A stretch of DNA of 64,000 bases from an uncultured Thermoplasmata archaeon (GCA_963804505.1 CAWDQP010000007.1:132826-196825), one strand, 5' to 3'; numbered from the stretch's first letter, positions 1 to 64,000 are shown. Program-made: numbers and translations. Notes: generated by a model from the letters alone, not told the origin.

Positions 1-1
1 C

Positions 2-460
2 GAGCGGTACGTCTCGGTCACGGGTCTCGATGGCTTCCAGGAAGCGTACCCCCGAGAGCTCTCGGGCGGGATGCGCCAGCGGGTCGGGCTCGCCCGGGCG
101 CTGGCAGTCGAGCCCGAGGTCCTCCTCATGGACGAGCCGTTCAGTGCCCTGGACGCCCTGACAGCGGAGAGCCTTCGGGAGGAGATCCTCCAGCTCTGGC
201 GCGACCCGCAGCTTCCTCCCGACGCGGTCCTCCTCGTCACGCACAACATCGAGGAGGCGATCCAGCTTGCGGACCGGATCGTCGTGCTCTCGCGCCGGCC
301 GGGCCGCGTGCTCGCCGTGGTCCCGGTCGATCTCCCGCGTCCGCGCGACCGGAAATCCCAGGCGTTCTACGACCTCACCGACAAGGTCTATTCGCTCATC
401 ACGCAGCCCGGAACGCTCCCGAACGGAGGAGCCGTCCCGGAGGGGTCCGCGGCGGTTTGA
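2..460 (+). CDS. ABC transporter ATP-binding protein, C-terminal part (NitT/TauT/SsuB-like); 5' end outside window
   Basis: Frame of ORF 71..460 stays open to the window edge. Signature LSGGMRQRVGLARAL, Walker B LLMDEPFSALD, H-loop VTHN. Confidence 0.9.
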   Translation, partial: ERYVSVTGLDGFQEAYPRELSGGMRQRVGLARALAVEPEVLLMDEPFSALDALTAESLREEILQLWRDPQLPPDAVLLVTHNIEEAIQLADRIVVLSRRPGRVLAVVPVDLPRPRDRKSQAFYDLTDKVYSLITQPGTLPNGGAVPEGSAAV

Positions 461-514
461 CAAACCTTATAGTGGAGCGTTTGTGAGAAGGAGGGTATCC
501 CCGTAGGGACCGCC

Positions 515-1121
515 GTGCCGACCAGTTATCCCAAGTGCAACCCGACCGAGATGTTCGGTCTTCTGGTGCTCCTCGACTCGCACAAGGGCTCGGAGGACGT
601 CGCGCTCCTCGCGCGCGATCTCGACCTTGAGATCGACGAGATCTTCCCGGCTCTCGAGTACTCCGAGGTCCTGGGCCTCGTCAAGGTCGTGGACGGACGG
701 GCGACCTTCACCGACATGGGACGGAAGTTCGTGGCGGCGTCCATCCGTGAGCGGAAGGCGCTCCTGCGCGAGCAACTGAAGCAGACGACGCTGTTCAAGA
801 CCCTCCTGCGGGCGCTCGAGAACTCCCCGAACCACCGCCTCACGGACGAGGAGCTCTCCCAGATCTTCTCCTTCACCACCGCCCGCGCGGACGACGCCGT
901 CCAGAACATCGTCAACTGGGGGCGGTACGCCGGACCTTTTCCGGTACGATTCGGAGGCGCACAGCCTGATCCTCCCCCGGCGAGCGGCGTCCTCGAAGGG
1001 CGGCGGCGGACAGTCTCCTCCGCCCGCGGTCCCGTCGCCGCCTGCCCCGAGCGCGAAGAAGAGCTCCGCCCCGCTCCCGGCCGAGTCGGGGCGCCCCGGA
1101 ACCGTCCCGGCGGCCGCGTAG
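515..1121 (+). CDS. AAA-associated domain protein (partner module of NitT/TauT-type ABC ATPases), apparent frameshift
   Basis: ORF 515..1171 is conserved through NIVNWGRYAG. The expected LFRYDSEAHSLIL continues in the +1 frame, implying a 1-nt indel near 937. The 3' end is uncertain. Confidence 0.6.
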
Positions 1122-1206
1122 GCGTGGAACGCCCCCGCCACCTGCTGGCGCCGCCGTCGCTCGGAACTTAAGCACGAGAACCGAATGTCCACGGACGAGG
1201 CCCTGG

Positions 1207-1768
1207 ATGTCGGACCTGACCCTGATCGGGATCCCTGGTAGCCTTCGTCGGAACGCCTACAGCTCGGGGCTCCTCAAGGCGGCCCAGGAGCTCGTGCCGT
1301 CGGGGACTCGCTTTGAGATCGGCGAGATCGCCGGATTTCCCGTGTTCAACCAGGACGAGGACGCGAACCCGCCCGAGCCGGTGCGCCGCCTAAAGGAGCG
1401 GGTGAAAGCGGCGGACGCGGTCGTCTTCTCGGTCAACGAGCACAACTACGGGCTCTCGGCGGCGGAGAAGAACGTGCTCGACTGGTTGTCGCGCCCGTAC
1501 AACGACAGTGCCTGGAACGGAAAGCCGGCCGGGATCCTGAGCGCTTCCGTCGGCCAGCTCGGCGGCGCCCGCGCCCAGTACCGAGCTGCGACAGTCGATG
1601 GTGTTCCTGAACATGTTCCCCATCAACCGCCCCGAAGTGTTCGTGACGTTCGCGGAGAAGAAGTTCGACTCCGAAGGACGTTTGGTCGACGAGGCGACGC
1701 GCAAGTTCATCGCCGCGCACTTCGTGGAGCTCGTTCGGTACACCCGACTCCTGCTGAACCGGCCGTAG
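1207..1768 (+). CDS. NADPH-dependent FMN reductase family oxidoreductase, 1 apparent frameshift
   Basis: ORF 1207..1857 N-terminus IGIPGSLRRNAYS...AADAVVFSVNEHNYG...LDWLSRP. After GGARAQY the conserved ELRQSMVFLNMFPINRPEVFV...LLLNRP* continues in another frame (extra base near 1582), with stop TAG at 1766-1768. Confidence 0.85.
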
Positions 1769-1847
1769 CGTCGGTCCCGGTGCGGTCGGCCGGACGGCGT
1801 CTCCCGCCGAAGGGGTTAAACGAGTTCTTCCATCCCTCGACCCCGGT

Positions 1848-1919
1848 GGGCACGTAGATCAGCGGAAGATCGCTGCTTTCGCAAAGCAGAGGTCGGGGGT
1901 TCAAATCCCCCCGTGTCCA
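1848..1919 (+). tRNA. tRNA-Ala (anticodon CGC)
   Basis: Hand-folded cloverleaf: acceptor GGGCACG/CGTGTCC with the G3:U70 Ala identity pair, D stem GATC/GATC, anticodon stem CTGCT/AGCAG, loop TTCGCAA, T arm GGGGG-TTCAAAT-CCCCC, discriminator A. No encoded CCA. Confidence 0.9.
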
Positions 1920-1923
1920 CTCG
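1908..1923 (+). repeat. Direct repeat copy 1 (attL-like), overlaps the 3' end of tRNA-Ala
   Basis: CCCCCGTGTCCACTCG is exactly repeated at 6926..6941 in the same orientation. Confidence 0.8.
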
Positions 1924-1978
1924 TGTCTAAACCCATTCCGGTGTCGAGCCCCCCGGTGATCGGCCCTTCTTGCGTGAT

Positions 1979-2302
1979 TCATTGGCCGACCCCGCGAAGG
2001 ATCGATCCTGCGGAGTATAACCGAACCCACAGAGGGCGTTCAAATCTCGCTGCCGGAAAGGGGTGGCTTGCCAACTCCAGAGGACCGCTCAGTACCCTCA
2101 GGAGGAGGACCCGGCACTTGGCGCAGCGATTCCCATCCAACCAGACCAATCCCCCCGTGGTGTAGTCTCCGATCTTCTCACCGCCCACAGCGACGACTGA
2201 GCGTGACTTGTGCCACTTGGCCCCTCCGACTAGGGATTCGGCGGCTACGGATCCGGACTCCATCGGCGCGTGGCAACTGGGACAGACCGGTTCCGACGGC
2301 AT
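1979..2302 (-). CDS. Hypothetical zinc-ribbon protein (CxxC...CxxC)
   Basis: ORF 1979..2302: MPSEPVCPSCHAPMESG...GNRCAKCRVLLL. The C-terminal tail composition is odd, so the 3' end is uncertain. Confidence 0.4.
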   Translation of the reverse strand: MPSEPVCPSCHAPMESGSVAAESLVGGAKWHKSRSVVAVGGEKIGDYTTGGLVWLDGNRCAKCRVLLLRVLSGPLELASHPFPAARFERPLWVRLYSAGSILRGVGQ

Positions 2303-2526
2303 TGCACCTGCGTAGGGGATCAGACCTACATCACGAGGCGCCTGGGAGTGGTCTGAATGGTGTGCCTTTAGGAAGGTAATCCACTCGCTGATCGCGGGCA
2401 GGTCATCGACCGCGCGCGTCCTAGGAGACCTTGGTCAAGTCGAATGGGCGCTCCCCCGTAGTGCTCACCCAGAGTGCGTTTGGTTTAGACCAGTGTCGAG
2501 TGATGCGAATCTGAGGGGCGAACCAG

Positions 2527-3183
2527 ATGGACGCGAACCCTACTAGACCGAAAGGGTACAAAGGTCTCCCGATGGAGGGAATGGTGGCCCGGCGGGACGC
2601 AAAGTTGCGTCGCTCCGGCAGCCAGATAGACGACTGGCGGAAGCAGGCGGCCCTACTTACCGCCGCTCTGCCGGATGGAGCCAGCATCCTCGAAGTGGCC
2701 CCGGGTCCAGGATACTTCTCCATCGAGCTAGCCCGACTAGGACGTTTCCAGATTACCGGTCTGGACATCAGCCGAACGTTTGTGCAGATCGAGGAGGAGA
2801 ATGCCCGACAGGCGGGAGCGAGCGTGACATTCCGGCTGGGCGATGCGTCCAGAATGCCCTTTGACGAGGCAATCTTCGATTTGGTGGTTTGTCAGGCCGC
2901 TTTCAAGAACTTCAGTCGGCCGGGCGAGGCAATCCAGGAGATGTATCGAGTCCTCCGTGAGAACGGCACGGCAGTGATTCAGGACATGAGAAGGGATGCG
3001 TCCGACGCATCGATTCACGATGAAGTGGACGCGATGCGCCTCAGTCGACTGGGCTCCTTCATGACGAGGCGGATCCTTGGGCGGCTCCGCCGGCGCGCAT
3101 ACACCATAGAGCAGTTTCGGCAGATGGCTGTCGCCAGCGCCTTCGGCGGATGCGAGATTACGGCTAGTTGGGATCGGTGTTGA
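2527..3183 (+). CDS. Class I SAM-dependent methyltransferase
   Basis: Intact 218-aa ORF with motif I ILEVAPGPGYFSIELA, then GLDIS and a post-I acidic residue, LGDASRMPF, and FDLVVCQAAFKNF. Confidence 0.85.
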   Translation: MDANPTRPKGYKGLPMEGMVARRDAKLRRSGSQIDDWRKQAALLTAALPDGASILEVAPGPGYFSIELARLGRFQITGLDISRTFVQIEEENARQAGASVTFRLGDASRMPFDEAIFDLVVCQAAFKNFSRPGEAIQEMYRVLRENGTAVIQDMRRDASDASIHDEVDAMRLSRLGSFMTRRILGRLRRRAYTIEQFRQMAVASAFGGCEITASWDRC

Positions 3184-3378
3184 AGTGCGGCTGAATAAGG
3201 AAAGCGTGGCGGCCTGATGACCGCCCGGTCGCTCCCCCCTCCCGCGCGCTGATCGTGGTCGCATCATCGGTCGCGCGGATCCCGCTTCAAGGTTGCTGAT
3301 GCGGGAGGTTCGAGCCGGAGGTATGGAGGTGGCTCCAAACACCGAAGACATGAAAACTACGGAGAGCAGGACGGGAAC

Positions 3379-3793
3379 ATGAAAGCTAGGGCCAAGCGAA
3401 GCACCGACTCTTCTTCCAAGCCACTTAAGGCGGGGCCTAAGGAGCTTCCCGATTGGCGTGGCGAGACGCTCGCCCGCCTTCGCCGGCTCATCCAAGAGGC
3501 CGACCCCAAAGTCGTCGAGGAGCGGAAATGGAAGAAGCCATCGAATCCCGCCGGCATTCCGGGTATGGTACCACAACGGGATCATTTGCACCGGCGAGAC
3601 GTACAAGGACCACCTGAGGCTAACCTTCGCAGATGGAGCTGCTGTCGAAGACCCGAAGAGCCTCTTCAACGCCAACCTTCAGGGCGTCACGCGAGCCATC
3701 GTCATCCATGAGGGAGACGAGATTGACGAGCCAGCCTTCAAGTCCCTTATCCGGGCAGCGGCGGCCTTGAACGCCTCCTCGGCCGCCGGATGA
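3379..3793 (+). CDS. DUF1801 (YdhG-like) domain protein, 1 apparent frameshift
   Basis: ORF 3379..3711 (LPDWRGETLARLRRLIQEADPKVVEERKWKKPSNPAGIP) joins ORF 3458..3793 (VWYHNGIICTGETYKDHLRLTFADG...) by a 1-nt change in the GGG run near 3560. Confidence 0.75.
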
Positions 3794-4059
3794 CTCCGAT
3801 TCTCTGCCCGACACAGGACCGAGGTTGGCCGGCTCACGAGGCATAGTCGGGGTCGAGTCACTGGTTCCGCCCCAGCCGGAGGATTCTGTCACGCCAGCTC
3901 ATCCTTTGGCAGGCGAACCTGAGTCTCGCCCGAAAAGGGTGGGTTTCAAAAGGGAGTCGAGGGACCGGTTCCAATTCGCGGATTCCGTCCCGGGCCAATC
4001 GGGGAGGTCGGCCTGCTCACCCCCCCCGCGAACCCGTAACGTAACCGCACTTTCGGAAG

Positions 4060-4067
4060 TTTTATTA
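4060..4067 (+). promoter_or_regulatory. TATA-box-like element upstream of the small peptide ORF
   Basis: TTTTATTA lies in the most AT-rich spot of the window and ends 22 nt before the ATG at 4090. This is archaeal spacing for a leaderless or very short-leader mRNA. Confidence 0.45.
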
Positions 4068-4089
4068 GGGGTAAAGAACTGTGGGATTC

Positions 4090-4206
4090 ATGGACCAAAA
4101 CGAGGGCCCGAAACCCTTCGTAATGACCTGGGCCACGCCGCTCGAGTTCACGGGGGGGAAGATCTTCCGGATCACCTCCGCGACCGAGCCCAGCGGCCCC
4201 GACTGA
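4090..4206 (+). CDS. Candidate RiPP (graspetide-type) precursor peptide, 38 aa
   Basis: Not in the supplied track (below length cutoff). ATG...TGA translates to MDQNEGPKPFVMTWATPLEFTGGKIFRITSATEPSGPD. 35 of 38 third codon positions are G/C, like the real genes here. It has its own TATA-like box and a downstream hairpin+T4, and sits 76 nt upstream of the ATP-grasp ligase on the same strand. Confidence 0.5.
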   Translation: MDQNEGPKPFVMTWATPLEFTGGKIFRITSATEPSGPD

Positions 4207-4224
4207 AGGAAACGGCCATCCCAC

Positions 4225-4255
4225 GGGCGGCCGCACACCGGCCGCCCAACCTTTT
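4225..4255 (+). terminator. Perfect 9-bp hairpin followed by a T4 tract (possible terminator/attenuator between peptide ORF and ligase)
   Basis: GGGCGGCCG-CACAC-CGGCCGCCC (4225-4247), then AAC-CTTTT (T run 4252-4255). Confidence 0.4.
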
Positions 4256-4282
4256 CATCCGGGGGGGCGTGGCTCGCGGACC

Positions 4283-5356
4283 ATGAAGCCCGTGGTCGTC
4301 CTGATCAGCGACGGGTCGGAGGAACACTGCCTCCGCGTAGGACGCGAACTCCGCCGACGGGGGGTCGAGCCGTTCGAACTCGACCAGCAGAACCTCTCGG
4401 CGACCTCGGTAAGGCTAACCCTGGGGGGACCGAGCTCCTGCGAGGGATCGCTCGAGTCGGCTGAAGGCCGGTCCATTCGAATCAAGGAGATCACCGCCGT
4501 AGCCTACTGGCCAACGTGGATCCAGGCCAACGTGCCCGGCATGAGCGCCGAGGCGCGCCTACTGGTGGAGGACGAATGGTATGCCTTCCTTGCCAACCTC
4601 GCCTTCCTGACCCCCCAGGCCCGCTGGGTGAACCCATGGTGGGTGCGAACGGCGGGGCATCCGAGACTCCACCAGCTCCGTCTCGCGCAGTCCCTGGGAT
4701 TGGCCATCCCCGAGACCCTGGTGACGAATTCGATCGATGAGGTACGGGAGTTCGTCGGCCGGTTTCCGAGCGGGGCGGCGAACAAGCGCTTGACCAACCT
4801 GCTTCGCCCGCTCCCGGGCCACGTAGTGCCGTCCACCCGTATCCTCACGACCCGAATCGACCCTGTCAAGCTGGCCGAGGCCGACCCGAACTCGGTCCGG
4901 TACGCACCCGTCTACCTTCAGGAATACGTTCCGAAGGACGTAGAGATCCGGGCCTACGTCGCCGGAGATTCCGTGCTCTCCGTGGAGATCCTCTCCCAGG
5001 AGGATCCGCAGACCGCGGACGATTGGCGGAACTATCCGGTGGCCCAGACCGCCGACGGTCCGGACCTCGACATTCGACGATGGAAGTGCCGGATCACGGA
5101 GCTGCCGGCTCACCTCAACCGCGCGATCATCGAGCTCACCCGTCAACTGGGGCTCTATTTCTCCGGGGTCGATCTCATCCGACGCCCGGATGGGAAGTAT
5201 GTCTTCCTGGAGGCGAACTACGGCGGAGCCTGGGCGTGGATCCAAGACATCACGGGCCTACCGGTTCTCGAACGATACACCGACCTCCTGGTCTCCGAAG
5301 GAATCCCGATACTCCGGGCGGAACCGCCCTCGACGGTCACCGACCGGAAACCCTGA
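4283..5356 (+). CDS. ATP-grasp ligase, MvdC/MvdD-like (ATP-grasp peptide maturase candidate)
   Basis: Intact 357-aa ORF. N-terminal pre-ATP-grasp pattern VVVLISDGSEEH...RRGVEPFELDQQNL, then ITAVAYW, HQLRLAQSLGLAIPETLVTN, DDWRNY, and GVDLIRRPDGKYVFLEANYGGAWAW. This resembles microviridin MvdD as I recall it; not HMM-verified. Confidence 0.7.
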   Translation: MKPVVVLISDGSEEHCLRVGRELRRRGVEPFELDQQNLSATSVRLTLGGPSSCEGSLESAEGRSIRIKEITAVAYWPTWIQANVPGMSAEARLLVEDEWYAFLANLAFLTPQARWVNPWWVRTAGHPRLHQLRLAQSLGLAIPETLVTNSIDEVREFVGRFPSGAANKRLTNLLRPLPGHVVPSTRILTTRIDPVKLAEADPNSVRYAPVYLQEYVPKDVEIRAYVAGDSVLSVEILSQEDPQTADDWRNYPVAQTADGPDLDIRRWKCRITELPAHLNRAIIELTRQLGLYFSGVDLIRRPDGKYVFLEANYGGAWAWIQDITGLPVLERYTDLLVSEGIPILRAEPPSTVTDRKP

Positions 5357-5376
5357 ACCGAAGCGGGCTGTGACCG

Positions 5377-6676
5377 ATGGGGTTCGACGGGAAGGACCGT
5401 CCCGCTAGCGCGGCCTGGGGCCGAAACTTCCCGCTCCTCTGTAGTGGCTCGGTCCTCTCGACGGTTGGAAACGCCGCCGGATACCTCGCGGTCCTGTGGA
5501 TCGTCTATGCGCGCACGGGCTCCGCTCTCGCTATTGCCGCGGTGGGGCTGGCCATCTTCGTCCCTACGATTACCTTCGGATTCATCGCCGGAACGCTCGT
5601 CGATCGCTATCGACGGGGTCACGTCACTAGCTCTGTCGTATTTCGGCGCCGCCGGGGTGATGGCGGTGCTACCTCTCCTCGTCGAATCTCGAGCGATCGA
5701 CCTCATCGGGGTCCTGGTCGCGGTCGCCTTCCTCGGGGCCCTCGGGAGCCTCCAGCGCTCCGCCGCCGCCGCGATACTTCCCGACCTGGTGGCGTCTTCG
5801 CGGCTCGCCCCCGCCAACGCCTACCTACAGGCCGGTACGATGATCGCGGTGATGGTGGGAAGTCCCGTGGGCGGCCTTCTCGTATCGGGAGGGTGGCTGA
5901 CGTACGCCTTCGTTCTGGGCGCCGCCGGTTTCGCGTTCGCCGGCACGGCCTCCTTCCTCCTCTCAGAGGGAGCCCGGCCTCGCGCTCCGGCGACCGAGGG
6001 ATCGAAGGAAGCGTCCGGTATACTCGCGGGGTTCTGGGAGGGCGTTCGATTTCTCCAGGATCGAGCGGCCCTCTTCCAGCTCACGATCGGTTCCACCGCT
6101 CTCAATTTCTTCTACAGCCTGTTCGTGATGTTCGGAGTCGTCTACGTGGCTCAGGGCCTCCACGCCTCGGCGACCGACTTCGGAGTCCTGCTTCTCGCGA
6201 ACAGCGCCGGGGTCGCCGCGGGTGGACTCCTCGTGAAGCCGCTGCGAGCGGATCGACGCTTCGCGACGGCGTATGTGGCCGCGGCGGGGGCCGCCGGATT
6301 CTGCGTGATCCTCGTGGCCCTCCTGCTGCGGTTCACCGCCGCGCTTCCTCTGTACGCAGCCATCGGCATCGGCGAGGGCGTCGCCAACACCGTGTTCATG
6401 ACCGGGGTCCAGCGAGCCGTACCGCCCGAGATGCTGGGCCGGTACTACAGCTTCGACGAATCGGTGAGCTTCGCTGCAATCCCGCTTGCCCAGGTGGCCG
6501 GGGGGGTGATCGTCTCGGTGGTCGGAATCACGGACGATTACCTCATTGCGGGGACGGGTACCGTGCTCGTCTGCCTCCTCCTGCTCCTGCTCCCCGGTGT
6601 ACGGGAGTTATCCGCCCACGGGGCGCCTCGAGTCGGCGCCGCGACGGCCGACGCGGGCGCCCGCTCGCGGGAATGA
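5377..6676 (+). CDS. MFS transporter (EntS/MFS_3-like), 1 apparent frameshift
   Basis: ORF 5377.. (NFPLLCSGSVLSTVGNAAGYLAVLWIVY...LVDRYRR) continues in ORF 5444..6676 (multi-TM, ...LLLLLPGVRE) after an indel near the GGGG run at 5615-5620. Starts 20 nt after the ATP-grasp stop. Confidence 0.85.
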
Positions 6677-6925
6677 AGTATGGAATCGTGCGTCCAGCCC
6701 CCCCTCAAGGTTTCTCGTTGATCGCGTGCGGCATCGACTCCTGGAAGGGGCAGGTTCGGTATTCCCAAGCCTCTCTCTCAACTGACCCGACCCTTTTCAA
6801 CGAGGAGGGTTGTCTAACCCCAGGTCTCCCTCCAGGAAATGGTCGCGGGCGTCCGCGTCCGATTCAACGCGGAGCGGCAAACTGAGCCCGGAATAGGAGG
6901 TTCCAAACCCGTTAGGGTTTAGAGA

Positions 6926-6941
6926 CCCCCGTGTCCACTCG
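6926..6941 (+). repeat. Direct repeat copy 2 (attR-like), partial copy of the tRNA-Ala 3' end
   Basis: CCCCCGTGTCCACTCG is identical to 1908..1923. A 6-bp hairpin AAACCC-GTTA-GGGTTT precedes it at 6905-6920. Confidence 0.8.
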
Positions 6942-6994
6942 GACACCCGCCGCGATCAGAGCGTGGGTCGGCCGGTGGGGGCCTCTTCCGCAGC

Positions 6995-7399
6995 TCACTG
7001 GCTGGCGGGCATGATCGTGAGCTGGTGGCCGTCCGGGTCGACGATCCCGGCGAACCATCCCCACGGTCGCTTCGTCGGTGGGGAGGCGAATCTTACCCCG
7101 CGGGCCTTGAGCGCGGCGCAGCCGGCCCGGAAGTCACCGGGAAACTTCAGTTCGATTCCGGCGATCCCCGGTTCCGGGCGCTCCGGTATACCGACCTCCG
7201 AGGTCTCGCAGAGGTGGATGAGCCCGCCTCCGCCCTTGCGTCCTACCGTGACCCAGTGGCCCATGTCCTGCACGAGGTCCAGACCCAGCGTCTCGGTATA
7301 CCACGCGACCGACCGCCGGCGGTCGGCGACCACCAGGGTCGTCGAGAAGAACGCGACCTTCGGGATTCGCGGGGACCTCGGTTTCTTGCTTCGCGGCAT
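6995..7399 (-). CDS. VOC/glyoxalase-family protein with a basic N-terminal tail
   Basis: Intact 134-aa ORF with DRRRSVAWYTETLGLDLV...GIELKFPGD...GWFAGIVDPDGHQLTIM. Paralog of 50076..50486. Confidence 0.85.
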   Translation of the reverse strand: MPRSKKPRSPRIPKVAFFSTTLVVADRRRSVAWYTETLGLDLVQDMGHWVTVGRKGGGGLIHLCETSEVGIPERPEPGIAGIELKFPGDFRAGCAALKARGVRFASPPTKRPWGWFAGIVDPDGHQLTIMPASQ

Positions 7400-7634
7400 G
7401 GGTCCGACCTTGTCGGCCGGACGCGGATAGTGCGCTCGATTTCAAGCATTCCCCCGGATCCGCGGCCACCCGAACCTCAGGGTCGATAGGCCGGTTCGCG
7501 CCACCGCCCTCCGCACGGCCGTGCCCGTACGGGGGCCGACGCGTGAATCACGGGCCACCGGACGGTGGTCCGGTCGTCTGGTGGACAGGGCTTCGGCCTC
7601 AGCTTATCTCTCGGCGGGTCCATCCGAGAAGAGT

Positions 7635-7811
7635 ATGCCGAAGGTGGAGATCCTGTCGACGGAGAACGGCCCCAACCTCGTGATGGTGGACGGAAAGGTG
7701 TTCACGGCCCTTTGCCGCTGCGGCCACTCCCAGAAGAAACCGTTCTGCGACGGCTCCCACCGCGCCGCAGAGTTCCGCGGCCCGAAGGAAACCACCAAGA
7801 TCCTCGACTGA
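7635..7811 (+). CDS. CDGSH iron-sulfur domain protein
   Basis: Internal ATG of ORF 7521..7811: MPKVEILSTENGPNLVMVDGK...CRCGHSQKKPFCDGSHR. Confidence 0.85.
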   Translation: MPKVEILSTENGPNLVMVDGKVFTALCRCGHSQKKPFCDGSHRAAEFRGPKETTKILD

Positions 7812-7982
7812 CGCGCCGGTCCTTCGGCCCGGCCCCACTCCTCCCTTGCGGAGCGGGCGGGCGGGCCCGGTATCCCCGGAACGAGCGGCTCTCCTCCTCG
7901 AGGAAGCACCCCGAAAGGAGGATAGCGCAGGTTCCCCTTCGGGGGCCGTGCCGTACGTCGAGTACGCGACGAGACCCAGGCG

Positions 7983-8174
7983 GTGTGCCCCCAGTGCGGG
8001 GCGGCGTTCCGCTCCCCGGATATCCTCGAGGAGCACCTCCGCGACTCGCACGGAGGACCCGGTGGTGGAGCCCCGGCGGAGCGACCAAAGCGGGTCACCT
8101 GCTCCGTCTGCGGGGCGCACCTCTCCTCGATTTCGGCGTTGCAACGGCACAACCGCGAAGCCCACATGGCGTGA
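7983..8174 (+). CDS. C2H2 zinc-finger protein (two fingers)
   Basis: 63-aa ORF: CPQCGAAFRSPDILEEHLRDSH and CSVCGAHLSSISALQRHNREAH. Confidence 0.75.
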   Translation: MCPQCGAAFRSPDILEEHLRDSHGGPGGGAPAERPKRVTCSVCGAHLSSISALQRHNREAHMA

Positions 8175-8189
8175 GCCCGGCTCGGGGCG

Positions 8190-8901
8190 CTATTTCGAGC
8201 CGCCCTCATTCGGGTGGACGAGCTGGTCCATCTGCTCGACGTCGAGGAGGTGTCCGAGCTTCTTCTTCTTCGTCTCCAAGTACTCTCGGTTCTGCGCCGT
8301 CGGCGGCACGACGACGGGGATCCGTCCGACGATCTTCACACCGTGCCGGCGCAGGTCCTCCACCTTCTCGGGGTTGTTCGTGAGGATGCTGATCGACTCG
8401 ACATGGAGCGACGCGAGCATGTGGGCCGCAACCTCGTAGTCCCGCTCGTCCGGCCGGAACCCGAGCGCTTCGTTCGCCTGGACCGTATCGTACCCCGCGT
8501 CCTGGAGCTGGTAGGCCTTGATCTTGTTCGCGAACCCGATCCCCCGGCCCTCCTGGCGTAGGTAGAGGACCACGCCCGCCTCCTCGCGCCCGATCTTCTC
8601 GAGCGAAGCGATCAGCTGGTCCCGGCAGTCGCACCGGAGCGACCCGATCGCGTCGCCCGTTAGGCACTCGGAGTGGATGCGGACCAGGACGTTCTCGCGC
8701 CCAAACACGTTGCCGTGGACGAACGCGGCATGGTCACGTCGCGCCCCGCTCGTTCCAGAAGGCGACGACCTGATACTCGCCGAACCGGGTCGGCAGGTCC
8801 GCGACGGCGACGATCCGGACGCAGGTCTCGGGGGCCCCCGAGCAGTCGTGCGTCCGGCTCTCCTCGAGGAGCTGGTCGACGGTCTCGCGTGATAGACTCA
8901 T
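8190..8901 (-). CDS. ribA: GTP cyclohydrolase II, 1 apparent frameshift
   Basis: ORF 8190..8708 has VRIHSECLTGD...LRCDCRDQL...YLRQEGRGIG. The N-terminus MSLSRETVDQL...LPTRFGEYQVVAFWNER is in another frame starting at the ATG at 8901, with an indel near 8736. Confidence 0.9.
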
Positions 8902-9021
8902 CCGGAAGCGGCAAAGAGGGAGCGGGATAAAGCGCTCGGTTACGTCCGTGCTACCGGGCGGGTGGGGGGGCGCCCCCCTCCGAGGGGCCCGGACACCGAC
9001 ACACGTCCTCGGCGGCCGGCC

Positions 9022-9390
9022 TCACCGCCGGGTCTTCGCGCCCCGGCTCGACTCCGCCCGCAATCGGGGCAGGTTCGCGTTCCAGTCGCGCGGAGCGACT
9101 GCCCCGGCCGCCGCGATCTCCGCGACCAGGATATCGATCATAGGGTCCGACCAGAGCCCGCGCGTGTCCTCGCCTTCCCCGCCGGAGCTCGCTCCGGAGG
9201 TCCCCGACGGCCGCCAGATGTGCGTCGCGTCCGGCACTCCGCCGGAACCCCGAATGGCGACGTTCGAACCGTGGGGCCGCACGCAGATGTGGTAGCCCGG
9301 ATGGCCGTCCACGAAAAGGCAACGGGCGTTTGCCTCGCGGAACTCGCACTGGCTACGGCGGACGGCGCTGATATCGGACGGGACGGACAC
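9022..9390 (-). CDS. Hypothetical protein
   Basis: 122-aa ORF with plausible composition in its first ~100 aa. No family recognised. Confidence 0.35.
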   Translation of the reverse strand: MSVPSDISAVRRSQCEFREANARCLFVDGHPGYHICVRPHGSNVAIRGSGGVPDATHIWRPSGTSGASSGGEGEDTRGLWSDPMIDILVAEIAAAGAVAPRDWNANLPRLRAESSRGAKTRR

Positions 9391-9516
9391 GGTCGACCTC
9401 CTACGACGAGAATGCCATCGGGGGACGATAAGCGATGTTCCCCACGGGCGGGAGGAGGTTGTTCGCGTCGGCCCTCTTCGAACCCGCCCGTGGTCGGGGG
9501 GTGCCGCCCGTTGACC

Positions 9517-9843
9517 CTACGTGCCGGGATAGTAGAAATCGAACTTCCCGCAGCCCTGGCAGTAGTAGAGGCTGAACGGCAGCACGGTCTCGGCGGGCGA
9601 GCTGGTGCTGCCGGTGAGGAAGTCCACCGAGCCCGTGAAGCCGAACGTTCGCAGGTTGAAGTGGCCGACCCACCGCATCTGCGCGTGGCAATTCACGCAC
9701 GTGCGCGGAGGGGCCGCCGGTGCCGGGGGCGGGCTCTGGGTCGCGGTAGCGGGAGTCCCGGCGACCGGCGTGCCGCAGGACGGGCAGACCGCGCCGTTGG
9801 CCGGGATGGGCTTACCGCACCGCGTGCAGAACGTCGCCGACAC
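9517..9843 (-). CDS. Zinc-ribbon domain protein (N-terminal CxxC..CxxC, P/A linker, second Cys4 module)
   Basis: 108-aa ORF: FCTRCGKPIPANGAVCPSCG ... CVNCHAQMRWVGH...YYCQGCGKFDFYYP. Confidence 0.7.
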   Translation of the reverse strand: MSATFCTRCGKPIPANGAVCPSCGTPVAGTPATATQSPPPAPAAPPRTCVNCHAQMRWVGHFNLRTFGFTGSVDFLTGSTSSPAETVLPFSLYYCQGCGKFDFYYPGT

Positions 9844-10393
9844 GAGGAGACCACGGGCTTACGTCCGATTGAGCCTTGCGCCCAGCGCCGGGACGCTCGA
9901 GACGCCGTACGGTTGCCTTCGCGCCGGTTTGGCGCACTCGGTTACCCCGACGGCCGATGTCAGGGCATGGTACCGGGCGGAGACCCCGAAGAACCGGGGG
10001 GCGAGCGCCACCGGTCGGCGCGGAGACCGCAGGGCCTGCCAGCGGGGGTGTCGGGGGTACGGAGTACCCCACGGGTTCGACCTGCAGCGACTTCGGCTTG
10101 ACCCGGACTTGGATCGTTTCGGATTTGGGCGTAATGAGGTTCCAACCGCCCTTGAGAATGGAGGCACCGACAAGGTATTCGATGCCGAGGAACGTGAACG
10201 CTTCGAGGAACCGGCCGTTGAAGGTGATATTGAACGAACCGTTACCGCCCCCGCCGGTGGCATGGACGACGTTGTACGTGCCGGAGGGGGGAGACTGCGT
10301 GTATTCGTACGCCTGGTAGAAGCCGAACAGGAGTATGCCGAGACCGATCGCCAGCAGCGCCGTACCTATCGACTTCTCGTATGCGCGATCCAT
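9812..10393 (-). CDS. Hypothetical membrane protein; 3' end uncertain
   Basis: Internal ATG of ORF 9812..10588: MDRAYEKSIGTALLAIGLGILLFGFYQAY (TM), a second hydrophobic segment FTFLGIEYLVGASIL, and an Arg-rich tail suggesting a frameshift. Confidence 0.5.
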   Translation of the reverse strand: MDRAYEKSIGTALLAIGLGILLFGFYQAYEYTQSPPSGTYNVVHATGGGGNGSFNITFNGRFLEAFTFLGIEYLVGASILKGGWNLITPKSETIQVRVKPKSLQVEPVGYSVPPTPPLAGPAVSAPTGGARPPVLRGLRPVPCPDIGRRGNRVRQTGAKATVRRLERPGAGRKAQSDVSPWSPRVGDVLHAVR

Positions 10394-10536
10394 CGGGGCG
10401 AACCTCTGCGGGTCCCCTTCTTCAATCCTCGTGTGGACTCGTTTCGCGGGAGACGACGAAGCTCGAGGTGCCAAAGCGGGACCGACAACGGGTTTCCGGC
10501 GACCCTCAAATGGAAGGACTGGATGGCATCGGACGG

Positions 10537-11508
10537 ATGACCGTCCGCCGATCGGTGCTCGACTGGTTGCGCGAGCCGTCGCAGCCATCCATGCAGGTGC
10601 TCGCCCTCACGGACCTGCTCGGCCGAAATGCGTCCGATAAGATCGTTCGGCCCGCCCGTCAAAACCTGACGCGGACCGGCTGGGCCGCCGATCTGCTCGC
10701 CGAGCGCAACGCCGAGCACGCATGGGGCGACCCGAGCCACCTGTACGGTCCGAAGTACCACGCGACCAACTGGAAACTTCTCGTGCTGGCGGACCTCGGC
10801 GTGACGCGCGAGGACGATGCGGTCCGGCCCTCCTCCGACCTCTGGCTCAACGCCTTCGCCCGCCCGGACGGCGGGTTCGGTACCAGCGGCCGGAACAGTC
10901 ACGTGTGCGTGACCGCGAATACCGCGCGCGCCCTCGTGCGGTTCGGCTACGAAGACGACCGCCGGGTACGGAGCGCGTTCGACTGGCTGGTGGACGACGC
11001 CGACCCCAAGGGAGGATGGTCGTGCTACGGGTCGGGCCGCCTGCTCGACACGTGGGAACCCCTCAGCGCCTTCGCCGCGCTGCCCCGGGCCCGCTGGACG
11101 GCCTCCGCGCGAGCGTGCGTGGAGCGGGGCGCCGAGTTCTTTCTCCAGCGCGAGCTCCACCGGCAGGGCACGAGCTACCGACCCTGGTCCCGGACGCACT
11201 ACCCGTTCCACTACTACTACGACATGCTGGTCGGGCTCGACTGCCTGACCGCGCTCGGCTACGGGAACGATCCTCGCCTCGGATACGCGCTCACTTGGCT
11301 CAAGAAGAAGCGGCGACCCGACGGCCGATGGAACCTGGATGCGATCCACCCGGATGTCGAAGGCGGCATGGCCAAGTGGTACCGCGCCCATCCCTACCAG
11401 AAGCCGACCCCGTTCGGCCTCGAGACCCCGGGGAAGCCCAGCAAGATGATCACGTTCCTCGCGGCCCGCGTGCTCGCGCGGGTCGACCTCGCTTCGAAGG
11501 GTTCGTGA
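10537..11508 (+). CDS. Prenyltransferase/squalene-cyclase-repeat (alpha/alpha toroid) family protein
   Basis: ORF 10381..11508; likely start at ATG 10537 (or 10510). Repeated DGGF/GGW motifs (RPDGGFG, DPKGGWSC, RPDGRWN). About 45% identical by eye to 44275..45243. Confidence 0.7.
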   Translation: MTVRRSVLDWLREPSQPSMQVLALTDLLGRNASDKIVRPARQNLTRTGWAADLLAERNAEHAWGDPSHLYGPKYHATNWKLLVLADLGVTREDDAVRPSSDLWLNAFARPDGGFGTSGRNSHVCVTANTARALVRFGYEDDRRVRSAFDWLVDDADPKGGWSCYGSGRLLDTWEPLSAFAALPRARWTASARACVERGAEFFLQRELHRQGTSYRPWSRTHYPFHYYYDMLVGLDCLTALGYGNDPRLGYALTWLKKKRRPDGRWNLDAIHPDVEGGMAKWYRAHPYQKPTPFGLETPGKPSKMITFLAARVLARVDLASKGS

Positions 11509-11576
11509 CTCCCCCGTCGAGCCCCGCGGCCCGACCCGTGAGCCGGGCTAATGAACGGGCGCGTACATGGTCGACC

Positions 11577-11957
11577 ATGGCGCGCGCTGCGGATCCGTCC
11601 TGGCGAAAGTTGACGAAGCAGGAGGAGGCCGTCATCGTACACCGGGGGACGGAGCGACCGTTCAGCGGAGAGTACGAGCACACGACGGCCCGCGGCACCT
11701 ACTCGTGCCGGCGATGCGGAGCCGCCCTCTACCGGTCCGACGACAAGTTCGACGCGCGATGCGGGTGGCCGAGCTTCGACCAGGAGATCGAGGGAGCGGT
11801 CAAGCGAATCCCGGACGAGGATGGCGAGCGCGTCGAAATCCGGTGCGCGCGGTGTGACGCGCACCTGGGACATGTGTTCCTAGGCGAGGGGTTCACGTCC
11901 CGTAACACACGCCACTGCGTGAACTCGATCTCGCTCCTTTTCACGCCAGCGCCGTAG
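11577..11957 (+). CDS. msrB: Peptide-methionine (R)-S-oxide reductase
   Basis: 126-aa C-terminal part of ORF 10722..11957 from ATG 11577: YSCRRCGAALYRSDDKFDARCGWPSF...RCARCDAHLGHVF...RHCVNS. Confidence 0.92.
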   Translation: MARAADPSWRKLTKQEEAVIVHRGTERPFSGEYEHTTARGTYSCRRCGAALYRSDDKFDARCGWPSFDQEIEGAVKRIPDEDGERVEIRCARCDAHLGHVFLGEGFTSRNTRHCVNSISLLFTPAP

Positions 11958-12038
11958 GGTTGACACGGGCGCCCCGGGATTCGCCCGGGGAAACCCGGGC
12001 TCACCGGGGCCCACTGACCCGGGCCCGACCGGCTCACC

Positions 12039-12206
12039 CTACTTGACGATCGTAGAGAAGGTGTACTTCGCGGCCTCGGTGTGGGTCATCAGGTGCTCCC
12101 CGATGTCGTCGCCGCGCAGCGACTGAAAGCCGCAGACGAGGCAGCGGTACAGGACGAGTTCCACGGGCCGCGGGCCTACGACATCGACTGGGGGAGGAGG
12201 CGCCAT
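12039..12206 (-). CDS. Small C2H2-type zinc-finger protein
   Basis: Last 55 codons of ORF 12039..12533 from ATG 12206: YRCLVCGFQSLRGDDIGEHLMTH. Confidence 0.55.
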   Translation of the reverse strand: MAPPPPVDVVGPRPVELVLYRCLVCGFQSLRGDDIGEHLMTHTEAAKYTFSTIVK

Positions 12207-12241
12207 CGAGCCGTGGCACCGACGAGGGGTGCGAAATAGGT

Positions 12242-13800
12242 TTGCCTCGACCCGTGACGGAGCGTTACGCGGGCGACGCGGCGGCCCGGGGGCGCGTACA
12301 GGTGACGTCCGCCCCGGGGCGGACCCAATATACGACGGTCGGTCTAGAGAAGTCGGACCTCCTCGCCGTGAGCGCTTTCCGCTACGATCGGCAGCCGATC
12401 GAAGAGGATCAAGGCGCGGCCCGCGCTGCCGGTTTCGGAGAGATCCTCCACGCGTACACGAAAGAAGAGGCCGTCCTCGAAGCGCAGCGGTGCCTCGACT
12501 GCGCGATGCCGTTCTGCGTGCAGGCGTGCCCAATCACGCAGGATTGCCGGGGGTACATCCAACTCATCGCCCTGGAGAAGTTCGACGACGCCGCGCGCCT
12601 CACGATCCGCGAGAACCCCCTCGCCACCGTCCTCTGCAAGACGTGCTACCACTACTGCGAAGAGGACTGCGTTATGGGCGGGAAGGGAACGCCGATCGCG
12701 ATCCGCCATCTGAAGCGCGCCGCGCTGGAGTTCGGGAAGTCGGACCTCCTCTACGTCGCGAGCGCCCCGCGAGACCAGCGCATCGCGGTGATCGGCGCCG
12801 GGCCGCCGGGCTCGCCGCTTCCTGGGAGCTTGCGCTGCGAGGGTATCCGGTGACCGTGTTCGAGCAGCAGAAATTCCTCGGCGGCCAGATCGAGACGATC
12901 CCGAAGTACCATATGGACGGGCCGGAGCTGGACACGGACCTCGCCCGGTTCCGCAACCTCGACGTGACGTTCGTCGTCGGGAAGCAGGCGGGCGTCGATT
13001 TCACCCCGGAAAGCCTGCTGGCCGAGGGCTATCGGGCGGTCTACGTGGCGATCGGCGCCTCCGATCCACGCGCCCTCGGGATCCCGGGAGAGCATCTCCC
13101 CGGCGTCTTTCCCGCCTTACCGTTCCTGCTCGCGGCGAACAAGGGCCCCGACGGGCTGCTCGGCCGGAAGAATCGACGAACGGTCGTGGTCGGCGGGGGC
13201 GACGTGGCGATGGACGCGGCGCGGACGGCCCTCCGGATGTTCGAGGGCGACGAGGTGACCTTGGTCTACCGCCGCGGCCGGCAGGCTATGCCCGCGGTCC
13301 TCGAGGACGTGAACCAGGGGGAGGAAGAGGGTCTCCGATTCCTTCTCGAACGGGCGCCGGTCCAGATCCTCGGTACACGCCAGGTGGAGGGGATCGTCCT
13401 GCAGCGGGTCGGGGCGGGCCCGCCCGACGGCGCGGGAAAGCCCACGACCGTGCTCGTACCGGGCACGGAGGAGACGCTCCCGTGCGACACCGTGATCGTC
13501 GCGGTCGGCGAGCAGGCCGACCTGCGCGGCTTTCCCCAGGAGCTCAACCTGGCCCCGTCGGGGCACCCGTGGCCCCAGGGCCACCGACCCGACTGGGCAA
13601 CCGACGTGGAAGGTGTCTTCGCGTCGGGCGGAAAGTCCGTGGTCTACGCGATGGCCGCCGGCACGAAGGCGGCGGAAGCGATCGACGCCTACCTGACGAA
13701 GAAGGACGGTCGCCCGCCGACCCCGCGCCCTGACCCCTTCGGGGGTCCGATCCCGCCGGAGCTCCCGAGCGGCTACGGCGGACCGACCTGGCACCTCTGA
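12242..13800 (+). CDS. Glutamate synthase small-subunit-like NAD(P)H:FAD oxidoreductase (GltD/SudA family), 1 apparent frameshift
   Basis: ORF 12242..12853 (CLDCAMPFCVQACP..., IAVIGAGP) continues in ORF 12229..13800 (AGLAASWELALRGYPVTVFE..., VVVGGGDVAMDAAR) after an indel near 12800. Confidence 0.88.
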
Positions 13801-13861
13801 CCCGGGCGGGTACCACTCCGAACGCTCCGGGCCGAACCCGCCGCCGTCGGCGTCCCCAATC

Positions 13862-13869
13862 CTTAATCC
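13862..13869 (+). promoter_or_regulatory. TATA-box-like element upstream of 13897 CDS
   Basis: CTTAATCC ends 27 nt before the ATG at 13897. Confidence 0.3.
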
Positions 13870-13896
13870 GCGTCCCGACTAGCCGACTCGATTCCG

Positions 13897-14418
13897 ATGC
13901 CGACCAAGCGTTCTCCGAAACGAACCCGCAAGGGCCTCGCCGCGGTCCCGCCGGGGTATCGGACCGTCACCCCCTACCTCTCGGTCGAAGGCGGAGCCGC
14001 CGCGATGAAGTTCTACGAGAAGGCGTTCGGCGCCCGCCGGCTCTCCGAGGTCCTCACCCCGGACGGCAAGCTCGTCCACGGGCGGGTGCGGATCGGCGAC
14101 TCGATCGTGATGATGTCGGACGTCTTCGAAGGAGCCCGCACCGCCTCGCCGTCCCGACTCGGGACGTCCACGGTCACGCTCCACATCTACTCGAAGAACG
14201 TCGACGCGCTCTGGGCGAAGGCGGTCGCCGCCGGAGCGAAGGTCGCGATGCCGTTGGAGACGCAGTTCTGGGGCGAACGGTACGGACAGCTGATCGACCC
14301 GTTCGGCCACCACTGGTCGCTCTCGATGCGCGTGGCGATGACCCGGGCCCAACGCGACGCGATGCGCCGGGATGCGATGGCCGCGTTCTCGAAGGACCAG
14401 CACCCCGGTACGGGTTGA
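13897..14418 (+). CDS. VOC-family protein (PhnB-like) with a basic N-terminal tail
   Basis: Intact 173-aa ORF: TVTPYLSVEGGAAAMKFYEKAFGA...HGRVRIGDSIVMMSD...FWGERYGQLIDPFGHHWSL. Confidence 0.85.
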   Translation: MPTKRSPKRTRKGLAAVPPGYRTVTPYLSVEGGAAAMKFYEKAFGARRLSEVLTPDGKLVHGRVRIGDSIVMMSDVFEGARTASPSRLGTSTVTLHIYSKNVDALWAKAVAAGAKVAMPLETQFWGERYGQLIDPFGHHWSLSMRVAMTRAQRDAMRRDAMAAFSKDQHPGTG

Positions 14419-14501
14419 TCGGGCGGCGCAGGGGCCCAAACTCCGGCCTCCCCGCGCGAGGCTAAGAGCCCGCGGCGCTGGCACGCCGTGGGAGCGGTTC
14501 G

Positions 14502-14883
14502 ATGGTGCGACCGGTCGCGGCGGCCGTTCTCACGATCGTCGGCGGCGTGTTCATCGCGTTGGGGGGGCTCGTCCTCGCCCTCTTCGGCACGATCCTCGCG
14601 GTCCTCCTCGGGATCCACAGCGGATGGTTCTTCCTCGGGCTCGCCATCGGGCTGGTCACGATCCTCCTCGGGGTCCTCATGCTCGCCCTGCCCCCCGCCC
14701 GGTCGGCGCTTCGGGATCGTCACGATCGTTCTTGCCGTCCTGAGCATTCCGTTCGCCTTCGGCGGGTTCGTGGTCGGTTTCCTCCTCGCCCTCGTGGGCG
14801 GTACGCTCGCGGTCCTCTGGAAGCCGACGGGGTACGTCGGCGGGGGCGCGCCGCCCTCGGGTGCCGCGCCGCCCTGGACCTGA
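14502..14883 (+). CDS. Small integral membrane protein, 1 apparent frameshift
   Basis: ORF 14502.. (3 hydrophobic helices) joins ORF 14488..14883 (FGIVTIVLAVLSIPFAFGGFVVGFLLALVGG) near 14695. Confidence 0.55.
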
Positions 14884-14967
14884 GGCGGCAGCGTCCCTCG
14901 AGCGTGGGAACCTGACCGAATCCCCTCTCTCCGCGGGGCCGCGGTCCTTCGCGTACTCCGTCCGTCG

Positions 14968-15550
14968 ATGAGCGTCCTCACCGACCTCGGTTTTGGTCTT
15001 CTGCTCGGCTTCTCGCTCACGATCCCGCCTGGGCCGATGAACGCGCTCATCGCGTCCGTCTCCGCCCGGGGCTATCGGGGAGGGGTCGTGACCGGTCTGG
15101 GCGCGATGAGCGCCGACCTCATCCTGGGCGGCCTCGTGTTCGCCCTCGACAGCGTGGTTCGCCTCGCCCCCGTGGTCCGGTGGGTCTACGCCGTGGGAGC
15201 GGTCGTGATGGTGTACTTCGCGTTTCGGCTGTTCCGTACCTCCGCCGAAGAAGGAGGGAACGCGGAGACGAGCGTCGTGACGTTCACGCGCGCGCTGGGC
15301 CTGGGGGTCTCGAACCCGTTCCAGATCGTCTGGTGGATCACCGCCGGGCTGGCGTTCGCGTACCTCGGCGGGCCGGTGCTGCTCGCGGGGTTGTTCGGGG
15401 CGATTGCGGTCTGGGTCGTGTCGTTCCCGCTCGCGATCCACGCCGGGACCCGAAAGTACCCTGGCCGTGCGGCGGCCCATCGCGTGGGGGTCCGCCGCGA
15501 TCCTTCTTGGGTTCGCCGCCTACTTCGCGGTCCTGGCGGTCCACGGCTGA
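14968..15550 (+). CDS. LysE/RhtB-family amino-acid exporter, 1 apparent frameshift
   Basis: ORF 14968.. begins with [15 protein letters not shown]... After GTRKYPG the hydrophobic C-terminus [23 protein letters not shown] is in another frame, with stop at 15548-15550. Confidence 0.8.
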
Positions 15551-16145
15551 CCGCCGGGGACGCCGGCCGGGCTCTCGCCCTTCAACCGCGCCGCGTGCTC
15601 CTTGCGGAACTTGGCGACCTTCGGGGCGATGATCGCCTGGCAGTACGCCCGCTCGGGGTTCCGCCGGAAGTAGTCGCGGTGATACTCCTCGGCGGGGTAG
15701 AACACGGTGAACGGAACGATCTCCGTGACGATCTTCTTCCGCCAGATCCCCGACTCCGAGATCTCGCGGACGACCGCCTCGGCCACCTCGTGCTGCTCGG
15801 GGGAGTGGTAGAACACCGCCGAGCGGTACTGGGTCCCGACGTCGTTCCCCTGCCGGTTCCGGGTCGTCGGATCGTGGGTCGTGAAGAAGATGACGAGAAG
15901 GTCCCGGTACATCACCACCGCGGGGGTCGAACGTCACCTGGACCGCCTCCGCGTGCCCGGTCCGCCCGGTGCAGACGTCCTCGTAGGACGGGTTCGGGGT
16001 CGTGCCGCCTGCGTATCCCGGGTCGACCCCAGTCACGCCCGGCGACCTCCGTGAACACAGCCTCCGTGCACCAGAAGCAGCCCCCGGCGAGAGTGGCCGT
16101 CTCGGTGGTGCCGACGGGGATGCTCCCGCTCGAAGACGTCGTCAT
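15520..16145 (-). CDS. msrA: Peptide-methionine (S)-S-oxide reductase, 2 apparent frameshifts
   Basis: Three frame pieces: [13 protein letters not shown] (ORF 15912..16145), [32 protein letters not shown] (ORF 15338..16036), and [23 protein letters not shown] (ORF 15520..15918). Confidence 0.9.
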
Positions 16146-16207
16146 GGTCGGCCGTTACCAGCCCGGAGGAGGATTTGAACGCGACGTACGCGCGTACGCC
16201 CCGGCCC

Positions 16208-16662
16208 TCACTTGCGGACGACGAACTGGACCTCGGTCCGAGCCCACGCCTTCGCATCGCGCCATGGGTTGCCGAGGTAGACTTCGCGCGAGGAGACGAC
16301 CGCGCGAATCTCGTGCTCCTTGCGGCGCCAGCGCAACCAGTCGCTGAGTCCGTGATAGACGACCCGGGGCGATACCGACGTCCGGGTCGAACTGGACACG
16401 CGCGACCGTACGCGGCCGGAAGGGTCCGGACGTGGACCGGGCCGGAACTCTTCGCGGGGCCCTTGAGCTCGATCGCCGCCTCCCAACGCCGGTCGCCCGG
16501 CTCCCGGAAGATCCAGCGCCCGGTCCGAATCCCTTGGCCCTTCGCCCAGCGCTCGACCTTCTCGAACTGCGCGCGAATGGTGGCTTCCTTCCACGGGCCC
16601 TTCCACGCGATGGCCGCGACCCGGAGCTTCGGCGTCTTTCCCCATCCGAAATCGATCGTCAT
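16208..16662 (-). CDS. GyrI-like small-molecule-binding domain protein, 1 apparent frameshift
   Basis: MTIDFGWGKTPKLRVAAIAWKGPWKE... from ATG 16662 joins ...VVYHGLSDWLRWRRKEHEI...REVYLGNPWRD (ORF 16208..16645) near 16400. Confidence 0.6.
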
Positions 16663-16691
16663 GCTGTACCCGGGGCAGGGCCGCGGGCGCG

Positions 16692-17680
16692 TTAATCGGT
16701 TGCGGACGCCCGGTGGAGGTTCGGGAGCATCGGCAACGGTGCTCCGGTCGGCTCGGCCGCTGGGATGTCGGTGATGTATCCGCCGTAGTAGGGCACGCGG
16801 GTCGTGATCACGGAACGGAACGCGGCACGCAGCGCCGTGTCGTCCAGTCCGCGGGTCGGGACGAGGTCGTCGTTCCGGTTGAGGCACCCCTTGAGCTCGC
16901 CCTTGTGCGTGACCCGGATCCGGTGGCAGTTCGCGCAGAACTCCGGATTGTGCACCGGATCCGACGAGCTCCACCTCGGCGCGGTCGAACAGGTAGACCC
17001 GCCGGTGATGCATCTCCCGCACGAGGACGGTGGACGCGTTCTCTTCGAACCAGCGGCGCACGCTCGCGATGTCCACGCCCCAGTCGCGATGGTGGACGAT
17101 CTCGGGCATGAACTGTATGAGCTGGAGCTTCAGCCCCTCGGTCGTTCCCGACGTAGTCGATCATCGCCGGGATGTTGGCGAGGGTCGAGCGGAACACGAC
17201 CAGATTGATCTTGACCGGCGTGAGCCCGACCCGCAGGGCTTCGCGGACGCCGCGGAGGACGGGAGCGAGCGCGCCGCCTCGGATCGAGCGGAACTGTTCG
17301 GGGTCGATCGAGTCCATCGAGACGTTCACGCGCTTCAGCCCGGCGTCCCGAAGCCCCTCGGCGCGGGCGGCGAGCATCGACCCGTTCGTGGTGAGCGAGA
17401 CGTCCGGGATCTGCCGGACCGTCGCCGCGGTCAGCGCCTCCATGTCGTCCCGCACCAGCGGTTCCCCTCCGGTGAACTTGACCGACCGGATCCCGAGCTC
17501 GCGCGCGACGGCGACCAGGCGCTCCACCTCGGCCACGGTCAGCTCCTCCCCGTGGGGAGCCCGCGGCCGTGCGACGGGGCCGAGACCCTCGTCGTGGCAG
17601 TAGATGCAGCCGAAGTTGCAGCGCTTGGTCACGCTGATCCGGATGTCGGTCACGCCACGACCGAAAGAGTCGGTCAGCAT
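16692..17680 (-). CDS. moaA: GTP 3',8-cyclase (molybdenum cofactor biosynthesis, radical SAM), 2 apparent frameshifts
   Basis: ORF 16808..17680 has CNFGCIYCH...KFTGGEPL...SLTTNG. It continues as [11 protein letters not shown]... (frame of 16033..17109) and then [20 protein letters not shown] (ORF 16692..16955). Confidence 0.9.
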
Positions 17681-17759
17681 TGCGGCCGGGAACAGCCCCC
17701 GGAGGGTAATAGGCGGGACGGGGCGGCCCCACCCCGGTCCCGTGCCGCGCGACGTCCCG

Positions 17760-18831
17760 CTACGCTCGGGGCGATTCGGCTTCGGGATTCTCCTGCAGGG
17801 GTACGCTCGCCGAGAGGGTGTTGCCGCGTCGACGGAACGACAGTTCGACGTCCGAACCGACCGGGAACTTCGAGAGCGATTCGAGCAGCTCCCGGACCGA
17901 ATGGGTCGGGAACGGGCCGACGCCCCCGATCACGTCCCCCGCCTTCAACCCCGCCCGATGCGCCGGCGAACGGGGCACGACTGCCGACGACCAAGAGACC
18001 CGACCGGGGCTCGAGCCCGTGCTGACGGGCCAGGTCGGGACGGAGCTCCGCGACGGTGACCCCCAGCCACGGTCGGACGATCCGGCGGCGGAGCCGTAGC
18101 TCGTCCGTGATCCGGGCCACCGCGTGGAACGGGATCGCGAACCCGACGCCCTGGGCGAACGGGATCATCGCCGCGTTGATGCCGACAACGGACCCGGTCA
18201 GGTCCACGAGAGGCCCACCGCTGTTTCCCGGGTTGATCGCGGCGTCCGTCTGGATCAAGCCCTCGAAGACGAAATCGGAACCGGGCAGCGGCCGCCCGAG
18301 CGCGCTCACGACGCCCAGAGAGACCGTGGGGTCGCCCGGCAGCCCGAGCGCGTTGCCGACGGCCAGCACGACCTGCCCGACCCGGAGCGACTCGGAGTCC
18401 CCGACGTGGGCCGGGACGAGGCCGTCCGCCTCGACGTGGACGAGGGCGATGTCGGTCACCGCGTCCCCGCCCACCACGTCGCCGTCGAGTTCCTGGCCCC
18501 CGGGCAGACGCACCCGCACTTCGGTGGCGCCGTCCACGACGTGCTGGTTGGTGACGAGGTGCCCCGATCGGTCGACCACGATCCCGGTTGCCTGAGAGGG
18601 GTAGGCGAACGGCGGCGCCCCGCGGCGCCGGCCGACTCGCAGGCTCTCGACGACGGCGACGCTCGGTGCGATCGCCTCGACCGACGCGACGATCCTCGCG
18701 TCGAGCTCTTCGAGCCCCACGGTGCACCGCCTACTCGGCCAGGGGCCCGACGCCCCGGCCTGGCCGAGGGATCGTCGGTTCGGGTCCGATCGGCGGGATC
18801 GGGATCGGCGGGAGAGGAGCCACGATCCCAC
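17760..18831 (-). CDS. HtrA/DegP-family serine protease with C-terminal PDZ, 1 apparent frameshift; start uncertain
   Basis: ORF 17674..18831 has GIVVDRSGHLVTNQHVV, DIALV and TDAAINPGNSGGPL. The PDZ part AGLKAGDVIGGV... is in ORF 17760..17978. An alternative GTG start lies at 18720. Confidence 0.88.
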
Positions 18832-18832
18832 C

Positions 18833-19087
18833 TCACTCGGAGACCAGGCGGTCGAGCTTCGCGAACAGGTCCTCGACTTCCTTCTCCTTCTTCCGGCCGC
18901 CTTCCCAGCGCGCGTTCACGATCTCGACCAGGAGATCGGCGACCTTCTCCATCCACGGTCCCTCCTGGGCTTCGAATCGCTTCTTCACCTTCTCTCGCAA
19001 CAGCTCGTTGTAAGCGCGGTAGGCCGTCCAGACCCACGGGCCATGGTGCATTCGTCCTCGGCTCCCCTCGAACTCGTCTTCGGTCAT
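18833..19087 (-). CDS. Hypothetical 84-aa protein immediately upstream of htrA
   Basis: Intact ORF with balanced helical composition (YNELLREKVKKRFEAQEGPWMEKVADLLVEIVNARWEGG). Its stop abuts the htrA ORF start. Confidence 0.55.
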   Translation of the reverse strand: MTEDEFEGSRGRMHHGPWVWTAYRAYNELLREKVKKRFEAQEGPWMEKVADLLVEIVNARWEGGRKKEKEVEDLFAKLDRLVSE

Positions 19088-19263
19088 CGTAGTTCCTTCG
19101 GGACCGGCGCGGTCCCGAGATGCTCACCGCCGGGGGGAGGATATTGACCGGGTGGCGAGGCGACCGGTCACACCGTGTGATCCGGAGACCATCCCCGCGA
19201 GAGCCTTTCCGATTACGACGGCGTAAGCGCTCCGCTAAATCCGCTTCCGACGCTTTTGTCGAC

Positions 19264-19884
19264 ATGGCCCACGACCGCGCCGCTACCGTCCGGGCTTCCG
19301 GAGGCCGGCTGGACGACCGGGTCCTGGAGACCCTCCAGGGGCTCCGCGGTCGGCTCGCGTTTAGCGGTCTGCGTCGGGTCCTCGGGGCTCATCCCGAGTC
19401 GCTCACCCGTTCGCTCGCCCGACTCGAGAGGGAAGGGCTTGTGGAGCGGGCGGACGGGGGATACCGCGCGCTGGGGCCGTCGCCCGCGCTGGACGCGCCG
19501 ACCGCCGAAGAACTTCGTTCGGTCGCGCGCGTGCAACTCCCGCCCAGCGTGGTGACGACCTCCCTCCTGGGGCGCATGACGGGGCGATGGTTCGGCTCGC
19601 TGCGTTGGGTCGGGACCATCGAACGCCCGACGGGCCGCCTGCTCGCCTGGGCGCGACGGGACGGCAGCGGAATGGCCCTGCTGGGCGTCCGGGGCGGATA
19701 CCTCCAGGTCTACGTCCCCGGTGGGTCGACGTCCGACGACCCGACGGAATCCGAGGAAGCCGCCTACGAGCTCCTGTTCCACGCGGTGGAGGCGGCCCGA
19801 CCCCCCGCCGAAGCGGAGGCGGCGGCCGAAGCCCGAGCGCGCGCCTTCGTGCTCGCCCGCCCTACGTGGGCGATCGACAACTGA
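19264..19884 (+). CDS. Winged-helix (MarR/ArsR-like) DNA-binding protein
   Basis: Internal ATG 19264 of ORF 19120..19884: LAFSGLRRVLGAHPESLTRSLARLEREGLVERADGGY. Confidence 0.6.
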   Translation: MAHDRAATVRASGGRLDDRVLETLQGLRGRLAFSGLRRVLGAHPESLTRSLARLEREGLVERADGGYRALGPSPALDAPTAEELRSVARVQLPPSVVTTSLLGRMTGRWFGSLRWVGTIERPTGRLLAWARRDGSGMALLGVRGGYLQVYVPGGSTSDDPTESEEAAYELLFHAVEAARPPAEAEAAAEARARAFVLARPTWAIDN

Positions 19885-19918
19885 GTCGCTCCCGCCTCTC
19901 GTGGCCGACCCGAGCCGC

Positions 19919-20397
19919 TCAGAGCGGTGCCCCGCAGCTCGGGCATCGGCCGTTCACTTCGTTGCTCAGCTGGCCGCAGAATCGGCATCGGATCTTCACG
20001 ACCTCGCGCTCGATGGTGCGGACCGTGGCGACGCCGGCCGTATCGACGGGGGGGCCTTCCCGCCGCGCCTCGGCAATGGCGTTCGCCCACTCCTCCGGTT
20101 CCAGCACATCGAACGCGGGTCGCCCCTGCGGGAGCTCGAGCAGGAGACGGGCGCGACCCAGGCGTCCCCGTCGGACCGAAACGTTCTGGAGGTCGTGCAG
20201 GGAGGCGTCCAGCAGGATGCGCGCTTCCCGGCCCCCGACAAAGTCGCGGACTACGCCGCGCGAGACGTGCGACTCGAAGACGAGCCGTCGGTTCGTCAGG
20301 TAGAGGACGCCGGGACCCGGCCGGTCGGCGACTCGCGCGGGCCGTCCTGCACGGCGTAGGCGCTGCGAAGGATGCTTTCTCCGGGGTGGAGCAGCAT
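19919..20397 (-). CDS. PH/GRAM-like domain protein with C-terminal zinc ribbon, 1 apparent frameshift
   Basis: MLLHPGESILRSAYAVQ from ATG 20397 shifts near 20325 into ORF 19919..20413 (GVLYLTNRRLVFES...CRFCGQLSNEVNGRCPSCG). Confidence 0.6.
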
Positions 20398-20481
20398 GCG
20401 TGCCTCCGGACACAACCGACCGCTACGCTCGACCGGGGAGCCGACACGGGTGCCGCGAGGAGTACGACACGGTCCCGCGCC

Positions 20482-22224
<1,743 letters not shown>

Positions 22225-22253
22225 CGTGCTCGGCCGGCGCGAGAGGGGCCGCC

Positions 22254-22261
22254 CTTAATAC
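22254..22261 (-). promoter_or_regulatory. TATA-box-like element for the M2 peptidase gene
   Basis: Minus-strand GTATTAAG. Its downstream edge is about 29 nt from the ATG at 22224, implying a very short 5' leader. Confidence 0.4.
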
Positions 22262-22732
22262 CTGTCACGAAGGATGCACGAACGAGCGCTCGAGGAGGCG
22301 CGCCCAGACTGTTCCCGCTCCGCCACGGCGAGCTTCTCGCCGGCTAGGGCACCTCTTCGGCATCGCGGGGACTGCCTTCGAGACTTCGCGGGTATCGTGT
22401 CGGCCTCGCAGGAGGCGCGGAAAATCGCGCTGTCGCGGGTACCGAAGCGGCTCGGAAGGCTCGCTCGAGGGGGTCCGCCCTTTGTCCGCCACGCTCCCCC
22501 GTTAGGCCGGGACCCACCGCACCCCCCCATTTCCACTCGAACTCGGGGTTTATGTACGACATGCGTCTGACATCTTCCGACTGACCGTGTCGGACGGATT
22601 GGATCGACCCACGCTCCTCGCCGCAATCCCTCTGGATGCCGATTTCCGCCGCGAGGTGCCCACCCCCCTCGCGGCTCTCCCTTGCCTCACCCCGCTTTCG
22701 GGGCTTCCCCGCTACCCCACGCCCGCCCCTCG

Positions 22733-22957
22733 ATGGAGTTGGACCCCCCTGTGAGAGGCGCCTCGATCCAACCCACAAAGCTCGAACCCCGCAGCCCCCC
22801 ACCGGTGACGCTGGGCATCGGCCAGCCGCGGGGCTACGGCAGTCCCCCGCGCCTCTCGCCCGACGCGGCCGCGGCGTTCGCCACTTACGTGGACACGGCC
22901 CGGGCCCGCGCGGCGGTTGAGGGCCGAACCCTCGTCTACACGGTCCGCTGGAGCTAA
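22733..22957 (+). CDS. Hypothetical 74-aa protein (weak call)
   Basis: ATG inside ORF 22682..22957 with G/C-rich third positions. C-terminus AAAAFATYVDTARARAAVEGRTLVYTVRWS. No family recognised. Confidence 0.3.
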   Translation: MELDPPVRGASIQPTKLEPRSPPPVTLGIGQPRGYGSPPRLSPDAAAAFATYVDTARARAAVEGRTLVYTVRWS

Positions 22958-23503
22958 CGCTCCTCGTCGTCGTCGACTTCGTCCCCGTCGTCCGCGGGGA
23001 CCGAGATCCCGGCGCGCCCCTTCTTCGGGGCCGGGTAGGATGCTTCCCGGAGCGCCTCCTTCGACAGGGCGTCCGCGCGCTGGTTCTGTTCCCGGGGTAC
23101 CCACTGGAACTCGACCCGGCGGAACAGCGCGGCCAGCTGTTTCAACCGCTCCCGGTACGCCTTGAGGTGCTCCTTGCGAACCTGGTACTCGCCCGTCATC
23201 TGTCGGATCACGAGCTGGCTGTCCCCTCGCACCGCGACCTCGCCTTGGTACCCCTGCCGCGCCAGCCATTCGAGGGCGCAGATCGCTCCGGCGGTACTCC
23301 GCCACGTTGTTGGTCGCCCGCGGGTGGAACGGCGGGACGGCAAGACCGTGCCCCTCGTGCTCGATCCCCAGGCCGGAGACCGTGAAACCGTAGCCCGCGA
23401 TCGAACCCCGCCGGGTGCGCTCGCAAGCGCCGTCGAACTCGACGACCACCGGCGGAACGTCCAGGGTCACGACCCCTCGAGGTACCTGGCCATCGTCCGC
23501 CAT
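22954..23503 (-). CDS. rnhA: Ribonuclease HI (archaeal type), 1 apparent frameshift
   Basis: ORF 22712..23503 (VVVEFDGACE...GYGF...TNNVAEY) joins ORF 22954..23343 (GAICALEWLARQGY...VRGDSQLVIRQM...QWVPREQNQRADALSK) near 23300. Confidence 0.85.
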
Positions 23504-23506
23504 GGA

Positions 23507-24016
23507 TCACCGGACCAGAGGGCGCACCAGGTACGCGGAGAGTTGGTCGTCGGGCTCCAGCACGCCGCAGTCGCACAAGGCCTCCGGACGAGCGCAACGC
23601 GGGCAGGTGGCGCGATCCAGGACCATGCCGAGCGGTCGACCGCACGTCCGGCACTCTCGAGCGCGGGCGCACCGAGGGCACTGGGCCAGCTCCGCGGGGA
23701 TGAACGTCCGGCAGAACCGGCACGAAGCCGGCTCCTTCGAGTTGTAGCGTCCGGTGACCGGCGCTCGTGCGGGTCGCCGCGCCACACGGGTGGCCACCTC
23801 GTCGGGGTTGCCGAACGGTCCCGCCACCGTTGTTTTGTGGGGGTCCGCGGCGACGGCCGCAAGAAGGATGACGACGAGCCCCACCGGCGCGACGTAGAGC
23901 CCCACCTCCTGTTCGATGTCGAACCGCTCCACGCCCATCGCGACCAGAGGGAACGCGGCCAGCGCGAGCCCCACCAGAATGACGCCGATGCCGATGTAGG
24001 CGAGCGAGCGGTTCAT
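23507..24016 (-). CDS. Membrane protein with C-terminal multi-Cys zinc-ribbon region
   Basis: Intact 169-aa ORF with two TM helices, then CRFCRTF...CPRCARARECRTCGRP...CPRCARPEALCDC. Confidence 0.6.
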   Translation of the reverse strand: MNRSLAYIGIGVILVGLALAAFPLVAMGVERFDIEQEVGLYVAPVGLVVILLAAVAADPHKTTVAGPFGNPDEVATRVARRPARAPVTGRYNSKEPASCRFCRTFIPAELAQCPRCARARECRTCGRPLGMVLDRATCPRCARPEALCDCGVLEPDDQLSAYLVRPLVR

Positions 24017-24132
24017 CGTGCGCGGCCGCAGCCCACCCCGTGCGCCGTTGCTACCCGATTCCTACCTGATAAAACGGAGGGGACCACCGGGCGCTCCGAG
24101 CGACTTTTAGCCCCCCGCGCGCGTGACCGAGC

Positions 24133-24603
24133 ATGCCGAACCCCACCGTCGCCATGCGCACCACGCTCGGGGATATCCGGATCGAGCTGTTCCGCGACCG
24201 GGCGCCGAAGACCTCCGAGAATTTCATCAAGCTCAACCGGCAGGGATTCTACACGGGACTGACGTTCCATCGCGTGATCCCCGGATTCATGGTTCAGACC
24301 GGCTGCCCGAAGGGCGACGGCACCGGCGGGCCCGGTTACACGATCCCGGACGAGTTTGGCGCGGGCCTCCGACACGACTCGGCCGGCGTTCTTTCAATGG
24401 CGAATGCCGGGCCGAACACCGGCGGCAGCCAGTTCTTCATCACGCTCGCCGCCACGCCGTGGCTCGACGGAAAGCACGCCGTCTTTGGCAAGGTCCGTGG
24501 CGGGCAGGACGTCGTGGAGAAGATCGCCGCGGTCCCGCGCGACTCGAACGATCGGCCCCGGTCGCCCGTGCGGATCGTCGAACTGACGCTCTCCGGCGCG
24601 TGA
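24133..24603 (+). CDS. Cyclophilin-type peptidyl-prolyl cis-trans isomerase
   Basis: Intact 156-aa ORF: FHRVIPGFMVQTG..., GVLSMANAGPNTGGSQFFIT, and LDGKHAVFGKV. Confidence 0.95.
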   Translation: MPNPTVAMRTTLGDIRIELFRDRAPKTSENFIKLNRQGFYTGLTFHRVIPGFMVQTGCPKGDGTGGPGYTIPDEFGAGLRHDSAGVLSMANAGPNTGGSQFFITLAATPWLDGKHAVFGKVRGGQDVVEKIAAVPRDSNDRPRSPVRIVELTLSGA

Positions 24604-24726
24604 ACGTCCGGAGCGCCCGATACCGGTGGAAGGGGGGCCGTCGGCCGGCGTCGGTCGCACGTCGCGCACCCACCCGACCGATCGCCCCGACGTAGAGCGG
24701 AACGAGAGCGCGACGGCGGTGGGCCG

Positions 24727-25254
24727 ATGCCGGACGAGGCGCGCGGTCGGCTGATCGACCTGGTCGGCTCCGCCAGGGACCGTGCGATTCCCATCCTCAA
24801 GGAGTCGTTCGAGGGGATCTACCGTTGGCACGCCAAAAGAACCCTGCACGAGATCGCGACCGTGCGCGCGATCGACCTGGACGGGACGATCGTCGGCGCG
24901 TCGATGTTGGACCAGCTGCTCCCGGAGGTGGGGTACGTCTACTACGTCTTCGTCGGGGACCACCATCGGCGGGAAGGGGTCGGTGGCCGACTCCTCGACG
25001 ATGCGCTCTCCCGGTTCTGGTCGAACTCGACGCGGGTCGTGTATGCCGCGGCCGAGGAGGAGAACGTAGCGTCCCGGGAGCTGTTCCGGTCACGGGGTTT
25101 CCGCATCGTGGACCGCGACGAGAGAAACTGGCAGGAGGGAGGTCTCGGGGCGTGGGGACTTCGGACCCGGATGCGCCTCGTCTCGGGGGAGGTGCTTCTC
25201 GGGCTTCGGCTCGATGCTCCGACCGCTCACCCCCCCGGACCGACCGATCCCTGA
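24727..25254 (+). CDS. GNAT-family N-acetyltransferase
   Basis: Intact 175-aa ORF: YVYYVFVGDHHRREGVGGRLLDDAL...SRELFRSRGF. Confidence 0.75.
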   Translation: MPDEARGRLIDLVGSARDRAIPILKESFEGIYRWHAKRTLHEIATVRAIDLDGTIVGASMLDQLLPEVGYVYYVFVGDHHRREGVGGRLLDDALSRFWSNSTRVVYAAAEEENVASRELFRSRGFRIVDRDERNWQEGGLGAWGLRTRMRLVSGEVLLGLRLDAPTAHPPGPTDP

Positions 25255-25332
25255 GCGTAGGAAAACCGGGTCAGCGAGGAGTACGCGGTCGACTCCGGCG
25301 ACCGGCCCGAGGAGCGAGCGCCCCGGGCGCGT

Positions 25333-26908
25333 TCAGGGAGCCGTTGTCAGGGACTGGAGGGCTTGCAGGAGTCGGGTTCCGTCCGGCGTGCCCCATCCGG
25401 TGCACGGGTTCCATCCGGGACCGGCCGGGTATCCGTCGTTGTTCCCGCTCGTCACGTCGTGCAGGGTTTCGTCGCCGCTGGTGAATAAAGGAACGGATCG
25501 AGGAAGCCCACCGGGGCCCCGAGCGCCTGGTTCAGGCGAGCGACCAGGGCGGCCCAGAGGGGCGCTACGGCGCTCGTTCCTCCGATCACCGTGGGAGCAC
25601 CGTCGACATAGACCGAGTAGCCAGTGGTGGGGTCCGCGTCGCCGGCGACGTCCGGAACGCCCCGACCGACGAATCCGTTCGGCGCCTTCGGAACGTCGGC
25701 CTGAGCCTGGAAGCTAGGGAGCGGGAACGCCTCGCTCACGCCCCCGCCCGTCGAACCCTCACCCTGCGCCTGATCGTTCCAGACGACCTCGCTCGCGATC
25801 TCCCCCGCCTGGAGGAGCAGACGGGTGCCGCCGCACCCGGTCGCGAACGGACTGGAAGCGGGGAAGTCCACGGTCAACGCGCCCGAGGCGACGCCGTCGC
25901 TGGCGCCCTGATCTCCCGCCGCGACCAGTACGGTAACGCCCAACGCCGCGCCATCCTCGATCGCCGCGTTGAGCGCCGTGCGCGCGGCGGTGGTCCAGGA
26001 ACTCTCGGGGCCGCCCCAGCTGATCGAGAGGACCGAAGGGCGATGGGTGGCATCATGAATCGCCTGGGACACTCCGTCCAGGAACCCCTGGTCGGTGTTG
26101 GGCGCAAAGTACACCACGATCTTCGAACCGGGGGCCAGGGACCCCGCGACTTCGAGGTCGAGCTCGACCTCGGCGTCGGGACCGTCCGGGCTACCGGTCG
26201 GCGCATTCTGAGCGCCGTCCACGGAGACGACGGTCACCGAAGGGGTGGGAAGTCCCAGCCCGCCGAAGTATGTGGCAAGGTCGGAGGGCGTGAACCCACC
26301 GCCGAGCTCCAGGAGGGCGATCGTCTCGCCCGTCCCATCGGTGCCGGAGGGGTATCCGTACGCGGCCGCGACCGCGAGGGGAGTGTACAGACGTCCGCTG
26401 CCGACGGGTTTGCTCGGCGCCGGAAGTGGGCGCGCGACTGGGGCCGGCTGTCGAGTCCCACGACGGCCAGGACGGCTTCGCCAAGCTCCGGCGGTAGGGT
26501 CGGTGACTCTGCGCACCGACGGTACTCCCCTTCGGCATGAGACCAACGCTCGAAGGTGACGCCGAACAGCCGACCGATCGCTCCCGCGGCCCCCGAGACG
26601 TGAACGGTTCGAGCCCCGAGCGACACGCCGCCGACCGAGATGCCCTGCTGCTCGACGAAACTCGACACGCGGCGCACGTCGCCCGGATCCGCGCCGTAGA
26701 GCGCGGCGAACTCCTCCCGGGTGGGATATCGCCGTTGCCGGGGATCGATGCGACCGATCCGGACCACGTCCGGGAACGCCGAGCTCCCGACTGGGCGACG
26801 GAGCACGAGCGTGAGGTCGATCGCCTCCCCCGGGCTTACGGGCCCGACCCGAAGCGATCCGGCCAGCGGACCTCGGCGGCTTGGTTCGGGAAGCACGTTC
26901 CCTCGCAT
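25333..26908 (-). CDS. S53 sedolisin (kumamolisin-like) serine-carboxyl peptidase with pro-domain, 2 apparent frameshifts
   Basis: Pro-domain in ORF 26234..26908. Catalytic part in ORF 25452..27050 (ALLELGGGF..., [39 protein letters not shown]). C-terminus [12 protein letters not shown]...GWGTPDG in a third frame ends at 25333. Confidence 0.88.
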
Positions 26909-26926
26909 CCCCGGGCGCGGACCGAC

Positions 26927-27832
26927 CTACGCGAGCAGGCGGGCCCACGGTTGCTGGCAGGCCCAATCGCGGAACCGGTGCCAGCCGACGTGGGGGTACT
27001 CCCGTCGCAGCCCCTCGATGTCGGCGGTGTACCCGTCGCGCTCGAACCACTCGAACATCTTCGCGTAATCGGCGTTCTGTCGGCGCATCGCGTCCGCGGG
27101 GATCTGCTGATACCGGATCGCGCGCCCGGTAACCTCGGAGAGGACCCGGGCGGCTTCGGCCTGGCTCACCGAGTCCGAGGCGATGTTGATCCGCTTTCCC
27201 CGGAAGTCGGATGGGTTTTCGAGAACGTGAACCACGAACGCGCCGAGGTCGTCAAGCGCCACCATCTGGATTGGTCGATCCGGGGAAGTCCCCGCGCCGG
27301 TCGTACCCTGTTTGAGGCCGCTCACCGAGAACGGCTGGAGGAAGTTCTCCATGAACGAGGTCGGTGCGTCCACGGCGTACGCAACCCCCGACCGCCGGAG
27401 ATGCTCCTCGACCGCGTACTTGCTGTCGAAATGCGGTATTCCGGTCCGCCGGTCGGCGTCGCCCACGGACGAGTAGACGAGCCACGGTACGCCCGCTCGC
27501 TTCGCCGCGTCCACGGCCGCCGTGCCCTGCCGCGTTTCCGCCTCCGGGCCTCCTTCGAACGAGGTGCCCATCAGGAACATCGCATCGACCCCTCGGGCGG
27601 CGCGCTCGATCGCGGCGGAGTCGTCAAACGCCCCTACGACGACCTCCGCTCCCAGCGACCGGATCTCCCCCAGCTTGGGGTTCTCCGGGTTCCGGGCCAG
27701 GCCCCGCACGTGGTGCCCGCGGCCGAGGAGGTGTCGGGCGACGTGGCCTCCCTGGTGTCCCGAAATACCGGTGACGAGGACTCTCAGGGGCTTCGACGCC
27801 GGCCGAACGTGGGGGGCCCTGCTGCCGCTCAT
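26927..27832 (-). CDS. NmrA-family NAD(P)-binding protein
   Basis: Intact 301-aa ORF: [19 protein letters not shown], with NmrA-like pattern throughout. Confidence 0.85.
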
Positions 27833-28009
27833 GGTGGACCTGCTCTCGCAGGCCCGTCCGAGCTTGAGTAAGTTCGCTTACCCCTCAGTTACCATAGCCA
27901 CCCTGCGGGTGCGGTTCCCTCGGGACATGCCGGGCCTACCCGCATCGGGTCACCCGGGCTCGCGGAACGGACGGGCCCGACGAGAATCCGAATCCCACCC
28001 CGTGTCGCA

Positions 28010-28083
28010 AGCCACTGGAGGGACTTGAACCCCCGACCTGCTGATTACGAATCAGCCGCTCTGCCAGACTGAGCTACAGTGGC
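28010..28083 (-). tRNA. tRNA-Thr (anticodon CGU)
   Basis: Hand-folded cloverleaf: acceptor GCCACTG/CAGTGGC, D stem GCTC/GAGC, anticodon stem GCTGA/TCAGC, loop TTCGTAA, T arm GGGGG-TTCAAGT-CCCTC, discriminator U. Confidence 0.9.
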
Positions 28084-28109
28084 ACCGGCGGCGGACGACC
28101 GAAGTTCGC

Positions 28110-28118
28110 CTATAATGG
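28110..28118 (-). promoter_or_regulatory. TATA-box-like element for tRNA-Thr
   Basis: Minus-strand CATTATAGG lies about 27 nt upstream of the tRNA 5' end and overlaps the stop codon of the upstream PLP-enzyme gene. Confidence 0.35.
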
Positions 28119-29379
28119 TGGCGGGAGCGGATATTCGGAAGCGTCCAGCGCCTCGGTCACGTCGCGCACGAGGTCGGCGGGCTCCTCGATGCCGAGCGAC
28201 AGTCGAACGCATCCCGTCATCGATCCCCCGTTCGGCCAGCTCGTCCGCGGTGAGGTGCGTGTGTGCGAGGTCTGGACCGGGCACGCTCGCCAGGCTCTCC
28301 ACGCCGCCGAGGCTGGCGGCGACCTGCACGATCTGAAGATGCTTCAGGAACCGGTCGACGGCCGCCGCGCCGCCTCGCAGGGCGACAGCGAGACCATCCC
28401 GCCGCGTCCCCGCATCTGCCGCGCCGCGATCGCCTCGTCCTCCGGCCCCGCCCGACCGGGGTAGTGGACCGGACGACCGCCGGCGTGGCCTGCGAGCGCC
28501 TCGGCGACGAGTCCGGCCGGCCTCGTTGTGGCGGGCCATCCGGAGCGCGAGGGTCTTCAGGCTTCGGTGGAGCAGGAACGCCGCGAACGGGTCGAGCGGC
28601 GAGCCCAGCACCCGCTTCGGATCGATCTGATCGAGCGAGGCGGGTCGGCCCGACCACCGCCCCGCGAGCAGGTCGGAATGGCCCCCGAGGTACTTCGTCG
28701 CGCTGTGGAGCACGAGGTCTGCTCCGAGCGCGAGCGGGTTCTGGTTGATCGGCGTCGCGAAGGTGTTGTCGACCGCGAGGATCGCGCCCGACCGAGTTGG
28801 CCGCCTTCGCCCATCGCGCGATGTCGTGCACCCGCAGGAGAGGGTTGGTCGGGCTCTCGATGTAGACGAGCCGGGTCGCGTTCGACACGGCCGTCTCCGG
28901 GCTCCGAGCCTCGGCGTCCGAGACCTCCGACCGACGAGACCCGTACCGGGGCAGCAGCATCGTGAAGCAGGTCGGTGGTGCCGCCGTAGAGGTCGGACAG
29001 CGCGAGCACCTCGTCGCCCGGCCGAACGAGGGAAAGGAGGTGGCGATGATCGCACCCATGCCCGAGGCGAACAGTCGGGCCGCCTCGCCGCCTTCCAGCT
29101 CCCGGATCGCCTCCTCGGGACCCTCGACCGTCGGGTTCGCGTTGCCGACTGTAGAGGTAGCACGTCCCCGTGCCGATGCGGCTTCGGAGAACGGGGCCGG
29201 GGAAGTGGAACGTGGAGGTCTGGTAGATCGGGCGGCGCGATCGAACCCGGCGTTCAGGTCGGGCCGACAGGCCCCCGTGCACGAGCCGGGTCGACGGGCC
29301 GGCCCAGGCGGGTAGGGGGCGAAACCGCCGCCGGCTGCGCGGTGGCGACGTCGCGCCCTCGGCGGGAAACTTCGGTCAC
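28110..29379 (-). CDS. Cystathionine gamma-synthase/lyase-family PLP enzyme (MetB/MetC/MetY-like), at least 7 frame switches (sequence error or pseudogene)
   Basis: Conserved pieces are scattered over all three minus frames: PIYQTSTFHF, NPTVEGPEEAIRELEGGEAARLFASGMGAI, RPGDEVLALSDLYGGT, TRLVYIESPTNPLL, AVDNTFATPINQNPLALGADLVLHSATKYLGGHSD, VQVAASLGGVESL, and RLSLGIEEPADL. The GTG start overlaps the nadM stop (GTGA). Confidence 0.75.
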
Positions 29380-29919
29380 GGTCGCTCGGGCCGCGCGGGC
29401 CGGTGACGGGGCCTTCGACGCAGCGCGCGAGCCGCGCCGGCGCGCCGATCTCGTCGAGGTAACGGGCGACCGCGGCCGGAAGGCGGTCGCGCCAGGGGCC
29501 GTCCGTCGCGAGCGCCTCGCGGATCTTGGCGCCCTCGAGCCGGTCGCGCTCGATCAGGGCCGGGGCTCTCGACCGGGTAGCCGGCCTTCTCGAAGAGAAG
29601 TCGGGTGAGCGGATTGTTGGTGTAGACCTCGCGGAACGGCGGGAGGAGGCCCTCGAGGTACCGGACCCACAGCGCGTGCCGGCGGATGTCGGCGACGGGG
29701 ACGATCTCGACCCCCGTGACGTGCGCCTCGCGCAACGCCCGGTCGATCATCTCGAACCGCTCGCCGGCGGTGAACGGGTTCTCGGCCGTATAGGATTCCT
29801 CGCGCGTGCCGATCCCGATCAGGAGAGCGGTCCTCCGGGCGTCGCGCGCGGATCGCGCGGACGAGGCCGAGGTGGCCCGCGTGGAACGGCTGGAAACGGC
29901 CGATGAGGAGGCCGCGCAC
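29376..29919 (-). CDS. nadM: Nicotinamide-nucleotide adenylyltransferase (archaeal type), at least 2 apparent frameshifts
   Basis: (V)RGLLIGRFQPFHAGHL from the GTG at 29919 continues as LLIGIGTREESYTAENPFTAGERFEMI... in the frame of ORF 29376..30458, and later as LIERDRLEGAKIREAL in a third frame. Confidence 0.85.
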
Positions 29920-29932
29920 CGGCGCCGCGATA

Positions 29933-30169
29933 TCACTCGGGGCTCAAATCCTCCACGTCGTCCAGAAACTCCTCGATGTGCGGACAACGCGGGGTGAGGT
30001 AGTGGCGGCAATGCTCGCAGTAGCGGTCGTTCCACGCGGGCAGCAGCCGGCGGTTGAACTCGTAGCAGGGTCGGTCGAAGAAGCGCTGCTCCTCGTCCTC
30101 GGGCTCGGCGGGCGCGGCCGGGCGCGCGGGCTGGGACGGGTGCGGAGGAAGCCGGAACGGGCCCTTCAC
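29933..30169 (-). CDS. Hypothetical 78-aa Cys-rich acidic protein, translationally coupled to lonB
   Basis: The in-frame GTG at 30169 overlaps the inferred lonB stop (GTGA). ...EDEEQRFFDRPCYEFNRRLLPAWNDRYCEHCRHYLTPRCPHIEEFLDDVEDLSPE. G/C-rich third positions. Confidence 0.5.
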   Translation of the reverse strand: MKGPFRLPPHPSQPARPAAPAEPEDEEQRFFDRPCYEFNRRLLPAWNDRYCEHCRHYLTPRCPHIEEFLDDVEDLSPE

Positions 30170-32152
30170 GATCCCGCGGGACGGCCGGGCGGCGAGGGCG
30201 GAGCGCCCAGGACCGGGGCCTCCTCCCCAGACCGGCTGGTGGCGTGGACCATCGCCGCCAGGCGCCCGAGGAGCGACTCCTTCTGCGCGCCCTGGCCCTA
30301 CCAGAGCGTACTTGAGCACGTCTCGAAGGGTGCGCACCGGGATGACCTCGATGACGCCCGCGGTAGCGCGACTCGAGCACGAGGTCCTCCACGTTATCGG
30401 CGGGGATCAGCACCCGCTTCAAGCCCGAGTCGGCAGCCGCCTCGACCTTCGCGGTCACGCCTCCGACGGGAGGACCTGCCCACGGACGGAGAGCGAGCCG
30501 GTCATCGCGCAGCCCTGGTCGACCGGCACCCCCTCGAGCGCGCTGATCACGGCGGTCGCGATCGAGACCGAGGCGCTGTCACCCTCGACCCCGTCGGACG
30601 TGCCGACGAACTGGATGTGGATGTCGTAGCGGGAGATGTCCTCGCCCGTGTACTTCTTCACCAGCGCGCTCACGTTCTGGACCGCCTCCCTGGCGATCTC
30701 CCCGAGCTTCCCGGTCGCGACGACGACCCCGCCGTCCCGGGTCTGGGCCGGGGTCACCTCGGCGACGATCGGGAGGACGATACCCGAGAACTCGGACATG
30801 CCGGACTGGGCGTTGATCGCGGCGAGGCCGTTCACGATGCCGACCGCGGACCCCTCGGTCGAGAACATCCGGTACTCCTTGCGGCGCTCGATGTAGCGGT
30901 CCGCGATCTGCTGCTCGAGCGAGCGGCTCGCGCGCTTCGCCTTCACGACCTGCTCGGCGTGGACGATCGGAAAGCCTTCGGAGAGCGCGATGTCGCCCGC
31001 GACGCGGACCAGCCCGCCGAGCTCCCGGAGGCGGAGCGTGAGCTGCCCCGAGCGGCCCGCGCGGCGTTGGGCCTCGCGGATGACCTCCACGATCGCCTCG
31101 CGGTCGAAGTGGGGGATCTTGCGGTCCTTGAGGACCTCCTGCGCGATGAAACGGACGATCTTCAACCGGTTCTCGGGAACGTCCGGCATGGTCGTCTTGA
31201 CGTAGAGCTCGTAGCCGTACCCGCGGATGCGCGAGCGCAGCGCCGGGTGCATCGTCTGGACGCTGTCGACGTTGCCGGCGGCGACCAGGACGAAGTCGGC
31301 CGGGACGGGCTCGGTCTTGACCATCGCCCCCGCCGACCGTTCGGACTGGCCCACGATCGAGAACTTCCGCTCCTGGAGCGCGGTCAGGAGCGAGTGCTGG
31401 CTCTCGATCTTGAGGAGGTTGATCTCGTCCAGGAACAGGACCCCGCCGTTCGCCTTGTGGATCGCGCCGACCTCGACCCGCTCGTGGGGAGGGGTCTCGA
31501 GCCCGCCGGACTGGAACGGGTCGTGCTTGACGTCACCGAGCAGCGCGCCCGCGTGCGCCCCGGTGGCGTCGATGAACGGGGGCTTGTCGTCGGGCGAATG
31601 CGAGACGAGCAGCTTCGCCACGCCGGGCCGGAATCGCTACGTCCGCCGGAGAACCGCGAGATCGCGTAGATGAACACGACGATCAGGACGCCGAGGAGCA
31701 GGGCGGTCAGGTCGTCGGTCGTGAGCACGATGTAGAGGACGACCGCGAAGACGGCGAGCGCGATGACGATGAACAGGATCGTTCGCTGCTCCTTCTTCTG
31801 CGCCGCCTCGACCTTCTGGGCGGCGACGATCTCCTTCCCCTTCCCCGCCGGGACGACCCGGATCTTCGGCTCGTTCGGGTCCTCGGTGTTCGGGTAGGCC
31901 AGGATGTCCTGGAGCTGCTCCTTCGGGCAGGAAGTCGACCATCGCCCGGGCGAGCATGCTCTTCCCCGTCCCCGGATCGCCGATCAGGATCATGTGGCGC
32001 TTCTGGGTCGCCGCCTTCCGGGCGACCTCCACCGCCTCGTCCTGTCCGATGACCTGCTCGAGGAGTCGGGGCGGGACCTCGACGTCGGCGCTCGACTGGT
32101 AGGGAAGGGTCTTCCCCCACGCGTCCAGCTCGCTGTGCGGCGAGAATGTCAC
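30166..32152 (-). CDS. lonB: Archaeal membrane-bound Lon protease (LonB), at least 4 apparent frameshifts; start uncertain
   Basis: Frame pieces: [32 protein letters not shown]; a TM insert ([17 protein letters not shown]...); ORF 30455..31621 ([12 protein letters not shown]..., [14 protein letters not shown]...[14 protein letters not shown]); then [21 protein letters not shown]. Start is the GTG at 32152, or the ATG at 32190 with another indel. Confidence 0.9.
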
Positions 32153-32395
32153 CGGAGTCGCCCGGACGGTGTTTCCGCTCCCTCTTCCATGACGGCGGCC
32201 CGACCCTGCGTGAGCGGGAATCGATGCGCCGTGGCTTCTAGACGGGGGCCGGTATAAATCCTCTCGGTTACGCGGCTCCGATTCGGTGGCGCGGACGTCC
32301 CGGGCCCCGCCGTTCACGCCCCGTCGCTCACCTTCGACGACTGTCCGGCTCGCCCGTTATCTATCGAGGGGGGCTCGGCCGCGCTCGGAGCGGAG

Positions 32396-33651
32396 ATGGG
32401 ACCGCTTCGACTCGAAGGGCGGCCGGTCGCGGAGGCGATCGACCGGCGCCACGCGGGCCGCGGTCGAAGCGGTCGGCTCCGCGGCGCCGGCCCCTTCGCT
32501 CGTGAGCCTCCACCGCGGGCAGTCGACAGCCCGTTCCGGTTCTACCTGAAGCGGCAGGCGAAGGCCGCCCAGGCGCTCGGGATCGCGTTCCGGGACGAGT
32601 CGCTCGCCGCGGGGGATGGCCCCGCGGAGCTGGTCGCGCGGGTCCGGGCCGCTCGACCGCGACCCGTCCGTCCACGGGGTCCTCCTCGAGCACCCGCTGC
32701 CATCGCCGTTCGATTTCTTCCGCGCGATGGAGGAGCTTCGGCCCGAGAAGGACGTGGACGGCGTGGGCCCCCGTAACCTCGGGCGGCTGGTCGCGCAGAA
32801 GCCCGTGCAGGTCCCGGCGGTCGCGCTGGCGGCGTTCGAGATCGCGCGGCACTACGAACTTCCAATCGACGGCGAGAGCGGGTCGCGGTTCTCGGCCGCT
32901 CGGAGACGGTCGGCCTGCCGCTCGCGCTGTTGCTCGCGGGACGTCCCCCGGCGGGAACGCGACTGTCACGATCGTCCATTCGAAGACGCGCGACCTTCAA
33001 GGGCGCCCTCGCGGGCGTCCGAACGATCTTCTCGTGCGTCGGCCGCCCCAACCTCCTCGACCGACCAGGTGGTCCCCGAGGGCGCGCACGTCGTGGACGT
33101 CGGCACTGTCGAGCGTTCCGGACCCGAATCGGTCCGGGCACGAGCGTCGCGGTCGGCGACGCCAACGCTACGTCCCTCGACGGCTGGGCGGGCTCGCTTA
33201 CTCGCCGGTGCCGGGCGGGGTCGGGCCGGTGACCGTCGCCGAATTGATGTCGAGCACCGTCCGTTCGTGGAAGCTTCTCGTGCGCGGCGAGGGAGCGATC
33301 GTGACCGCCCCGGAACCCGAAGCCGCGGCGGTCGGCCGCCGCCTGCGGTGCCAGGATTGCCCGATGTGGTATGGAGCGGAGGACGGGGGCTGGGGTCCCT
33401 GCTCGATCAAGAACCGGCGCGGCGACGTCCGATACCTCACCTACGGCGGGCACGAGTGCGACGAGGGCTACGTTCCGCCGGCGCCGAGCCGGAGCCTTCC
33501 GGGGTCGTTGAGCGGGGCCCGCTCGACCTCGAGCGCGTCCGAGGTGGGGTATTCTTCCACCTCGAAGGCAGGCCACGGAAGCCGGCGCGCGACGCGCCGA
33601 AGGGCTTCCGGCGCGAGCTCGACGCGGCGTCGTGCGACGTCCAGGCGGTAA
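32396..33651 (+). CDS. folD: Methylenetetrahydrofolate dehydrogenase/cyclohydrolase, about 6-7 apparent frameshifts; ORF runs on into a Cys/His-rich module
   Basis: Pieces in 3 frames: SLVSLHRGQ, FYLKRQAKAAQALGI, HGVLLEHPLP, DVDGVGPRNLGRL, AVLGRSETVGLPLALLL, VVDVG, GDANA, and PVPGGVGPVTVAELM. The catalytic part ends near 33290. The true stop is unresolved, and the ORF overlaps the convergent gene after 33468. Confidence 0.85.
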
Positions 33652-34603
33652 TCGCCCTCCGCGGCGCGAACCCGACGGGCGACGCGCGCGGCCCAGCGGG
33701 GCAGGTCGCCGCCGTCGGGCGCTTCCACCACGCCGAGGACGACCGTTCCGTCGGTCGTCCGTTCGGCGAACGACGGTGCGGTCCGCTCGGCCTGTCGGAG
33801 GAGCCGCTGGCGCAACTGGACGCCGTCCTTGAACCGCGAGGAGCAGTAGTGAACGGGCACCGACAGCCGCATCTCGCGGACCAGGCGTTCGGCGACCGCC
33901 CGGCTGCCGCGGACCCCCCAGCCGTTCCACGCGTCCGTCCGGTACCCGCGCGCCCGCAACTGCTCCTCGTTCGTCTCGGAGAACTCGAGCTCGTTCAGGT
34001 TCACGAAGTCGACCCCGATCCGGTCGAGCGCGCGCAGGAGGCTCTTCAGCTCGCGCTCCTTCTCGGGCAGCACCGGGATCTCCACGCCCCGGCGGATGCC
34101 CCAGGCAGGGCGCGTCCTCGAGGACCGCACGGTACGCCCCGCCGGCGTTCCCGAGGGGGCCCCAGAGGTAGTGCGGGATATGGAGGCGGAACTCGTCGAG
34201 TCCCGCCTTCGCCAAATTCTGGAGCTTCTCCGGGTTCGGCTCGTGGGTGTAGAGATGGATGTTGTGCGACGGTCCGAACGTCCCCTTGAGCAGCCGCACG
34301 TAGTGCTCGACGCGGTCGACGACCCCGAGCGGGTCGCCGCCCGTGATCCCCGTGCCCGCGGCCCCGATCGACCGCGCCTCGTCCAGAACGTCCTTGTCGG
34401 TCAGGACGCGCCGCTCGTTCGCGTAGACGACGTCGTGCTGGTTCCGCTTCGGGGAGACCGGGCAGTAGAAGCAGCGGAACCGGCAGACGCCGGTCACGAA
34501 CAGCACCATCTTGCGGCCCTCGCTGCACTGCGACGCACGCCGTGGACAGGGCGCCCCGGTGGCTGGAGGCCATCGGGAGCAGGTGCAGCGACCCGCTCGC
34601 CAT
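33468..34603 (-). CDS. Radical SAM protein (COG2108-like, PflA-related), 2 apparent frameshifts
   Basis: KMVLFVTGVCRFRCFYCPVS...ITGGDPL (frame of 32542..34779) joins ORF 33468..34130 (VDFVNLNELEFSETN...). The N-terminus is in ORF 34046..34603. Confidence 0.75.
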
Positions 34604-34781
34604 CGAGGGTCGACCCCGGGGCCCGGGCTTAACCCTTTCGAAGCGGCCGCGAGCGGGCCCCGGGCGGTCGCCCGCGCCTCCCGTGGTGGCCCCACGCCAC
34701 CAAGTGGGGTCGGGGAGGCCGGGGGCTCACCCTCAAATCCCCCACCTGTCTCGCCGCGCGAGAACCGGGGGACCGACACCG

Positions 34782-35540
34782 ATGGAGATGCAGCCGGGCC
34801 AGATGGCCTACGACCGCGCGAGCACCGTGTTTTCGCCGGACGGGCGACTCTTCCAGGTCGAATACGCGCTGCAGGCGATCCAGATGGGCGGGACCGCCGT
34901 CGCCGTCACCTACGAGGGCGGGATCGTCTTCGTCGCCTACCGCAACCTCCCCGTGAGCTCGCTTGCCGAATCCGGCTCGATCGAGAAGAGCTTCGCGATC
35001 GACAGCGGTCTCGGGTGCGTCACGGCAGGCCTGATCGCCGACTCGCGCGTCCTGGTCGAGTTCCTGCGGGTGGAGGCCCAGCGCCACCGCCTCTCCTACG
35101 GCGAGCCGGCCCCGTACTCCGTCCTGGGCCACGCCCTGGGCACGCTCCTCCAGCAGTACACCCAGTTCGGCGGGACCCGCCCGTTCGCGGTCTCGCTCCT
35201 CCTCGGGGGATTCAACGGCCGGTCCCGGGCCTCATCGAGCTCGACCCGAGCGGCGCCACGATCGGCTGGAAGGCATACGCCATCGGCCGGAACCGCCGTG
35301 CGGTCGCCGACTTCCTCGAGGAGAAGCTCCCCGAGAAGGCGACCGAGGAGACCGCGTTCCGATTCGCCGTCCAGGCGGTGGCGGAGGGTTCTCCGACGCC
35401 GTTCCCGCCCGAAGCGCTGGACGCCTCGATCCTCGAACCGGAGTCCGAGCTCCGCCGGCTCGACGACCGCCGAGGTCGCGCGCCGGGTCCAGGGGCTGTC
35501 GTTCATCGGCACCCCCGACAAGAAGTCCTCGTCCCGGTAG
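34782..35540 (+). CDS. psmA: Proteasome subunit alpha, 2 apparent frameshifts
   Basis: MEMQPGQMAYDRASTVFSPDGRLFQVEYA... from ATG 34782. Shifts near 35220 (to LIELDPSGATIGWKAYAIGRN) and near 35470. Ends at 35540. Confidence 0.92.
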   Translation: MEMQPGQMAYDRASTVFSPDGRLFQVEYALQAIQMGGTAVAVTYEGGIVFVAYRNLPVSSLAESGSIEKSFAIDSGLGCVTAGLIADSRVLVEFLRVEAQRHRLSYGEPAPYSVLGHALGTLLQQYTQFGGTRPFAVSLLLGGFNGRSRASSSSTRAAPRSAGRHTPSAGTAVRSPTSSRRSSPRRRPRRPRSDSPSRRWRRVLRRRSRPKRWTPRSSNRSPSSAGSTTAEVARRVQGLSFIGTPDKKSSSR

Positions 35541-35553
35541 GGACGCCGCCCCG

Positions 35554-36107
35554 ATGACGGCGCCGCGGGCGAGCCCGACGTTCTCTGCCGTCGGCGTCCG
35601 CCGGCTCTTCGCCTACAACCGCGCCGTCTTCGACCGGTACGTCCGGCGCGTGCGCCGGCTGCCGTGGAAGACCGCGAGCCGCCGCGGGGGATCGGCCACG
35701 AATCGCTGTTCGACACCCTCGTCCACATCCTCAACGTCCACGAGGTCTGGCTCGTGTACATCGTTCGGGGACACAACTCGGACAAGGAGCTCGAGCCGCT
35801 GTTCAACGACCCGAGCCGCCATCCCAAGAACTGGAAGGGCTTCGACACCTACTCCCGCCGCGTCTGGGCCGGGGTCGACGAGACCCTCGAGGGTCTCACA
35901 CCCCGGGACCTCGAGCGCCCGGTGAAGGCGTTCTGGATGCCCGGCCGCTACACGCTCGGCGATGCGCTCGTTCAGACCACGTTCGAGCAGGCGCACCACC
36001 TCGGCGAGATCATCGGCGCGCTCTGGCAGGACGACCTCGAGCCGCCGGAGATGACCTGGCTCGACACGAACCGCGCTCTGGCCGCGCGGCGCCGCCGCCG
36101 GACCTAG
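35554..36107 (+). CDS. DinB-family protein, 1 apparent frameshift
   Basis: ORF 35554.. joins ORF 35664..36107 (LFDTLVHILNVHEVW..., FEQAHHLGEIIG) near 35680. Confidence 0.7.
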
Positions 36108-37821
36108 GCCGCCCGCTCGGCGTCCGCCCGCTCGAACTCGTCGCGAAGGCGGATCCGCCGGCGCGTCCGGTGGTACGTGACCGCGAACCGGTGCGCCTCG
36201 TCGCGGACCGCGCGCAGGAGGAGCATCGGAGCGGTGTTCGGGTTGGGTCGCATCGGCTCGGCCCGGTCGGGTCGGTAGATCTCCTCCTCGCGCTTCGCCA
36301 GCCCGATCGCCGGAAGCTGGTCCCCGAGACCGAGCGCCGCGAGGCTGGATACGGCGGCGGCGAGCTGCCCGGCCCCGCCGTCCACGACCAGGAGGTCCGG
36401 GAGCGGCTCGGACTCGGCGAGACGTCGGCGGTAGCGCCGCTGGACGACCTCGGCGATCATCGCGAAGTCGTTCATCCCCGGGACGTTCCGGATCCGGAAA
36501 CGTCGGTATTCCGAGCGCTGCGGCACGCCCCGCACGAAGACCACGAGCGAGCCGACGGCGTCGGACCCCTGCAGGATCGAGATGTCGGTCCCCTCGATCC
36601 GGCTGGGGAGGGTCGGGAGCTCGAGCAGCGACTGGAGCGCGGCCAGCACCGAGCGGGGCGGGGGGCGGGCGACCACCTGGTCGACGGTCGCCCGGGCCAG
36701 GCGCTCGGCAAGGCCGGCGAGCGCCGCGTACCGGCCCGTCGGCCGGAACTGGACCTCGATGCCGCGCACGCCGAACAGCTCGTCGACGGTCGCGTCGATC
36801 CCGGCGGGACGGGGACCGGCGATGTAGATCCGGTCGGGAAGCTCGAGCCGGCCGCCGTAGGACTGCGTCAGGAACTGGCGGATCACCTCCCCGGGCTCGG
36901 GGACGTCGTCCGCGGGGATCGTGACGAGGTGGGGTTCGGTGTGCCGGACCTCCCCGTCCTCGACCCGGACGAGCCCGACGGCCACGCGGAGCGTCGACGG
37001 TTCCGTCGGATAGGCGAGGCCCAGGACGTCCGCGCGCCCCGTGCCGGAGCCGATCACGGACTGCCGCTCCGCGAGCGCTCCGAGCCCTTCGAGCGCGTCC
37101 CTCAGGAGGGCGGCCCGCTCGAACTCCTGCTTCGCCGCGGCGCGGCGCATCTCCTCCTCCACCGTCGGCCGTACGGTCGCCACCTGTCCGCGGAGGATGT
37201 CGACCGCGCGGTCGACGTCCTTTCGGTACGTCGCGGCGTCGATCGCGGCCGACGCACGGGGCGCTGCACACCCCGAGGTGGAAGTACAGGCAGGTCTCCT
37301 TCGGGAGCCGCACGCACCGGCGGAGCCGGAACAGGTCCGCGAGCAGGCGCTCCACGGCCCGGGCCTCGCGCACGCTCGTGTACGGGCCGAAGAGGAGGAG
37401 CCCCGCGCGGCGCTTCGGCCGGCGGACGAGGAGGATGCGGGGAAACTCCTCGTGGAGCGTGACCGCGAGGTAGGGGAAGCTGCGGTCGTCCTTCAGGAGG
37501 ACGTTGTACGGCGGCTGGTACTGCTTGATGAGGCTCGCCTCGAGGAGGAGCGCCTCGCGTTCGGTTCGCGTCGGGACGAACTCGACGCTCGCGCTGCTGG
37601 CGACGATCGAGCCGTCCTTCTCGATCTTCGCGCGCAGATGGTCGAGGACGCGTCGGCGAAGGCTGCGTCGCCTTGCCGACGTAGACGACCTCGCTGCCCG
37701 CGGACCGGAACAGGTACACCCCCGGCAGGTCGGGGCCCGCCCGGAACCCCTCGCGCGTGGCGGCGGCCAGCTGGCTCGCCGGAACGAACGACGGGAGCTC
37801 GAAGCGCGCGCGGTCGGTCAT
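36104..37821 (-). CDS. uvrC: Excinuclease ABC subunit C, at least 3 apparent frameshifts
   Basis: GIY-YIG N-terminus ([19 protein letters not shown]) from ATG 37821; a middle part in ORF 35613..37373 (FPYLAVT..., [13 protein letters not shown]); and the C-terminal 359 aa in ORF 36104..37183. Confidence 0.9.
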
Positions 37822-40666
37822 GCCCGCGCGCGCGGGGCCGCCACGACCGGGGGTCGAAGGAGCGGTGCGAGGAAGCGGCCGGTGTGCGACCGGGGCGACT
37901 TCGCCACCGACCTCGGGGGTTCCGGCGACGACCACGTGGCCGCCGGCGTCCCCTCCTTCGGGGCCCAGGTCGATCAGCCAGTCGGCGCTCTTCAGGACGT
38001 CCAGGTTGTGCTCGATGCACGACGATCGTGTTGCCGCCCGATCGGAGCCGGAACAGCACCTCGAGCAGCTTCTGCACGTCCGCGAAGTGGAGGCCGGTGG
38101 TCGGCTCGTCCAGGAGGAACAGCGTCCGTCCGGTCGGCGGCTTCGAGAGCTCGAAGGCGATCTTGATCCGCTGGGCCTCGCCGCCCGAGAGCGTCGTCGC
38201 ACTCTGGCCCAGGCGGACGTAGCCCAGGCCGACGTCCTTGAGCAGCTGGAGCCGCGAGGCGATGCGCCGGTGGTTCTCGAAGAACCCGAGCGCCTCCTCG
38301 ACCGTCATCGCCGAGGACGTCGGCGATCGTCTTCCCCTTGAACTTGACCTCGAGCGTCTCCGAGTTGAACCGCTTCCCGCCGCACTCCTCGCAGACGACG
38401 TAGACGTCCGGGAAGGAAGTGCATCTCGTAGCGGAGGACGCCGTCGCCCTCGCACGCCTCGCACCGACCGCCCGCAACGTTGAAGCTGAACCGGCCCGGG
38501 GCGAACCCGCGCGCCTTCGCCTCGGGCAGGCCCGCGAACAGTTCCCGCACGGGGGTCATGATCCCCGTGTACGTCGCCGGGTTCGAGCGCGGCGTCCGTC
38601 CGATCGCGGACTGGTCGATCAGGAGCACGCGGTCGAGCGCGTCGATCCCCTCGATGTAGTCGTGACGGCCCGGGGCATCGCGTCCGACGCCGAGGTGGCG
38701 GCGGACCGCCTTGTACAGGATCTCCTCGAGGATGGTCGACTTGCCGCTCCCCGAGACGCCGGAGAGCGCGACCATGACGCCGAGCGGGATCTGCACGTCG
38801 TCCCCCTTGAGGTTGTGCTCGCGAGGACCGTGGATCGTGAGCCACCGGCCCGCGGGCGGGGCCCTTCGATCCGGTACCGGGATCGACCGGCGCCCGGAGA
38901 GATACTCCGCGGTCAGGGACCGGGGGGTGCCGACGATCGCGGCGGGCGTACCCGAGTACAGCACCTCGCCGCCGTGGACGCCGGCGCCCGGGCCGAGATC
39001 GATCAGCCAGTCGGCCTCGCGCATCGTCATCTCGTCGTGCTCGACGACGAGCAGCGTGTTGCCGAGGTCCCGCAGCGTCTTCAGGGTCGCGAGGAGCCGC
39101 GCGTGGTCACGCGGATGGAGCCCGATGGACGGCTCGTCCAGGATATAGAGGACGCCCACGAGCCCCGAGCCGATCTGGGTGGCGAGCGCGATCCGCTCCG
39201 CCTCGCCGCCCGACAGGGTGCCGGAGGCGCGGTCGAGCGTGATGTACGTGAGGCCGACGTTCTCGAGGAACCCGAGCCGGGCCCGGATCTCCTTCACGAC
39301 CTGCCCGACGATCTGCTGGTCCCGTTCGAGGAGCGGCAGGTCGCGGAACATGGCGGCGGCGGTGTCGACGGTCATCGCGGAGACGTCCGCGATCGAACGG
39401 CCCTCGACCGTCACGGCGAGGCTCGCCGGCTTGAGGCGGCGGCCGGCGCACGACCGGCACTTGACGAACGACATGAACCCGAGATAGTACTCCTTCGCGC
39501 GCTCGCTCTTGGTCGCCTTCCAGCGCCGCTCGACCGAGGCGACCAGCCCCTCCCGGAGCCAGCCGGTCGACCACCAGTGGCCCGGCCCGCGGACGCCGGG
39601 GCCGATCCCGCGCTCCGAGCCGTACATCAGCGCCTTCCACCCCTTCTCCGACAGCTGGCGGACCGGCTTGCGAAGGTCGTAGTCGAACGCCTCCGCGAAC
39701 CGTTGCAGGCCCGCGGCCTCGGGGGTGAGTCCCCAGACCGAGATCGCCCGCCCGAGGGGCTTGTCCTTGTCCGGGACGATCCGCTCGGGGTCGGCGTGGA
39801 GCGTCGCACCGATGCCGAGGCACTCCGGACAGGCGCCCATCGGATTGTTGAACGAGAACATGCGCGGCGTGAGCTCCTCGATGGAGAAGCCGCAGCGGGG
39901 GCAGGCCCGCCGGCTCGAGAACGTCGTGCGCTCGGAACCCGGACGCCGCAGCACGACCAGGCCGTCTCCCGAGCTGGCGTGCGAGCGCGACGGACTCGGC
40001 GAGGCGGCTCGCTTCCTCGCCGGCGACCTCGATCGTGTCGACGACCACCTCGATCGTGTGCTTCTTGTTCTTCTCGAGCCGGATCTCGCGGCCGGGGAGC
40101 CGGATCTCCACGCCGTCGATCACGAACCGGCGGTATCCCGATTTGCGCAGCCGCTCCATCACGTCGCGGTGCTCGCCCTTCATCGCGCGGACCACGGGCG
40201 CGATCACGTCGACCTTCTCGCCGCCGGCCTCGCGCCGCACCGCCTCGACGATCCGGTCGACCGACTGCGGCGCGATCTCCTCACCGTCGTTCGGGCAATG
40301 CGGGATGCCGACGCGGGCGTACAGAAGTCGGAGGAAGTCGTAGATCTCGGTCACGGTCCCAACGGTCGAGCGCGGGTTGCGGCTGCCGGCCCGCTGCTGG
40401 ATCGCGATCGCCGGGGAGAGGCCTTCGATCGAGTCGACGTCCGGCTTGTCCATCTGGCCGAGGAACTGGCGGGCGTACGACGAGAGGCTCTCGATGTACC
40501 GCCGCTGCCCCTCGGCGAAGAGCGTGTCGAAGGCGAGGGAGGACTTTCCGGATCCGCTCACGCCCGTGATGACGATGAACTTCCCCCGGGGAAGGTCGAG
40601 CGAGACGTCCTTGAGGTTGTGCTGGCGCGCTCCCCGGATGCGGATGGCGGTGCTCGCTTCGGCCAT
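37818..40666 (-). CDS. uvrA: Excinuclease ABC subunit A, about 5 apparent frameshifts
   Basis: [48 protein letters not shown]... (ORF 39107..40726); ORF 38305..39954 (Zn modules, [20 protein letters not shown], second GVSGSGKST); then pieces with LSGGEAQRI and [10 protein letters not shown]. The inferred stop overlaps the uvrC ATG (ATGA). Confidence 0.93.
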
Positions 40667-40677
40667 CGATCGATCGT

Positions 40678-41399
40678 TCACCCGGGCAGGAGGGTTCCGC
40701 ACGGTCTCGACCAGCCGGTCGAGCACGTGGGCCTGGACCCGCCGGCCGAGCTCGGCGGAGGCGGAGCGCGTGTCGCCGATGACGCTCTCGGGCCACGCCT
40801 CGGGGGTCGGGGCGCCGGGGACGAACGGGCTGTGGCGGTACTCGACGACCGGCCGTTCGGGTCCGACCGTCTCCGGGGCGACGGCGAGGACGCGGGAGGT
40901 CTCGAGGAGCCCCGCGTGTCCGTCGGTCGCCGGCGACTCCTTGCCGCGCAGCTCGTAGACGAAATCGTAATCGGAGAGGACGACGATCCGGGCGGCCGGC
41001 TCTTCCGCACCGTGCGGTCCGCGGCCTCGCGCAGCGCCGCCATGTGGCCGCGTTCGGCGTGGCCCGAGAGGACCAGCAGCCGGCGCACGCCGCTCCGGAC
41101 CAGCTCGCCGAGGACCCCCTCCACGTGCGTCTCCAACTCGCCGATCGGCAGCGACACCGTCCCCGGGAACCGTCGCGCCCGGCGCCGAGCCGTAGGCGAT
41201 CGTCGGGCGCGACGAGGGCGTCCACGCGGTCGGCGAGGGCGAACGCCGTCGCCTCCGCCTGGATCTGGTCCGCGCCCAGCGGCAGGTGGGGGCCGTGCGC
41301 TTCGAGCGCCCCGACGGGGAGGATCACGAGGGGGTTGGAGGCCAAACGACGCTCGAAGGAGCGCGAATCGAGGTCGAGGAGCCGATGCGAGGATTTCAT
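40678..41399 (-). CDS. Creatininase-family amidohydrolase, at least 2 apparent frameshifts; 3' end uncertain
   Basis: ORF 40281..41399 N-terminus LVILPVGALEAHGPHLPLGADQIQAEA, then SLPIGELETHVEGVLGELVRSGVRRLLVLSGH (ORF 40678..41157). The last part reads without a stop into the uvrA frame. Confidence 0.75.
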
Positions 41400-41419
41400 A
41401 CCGGAACGACCGAGGCGGG

Positions 41420-41427
41420 ATATTTAA
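41420..41427 (-). promoter_or_regulatory. TATA-box-like element for the creatininase-uvrA-uvrC strand
   Basis: Minus-strand TTAAATAT ends 20 nt before the ATG at 41399 (leaderless-type spacing). Confidence 0.45.
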
Positions 41428-41522
41428 CGCGGGCCGAGAGGTCGAGGAACGCCGGTCCTCGGGCCGGGGGCGGGCGAGCTCTTAGGTCCGGTTCCGCTCG
41501 TCCGGGGTTCTTTCCCCGACCT

Positions 41523-43969
41523 TCAGGGCGGGGTCGGTTCGGGGCCCGGGGTCGTCGGCGCCGGGGGTTCGGCGGCGGTCTTCCGTCGGGGGCGGGGCGT
41601 CGCGGCCTTGCCGGCGGTCGTCCGTCGGGCGCGCGTGGCCGCGCGCTTCTTCGAGGCCGCGCCGGCCGCGCGGGCGGCCTTCGCCTCGTTCGCCTTCGCG
41701 CGCGTCGGGCATTCGGGGTTGATGCAGAGGGTCCACGGTCGGCGACCCGCCTCGATCGCGGTCACGACCGGCGCCCGGCAGACCGGGCACGGCGGCTGGT
41801 CCTTGTCGAGCTTGCCCCGCTGGGGGAGCGGATACGTCACGCGGCACTTAGGATAGCCGGAGCAGCCGACGAACCGGTTCCCGGCGAACGAGTACCGGAT
41901 GTGGAGCGGGCTCCCGCAGTTCGGGCAAACCCCGATCCGGAACGCCTTGTGATGCTCCGCGCAGTCCGGGTTGATGCAGTAGAAGTCCGGTCGCTGCCCC
42001 CGGAAGGTGATCTTCACCCGCGGCACCTTGCAGGTCGCGCAGAGGAACTCGGGCGCGGGCTCGATGAACCCCGCGGACGGGAGCGCGTAGTTCGCGGTGC
42101 ACGACCCGGGGTTGTTCACGCATTGGACCCAGCGCGCGCCGCGCGGGCTTCGGGCGAGCCGCAGGGCGCCGCCGCACTTCGCGCACGGCCCGACGAAATG
42201 CTGTCGGTCGAGCGCGCCCGTCAGCGTCTCCTTCACCCCGGCGGCGTTCGCGGAGAGGAGGGCGTAGGCCTCGCGCAGCATGTCGCGCGACTCGGCGAGC
42301 ACTTCCTCCTTCGGCTTCTTCGACTGGGCGACCAGCTCCATGTCCTCCTCGAGCCGGTGGGTCATCTCGGGCCGGGTGATCACCGGAGCGTGCGCGCGCA
42401 GCGCTTCCGTGACGGCGATCCCGGTCGACGTCGGCTCGAGCTGACGCTGGTTGACGTAGTGCCGGTCGAACAGCTTCTGGAGCACGTCATGTCGGGTGCT
42501 CTTCGTGCCCAGGCCCAGGCGCTCCATCTCCTGGATGAGCGTTCCCTGCGTGTATCGGCGCGGCGGCTTCGTGTGGTCCTCCCTAAGGTCGATCGAGTCG
42601 ATCGCGACCGTCTCTCCGACCGAGAGTGGCGGCATCGCCGACTCGTCCGGCTGCGAGTACGGGTAGACCCGGTACCAACCGGGGTCCAGGATCTTCTGGC
42701 CCTTCCCCTCGAACCGCTCGCCCCGGATCTCGACCGCGACCGTGCGGCTCCGGCCGATCGCGTCCGGGGCGAGGGTCGCGAGGAACCGGCGGACGACCAG
42801 CTCGTAGACCTTTGCCGCGTCCGGGCGCAGCTTCTTCGGGTCCACGACCCCGGTCGGGTAGATCGGCGGGTGGTCGGTGGTCTCGGAACGCCCCCGCGTG
42901 GGGCGGAACGAAGGCTGGGTGAGCACGAACTCCGCGGCCTCGGCGAACGGCCCTTCGCGGAACTTCTCCACGAGGGTCCGCAGCCCGAGCCCGCGCGGGT
43001 AGACCGTGTTGTCGGTCCTCGGGTAGCTGATCAGGCCGCGCGTGTAGAGGTCCTCGGCGATCCGCATGGCCATCGCGGCACCGAGGCCCGCCCGCACGGC
43101 CTCGGCAACGAACAGCGTGGTCGAGAACGGGATCGGCGGACGACGCCGCGTCTCCTCCTCCACGAACTCTCGGACCACCCCGTCCTTCGCCCCGTGGAGC
43201 CGCCGGAAGGCCTGCTCGGCCTCCTCCTTCTTCTCCCAGATCCCGTGAGCGTGGCGGAGGGAGAACGCCTCCGCGTCCTTCGAGCCCTGGGCGGCGATCT
43301 CCCAGTACGGGGTCGGCACGAACTCCTTGATCGCCTGGTCGCGCTCGACCAGCAGGGCGAGCGTCGGGGTCTGGACCCGGCCGACGGAGAGGAACCCGCG
43401 TCCCTGCTGCTGGGCGGTCAGCGAGAGGTATCGGGTCAGGAGCGCGCCCCAGACAAGGTCGATCTCCTGCCGTGCCTCGGCCGCCGCCGCGAGCGCGTGG
43501 TCCATCTCGGCCGGTTTCGCGAAGCTCTGCTCGATCTCGTCGCGCGTGAGCGCGCTGTAGCGGGCCCGCTTCACTTCGATGCTCGGGTGGACCTTCTGCA
43601 GCAGCTCCAGGCACTCCTGGCCGATCAGCTCCCCTTCGCGGTCGAAGTCGGTCGCGATGATGACGCGGTCGAAGCCGCGCACGATCGATTGGAGCGTGCC
43701 GACGATCCCCTCTTCCGTGACCCGCTTCTCGGGGGGGCGTCGAGGAGCTTCGGGAGCGTGGCGAGGGACCACTCCGACAGTTCCTTCGGATAGTCGAGCT
43801 CGACGATGTGCCCGCGCAGCCCCACGACCGCGAACGGTCCCTCGGGCCGCTCGAACTCGAAGACGTTCGTCCCGGCCGTCCGCGAGCGCTTCATGCGGCC
43901 CTCGGACAGGACCACGGCGATTCGCAACGCCGTGTTGAACTTCTCGGCGACAACGAGGGTGCGGGTCAC
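41523..43969 (-). CDS. topA: DNA topoisomerase I (type IA) with C-terminal zinc ribbons and a basic A/K/P-rich tail, 1 apparent frameshift
   Basis: Toprim N-terminus (V)TRTLVVAEKFNTALRIA... from the GTG at 43969 (frame of 43625..44128) shifts near 43745 into the 749-aa ORF 41523..43772 (IIATDFDREGE, GLISYPRTDN, four CxxC pairs). Confidence 0.92.
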
Positions 43970-44127
43970 GCGACCTCGTCGAGGCGACCCATCGTAATTA
44001 AAGGGTCGGGGCGCCGGGGTGGCGTCCGCCGTTCCGAACGTGGGCGCGCGCGTTCGACCGGGGCGTCCGGGCCGGCCGGGGTTCCCGACGCCCTCCGGAC
44101 CGTTCGGCGCGCGGTGCCGCGCCCACA

Positions 44128-44135
44128 TCTTATAG
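44128..44135 (+). promoter_or_regulatory. TATA-box-like element for tRNA-Phe
   Basis: TCTTATAG ends 25 nt before the tRNA 5' end. Confidence 0.4.
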
Positions 44136-44160
44136 CGGACGGATTGTCCCGTCGCTCGGC

Positions 44161-44234
44161 GCCGCGGTAACTCAGTTTGGGAGAGTGCAAGACTGAAGAT
44201 CTTGAAGCCGCCGGTTCAAGCCCGGCCCGCGGCA
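44161..44234 (+). tRNA. tRNA-Phe (anticodon GAA)
   Basis: Hand-folded cloverleaf: acceptor GCCGCGG/CCGCGGC, D stem ACTC/GAGT, anticodon stem CAAGA/TCTTG, loop CTGAAGA, T arm GCCGG-TTCAAGC-CCGGC, discriminator A. Confidence 0.92.
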
Positions 44235-44274
44235 CCTTCCCCCGGCTGACCGGCCGGAGGGCGGGGATCGTTCC

Positions 44275-45243
44275 CTAGACCCGCCCCGCTCGCTTCAGTG
44301 CCACGAGGGCGGTCGTGGTGATCCACCGGCTCGGAGAGCCCGGGGGCTCGAGCCACATCGGGTAGAACGGGGGCTTCGGGCGGTAGTTCGGGTCGTCCGA
44401 GTCGGGATGGACGGCGTCCAGGTTCCACGTGCCGTCGTTGTTCCTCCGTGCCTCGAGCCGGTCGAGCGCCGGTCGGATCCGGCGGTCGTCCCCGTACCCG
44501 AGCGCCGTGAGAAAGTCAAGGCCGACGAGATAGTCGTAGTAGTAGTGCACCGGATAGTGGAGCCGCAGCCACGGGGCGTACTCGCGCGGGCCCTCCCGCA
44601 ACAGTCCCCGGTCCAGGTAGAACTCCGCCCCGCGCTCGACCGACCGGTCGACCGCGCGCGACCGGAGGCTCGCGGGGAACGAAGCGAACGCGGCCATCGC
44701 CTCCCAGCCATCGAGCGTCCCCGTGCTCGACCGGAAGCAATGCCAGCCGCCGTCCTTCTTCTGGTGCCGAACCAACCAGTCGATGGCCCTGGCCAGCTGG
44801 GGCTCGTCGAGCCGCCCGAACTGGACGAGCATCCGGACGGCGTTGCCGGTGAAGCAGACCTCGCTCTCCTTCCCTCCGAAGCCTCCGGACGGCCCGCCCA
44901 TCCTGCGGACGAACAGCCGGAGCGCCTTCGCGATCCGGGGGTTCGTTCCGGGCACACCGAAATCCGAGAGGACGATCAGGCGCCAGTTCGTGGCGATGTA
45001 CTTGGGGCGGTAGAGCTCCGGGCCGGTCGTTCCGGCCGTGTCCCAGTGGCCCTCGGGGTGCTGCTCCTCGAGCATTCGGGCGGCCCAGCCGGCTTTGCCG
45101 ATCTCCTTCCGCGCACGGACAACCTCCGGATCGCTCGCCGACCGGTCGAGGAGCGACGTCAGCACGCGGAGCCGGATGCTGGGGTCCGCTCCCTCGAGCA
45201 GCCATCTCCTCAGGCGGGCCGGGACCGTCACGCGCCGCCCCAA
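44275..45243 (-). CDS. Prenyltransferase/squalene-cyclase-repeat family protein (paralog of 10537..11508)
   Basis: Intact 322-aa ORF sharing blocks with the paralog: PKYIATNWRL, GGFGG, KKDGGWHC, RGAEFYL, HYPVHYYYDYLVGLDFLTALGYG, and NDGTWNLDAVHPD. Confidence 0.75.
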   Translation of the reverse strand: MGRRVTVPARLRRWLLEGADPSIRLRVLTSLLDRSASDPEVVRARKEIGKAGWAARMLEEQHPEGHWDTAGTTGPELYRPKYIATNWRLIVLSDFGVPGTNPRIAKALRLFVRRMGGPSGGFGGKESEVCFTGNAVRMLVQFGRLDEPQLARAIDWLVRHQKKDGGWHCFRSSTGTLDGWEAMAAFASFPASLRSRAVDRSVERGAEFYLDRGLLREGPREYAPWLRLHYPVHYYYDYLVGLDFLTALGYGDDRRIRPALDRLEARRNNDGTWNLDAVHPDSDDPNYRPKPPFYPMWLEPPGSPSRWITTTALVALKRAGRV

Positions 45244-45338
45244 GCGGCGGGCCCATAAACGGTCGAGGACCCCTTCGTTCCCCGGGGCTCCCCGAGGGTT
45301 CCGGAAACCTTCTTCGGCTCGGCCCCCTTTCGACCGTT

Positions 45339-45907
45339 GTGCCCGAGCCTCGTCGCTTCGCGCGCTTCCGACGAGAGCCGTTGGCCGGCCGCCCGCACGT
45401 GTTCCCCCTGCCGGACGACGGGTTGTGCCTGTCGACGTTCGTGCTCTTGCAGCCCAAGGGCCGCCCCCGCGAGGTCTTGCTCGGTCGGATGGACCCGGCG
45501 GGCCCGTGGGAAAAGGCCGCGTCCCTCGACCCCGCGCGTGTGGCCGCGTTCAAGGACGGCTGGGTCCTTCCCGCGTGCCAGCTCCTGTTCTTCGAGGACC
45601 CCGCGGCGGCGGCGCGACGGATCGTCGTCGACCTGCTGGGGCGGACCGACATCGTGTTCGATCCGCCGCAGCTCTTCTCGGAGGCGTACGCCCGGCCCAA
45701 CGCCGGGGCCTCCGACCCGCACTGGGACCTCCACTTCGTCTACCGGGCCGAGTGGCCGGGGGAGACCCCGCGCGCTCGAAGGGGCGCTTCTGGAACGACC
45801 TAGAGTTCGTGGAGGTCGGGGCGACGCCGAGGACCGCGTTCGCCCGCGCGCACGGCGACATCCTTGCCTTGGCGGGGCTGCCGCCCCGGGACCCGGACCC
45901 GACCTAG
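45339..45907 (+). CDS. NUDIX-fold-like protein (degenerate Nudix box), 1 apparent frameshift
   Basis: ORF 45339..45803 (GWVLPACQLLFFEDPAAAARRIVVDLLG) continues after about 45775 as FWNDLEFVEVG...AHGDILALAG in the frame ending at 45907. Confidence 0.45.
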
Positions 45908-46431
45908 GCGCGGGCCGGGACGAACCAGAGGTCCGTGATCCGGTAGCGGGGTGTCTCCGCGAAGCGCGCCTCGACCGGCATCCCGACGTACAGGTCAGCC
46001 TCGACCGCGTCCTTGAGCCGGGTGAGCAGGAGGCTGTTCGCGCCCTCGAACTCGATCAGAGCGAGGTTGTACGGGGTCTCCTTCAGGAACGCCTCGCTGC
46101 CGAAATGGCACGTCGTCCAGGAGTGCACCCGGCCCCGCGTTGGGAGCTCGAGCCACTCCGTCGGCCGGCCGCAGACCATGCAGTGCGAGCGCGGCGTCGC
46201 GTAGACGAACCGGCATTTCGGGTTGGTGCAGCGCGAGCCGAGGATCTTCTTCTCCGCGAGCGCGAGGAAGAACGGGGAGTCCTCCGCGTAGCTGTGGATG
46301 TACCGGATGGAGTACGGGTCGTCGATGATGAGGCTCTCGACGGAGTCCTTGTCGCGGAAGAGGGCGGCGCCCGAGCGGGCGAGCTCCTCCTGGACTTCCC
46401 GGAAATGCTCGAACACCTTCGGCTTCGTCAT
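45904..46431 (-). CDS. DUF35 OB-fold/zinc-ribbon protein (thiolase-associated)
   Basis: MTKPKVFEHF... from ATG 46431: CTNPKCRFVYATPRSHCMVCG, then an OB-fold part. This is the 3' end of the run-on ORF 45904..48366. Confidence 0.88.
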   Translation of the reverse strand: MTKPKVFEHFREVQEELARSGAALFRDKDSVESLIIDDPYSIRYIHSYAEDSPFFLALAEKKILGSRCTNPKCRFVYATPRSHCMVCGRPTEWLELPTRGRVHSWTTCHFGSEAFLKETPYNLALIEFEGANSLLLTRLKDAVEADLYVGMPVEARFAETPRYRITDLWFVPARA

Positions 46432-46433
46432 TG

Positions 46434-47766
46434 TTACCACCCCCGCTCGAGGATCGACACGGTCACCGCCGAACCGGTCCCCGCGTGGCTGTGGATCGCC
46501 CCGCGTCGGGCGTCCTTGATCTGGAGCGTCCCGTCGCCGAAGTGGCGCCGGATCGTGCCTTGGAGCTGCCAGAACGCGAAGACGCCCTGCATCAGGCCGG
46601 TCGCGCCGACGGGGTGGCCGCACGCGATGAGCCCTCCGGACGGGTTGACCGGGATCTTCCCGGCTTCGGGCACGTTCAGCCCGTAATCGATGTTCTTGAG
46701 GAACGGCGCCCCCGAGAGCGTGAAGTCGTACCCTTCGCCGTACTTGCAGAGCCCCAGGTCTTCGTACGTCTGGATCTCGCTGGACGCGTAGGCGTCGTGG
46801 AGCTCGATGAAATCGAGCTCCTTTCGCGGGTCCTTGATCCCCGCCATCCGGTACGCCTCGATCCCCGCCGCACGACCGGCCCGGAACGAATGGACGCCGG
46901 GGTAGGGGAGGTTCTCGTAATCGCTGGCCTTCTCGTGGGGATGGAGCGGGACCTTCCCGAACGGCCGGTCGGCGAGTCGCATCGTGTCGGTGCCGCAGCC
47001 GACCCCGACGACCCGCACCGGGCGGTCGGTGAACTCGCGGGCGCGCGACTCGTCGCAGAGAACGGCCACGGCGGCCCCGTCGGACATCGTGCAGATCTGG
47101 TCGCGGGTCAGCGGGTAGGAGATCATCTCGGAGGCGAGGACGTCGTCGACCGTGACCGGCTTCGGGTACTGGGCGTACGGGTTGTGGAGCGCGTTGCGGT
47201 GGTTCTTCACCGAGACCCAGCTCATGATCCGCTGACCCTCGGCGATCGCCAGCCGCTGCGCCTCGCGCTCGTCCTTCACGTGAGCGAACTTTCCGAGGCG
47301 CAGGTACTCGTAGATGTGGCGTACGACCATCAGCGCGTAGTAGCCCGTGTAGAACCCGCCGAGCGGGAAGTCGAAGTTGGTGTCGGAGCGCGAGCGCGAT
47401 GAACTCGTTGCCCTTCCACGTGGCCACGCGGCTCATCGTCTCGAAGCCCGCCGTGAGGCAGACGTCCATGCGGCCGCTCGCGACCGCCTCGTACGCGGCC
47501 TGGAAGCACTCGCCGCCGGTGGCCCCGCCCCACTCGATCCGGACCGAGCCCTTCGGGTTCATCCCGAGGTAGTCCTGGACCATGCTCGCGGCCTTGAGCT
47601 GGCGGGAGAAGTGGTCGGAGAAGTAGGAGATCCGCGTCCCGTCGATCCGGTCCTTCGTCAGGTTCGGGATCCCCTTCAGGGCGTAGTCGTACGCGCGCTT
47701 GACCATCAGGCGGAAGTCCATCGCCGGATGGGCTTTCGCGAACTTGGTCACCCCGCCCGTGACCAT
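46434..47766 (-). CDS. Thiolase-family acetyl-CoA acetyltransferase (archaeal/SCP-x type), 1 apparent frameshift; start uncertain
   Basis: N-terminal VYMVTGGVTKFAK...GGATGGECFQAAYEAVASGRMDVCLTAGFE shifts near 47340-47400 into ORF 46434..47330 (CTMSDGAAVAVL, ELHDAYASSE, NPSGGLIACGHPVGATG). Confidence 0.88.
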
Positions 47767-47964
47767 GTAGACCTTCCGTCCGCTTGACGCGGGGCGGCGC
47801 GGGGCTGCCGCACGCGCCGCCGGGCGACGCACGCTTCTCCGGGAACGAGCCGGCATTTCGTGACCTCGCGCGGCGCAGGAAGGTCGGGGTCTTAACGTTC
47901 GGCGGCGGCCGAGAACCGCCCGCGGGCAGCAGGCTTTTTCCGCGTCGAGACGCTTCCGCGGCCG

Positions 47965-48907
<943 letters not shown>

Positions 48908-48949
48908 CGGCGCCGACCCGACCTTGCGTCCGACGGTTCGCGCGCGGGC

Positions 48950-49420
48950 TCACCCTGGTGCCGCCGTCTCGGGCGACGCGCGGAGCCGGACCTTGAGGAG
49001 GTGCTCGAGCTTCCGGACGAGGGCGTCCGGAGGATGCATCGACCCGGACTCGATCTTGAGGACGACCGATTTTTTCTCGTTCAGGCGCTTCCCGAGCTCC
49101 TCCGGGTTCCACCCGAGCGCCTCGCGCGCGATCCGCACCTTGTGTCCCCAGTCGGGAGCGAGCTCGAGCTCCCCGATCTCCTGGTACAGGTCCCGTTCCT
49201 CGAGCCGACGCGGTCGCCCCGCCGGTCGCGTCGCCGTCACGACCGCTCCGCCGCGGCTCCGGGACGCCCCGGTCGGGGGGACCGGCGCCGTAACGGGAGC
49301 GGGCGGTGGGTCGACCAAGGTCCCGAAGCGGGCGCAGTCGGGGCAGAGGGCGAGGATCGTTCTCTCGAGACGCACGCGGCTCGTCGATTCGACGTCCTTT
49401 CCACACATTTCACACAACAT
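48950..49420 (-). CDS. Multiprotein-bridging factor 1 family transcriptional regulator (Zn ribbon + HTH)
   Basis: Intact 156-aa ORF: MLCEMCGKDV...LCPDCARFG, and a C-terminal HTH IAREALGWNPEELGKRLNEKKSVVLKIESG. Confidence 0.88.
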   Translation of the reverse strand: MLCEMCGKDVESTSRVRLERTILALCPDCARFGTLVDPPPAPVTAPVPPTGASRSRGGAVVTATRPAGRPRRLEERDLYQEIGELELAPDWGHKVRIAREALGWNPEELGKRLNEKKSVVLKIESGSMHPPDALVRKLEHLLKVRLRASPETAAPG

Positions 49421-49429
49421 AGTACTCTC

Positions 49430-49910
49430 CTACGGCCGCCGCCGCGACCGTTTGCGGGCCTCCATGCGCTGTCGGCCCTCCTCGAACCGGGTCCGCTCCT
49501 CGGGCGTCCCAAGGGCGAGCGGGGGTACGGGCACCGGGTGGCCCGAGGCGTCCACCGCCACCATCGTCACGTAGGCTTCGCCCACGAGCCGTGGGGGACC
49601 GCCCAGAACCTCTTCCGCCGAAACCCGCACCCAGACCTCCATCGACGACCGCCCCACGTAGGTCAGCTGGGCCGTGAAATCGACCACTTCCCCGACCCGG
49701 ACCGGGAGGATGAAGTCGACCCGGTCGAACGAGCGCGGTCACGCACGTGGCCTTGGCGTGCCGCGACGCGGTGATGTAGGCGACCCGGTCGACCTCCGAG
49801 AGGATCTCGCCCCCAAAGACCGCCCCCGTGAAGTTGGCGTCCGTGGGGACCATAAGTCGGACGACGGAGGCGCGGCTGGACGCGACCGTACCGGCTGGCA
49901 AGTCGTTCAC
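49430..49910 (-). CDS. Acyl-CoA thioesterase (hotdog fold), 1 apparent frameshift
   Basis: LMVPTDANFTGAVFGGEILSEVDRVAYITASRHA (ORF 49410..49910) joins VDFTAQLTYVGRSSMEVWVRV (ORF 49430..49687) near 49735. Confidence 0.85.
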
Positions 49911-50075
49911 GCGGAGCGACCTTCGGGGACTAGAGAGGCTGGAGAGACCGCCCGTCTAAATGTGTTTGGACCGTCCCACCCCGTCCCCGGAGGCTGGAAC
50001 GGCACGCTTCGAACCGTTGCTCGACCCCGGAGGATGGCTCAATAACGGCCGGTCCGTGCGGCGGTCGGAGAGAGC

Positions 50076-50486
50076 ATGCCCGCCGCCAAGAAATCAGGAA
50101 AAGCGAAGCGCGCGAAGACCGGACGGCCGTCGATCTCGAGCATCGCCGTCGTCGTCTCGGACCGGAAGAAGGCCGTCGACTGGTACACCAAGAAGCTCGG
50201 CCTCGACCTGCTGGTCAACGCGGACCACTGGATCACCGTGGGCCGGAAGGGGAAGGAGGGGAGCCTGCACCTGTGCCGCGTGGCCGACTTTGACTCGAAG
50301 GGAAAGCTCGAACCCGGCAACTCGGGGATCGCGCTGCGGCTTGCGGGCGACTTCGAGGACAGCTGCGCTGCGATCGAGGCCCGAGGCGTCACCTTCTCGC
50401 AGCCGGCGGTCAAGGAGGATTGGGGCTGGTACGCCGGGGTTCGGGATCCGGACGGCAACGAGATCTGGCTCATGCCGGAGGAGTAG
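50076..50486 (+). CDS. VOC/glyoxalase-family protein with a basic N-terminal tail (paralog of 6995..7399)
   Basis: Intact 136-aa ORF: DRKKAVDWYTKKLGLDLL...GIALRLAGD...GWYAGVRDPDGNEIWLM. Confidence 0.88.
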   Translation: MPAAKKSGKAKRAKTGRPSISSIAVVVSDRKKAVDWYTKKLGLDLLVNADHWITVGRKGKEGSLHLCRVADFDSKGKLEPGNSGIALRLAGDFEDSCAAIEARGVTFSQPAVKEDWGWYAGVRDPDGNEIWLMPEE

Positions 50487-50752
50487 GCCCCTTCGCTCGC
50501 AACGGGGCGCCGCGCCGGTTCGTCGAGCGCGCTCGAGCCGCCGACACCCTTGCGGGGAGGCTCCCTGGCCGGGATCCGGGGGCGTCGAGGGTGGGGCGGC
50601 CTTCGCCCCCCCGGCCGCGGGCGGGCGGATAGGGCTGCCGCGATCGCACGGCGCGCCGCGTCCCGGTGCCGAGACCCGGGGTGCTGCGAGGGCCTTCGGA
50701 CCGCCCGGATGCCTCGCGCCGTCGTTCTCTCGGCGGCGCGGCGCGACAATGC

Positions 50753-50760
50753 CTAAATAG
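50753..50760 (+). promoter_or_regulatory. TATA-box-like element upstream of the EF-1alpha gene
   Basis: CTAAATAG ends 34 nt before the ATG at 50795. Confidence 0.45.
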
Positions 50761-50794
50761 GGGTACCTTTTGGGCGCGCCCGGAGCCGCACCCC

Positions 50795-52072
50795 ATGGCA
50801 CAGAAGCCGCACCTCAACGTCGTCTTCATCGGACACGTCGATCACGGTAAGTCGACGACGGTGGGACGTATCCTCCTCGATACGGGGAACATCCGCCAGG
50901 AAGAGATCGACAAGTTCCGCGCCGAAGCCGAGTCGAAGGGCAAGGCGACGTTCGAGTTCGCCTGGGTCATGGACGAGCTCAAGGAAGAGCGGGAACGCGG
51001 TGTCACGATCGACATCGCGCACCGCCGCTTTGACACCCAGAAGTACTACTTCACCATCATCGACGCGCCCGGCCACCGCGACTTCGTGAAGAACATGATC
51101 ACGGGGACGAGCCAGGCCGACGCGGCGGTGCTCGTCTGCTCGGCGGCGGAGGGGATCCAGGAGCAGACCCGCGAGCACATCTTCCTCTCGAGGACCCTCG
51201 GCGTCACGCAGCTGATCTGCGCCGTCAACAAGATGGACCGCCAGGAGGTCGCCTACTCCGAGGCGAAGTTCAACACGGTCAAGGAGGAGCTGACGAAGCT
51301 CCTCAAGAACGTCGGGTTCAAGGTCGCCGAGCAGGTCGTCTTCGTCCCGATCTCGGCGTTCAAGGACGACAACATCAACAAGGCGAGCCCGAACATGCCC
51401 TGGTTCAAGGGCCAGACCCTGCTCCAGGCGCTCGACAGCCTGAAGGTCCCCGAGAAGCCGACGGGCAAGCCCCTGCGGCTCCCGGTCCAGGACGTCTACA
51501 CGATCACGGGGATCGGAACGGTCCCGGTCGGACGCGTGGAGACGGGGACGCTCAAGATCGGCGACAAGATCACCTTCATGCCCAGCGGGAAGTCGGGCGA
51601 AGTGAAGTCGATCGAGATGCACCACGAGGCGGTCACCGAGGCGCAACCCGGGGACAACATCGGGTTCAACATCCGCGGGATCGACAAGAACGACATCCGT
51701 CGCGGCGACGTCGCGGGTCCGGCCTCGGCGCCCCCGACCGTGGTCGAGAGCTTCATCGCGAACGTCCAGGTCCTCAACCATCCCAGCGTGATCACGGTCG
51801 GCTACACGCCGGTCTTCCACTGCCACACGGCGCAGGTCGCGTGCGAGTTCACCGAGCTCCAGAAGCGCCTCGACCCGAAGACGGGCCAGGTGGCCGAGGA
51901 GAACCCCCAGACCCTCAAGACCGGCGACGCGGCGGTGGTCAAGATCACGCCGAAGCGCCCGCTCGTGCTGGAGAAGTACAAGGAGTTCCCGCAGCTCGGC
52001 CGGTTCGCGGTCCGCGACATGGGCCAGACCGTCGCCGCCGGCGTCGTCGTCGACGTCAAGAAGCGCGAGTAG
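50795..52072 (+). CDS. tuf: Translation elongation factor EF-1 alpha
   Basis: Internal ATG of ORF 50666..52072: [29 protein letters not shown], and NKMD. Intact. Confidence 0.97.
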
Positions 52073-52115
52073 GCCCCGAGTCGGGCGACGGGTCGACCGG
52101 CGGGATGGGCTATCG

Positions 52116-52427
52116 ATGGTGCAGAAAGCCCGGATCTCGCTGAGCGGAACCGACGCCCGCAAGGTCGACTCGATCTGCAAGATGATCCGGGAGATCTCCA
52201 CGAAGACGGGCGTCGCGATCTCCGGTCCGATCCCGCTGCCGACGAAGAAGCTCCGCGTCCCGGTCCGCAAGGGCCCGGACGGCGGCGGCACGAGCACGAT
52301 CGACCACTGGGAGATGCGGATCCACAAGCGCCTGATCGACATCGACGCCGACGAGCGGGCGCTCCGCCAGGTGATGCGGATCCAGGTCCCGGACGGCGTC
52401 AACATCGAGATCGTTCTCACGGGGTGA
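52116..52427 (+). CDS. rps10: 30S ribosomal protein S10
   Basis: Intact 103-aa ORF: [20 protein letters not shown]...[30 protein letters not shown]. Confidence 0.96.
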
Positions 52428-52431
52428 GCGG

Positions 52432-53061
52432 TTGCTCGCCCGGGGGGCCGTCCGGCTGGTCGGGCCGGCCGTGGCCGCCTTCGCGCTCGTCCTGACCCTG
52501 ATCGGTTTTCGGTGGTGGGCCGTCGGCCCGGCCTCGCTGGCGGTCGCGGTCGTCCTCGCGGCCCTCGCGACGTTCCTCCTCGTCTTCTTTCGCGACCCCG
52601 ACCGACTTCCGGGCGCCGGGATCGTGTCCGCCGCGGACGGGCGGGTACGGGCCGTCGACCGGGTCGGGGACGCGTGGCGGATCTCGGTCTTCATGAACGT
52701 CACGAACGTCCACGTCAACCGCCTGCCGCTCGACGGCCGAGGTCGAATCGATCGAGGGGAGCGGGTCGGGGTTCCGTGCCGCCTACCGTCCGGACGCGGA
52801 GCGCAACGTCCAGCGCCGCTACCGGTCTGAAGACCGCGCTCGGGCCCGTCGAGGTGGTCCAGATCACGGGGGTCGTCGCCCGCCGGCTGGTCTCGTTCGT
52901 CCGGGTCGGTGGGTCCGGACGCAAAGGCGATCGGTTGGGGATGATCGTCCTCGGGTCGCGGGTCGACGTGCGTCCTGCCCGGTGACCGGTCGCGCCCGAC
53001 GGTCCGCGTGGGCGACCGGGTGCGCGCGGGCCTCTCGACGATCGCCGTCGAGGTTCCGTGA
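52432..53061 (+). CDS. psd: Archaetidylserine (phosphatidylserine) decarboxylase proenzyme, about 3 apparent frameshifts
   Basis: TM N-terminus, FFRDPDR, SAADGRV, VFMNVTNVHVNRLPLDG, then pieces in other frames (...VQITGVVARRLV..., GMIVLGSRVDV, VLPGD...VRVGDRVRAGLSTIA). The stop overlaps the next GTG (GTGA). Confidence 0.8.
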
Positions 53062-53807
53062 CGGATCGCTGGCGCGTGGGGGCGAACCTGGCCACGCTCG
53101 CGAACGGCGCGCTCGGGGTCGGGGCGATCCTGTACACGCTCGCCGGCAACAAGCTCTGGGCGATGCTGCTCATCGCGTGCGCCATCGGGTTTGACGGTCT
53201 GGACGGCCTGCTTTCGCGGCGGAGCCCGAAGCCGTCGGGACTGTTCGGCCGGATCGCGGACTCCGCGGCCGACGGCACGACGTTCGGCCTCGCGCCGGCG
53301 TTCCTGATCGCGGTCCACACCGGGAACGTCGCGACCTGGGCCCCCTGGGAACCGGTCGCCGTGGGCCTTGCCGCGGTCTACTTCGCGGCGGCGGTCGCCC
53401 GTCTTGCGTACTTCACCGCACGGGCGCACCAGCATCCGTACTTCCTCGGCGTGCCCACGCCCGAGAGCGCCCTCGCGCTCATCGTGGCGCTCCTCTTCCA
53501 CGACACCCCCGCGTTCCAGAGCGTGCAGCCGATCGGGCTGCTCACGGGGGTCGCGGTCCTCTCGGTGATGATGGTCGTGCCGGTCGCGTATCCGAAGGTG
53601 CGGCGCGGATCGCCGTTCCGTTTCGTCGCGATCGCGACGGGCGTCCTCGCCGGGCTCGCGCTCGTTCCCCTCCAGTTCCGCCCCGCCCCGGGGTCGGCGC
53701 TCTACCTCTTCGCGGACATCGCCTCGCTCGGTCTCCTGGTCGGCGTGGCGTGCTACTATCTCCTCGGGCCGTTCTACGCCAAGAAGGTCGTTCCTGGCCC
53801 CGGGTGA
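53058..53807 (+). CDS. pssA: CDP-alcohol phosphatidyltransferase (archaetidylserine synthase-like)
   Basis: Intact 249-aa multi-TM ORF with the DG(x)2SR...G(x)3D(x)3D-type motif FDGLDGLLSRR...GRIADSAADGTTF. Confidence 0.85.
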   Translation: MTDRWRVGANLATLANGALGVGAILYTLAGNKLWAMLLIACAIGFDGLDGLLSRRSPKPSGLFGRIADSAADGTTFGLAPAFLIAVHTGNVATWAPWEPVAVGLAAVYFAAAVARLAYFTARAHQHPYFLGVPTPESALALIVALLFHDTPAFQSVQPIGLLTGVAVLSVMMVVPVAYPKVRRGSPFRFVAIATGVLAGLALVPLQFRPAPGSALYLFADIASLGLLVGVACYYLLGPFYAKKVVPGPG

Positions 53808-53841
53808 ACCACCGTGCGACGGCGACCGAAGACCGACGCCC

Positions 53842-54180
53842 GTGCTCTCGCCCCGGGAGTCGCTCCTCTTCGAGGCAGGGATCAAGCTCGGGGGAGTTTT
53901 TCACCAGTACATCGGGATCCCGGTCTCGCCGAGCACCGCGCCGGCGCTGGCCCGCGCGATCGAGGCCGCGGTCTCCCTGCAGCCGTTCGTCCGCACCGTC
54001 CGGGTCGTTGTCCGACCGGATCGCGGCCCTCCGCTCGGCCGGGGCCGCTTCGCCTACCGCTACCTCGCGCCGGAGATGCTCGAGGTCACCGTCGTCCTGA
54101 CCGACGGTTCCGTGGAGGTCGAGGCGCGGCTGGAACACCGACCGGACCTTCGCTACTCGCTGATGAGCGTGGTCCGGGTG
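53842..54180 (+). CDS. Archaeal dihydroneopterin aldolase (MptD-like, PF04038-type); stop unresolved
   Basis: ORF 53842..54906, first 113 aa: LLFEAGIKLGGVFHQYIGIPVS...LQPFV...RFAYRYL...RYSLMSVV. Beyond 54180 the ORF just reads antisense through citrate synthase. Confidence 0.6.
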
Positions 54181-54233
54181 GCCCCTCGTGCCCGCCGACG
54201 TACCCCCGCGCGGCACGGCCGGCGGAGCCCAAC

Positions 54234-55371
54234 CTACGTCGCGCTGGTCGATCGGGACGTACGTCAGGTCGGTCGCCCCAACGTACTTCGCCGTGGGGCG
54301 GATGAGCCGCAGGTCGTCGTACTCCTCGAGGACATGAGCGGTCCAACCCGCGACCCGGCTCGAGGCGAAGAGCGGGGTGAACAGGTCGGGCGGGATGCCG
54401 AGCAGCGCGCAGACGGATCCCGAGTAGAGGTCGACGTTGGGGTAGAGGCCCTTCTCGCGGTGCACGACCTCCTCGACCTTCCTCAAAAGGGTGTAGTAGA
54501 GCAGGTTCCCCCTCTCCTCGCCGACCTTGTGGGACCAGTCCCGGAGGATCGTCGCCCGAGGGTCCTCGACCTTGTAGACGCGGTGGCCGAACCCCATGAT
54601 CCTCTCGTGGCGGGCGAGCTTCGCCTTCACGACCTCTTCCGCGCGCTCCGGGGTCCCGATCTCCGCGAGAAGCTCCATGACCCGTTCGTTGGCGCCGCCG
54701 TGGAGGGGTCCCTTGAGGGTCCCGATCGCGCTCGTGACCGCGCTGTAGAGATCGCTCAGGGTCGACGCGGTGACGCGGGCGGCGAACGTCGACGCGTTGA
54801 GCTCGTGGTCCGCGTGGAGGATGAGCATGACGTCCATCGCGCGGGCATCGAGCTCGCTCGGTTCCCGGCCGAAGAGCGCGTAGAGGGTGTAGGCGGCCTG
54901 GGATAGGTCGGGGCGGGGCGCGATCGGGCCGCCTTTGGAGCGCCGGCGAAGGATCCGGCCAAGGATCGTCGGAAGAACCGCGGTGAGTCGTTGGGCCCCG
55001 CCGATCGAGCTGGCGCCCGGTTTCGTCTCCTCCGGCTCGAGCAGCGCCAGGGCGCTGACGGCCGTGCGCAGGATGTCCATGGGGAGGGCCTCGTGCGGGA
55101 GGGAGTCGATGGTCTCGGCGAGCGCATCGGGAAGGACACGCAGCTCCGCCATCCGGTGCTTGAGCTCGAACAGCTGGCTCGTGTTGGGGAGCCGGCTGTA
55201 CCAGAGGAGGTAGGCGACCTCCTCGAAGGTGGAGCGGGCTGCGAGGTCCCGGATGTCGTAACCCCGGTAGATGAGGCGACCCTCCTTCCCGTCGATGAAG
55301 CAGATCCGGGACTCGAGGGCGACCACGTCCTCGAGGCCGCGGTGGACGTCCGACGGCTCGGTGGGCCCCAC
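54234..55371 (-). CDS. gltA: Citrate synthase; natural stop apparently lost (ORF reads on to 53542)
   Basis: ORF 53542..55371: GLEDVVALESRICFIDG, HADHELNAST, GPLHGGANE, MGFGHRVYK, with the family-typical end ...YVPIDQR. A TAG at 54234-54236 is one frame off. Confidence 0.92.
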
Positions 55372-55392
55372 GGGAGAGGCACCGTGGGGGGA

Positions 55393-56788
55393 TTAATGGG
55401 CTTTCGCGGCCGGCTCCGTCACCGCGGAGCGGTCCCCGCCGACCGTGCTCGGCCCCGAGGGCGAGCGCCGGCGGCGGGCGTACGCCACGGACGCGGCGGC
55501 CCAGAGCGGGAGCGAGGCGAGGAGGATCCCGCCCGATACGAGGAACACGAGCCGGAAGCTCCCGAAGACCGAGAGGATCGCCGCGAGTCCGGCCCCCGCC
55601 ACGGCGGCGCCCCCACCCAGGGCGCTGTTGACGCCGAGGAGACTCCCGGCGTCCCGTCCGGCGAGCCCTCGGAACAGCATGAGCGAACTGGCCGTCGTGT
55701 ACACCGCGATCGCGCCCCCGAGGACCGCGTAGATGATCAGGTTCCCGCCGAACGACGCCGCCCCGGGTGAGCGCGTACAACGTGAACCCTGCGGTGACCA
55801 GATACCCCAGCGCCCGCGCGTAGGTCGCACGTTGGACGAGTCGGTCGGCGCCGATGCGGTTGGCGAGTCCCCCCGTGAGCGGGAAGACCATCGTTTGCGC
55901 GAGGTTGTTCGAGAGGTTCACGAGGAAGATCGACGCCGCGGCGAGCCCGGCGGCGTAGAGGTACGGCGTGTAGGAGATGTTGAACAGGTTCGCCGAGAGG
56001 TTGAACAGGAACGAGGCGACCATGATCAACGGGAGCTCGTGGTGAAGCTCCTCGCGGGCCCAGCGCCGGAACCTCGCGATCGGGGCGGGCCGAAGCCTCG
56101 GCCGGTGCGGGAAGAACGGAATGGCGAGCTGGAACGAGAGCACCGGCCTCAGGCGCGAGAACAGGCTTTCGGGGTGGCGCGCGACGCTCGCGGTCGTGAG
56201 GGTGCGGGGAGCGTCCTTGATGCCGAACCAGACCGCGACCGCGCTCGCGAGCGCGAGGCCCGCAAGCACGTAGAGGAGCGTGAGGAGCGCGTCGTTCGCG
56301 AGCGTCCAGAAGTAGCCGATGAGAAGACCGACCACCGAGCCGATCATGCTCATCTCCTGGAACGACGCGAACGCGTTGGCGCGCTCGGACTCGGTGAACT
56401 TCTCGAGGATGAGGAGGTTCGACGCGCTCGCGCCCGCCGGTGCGATGGCGCCGATCACCGCGTAGACGGCGTACAGCTCCACGACCGACCCGAGGTGGGT
56501 CAGCAGAGCGTAGAGACCGGCGTAGCCGGCGTAGTTGATCACGAGGAACGTCCGTCGGATCGGGTAGCGGTCGGCGAGGTGGCCCCAGACGACCGACGAC
56601 AGGATCACGGCGGCGTTGAAGAGCGTCGCCGCGATCGCGACGTCCCCCCACGAGTCGTGGAGCGTGATCAAGATGAGCAGCGGAAGGACGACGCCGAATC
56701 CGGCCGTAGCCGCGTTGATCGGAACGAACCCCAGGAGCCACGGCCGCGCCAGGAGCCGGCCGGGCCAGGTTCGGAACGGGACTCTCAT
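55393..56788 (-). CDS. MFS transporter, 1 apparent frameshift
   Basis: The N-terminal ~340 aa of ORF 54086..56788 (GHLADRYPIRR..., many TMs) joins ORF 55393..55830 near 55765. Confidence 0.85.
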
Positions 56789-56948
56789 TCGGACGGCCCG
56801 GACCTAGGTGCGGCTTACTTAAGCGGGCATGATTCCACTCGCTGCCGGGCGAGCGTCGGAGCGATCCGGTCGCCGGGAGAACGCTCGCTTCTCGACACGC
56901 TTATTAAGGGCGGACCGTGTCGCCGGCTGTCGAGAGGGTGCGGCGCGC

Positions 56949-57182
56949 TTGGCGATCGGTTTCGTCCTGATCAGCACGGCCCCGGCCAAGGAGCACGAAG
57001 TGTACACCGAGCTCCTCCGGGTCAAGGGGATCGTGGAGCTCCATCCGCTGTTCGGGGAGTACGACCTGATCGCGAAGGTCGAGGCCGAGGACTTCAATGC
57101 GCTCGGACTCCTGGTCGTCGACAAGATCCGGTCGGTCCCCGGTGTCATCGACACGAAGACCCTTACGGGCATCAAGTTCTGA
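56949..57182 (+). CDS. Stand-alone Lrp/AsnC ligand-binding (RAM) domain protein; start uncertain
   Basis: 3' part of ORF 56829..57182: AIGFVLISTAPAKEHEVYTELLRVKGIVELHPLFGEYDLIAKVEAEDFNALGLLVVDKIRSVPGV. Start is TTG 56949 or ATG 56829. Confidence 0.7.
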   Translation: MAIGFVLISTAPAKEHEVYTELLRVKGIVELHPLFGEYDLIAKVEAEDFNALGLLVVDKIRSVPGVIDTKTLTGIKF

Positions 57183-57192
57183 AGAGAAGCAA

Positions 57193-57522
57193 ATGTTCGA
57201 AATCGCAGGGACCTCGTTGAACGTCGGCGGCTGGCAATTCCTCGCGATCCTCCTGCTCGTCTTCTCGCTGTTCCTGATCCTGGCAGGGATATTCACCGCC
57301 TACTTCGGGAGCGGCAAGAGCCGGATGGTCGGGGTGGGGCTCCTGGTCGCGGGCCTCGTCGTCGGGCTGCTCGTGGGGTATGCGTACTCCGCCGGCTGGC
57401 TCGGCGTGGGCAAGGGGCACCTCGGTACCCTGATCTGGGAGTCGTTCCTCATCATCCTGGCGGCCGTCATCGGCGCTCTGGTCGCGGTCGGGATCTTCCT
57501 GGTCGCGATCATGAAGTCGTAG
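57193..57522 (+). CDS. Small membrane protein (3-4 TM)
   Basis: Internal ATG of ORF 57097..57522: MFEIAGTSLNVGGWQFLAILLLVFSLFLILAGIF... Confidence 0.6.
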   Translation: MFEIAGTSLNVGGWQFLAILLLVFSLFLILAGIFTAYFGSGKSRMVGVGLLVAGLVVGLLVGYAYSAGWLGVGKGHLGTLIWESFLIILAAVIGALVAVGIFLVAIMKS

Positions 57523-57550
57523 TCGGCGTTCGTCGACCGCGGAGCGCGCC

Positions 57551-58377
57551 ATGGCGCCCCGACGGCGCCGTTCCGCCCCTCGCCTCGTCACGCTCTCGAG
57601 CGACCTGGGGGCGGCGTACGCCGCACAGATGAAGGCGGTGTTCGCCCGGTCGATCGACCCTGGCCGGGTCGTCGACCTGGTGCACGAGCTTCCGCCGCAT
57701 GCGGTCGCGGAGGCGGCCTTCGTGGTCCGGGCGATCGCCCGCGGCTTTCCCCGGGCTCGATCCACGTCGTCGTGGTCGATCCCGGAGGCGGAGGAGACCG
57801 GGCGCCGATCGTGATCCGGTGCCGGGACCGATCCGTGCTCGTCGGCCCGGACAACGGGGTCCTACTCCCCCTCGCGGAGGCGTTGGGCGGAGCCACCGCC
57901 GCGTTCCGGATCGTTGTCGCCTGGACCGGAGCCATCGGGCGGGTCGGCACCACGTTCGACGGCCGTGACGTGTTCGCTCCGGCCGCCGTTCGACTCGCGC
58001 AGGGGACCGCACCGTCCCAATTGGGGCCCCGATTCCGCCCGAAGCCGTACCGGATCCCCGCCCCCTCGCGGTCACCGGCCGGGGCGCGGGGCGAGGTCGT
58101 CCACGTCGACCGATTCGGCAACCTCATCACGAACGTGCCGACCGGGTGGCTTTCGGCCGGGACGGGACGGATCCGCCTGACCGTCGGGCGACGCGCTCGA
58201 ACCGTCCCCCGCGTCGAGAGCTACGAGGCCCTCGGTCCGGGCGGGGTGGGTGTTCTCGGGTCGAGCTTCGGGACCCTCGAGGTCGCGGCGCGCGAGGCGA
58301 GCGCCGCGCGCGGCTCCGGGCCCGGGCGGGAACTACGGTCTCCTTCCGCCGGGAACGCGCGGCCCGGCGACCACTGA
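57551..58377 (+). CDS. SAM hydrolase / SAM-dependent halogenase family protein (DUF62), at least 1 apparent frameshift
   Basis: LVTLSSDLGAAYAAQMKAVF...VDLVHELPPH (ORF 57551..57814) joins VVVDPGGGGDR...VGPDNGVL...FDGRDVFAP...VHVDRFGNLITN (ORF 57772..58377) near 57755. The C-terminus may shift again and end at 58385. Confidence 0.85.
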
Positions 58378-58434
58378 AACGGTAAGTAGCCACCGAACCT
58401 AGATGCATCGAGGGGAAGCCCTTCCACCGGATCG

Positions 58435-59583
58435 ATGGCGAAACGCGACTACTACGAGGTCCTCGGGATCCCGAAGAGCGCCAGCCCCGACGAGGTGAAG
58501 TCCGCCTACCGTCGGCTCGCGCGGCAGCACCATCCGGACGTCTCGAAGGATAACAAGAAGATCGCCGAGGAGAAGTTCAAGGAGATCTCCGAGGCGTACG
58601 AGGTCCTCGCGGACGACGAGAAGCGCCGACGCTACGACCAGATGGGCTTCCCGGGCGTCGAGTCCGACTTCGGCCCCGGAGGGTTCACGTGGCAGAACTT
58701 CACGCATGTCGGGGACCTCGAGGACCTCCTCGGATCCTCCCCGATCTTCCGCCAGTTCTTCGGGGGGATGGGCGGGCCGTTCGGCGGCGTCGGGCGGCGG
58801 GCAGAACGAAGGGGCCAGGACGTCGAGCTGACGCTTCGACTGCCCCTTACGGCCGCGGTCACGGGGGCCCATCCGACCGTGGAGGTGCCGCGGACCGCTC
58901 CGTGCGTCGACTGCCACGGGACCGGCGCGAAGAACGGCACGGCCCTCGAGACCTGCCCCGAATGCGGCGGCCAGGGCCAGGTCCGGCACGTGCAGAACCG
59001 AGGCTTCGCCCAGTTCATCTCGATCGGGGAGTGTCCCCGCTGCCACGGCACGGGCCGGCAGATCCTCGAGAAGTGCCCGACATGCGGCGGCGCCGGCCTC
59101 ACCCGATCGACCGTGAAGATCGAGCTGAACGTTCCGCCGGGAATCGAGGACGGCGCGGTGCTCCGCGTGCCCGGTCACGGCATGGGCGGCCGCTCCGGCA
59201 GCCGCTCCGGCGACCTCTACGTCCAGGTCCTGCTCGAGGCGTCTCCGTACCTCCGGCGCGAGGGACCGGACGCGTTCTCCGAGGCGAGCGTGCCGCTCGC
59301 GACGGCGCTCCTCGGCGGCGAGATCACGATCCCGACCATCGAGGCCCACGCCTCGCTCAAGATCCCAGCCGGCACCCAGCCCGAGACCCAGTTCCGCCTG
59401 CGCGGCAAGGGGTTCCCCCGGCTCCCGGGGTCCGGGCGCGGCGACCTGATCGTCACGATCCACGTGGAGATCCCGCGCTCGCTCGGCTCGCACGAACGCG
59501 AGCTCGTGCGCGAAGCGTTCGGCACACCGGTCGCGGCTCCGACCGGTCGGCGCGAGTCGCTCTTCCGCCGGCGGTCGACGTGA
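58435..59583 (+). CDS. dnaJ: Molecular chaperone DnaJ (type I, J domain + G/F + CxxCxGxG x4)
   Basis: Intact 382-aa ORF: DYYEVLGIPKSASPDEVKSAYRRLARQHHPD, CVDCHGTG, CPECGGQG, CPRCHGTG, and CPTCGGAG. Confidence 0.96.
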   Translation: MAKRDYYEVLGIPKSASPDEVKSAYRRLARQHHPDVSKDNKKIAEEKFKEISEAYEVLADDEKRRRYDQMGFPGVESDFGPGGFTWQNFTHVGDLEDLLGSSPIFRQFFGGMGGPFGGVGRRAERRGQDVELTLRLPLTAAVTGAHPTVEVPRTAPCVDCHGTGAKNGTALETCPECGGQGQVRHVQNRGFAQFISIGECPRCHGTGRQILEKCPTCGGAGLTRSTVKIELNVPPGIEDGAVLRVPGHGMGGRSGSRSGDLYVQVLLEASPYLRREGPDAFSEASVPLATALLGGEITIPTIEAHASLKIPAGTQPETQFRLRGKGFPRLPGSGRGDLIVTIHVEIPRSLGSHERELVREAFGTPVAAPTGRRESLFRRRST

Positions 59584-60383
59584 GCGAGGAGGACGGGGGA
59601 CCCGTCGCCGAGCAGTACCTCTCCGAACGGCCCCGGTCCGCGCCCGTCCGGCGCGAGCTCAAGTTCCTCTACCGCGGCGAGCTCGTCTCGTTCCGCGTGG
59701 ACGCGGGCGTGTTCGCCTCCCACGGGCTCGACCCCGGGACCGCGCTCCTCATCGAGAACCTCGCCGTGCGCCCGACCGACCGGGTCCTCGACCTGGGGTG
59801 CGGCTGGGGACCCGTCGGGGTCGCGGCGGCGAAGGCCGCGCGGGACGGCCGCGTCACGCTCACCGAGGTCAACCACCGGGCCGCGAGGCTTGCGCGCGAG
59901 AACCTCGCGCGCAACCGGGTCCGCAACGCCGAGGTCCGGATCGGGCGGCTCTTCGAGCCGGTCGCGGACGATGCGTTCGACGTCATCGCCACGAACCCGC
60001 CCTACCGGGCGGGACGCGAACTGGTCCTCGACATCCTACGCGGCGCGCCCGACCATCTCGCCCCCGGCGGGCGGCTCGTCCTCGTCGGCAAGGGGAGCCA
60101 GGGCATCCTGTACTACCAGGAGTGGCTCCGGTCGAACTGGGCCGGCTCGGTGGAGGTTCTCGCGCGCGGCTCCGGCTACCGGGTCCTGGAGGCCCGTCAG
60201 GCGGGGGTTCCCGTACGGGAGAGCGTCACGGCCCCGGATCGCCCTCAGAAGGAGCCCGATTCCTCCGAAGCCGTTAAAAGCGAAAGGATTCTCGGCGGCC
60301 GCCCCACCATTCGAGGGGACGGACGGCCGGCTCGGTCTCTCGTTCGGTCCGATCGAACGGGGGTGCCCAGAACAGGGGAGTGA
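59580..60383 (+). CDS. Class I SAM-dependent methyltransferase with MTS domain and NPPY motif (RsmC/RlmG-like); 3' end doubtful
   Basis: The GTG at 59580 overlaps the dnaJ stop (GTGA). VLDLGCGWGPVGVAAA, FDVIATNPPY. The last ~60 aa have poor composition and contain a TATA-like GTTAAAAG at 60273-60280. Confidence 0.8.
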   Translation: MSEEDGGPVAEQYLSERPRSAPVRRELKFLYRGELVSFRVDAGVFASHGLDPGTALLIENLAVRPTDRVLDLGCGWGPVGVAAAKAARDGRVTLTEVNHRAARLARENLARNRVRNAEVRIGRLFEPVADDAFDVIATNPPYRAGRELVLDILRGAPDHLAPGGRLVLVGKGSQGILYYQEWLRSNWAGSVEVLARGSGYRVLEARQAGVPVRESVTAPDRPQKEPDSSEAVKSERILGGRPTIRGDGRPARSLVRSDRTGVPRTGE

Positions 60384-61156
60384 GGGTCGCGCCCAAAGAC
60401 ACGAAGGAGCCGAAAGACGCTCCGAAGGACGCCGCGGCGGACGCCGGCCCGGCGGAAACCACTCCCAAAAAGGCGACCAAGAAGGAGAAGACCGGCGACG
60501 CCAAGGCGAAGGACGCCAAGGAGCCCAAGGAAGGGGGCAAGTCGAAGGCCAAGGCCGGTCCCCCGACGAAGGCTCCCAAGTTCGTCTCGACCAACCCCAA
60601 CTTCCGCTACATCGTGCGAGTCGCGAACTCGGACCTCGACGGTACGCGTCCGACCGCGCTCGCGCTCACGACCGTTCCCGGCGTCGGGCTCCGCATCGCG
60701 GAAACCGCCTGCCACCTCGCGCACGTCGACCCGGGCGAGCGGATCGGGGAGCTCCCCGAGCCGACCGTCGAAGGGATCGAATCCACCCTCACCTCCCTCA
60801 GCGCCAAGGTCCCTGCCTGGATGGTCAACCACCGGACCGAGCCGCTCCTCGGAACCACGATCCACTACGTCGGCGTGGACCTCGACACGCGTCGGCGCGA
60901 CGATGTCAACCAGATGCGCATGATCCGAAGCTACCGCGGAGTCCGCCACGAGCGCGGCCAGAAGGTTCGCGGCCAGCGGACCCGGTCGAACGGCCGCACC
61001 GGCATGGCGGCCGGCGTCCTCAAGAAGACCGCGAAGGAAGCGGCGGCCGCCGCGGCCAAGGAAGAGTCCGGCGGCGCCGGGAAACCCGCCGCGGCGCCCG
61101 CCGCCGCGGCCGCCGCCCCGGCGAAGCCCGCGGCCGGTGCCGCGAAGAAGGAGTGA
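60380..61156 (+). CDS. rps13: 30S ribosomal protein S13 with K/A/P/E-rich N- and C-terminal extensions
   Basis: 258-aa ORF. Conserved core [33 protein letters not shown]...[25 protein letters not shown], flanked by ~70 aa ([12 protein letters not shown]...[14 protein letters not shown]) and ~45 aa ([14 protein letters not shown]...AAKKE). No in-frame start closer to the core. Confidence 0.88.
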
Positions 61157-61161
61157 GCACC

Positions 61162-61749
61162 GTGGGCGATCCGAAGTTCCTCCGACGCCTCTACGACACG
61201 CCGAAGCACCCGTGGGAGGCGAGCCGCATGGAGGAGGAGCGCAAGCTCCTCGACCGATACGGCCTCAAGAACAAGCGCGAGCTCTGGAAGGCCCAGTCGA
61301 TCCTCCGGGGCTTCCGTCAGCAGGCGCGCGAGCTGCAGGCGAAGCTGCGCGCCGGAGAGCCCCAGGCCCGTCGCGAGACCGAACAGCTGCTCGGACGGCT
61401 CGCACGGCTGGGCGTCCTGCCGGTCGGGGCCCCGTCGCTGGACGACGTGCTGGCGCTCACGACCGAGGACGTCCTGAAGCGGCGGCTCCAATGGATCGCG
61501 TTCACCCGCGGGCTCGCCCCGACCGTCAAGGGCGCGCGCAAGTGGATCGTCCACGGCCACTTTGCGATCGGCGACCACCGGGTCACGCGCCCCGGCTACC
61601 TCGTGCCGTTCGCGGACGAGGCCCGGCTCGCCTTCTCCCCCACGAGCCCCCTCTCGAACGAGGACCACGCCGTGCGGGTCCTGATGCGCGAGCGCGCCGA
61701 GAACCGCTCCGCGCCCGCCGCCCCGGTGCCCACGCCGGAAGAGGGGTAG
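61162..61749 (+). CDS. rps4: 30S ribosomal protein S4
   Basis: The GTG at 61162 lies in the frame of ORF 59890..61749: [44 protein letters not shown]...RRLQWIAF...[11 protein letters not shown]. Confidence 0.93.
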
Positions 61750-61752
61750 GCC

Positions 61753-62135
61753 ATGGCGAAAATAGGCATCGCGCACATTTTCGCGAGCTACAACAACATC
61801 CACATCACGGTCACCGACATCACCGGCGCCGAGACCCTGGCGAAGGCGACCGGCGGGATGGTCGTGAAAGCCGCCCGGGACGAGTCGAGCCCGTACGCGG
61901 CCATGAAGGCGGCCGACCAGGTCGCCGCGCTCATCAAGGAGAAGGGGTACGACACTCTGCACGTTCGCGTTCGTGCGCCGGGCGGGAACCGCTCGCGCTC
62001 GCCGGGGCCGGAGCCCAGGCCGCCATCCGCGCGCTCGCCCGCGCCGGCGTGAAGATCCAGCGGATCGAGGACGTCACCCCCGTGCCGCACGACGGGACCA
62101 AGCCGAAGGGCGGCCGCCGTGGCCGGAGGGTGTAG
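61753..62135 (+). CDS. rps11: 30S ribosomal protein S11, 1 apparent frameshift
   Basis: [27 protein letters not shown]... (ORF 61753..62052) continues as [41 protein letters not shown] in the frame ending at 62135. It is repairable by one C in the C run near 62008. Confidence 0.93.
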
Positions 62136-62137
62136 AC

Positions 62138-62984
62138 GTGCCCGCGACGATCGAGGTGCTGAAGCCCCGCCAGGCCTGGCTCGAGATCGAGGGCGCCTCC
62201 GCCTCCCAGGTGAACGCCATCCGACGCACGCTCCTCGCCGACCTGCCGCGGCTCGCGATCGACGAGGTCGAATTCCACCTCGGACCGATCCGGGACGAAG
62301 CGACCGGCAAGGACTACGATTCGTCCACCAGCATGTTCGACGAAGGGGTCGCGCTGCGGCTCGGTCTCCTTCCGATCCCCACCGACCTCTCGCAGTTCCG
62401 CCGCAAGTCCGAGTGCACGTGCAACGGGGCCGGCTGCCCCCACTGCCAGGTGATGTACTCGGTCGACCGCAAGGGCCCGTGCACCGTCTACGCGAAGGAC
62501 GTCGTGCCGCTCGCCGACCCGACCCTCGCGATCCTCGAGCCCGACGTGCCGATCGTGCGGCTGGGCGCCCGCCAGGCGCTCCTCGCCTACGCGACCGCGG
62601 TCGTCGGCTCGGCGCGCGACCACGGGAAGTGGCAGGTCGCGCACGGGGTCGCCTCGTTCCCGCGACCGCACGTGAAGATCGCGAAGAAGGAAGGATGCAC
62701 CGAGGCGTGCCTCAAGCGGACCGCGGCCGTCGTGCCCGGTGAACATCCTCGAGTTCTCCGGCGGCAAGCTCGGCGTCACGGACGAGACAAAGTGCATCGA
62801 TTGCGGCGCGTGCGAGAAGACGTGCGAGCACGGCTCGATCAAGATCGAGCCCGACACCGAACGGTTCTTCCTCCGGTTCGAGACGGACGGCTCCCTCACG
62901 GCGCGCGAGGCGCTCCGCTACGCGCTCAAGGACCTGAAGCGCCGGTTCGAGGAGATGCGCGAGGCGATCCAGGGGATCCCGTAG
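62138..62984 (+). CDS. rpoD: DNA-directed RNA polymerase subunit D (with Fe-S-cluster-type Cys insert), 1 apparent frameshift
   Basis: The GTG at 62138 lies in the frame of ORF 61973..63364 (IEVL...ASASQVNAIRRTLLADLPRLAIDEVEF..., CxC..CxxC). It shifts near 62730 into ORF 62739..62984 (NILEF...CIDCGACEKTCEHGSI...FETDGSLTAREAL). Confidence 0.9.
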
Positions 62985-64000
62985 CGCGGCTCGCGCTCGT
63001 CCAATCGTACCGCAGCACCGCCGCGATCCCCCCGAGCGCGGTCAGGCGCTTACCGGCGGCTTCGTCCGCGCGCACCAGGAACACCCGCCCCCGCCCGGCC
63101 CGCGCGAGGTCCATCAGGCGCGCCACCTCCGGGTCCGCGAGGAGCACGTCCGAGACAAGGACGGTCTCGACCGCGCCGCCCTCGATCGCCTCCGCGACCT
63201 CCCGCGGCCCGACGGCCGCCCGGGTCCCGGTCGCGAGGGCCGTCACGAGCTGCTCCACGATCTCCGCCTCCTCGGCCGCGACGCTCGCGGCGAGGACCTC
63301 GCTCGCCCGGCCCGACCGGAGCAGCTCGTCGACCCCGGCGCGGCCCGATTCGGCGGTCGGGTAGAGCCGCGTGCGCTTCGCGAGCTCGGGGGCCTTCTCC
63401 TGGAGCCGCCGGACCAGCTGCTCCTTGAGGAACCCGGGCCCCGAGACGATCAGGGCGTTCGCGTTCGCCCCCTCCCGCGTCACCACGGCGCAAAGGTCGT
63501 CAAGATAGGCGGCGCGGTCGCGCTCGACCCCGCTCGCCCCGAACTGCTTTCCGGCAATCGTCCGGCGCACGTCGGCGACCGGATCGATCGCCCGGCCCCG
63601 GATCCGGACGACGGACGAGTCGCCCCAATCGACCGAGGCGATCACGATCGTCGGCTCTCCCTTCCCGGAAAGGCCCTCGTCGAGCAGGGCCCGCTCCCCG
63701 CGCCCAGCGTCGGCTTGAGGACCGCCACGTCGTCGCCTTCGGTGAGGTCGAGCGTGTGATGACGCCCGATATCGAACGGGCCCTCGACGATCGGGCCGGT
63801 CAGGCGCACGTGCCCGGAGAAGCCGTGGAACTCCACCTGCTCCACGCGGATGGTGAGGAAGACCCGCCGACGCGACCGCTCCGCCCCCGGCACGTCCTCG
63901 GGGGCCTCGGGGTCGCGGCGGGTCGTGGAGGCCCCGACGAGCTCGCCCTGCCGGACGAGCCGGGAGATCCTCCACAGATCGCTCGGCGTCTCGAGCCGTA
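62926..64000 (-). CDS. pelA: Pelota (aRF1-related mRNA surveillance factor), N-terminus outside window, 1 apparent frameshift; 3' end uncertain
   Basis: ...ETPSDLWRISRLVRQGELVGASTTRR at the window edge, ORF 63642..63893 (IRVEQVEFHGFSGHVRLTGPIVEG), then ORF 62926..63975 (IVIASVDWG..., ALIVSGPGFLKEQ, LGGIAAVLRY). Confidence 0.88.
   Translation of the reverse strand, partial: TARDAERSVEDLPARPAGRARRGLHDPPRPRGPRGRAGGGAVASAGLPHHPRGAGGVPRLLRARAPDRPDRRGPVRYRASSHARPHRRRRRGGPQADAGRGERALLDEGLSGKGEPTIVIASVDWGDSSVVRIRGRAIDPVADVRRTIAGKQFGASGVERDRAAYLDDLCAVVTREGANANALIVSGPGFLKEQLVRRLQEKAPELAKRTRLYPTAESGRAGVDELLRSGRASEVLAASVAAEEAEIVEQLVTALATGTRAAVGPREVAEAIEGGAVETVLVSDVLLADPEVARLMDLARAGRGRVFLVRADEAAGKRLTALGGIAAVLRYDWTSASRATGSPGSPRASPRTGASGP

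Follow-up and report, generated by a model that had tools for sequence, protein, structure and literature searches.

Graspetides and their archaeal candidates

Archaeal RiPPs are very sparsely explored, and the graspetides characterised so far are all bacterial (Table S3, PMC13097080). The microviridins (group 1) pair the precursor MdnA with the ligases MdnB/MdnC or MvdC/MvdD. The group 11 or SAV_5884 type is actinobacterial; it includes prunipeptin with its ligase PruB (PDB 9BOU), and its precursors form cluster 2 of Makarova et al. 2022 (PMC8939145). In archaea, graspetide precursors have been predicted in silico in methanogens and haloarchaea (group 7; Methanolacinia, Methanoculleus, and Haloarcula) (PMC8939145), and group 36 is confined to Thermoprotei (PMC13097080). 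Group 7 biosynthetic gene clusters often include a drug-efflux transporter (PMC13097080). A first-pass annotation of the DNA considered here had held that no archaeal graspetide has been characterised, in agreement with the same Table S3; archaeal clusters had, however, already been predicted in silico.

The locus described here belongs to an uncultured, soil-type Thermoplasmata archaeon and lies within a 64-kb window, by which we mean the whole stretch of DNA analysed. It encodes a 38-residue peptide, an ATP-grasp enzyme, and an efflux pump, a cluster that very likely represents a new archaeal branch of graspetides with a predicted product.

Organization and integrity of the locus

The locus comprises a predicted promoter, the precursor gene, a hairpin, the ATP-grasp ligase gene, and an MFS gene, in that order (Table 1). 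The coordinates and sequences first reported for the small ORF, box, hairpin, and ligase all stood on re-checking. In terms of the RODEO heuristics, the precursor lies within 300 nt of the synthetase on the same strand, ends in Asp, and matches the donor regular expression. Taken together, these genes in all probability constitute a compact graspetide-type RiPP biosynthetic locus, the ring chemistry of which is predicted. No leader peptidase gene was found within the locus, and the 64-kb window holds neither a second ligase nor a further candidate precursor.

Three neighbouring genes were considered as cluster members and dropped, as they are not conserved beside related ligases: the upstream methyltransferase (2527-3183), a DUF1801-like ORF (3379-3711), and the downstream glyoxalase (6995-7399). 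Regarding the host, its aEF-1alpha shows 94-95% identity to Thermoplasmata MAGs, and LonB and eEF1A domains were found in its sequence.

Table 1. Features of the predicted graspetide locus, in window positions
Feature	Position	Strand	Remarks
TATA-like box TTTTATTA	4060..4067	+	Putative promoter; centre about 26 nt upstream of ATG
Precursor peptide gene	4090..4206	+	38 aa plus stop; translation MDQNEGPKPFVMTWATPLEFTGGKIFRITSATEPSGPD
Leader recognition motif K8-P17 (KPFVMTWATP), putative	4111..4140	+	Clade-wide pattern
Predicted 15-residue core KIFRITSATEPSGPD (K24-D38)	4159..4203	+	Placed after G-[GST] doublet
9-bp GC hairpin, loop CACAC, then AACC-TTTT	4225..4255	+	Putative terminator, attenuator, or 3'-stabiliser
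Graspetide-type ATP-grasp macrocyclase (predicted), 357 aa	4283..5356	+	HMM, PDB, Foldseek
MFS transporter (DHA3/EntS/MFS_3-like), putative exporter	5377..6676	+	Pfam MFS_1 8.4e-27, MFS_3; NCBIfam TIGR00900 5.9e-33

The MFS gene begins where it had first been placed, 20 nt past the ligase stop, but its 1300 nt do not form one open frame: a +1 frameshift at about 5625 carries the reading from frame 1 (to about 5624) into frame 2. If this lesion were real, the locus could be a decaying, non-functional remnant, which we consider quite unlikely. In an independent short-read-derived assembly (L006, SRR28022942), 99.9% identical, the extra C is absent and the MFS frame reads through; essential genes are frameshifted in the window assembly too, LonB for example being split over three frames, which points to indel errors as the likely source. 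Moreover, the precursor and the ligase are intact and codon-biased. The MFS frameshift is therefore probably an assembly error. The corrected protein has 432 aa, compared with 439 aa for the MFS transporter beside the related L126 ligase, with which it shares 26% identity. Transporters flank the locus in five lineages, of MFS type in the window, L126/127, and L091 and of ABC type in L119 and L123, while L001 and L002-type relatives have no adjacent transporter.

The ATP-grasp ligase

The ligase gene is an uninterrupted ORF on the same strand as the small ORF, starting 76 nt past its stop, and all the motifs previously quoted for it are present. Its suspected MvdD-like nature was borne out: the best HMM matches, the PDB sequence matches, and the top Foldseek matches are graspetide macrocyclases, and in the same comparisons the enzyme does not group with RimK, LysX, or GshB. 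Against NCBIfam, it matched TIGR04187 (3.9e-43), MvdC (3.5e-41), and MvdD (4.1e-31) over its full length, with RimK at 8.1e-6 and LysX at 0.11. In bits, the RiPP maturases scored 108-148, MptN 35.5, rimK_fam 25.4 (cut-off 143.4), and LysX_arch 11.6 (cut-off 275.6); the RiPP-maturase scores are themselves far under the curated equivalog or subfamily cut-offs (148 vs 350 bits for TIGR04187). Pfam gave no significant match, the best being R2K_3 (E 0.15). A phmmer search of the PDB returned only MdnB, MdnC, AMdnB, CdnC, PruB, and PsnB, and no RimK or LysX. With the AF2 model (pLDDT 91.4) as the Foldseek query, these same graspetide macrocyclases occupied ranks 1-32, and RimK/LysX appeared from rank 33. 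Across an alignment of 60 sequences, the window ligase among them, residues K168, Q213, R223, D247, R249, D297, E310, and N312 do not vary, and we take them to be the ATP-grasp catalytic and Mg/ATP-binding residues. By sequence and predicted fold, the ligase is thus a member of the MvdC/MvdD/PruB/CdnC/PsnB peptide macrocyclases, and its catalytic residues are intact.

Other ATP-grasp enzymes that act on small proteins have to be weighed against this assignment. LysX and ArgX act on LysW, and RimK on RpsF; LysW/LysX systems are used in archaea. By analogy, the peptide could be a carrier to whose C-terminal carboxylate the enzyme adds an amino acid, with no internal rings formed. The C-terminal Asp, invariant in the main group of peptides, would suit such a role, and RimK/LysX are the next-best structural relatives of the ligase (E about 1e-14 from rank 33 on). 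Nevertheless, a carrier function is highly unlikely, given E-values of 0.11 (LysX) and 8e-6 (RimK) against 1e-43 for the RiPP maturases, the absence of RimK/LysX from the PDB sequence matches, and a peptide that bears a leader-type PFxL motif and has neither a zinc ribbon nor a LysW-like domain. LysY/Z/J/K-type genes are absent nearby, and sister sub-families end in ...ACG, ...YVP, or ...YFT, with no acidic residue.

ATP-grasp enzymes tied to small peptides are functionally diverse, and pheganomycin-like loci were discussed by Makarova 2022 (PMC8939145). A non-cyclising ligase of the pheganomycin PGM1 kind would join the peptide to another building block, and a core poor in acidic residues is compatible with this. 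We give the idea very little credence: full-length similarity and fold, including the N-terminal pre-ATP-grasp domain, fit macrocyclases, and genes that could supply a non-ribosomal building block are absent from the neighbourhood.

Our first genome scan with the ligase recovered only bacterial relatives, at 30-35% identity, and an alignment-based scan added one Thermoplasmata MAG (L091); among the GTDB species representatives, the window's own genome was not found at the ligase locus. Ten ligases in archaeal context form one clade with 100% bootstrap in a neighbour-joining (NJ) tree, their archaeal neighbours including genes for thermosome, L15e, DS and SPP, and Ta1207 and thermopsin. The closest relatives with two precursors carry two ligase paralogues and the window one. 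Since those relatives need two ligases, the single enzyme of the window may install just a subset of the links. In L003/L117/L118, two divergent ligase paralogues flank two precursors; an apparent inversion of the precursor cassette there was rejected, the contigs showing the same locus from the other side.

The precursor gene and its leader

At third codon positions the small ORF has G or C in 35 of 38 cases, as first counted, and no stretch of 38 codons in the ligase gene attains this figure in any frame. It had been presented as unannotated; the ORF is real, but the protein collection already contained it as a called protein of 38 aa (P0121). Its G7 run (4152-4158), earlier singled out for checking, and the rest of the ORF are identical in the L006 assembly, where the reading frame is kept.

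Searches with the peptide itself returned little. It had no match in Pfam or NCBIfam at E <= 1, and HMMs of the precursor families PF12559, PF14404, PF14406-PF14409, and TIGR04186 do not take it in. An index of 5.8 billion proteins, queried with the peptide extended to 41 aa, yielded only the peptide itself; phmmer against 1.84 billion representatives found no small homologue, just long repetitive proteins as spurious multi-stretch matches. Because a single 38-aa query is too weak, homologues were sought through ligase neighbourhoods. Homologous ORFs of 29-47 aa lie directly upstream of every related ligase examined (L122, L002, L003, L005, L116, L118, L001, L119, L091, L123, and L126/127), which represent about 8 archaeal lineages. 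The conservation anticipated beside orthologous ligases was thereby found, encompassing the leader and the K, T, S, T, E, and C-terminal D positions, all retained across ligase divergence down to 52% identity. Length changes among homologues are all in-frame indels, close pairs show purifying selection (pN/pS 0.14-0.35), and some relatives possess two different copies produced by gene duplication. These data show the 38-aa ORF to be a coding gene that is conserved, under selection, and always found with this ligase clade.

The leader follows a clade-wide pattern, P-[FL]-[VLA]-[ML]-x-[WG]-[AS]-x-P, also given in the shorter form P-F-[VA]-[ML]-x-[WG] and conserved in about 10 distinct archaeal precursors, with the variants PFVL, PFAL, PFVM, and PLLM among relatives. 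The window peptide has M where the PFxL feature of RODEO has L, and it fits the graspetide leader motif 'Phhx(1,2)h' of Makarova 2022 (PMC8939145). The leader-like patch KPFVMTW noted at the outset is indeed part of a conserved hydrophobic leader; its closest counterparts, however, are not PFFARFL but the leaders of the actinobacterial group-11/SAV_5884 type (RPFALNYARPA), and it resembles the group-11 leaders MQPFALNYARPA and MRPFVLKYVLPA (PMC8939145). By analogy with these systems, the motif would be bound by the ligase.

Putative promoter box and hairpin

The TATA-like box ends 22 nt before the ATG, as originally described, and TTTTATTA is among just 3 A/T-only 8-mers in the 64-kb window. 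Homologous precursor genes have AT-rich boxes about 34-46 nt upstream. The spacing in the window fits a leaderless or near-leaderless precursor transcript, with the box as a putative promoter; the ligase gene has no TATA-like box of its own.

The perfect hairpin reported past the stop was found again as GGGCGGCCG/CGGCCGCCC at 4225-4247, followed by AACCTTTTC. It folds with a dG of -21.3 kcal/mol (local z -4.8) and is unique in the window. All 7 precursor genes of the main group are followed by a hairpin of this geometry with an AACC[TC][TC]TTC tail, the stem occurring in two sequence versions. Since the whole intergenic region folds unremarkably (z -0.84), the informative evidence for the hairpin lies in its local fold and its conservation across loci. 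With only 4 T in its run, it escaped a generic scan for bacterial terminators; sigma-70 promoter and bacterial terminator models are uninformative for an archaeal host.

Lying immediately past the small ORF and 27 nt before the start of a ligase gene that is without its own box, the hairpin and T-run might suggest that the ORF is a cis-regulatory attenuation leader whose ligase has its true substrate encoded elsewhere, but this is extremely improbable, because amino-acid sequence is conserved at leader and core positions beyond the mere presence of an ORF, the leader matches known graspetide leaders, relatives carry two different duplicated precursor copies, and the 64 kb contain no other candidate.

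Core, predicted rings, and proposed biosynthesis

The core, read as KIFRITSATEPSGPD, differs from the classic TxKxPSDxxEE, as had been pointed out. Its candidate donors are K24, T29, S30, and T32, and its candidate acceptors are E33 and D38. With only these 2 acidic residues, it fails the RODEO acceptor expression [DE]x0-3[DE]x0-3[DE], while the donor expression is matched. All 7 main-group peptides keep K, T-S, T-E, G, and the C-terminal D unchanged, and a spacing of 14 separates K from the terminal D in each, even though the window peptide has a +F/-G indel pair. The pattern K-x(2-3)-[IY]TSxTE-x(4-5)-D has no match among the published motifs compared. The L001 core is odd, and a frameshift does not account for it, as no alternative frame there bears an ITSxTE-like core.

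In the mechanism that the graspetide reading suggests, transcription driven by the TTTTATTA box would yield a precursor mRNA that is probably leaderless. The hairpin and its T4 run could allow partial read-through into the ligase and MFS genes or could stabilise a short transcript; either would leave the precursor in excess over the enzyme. The ligase would dock on KPFVMTWATP, the proposed counterpart of PFFARFL in microviridins and of PFALNYARP in group 11, and would phosphorylate the core side-chain carboxylates of E33 and D38 at the expense of ATP, D38 offering both its beta and its C-terminal carboxyl. Capture of these carboxylates by the hydroxyls of T29, S30, and T32 and/or by the Lys24 amine would close one to three rings in the core, as macrolactones or macrolactams. 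A protease whose gene lies outside the locus would next remove the leader close to G-G|K, and the product would leave the cell through the MFS pump; it might serve as a protease inhibitor, an antagonist, or a signal. The positions of the rings and of the cleavage site are predictions from the peptide sequence.

A bolder and rather doubtful proposal is that the locus typifies a graspetide group specific to archaea (Thermoplasmata), with unusually short precursors of 29-47 aa and a 15-residue core closed by a topology absent from bacterial graspetides. One example would be a macrolactam from Lys24 to the C-terminal Asp38 across the whole core, together with an inner Thr/Ser-to-Glu lactone; the distance between K and D stays at 14 even where indels occur inside the core. 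If true, it would provide the first experimentally tractable archaeal graspetide.

Comparison with known systems

The evidence largely supports the view that the locus is a new group inside a known RiPP class, which it extends, with ring formation predicted. The first-pass annotation had suggested a new graspetide class; the core is indeed unlike the published motifs checked, but the rank that fits is a new group of a known class. The locus adds to that class and leaves its understanding unchanged. Along with about 8 related lineages, it offers a clean test set of short precursors, one or two ligases, a common leader, and diversified cores, the precursors being short enough for chemical synthesis. 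This set bears on whether archaea make graspetides and which ring topologies they use, as well as on the retention of leader recognition after an apparent ancient transfer between bacteria and archaea.

Of the systems compared, the RimK, LysX, and MptN alpha-L-glutamate ligases share the ATP-grasp fold and come next in Foldseek (E about 1e-14, TM 0.6-0.76), whereas the window ligase reaches only 25, 11.6, and 35.5 bits against them, respectively, compared with 108-148 for RiPP maturases. The archaeal loci predicted earlier (groups 7 and 36) resemble the present one in their archaeal host, in the combination of an ATP-grasp ligase with a small precursor, and in being predicted in silico. Their precursors differ, however, as in MNEHILLNKAFRYSEP...KKADIETGEDLKGE (PMC8939145), and the Thermoplasmata ligases form a separate clade. 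Neither a PFVM-type nor an ITSxTE-type precursor, nor any Thermoplasmata entry, occurs in the published graspetide supplementary lists that we compared.

Microviridins have ligases of the same enzyme family (MdnB, PDB 5IG8, at 3.5e-28; MdnC among the top Foldseek matches), a leader helix motif, a C-terminal core, Thr/Ser/Lys to Asp/Glu links, which are predicted in the window, and a transporter; the paired paralogous ligases of the window's relatives recall MdnB plus MdnC. In contrast, the window has one ligase and lacks the TxKxPSDxxEE core, the PFFARFL leader, a GNAT enzyme, an ABC-type MdnD/MdnE, and any match to Inhibitor_I10 (PF12559).

Group 11 is likewise close in several respects. Its model, TIGR04187 GRASP_SAV_5884, is the best NCBIfam match of the ligase, and PruB stands among the best matches from both Foldseek and the PDB; both systems have a single ligase and a precursor with an Asp end, and the archaeal leaders RPFVMKGARPA and KPFVMTWATP are near those of group 11. 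The differences concern ligase identity, which is only about 30%, the precursor, which has 38 aa against about 63 aa in group 11 and does not match the Strep_pep/TIGR04186 HMM, and the core, which reads K..ITSxTE....D in the window and ...TTSTAGSKTHFDD in group 11. Finally, the window locus has an archaeal host and an adjacent MFS gene, which also sets it apart from group 11.

Identity of the Ligase

The 357-aa ATP-grasp ORF and its spacing, as described in the first-pass annotation, were confirmed. Pfam did not recognise the protein (best match R2K_3, E = 0.15). In NCBIfam, three RiPP-maturase models aligned with it end to end, namely GRASP_SAV_5884 (3.9e-43), MvdC (3.5e-41) and MvdD (4.1e-31), as against 8e-6 for RimK and 0.11 for LysX. 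Because all NCBIfam scores lie below the curated cut-offs, the ligase is placed in the broad RiPP-maturase clade, with no named equivalog. When all PDB sequences were searched with phmmer, graspetide macrocyclases alone were matched: MdnB 5IG8 (3.5e-28), AMdnB 7M4S, MdnC 5IG9, CdnC 7MGV, PruB 9BOU and PsnB 7DRM. An AlphaFold2 model built from a 60-sequence alignment was confident (pLDDT 91.4, pTM 0.88), and in Foldseek against the PDB the same enzymes held ranks 1–32 (E 1e-26 to 1e-16), with RimK and LysX from rank 33 onward (about 1e-14). Residues K168, Q213, R223, D247, R249, D297, E310 and N312 are invariant in 60 homologues. The NCBIfam, PDB and Foldseek rankings therefore set the ligase apart from RimK, LysX and GshB, the grouping that the annotation had named as refuting.

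The Small ORF and Its Relatives

Comparative sequence evidence marks the small ORF as a gene and as the predicted cognate precursor of the adjacent ligase. Its coordinates, translation and TATA-like box, which ends 22 nt before the ATG, proved correct, as did the 35 of 38 third codon positions occupied by G/C; the ligase gene, whichever frame is read, has no 38-codon stretch that reaches 35 (in frame, the mean is 30.7 and the maximum 34). Besides the box, just two other A/T-only 8-mers occur in the 64-kb window (65% G+C). The independently assembled contig L006 (public run SRR28022942), 99.9% identical to the window across 2.4 kb, carries the same G7 run, which had been flagged for a read check, and an identical small ORF.

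Precursor homologues were gathered by fetching the contigs of the closest ligases (P0002–P0006, 52–59% identity, on short metagenomic contigs) and of further relatives, and precursor ORFs were found at these loci, the conservation on which the precursor proposal had been staked. Since pN/pS is 0.14–0.35 among close pairs and every length difference is a multiple of three, the small ORF codes for protein. A shared MD... N-terminus, with a GTG start in some relatives, supports ATG 4090 over the upstream GTG 4081.

Features of the window and of related loci (MFS and ABC denote adjoining transporters)
Locus	Coordinates	Feature	Sequence or detail	Archaeal marker
Window	1848-1920	tRNA-Ala-CGC	abuts FMN-reductase ORF ending 1857	
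Window	4060-4067	TATA-like box	TTTTATTA	
Window	4090-4206	precursor ORF	MDQNEGPKPFVMTWATPLEFTGGKIFRITSATEPSGPD	
Window	4159-4203	predicted core		
Window	4225-4247	9-bp perfect inverted repeat	then AACCTTTTC	
Window	4283-5356	ATP-grasp ligase		
Window	5377-6676	MFS, downstream	1300 nt	
Window	10381-11508 (+)	SQHop_cyclase_C-like ORF		
Window	20482-22224 (-)	ACE-like protein	580 aa	
Window	28010-28083	tRNA-Thr-CGT		
Window	30455-32356 (-)	LonB	Walker A 31640-32356; TM 31501-31983; protease 30455-31621	
Window	36104-37183; 38305-39954; 46434-47330	UvrC, UvrA, thiolase ORFs		
Window	44161-44236	tRNA-Phe-GAA		
Window	44275-45243 (-)	SQHop_cyclase_C-like ORF		
L122		main-group precursor	..DEGAKPFVLLWSRPAVVVEGTKMKYTSATEGTGGPD	
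L002, L003, L116		main-group precursor	MDESPRPFVMKGARPAPVVEGSKIRITSGTEISGGGD; second copy ...SKVRITSITEISGGGD	ribosomal protein L15e (L002)
L005		main-group precursor	...SKIRITSATEAFGSAD	ribosomal protein L15e
L118		two main-group precursors	...SKMKITSVTEAYGSSD and ...SKIRITSGTEISGGAD	
L002; L003; L116; L117; L118	3-2437 (L002); 2-1962 (L003)	two-ligase loci		
L001	1578-1697	distant-group precursor	MDADENQVQPFVMEWAQPNVEMKGPYAYIVSVGCAYMTS	thermosome
L119	2193-2282	distant-group precursor; ABC upstream	MEPLLMDWAEPPMEPVEAMPTEIGDGYVP	deoxyhypusine synthase, presenilin-type signal peptide peptidase
L091	2513-2623	distant-group precursor; MFS upstream	METLKEADRPFALNWLEEIEKPLRGMLDCWTERACG	Thermoplasmata MAG
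L091	50-1024	SQHop_cyclase_C-like ORF	upstream of MFS-precursor-ligase locus	
L126/L127	1299-1442/924-1067	distant-group precursor; MFS downstream	..ADVPFVLNWLEVDNRPLARCEDTWTEMACG	GvpD (L126)
L123	4802-4933	distant-group precursor; ABC upstream	MSGNTDLPFALNWADSRESRNLSGATECAPDEPGVDLCNTYFT	Ta1207, thermopsin

Leader and Core

Archaeal precursors have in common the leader pattern P-[FL]-[VLA]-[ML]-x-[WG]-[AS]-x-P, which fits the graspetide leader signature 'Phhx(1,2)h' derived by Makarova et al. (PMC8939145). The actinobacterial group-11/cluster-2 leaders MQPFALNYARPA and MRPFVLKYVLPA, given in its supplement, are strikingly near it, in agreement with SAV_5884 as the best ligase model and PruB as a top structural match.

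All seven main-group peptides (7/7) keep a Lys, T-S, T-E, one Gly and a C-terminal Asp, with a G-[GST] doublet directly before the Lys that may be a GG-like cleavage site. From this Lys on, the predicted core has 15 residues in every one. The window core has one residue more (Phe) before ITSxTE and one fewer (Gly) after it than the others, so that the Lys-to-terminal-Asp spacing remains 14, as in 7/7; this constancy suggests a length constraint acting on the entire core. The window core holds only two acidic residues and falls outside the RODEO acceptor regex, and no Pfam or NCBIfam precursor HMM matches the 38-aa peptide; both points count against the assignment.

More distant archaeal ligases (35–54% identity) accompany precursors with the same leader and other cores. 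In these sister sub-families (L091, L126/127, L123, L119, L001), PF[VA][LM]xW is kept beside unrelated cores. Among these are ...PLxR..D.WTE[MR]ACG, which contains two Cys, as well as ...ECAPDEPGVDLCNTYFT, ...PMEPVEAMPTEIGDGYVP and ...VEMKGPYAYIVSVGCAYMTS; in some there is just one acidic residue, or the C-terminus is Cys-Gly.

Hairpin and Proposed Pathway

The hairpin reported after the small ORF was found as described; it is the sole occurrence of its repeat in the window and is stable in local context (-21.3 kcal/mol, z = -4.8 vs shuffles). A 9–10-bp GC hairpin followed by AACC[TC][TC]TTC lies 15–25 nt past the stop in 7/7 main-group precursor genes, with stems of two kinds, GGGCGGCCG...CGGCCGCCC and GGAGCGGCC-TTCG-GGCCGCTCC. 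Conservation of the structure while the stem sequence changed argues for function. The ligase starts at most 27 nt past the T-run and lacks an AT-rich box. The most economical reading is therefore that some transcripts read through, or that the hairpin stabilises the 3' end of the short precursor transcript.

Extrapolating every step from the enzyme family, the leader would dock onto the ligase, which would form an ATP-dependent acyl-phosphate at E33 and/or D38; attack by the hydroxyls of T29, S30 or T32, or by the K24 amine, would create one to three rings in KIFRITSATEPSGPD. A protease encoded in trans would then cut off the leader, and the MFS pump would export the product.

Host, Locus Architecture and Assembly Quality

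The assumed host, an uncultured Thermoplasmata archaeon, is borne out by an archaeal-type EF-1alpha, 94–95% identical to proteins of several Thermoplasmata MAGs, together with a LonB of archaeal type and a C-terminal domain of the eEF1A type. The ligase clade is archaeal. In a neighbour-joining tree of ten archaeal-context ligases and the 60 best non-archaeal matches, the ten were monophyletic in 200/200 bootstrap replicates and the six closest formed a subclade at 99%. The nearest relatives outside are bacterial, one of which, P0009, adjoins FtsA, FtsZ and Ddl, with Frankia_peptide precursors.

A single precursor and a single ligase are present in the window, with no second copy of either in its 64 kb. 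In the two-ligase lineage, two precursor genes lie between divergently oriented ligase paralogues, one of P0005 type and one of P0004/P0003 type (~50% identity). The single ligase, set against two in these nearest two-precursor relatives, also counts against the assignment.

A transporter adjoins the locus in five lineages and is absent next to L001 and L002-type loci; compared with the L126 and L091 pumps, the window MFS shows 26% identity across about 390 residues. Its start and spacing were as annotated. The gene is not a single reading frame, a point that the annotation missed: 83 codons at the N-terminus lie in frame 1 and the rest in frame 2, a +1 frameshift at ~5625 caused by an extra C in GTCACGTCACTAGC. 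L006 lacks this C and has an intact frame (432-aa product). The frameshift is most likely an error, because the window assembly appears indel-prone.

Elsewhere in the window, LonB is split among three reading frames and the ORFs for UvrC, UvrA and thiolase seem to be cut short; indel errors seem to be numerous, a pattern typical of unpolished long reads. Along its whole length the ACE-like protein matches Peptidase_M2, the angiotensin-converting-enzyme family (E 2e-212), which is unusual in a Thermoplasmata archaeon. The SQHop_cyclase_C-like ORFs, whose terpene-cyclase/prenyltransferase-like similarity is weak or presumed, probably represent a lineage-typical family outside the cluster.

Comparison with Known Graspetides

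No characterised archaeal graspetide was found in the literature, as the annotation had supposed, but archaeal loci had already been predicted in silico. Makarova et al. (2022) report archaeal ATP-grasp loci, and among their predicted precursors are some from Methanolacinia, Methanoculleus and Haloarcula (PMC8939145), and a 2026 RODEO survey places group 36 in Thermoprotei only and lists solely bacterial characterised graspetides in its Table S3 (PMC13097080). In the portions of these two papers' supplements that were covered, which do not prove absence, there is no PFVM-type leader, ITSxTE-type core or 'Thermoplasm' entry; the strings RITS, TSATE and TSGTE occur there in unrelated sequences only. 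The locus is therefore rated a new member of a known RiPP class, within which it probably forms its own group.

By its ligase family, adjoining precursor gene and leader motif, the locus is graspetide-type. It is not a microviridin, lacking both the TxKxPSDxxEE core, as anticipated, and the PFFARFL leader, and it matches none of the precursor families checked. The two-ligase relatives recall the pair MdnB plus MdnC and are a two-enzyme counterpart of the one-enzyme locus in the window. The locus does not represent a novel type of system; it is a well-supported candidate for the first archaeal graspetide, and one that is experimentally tractable.
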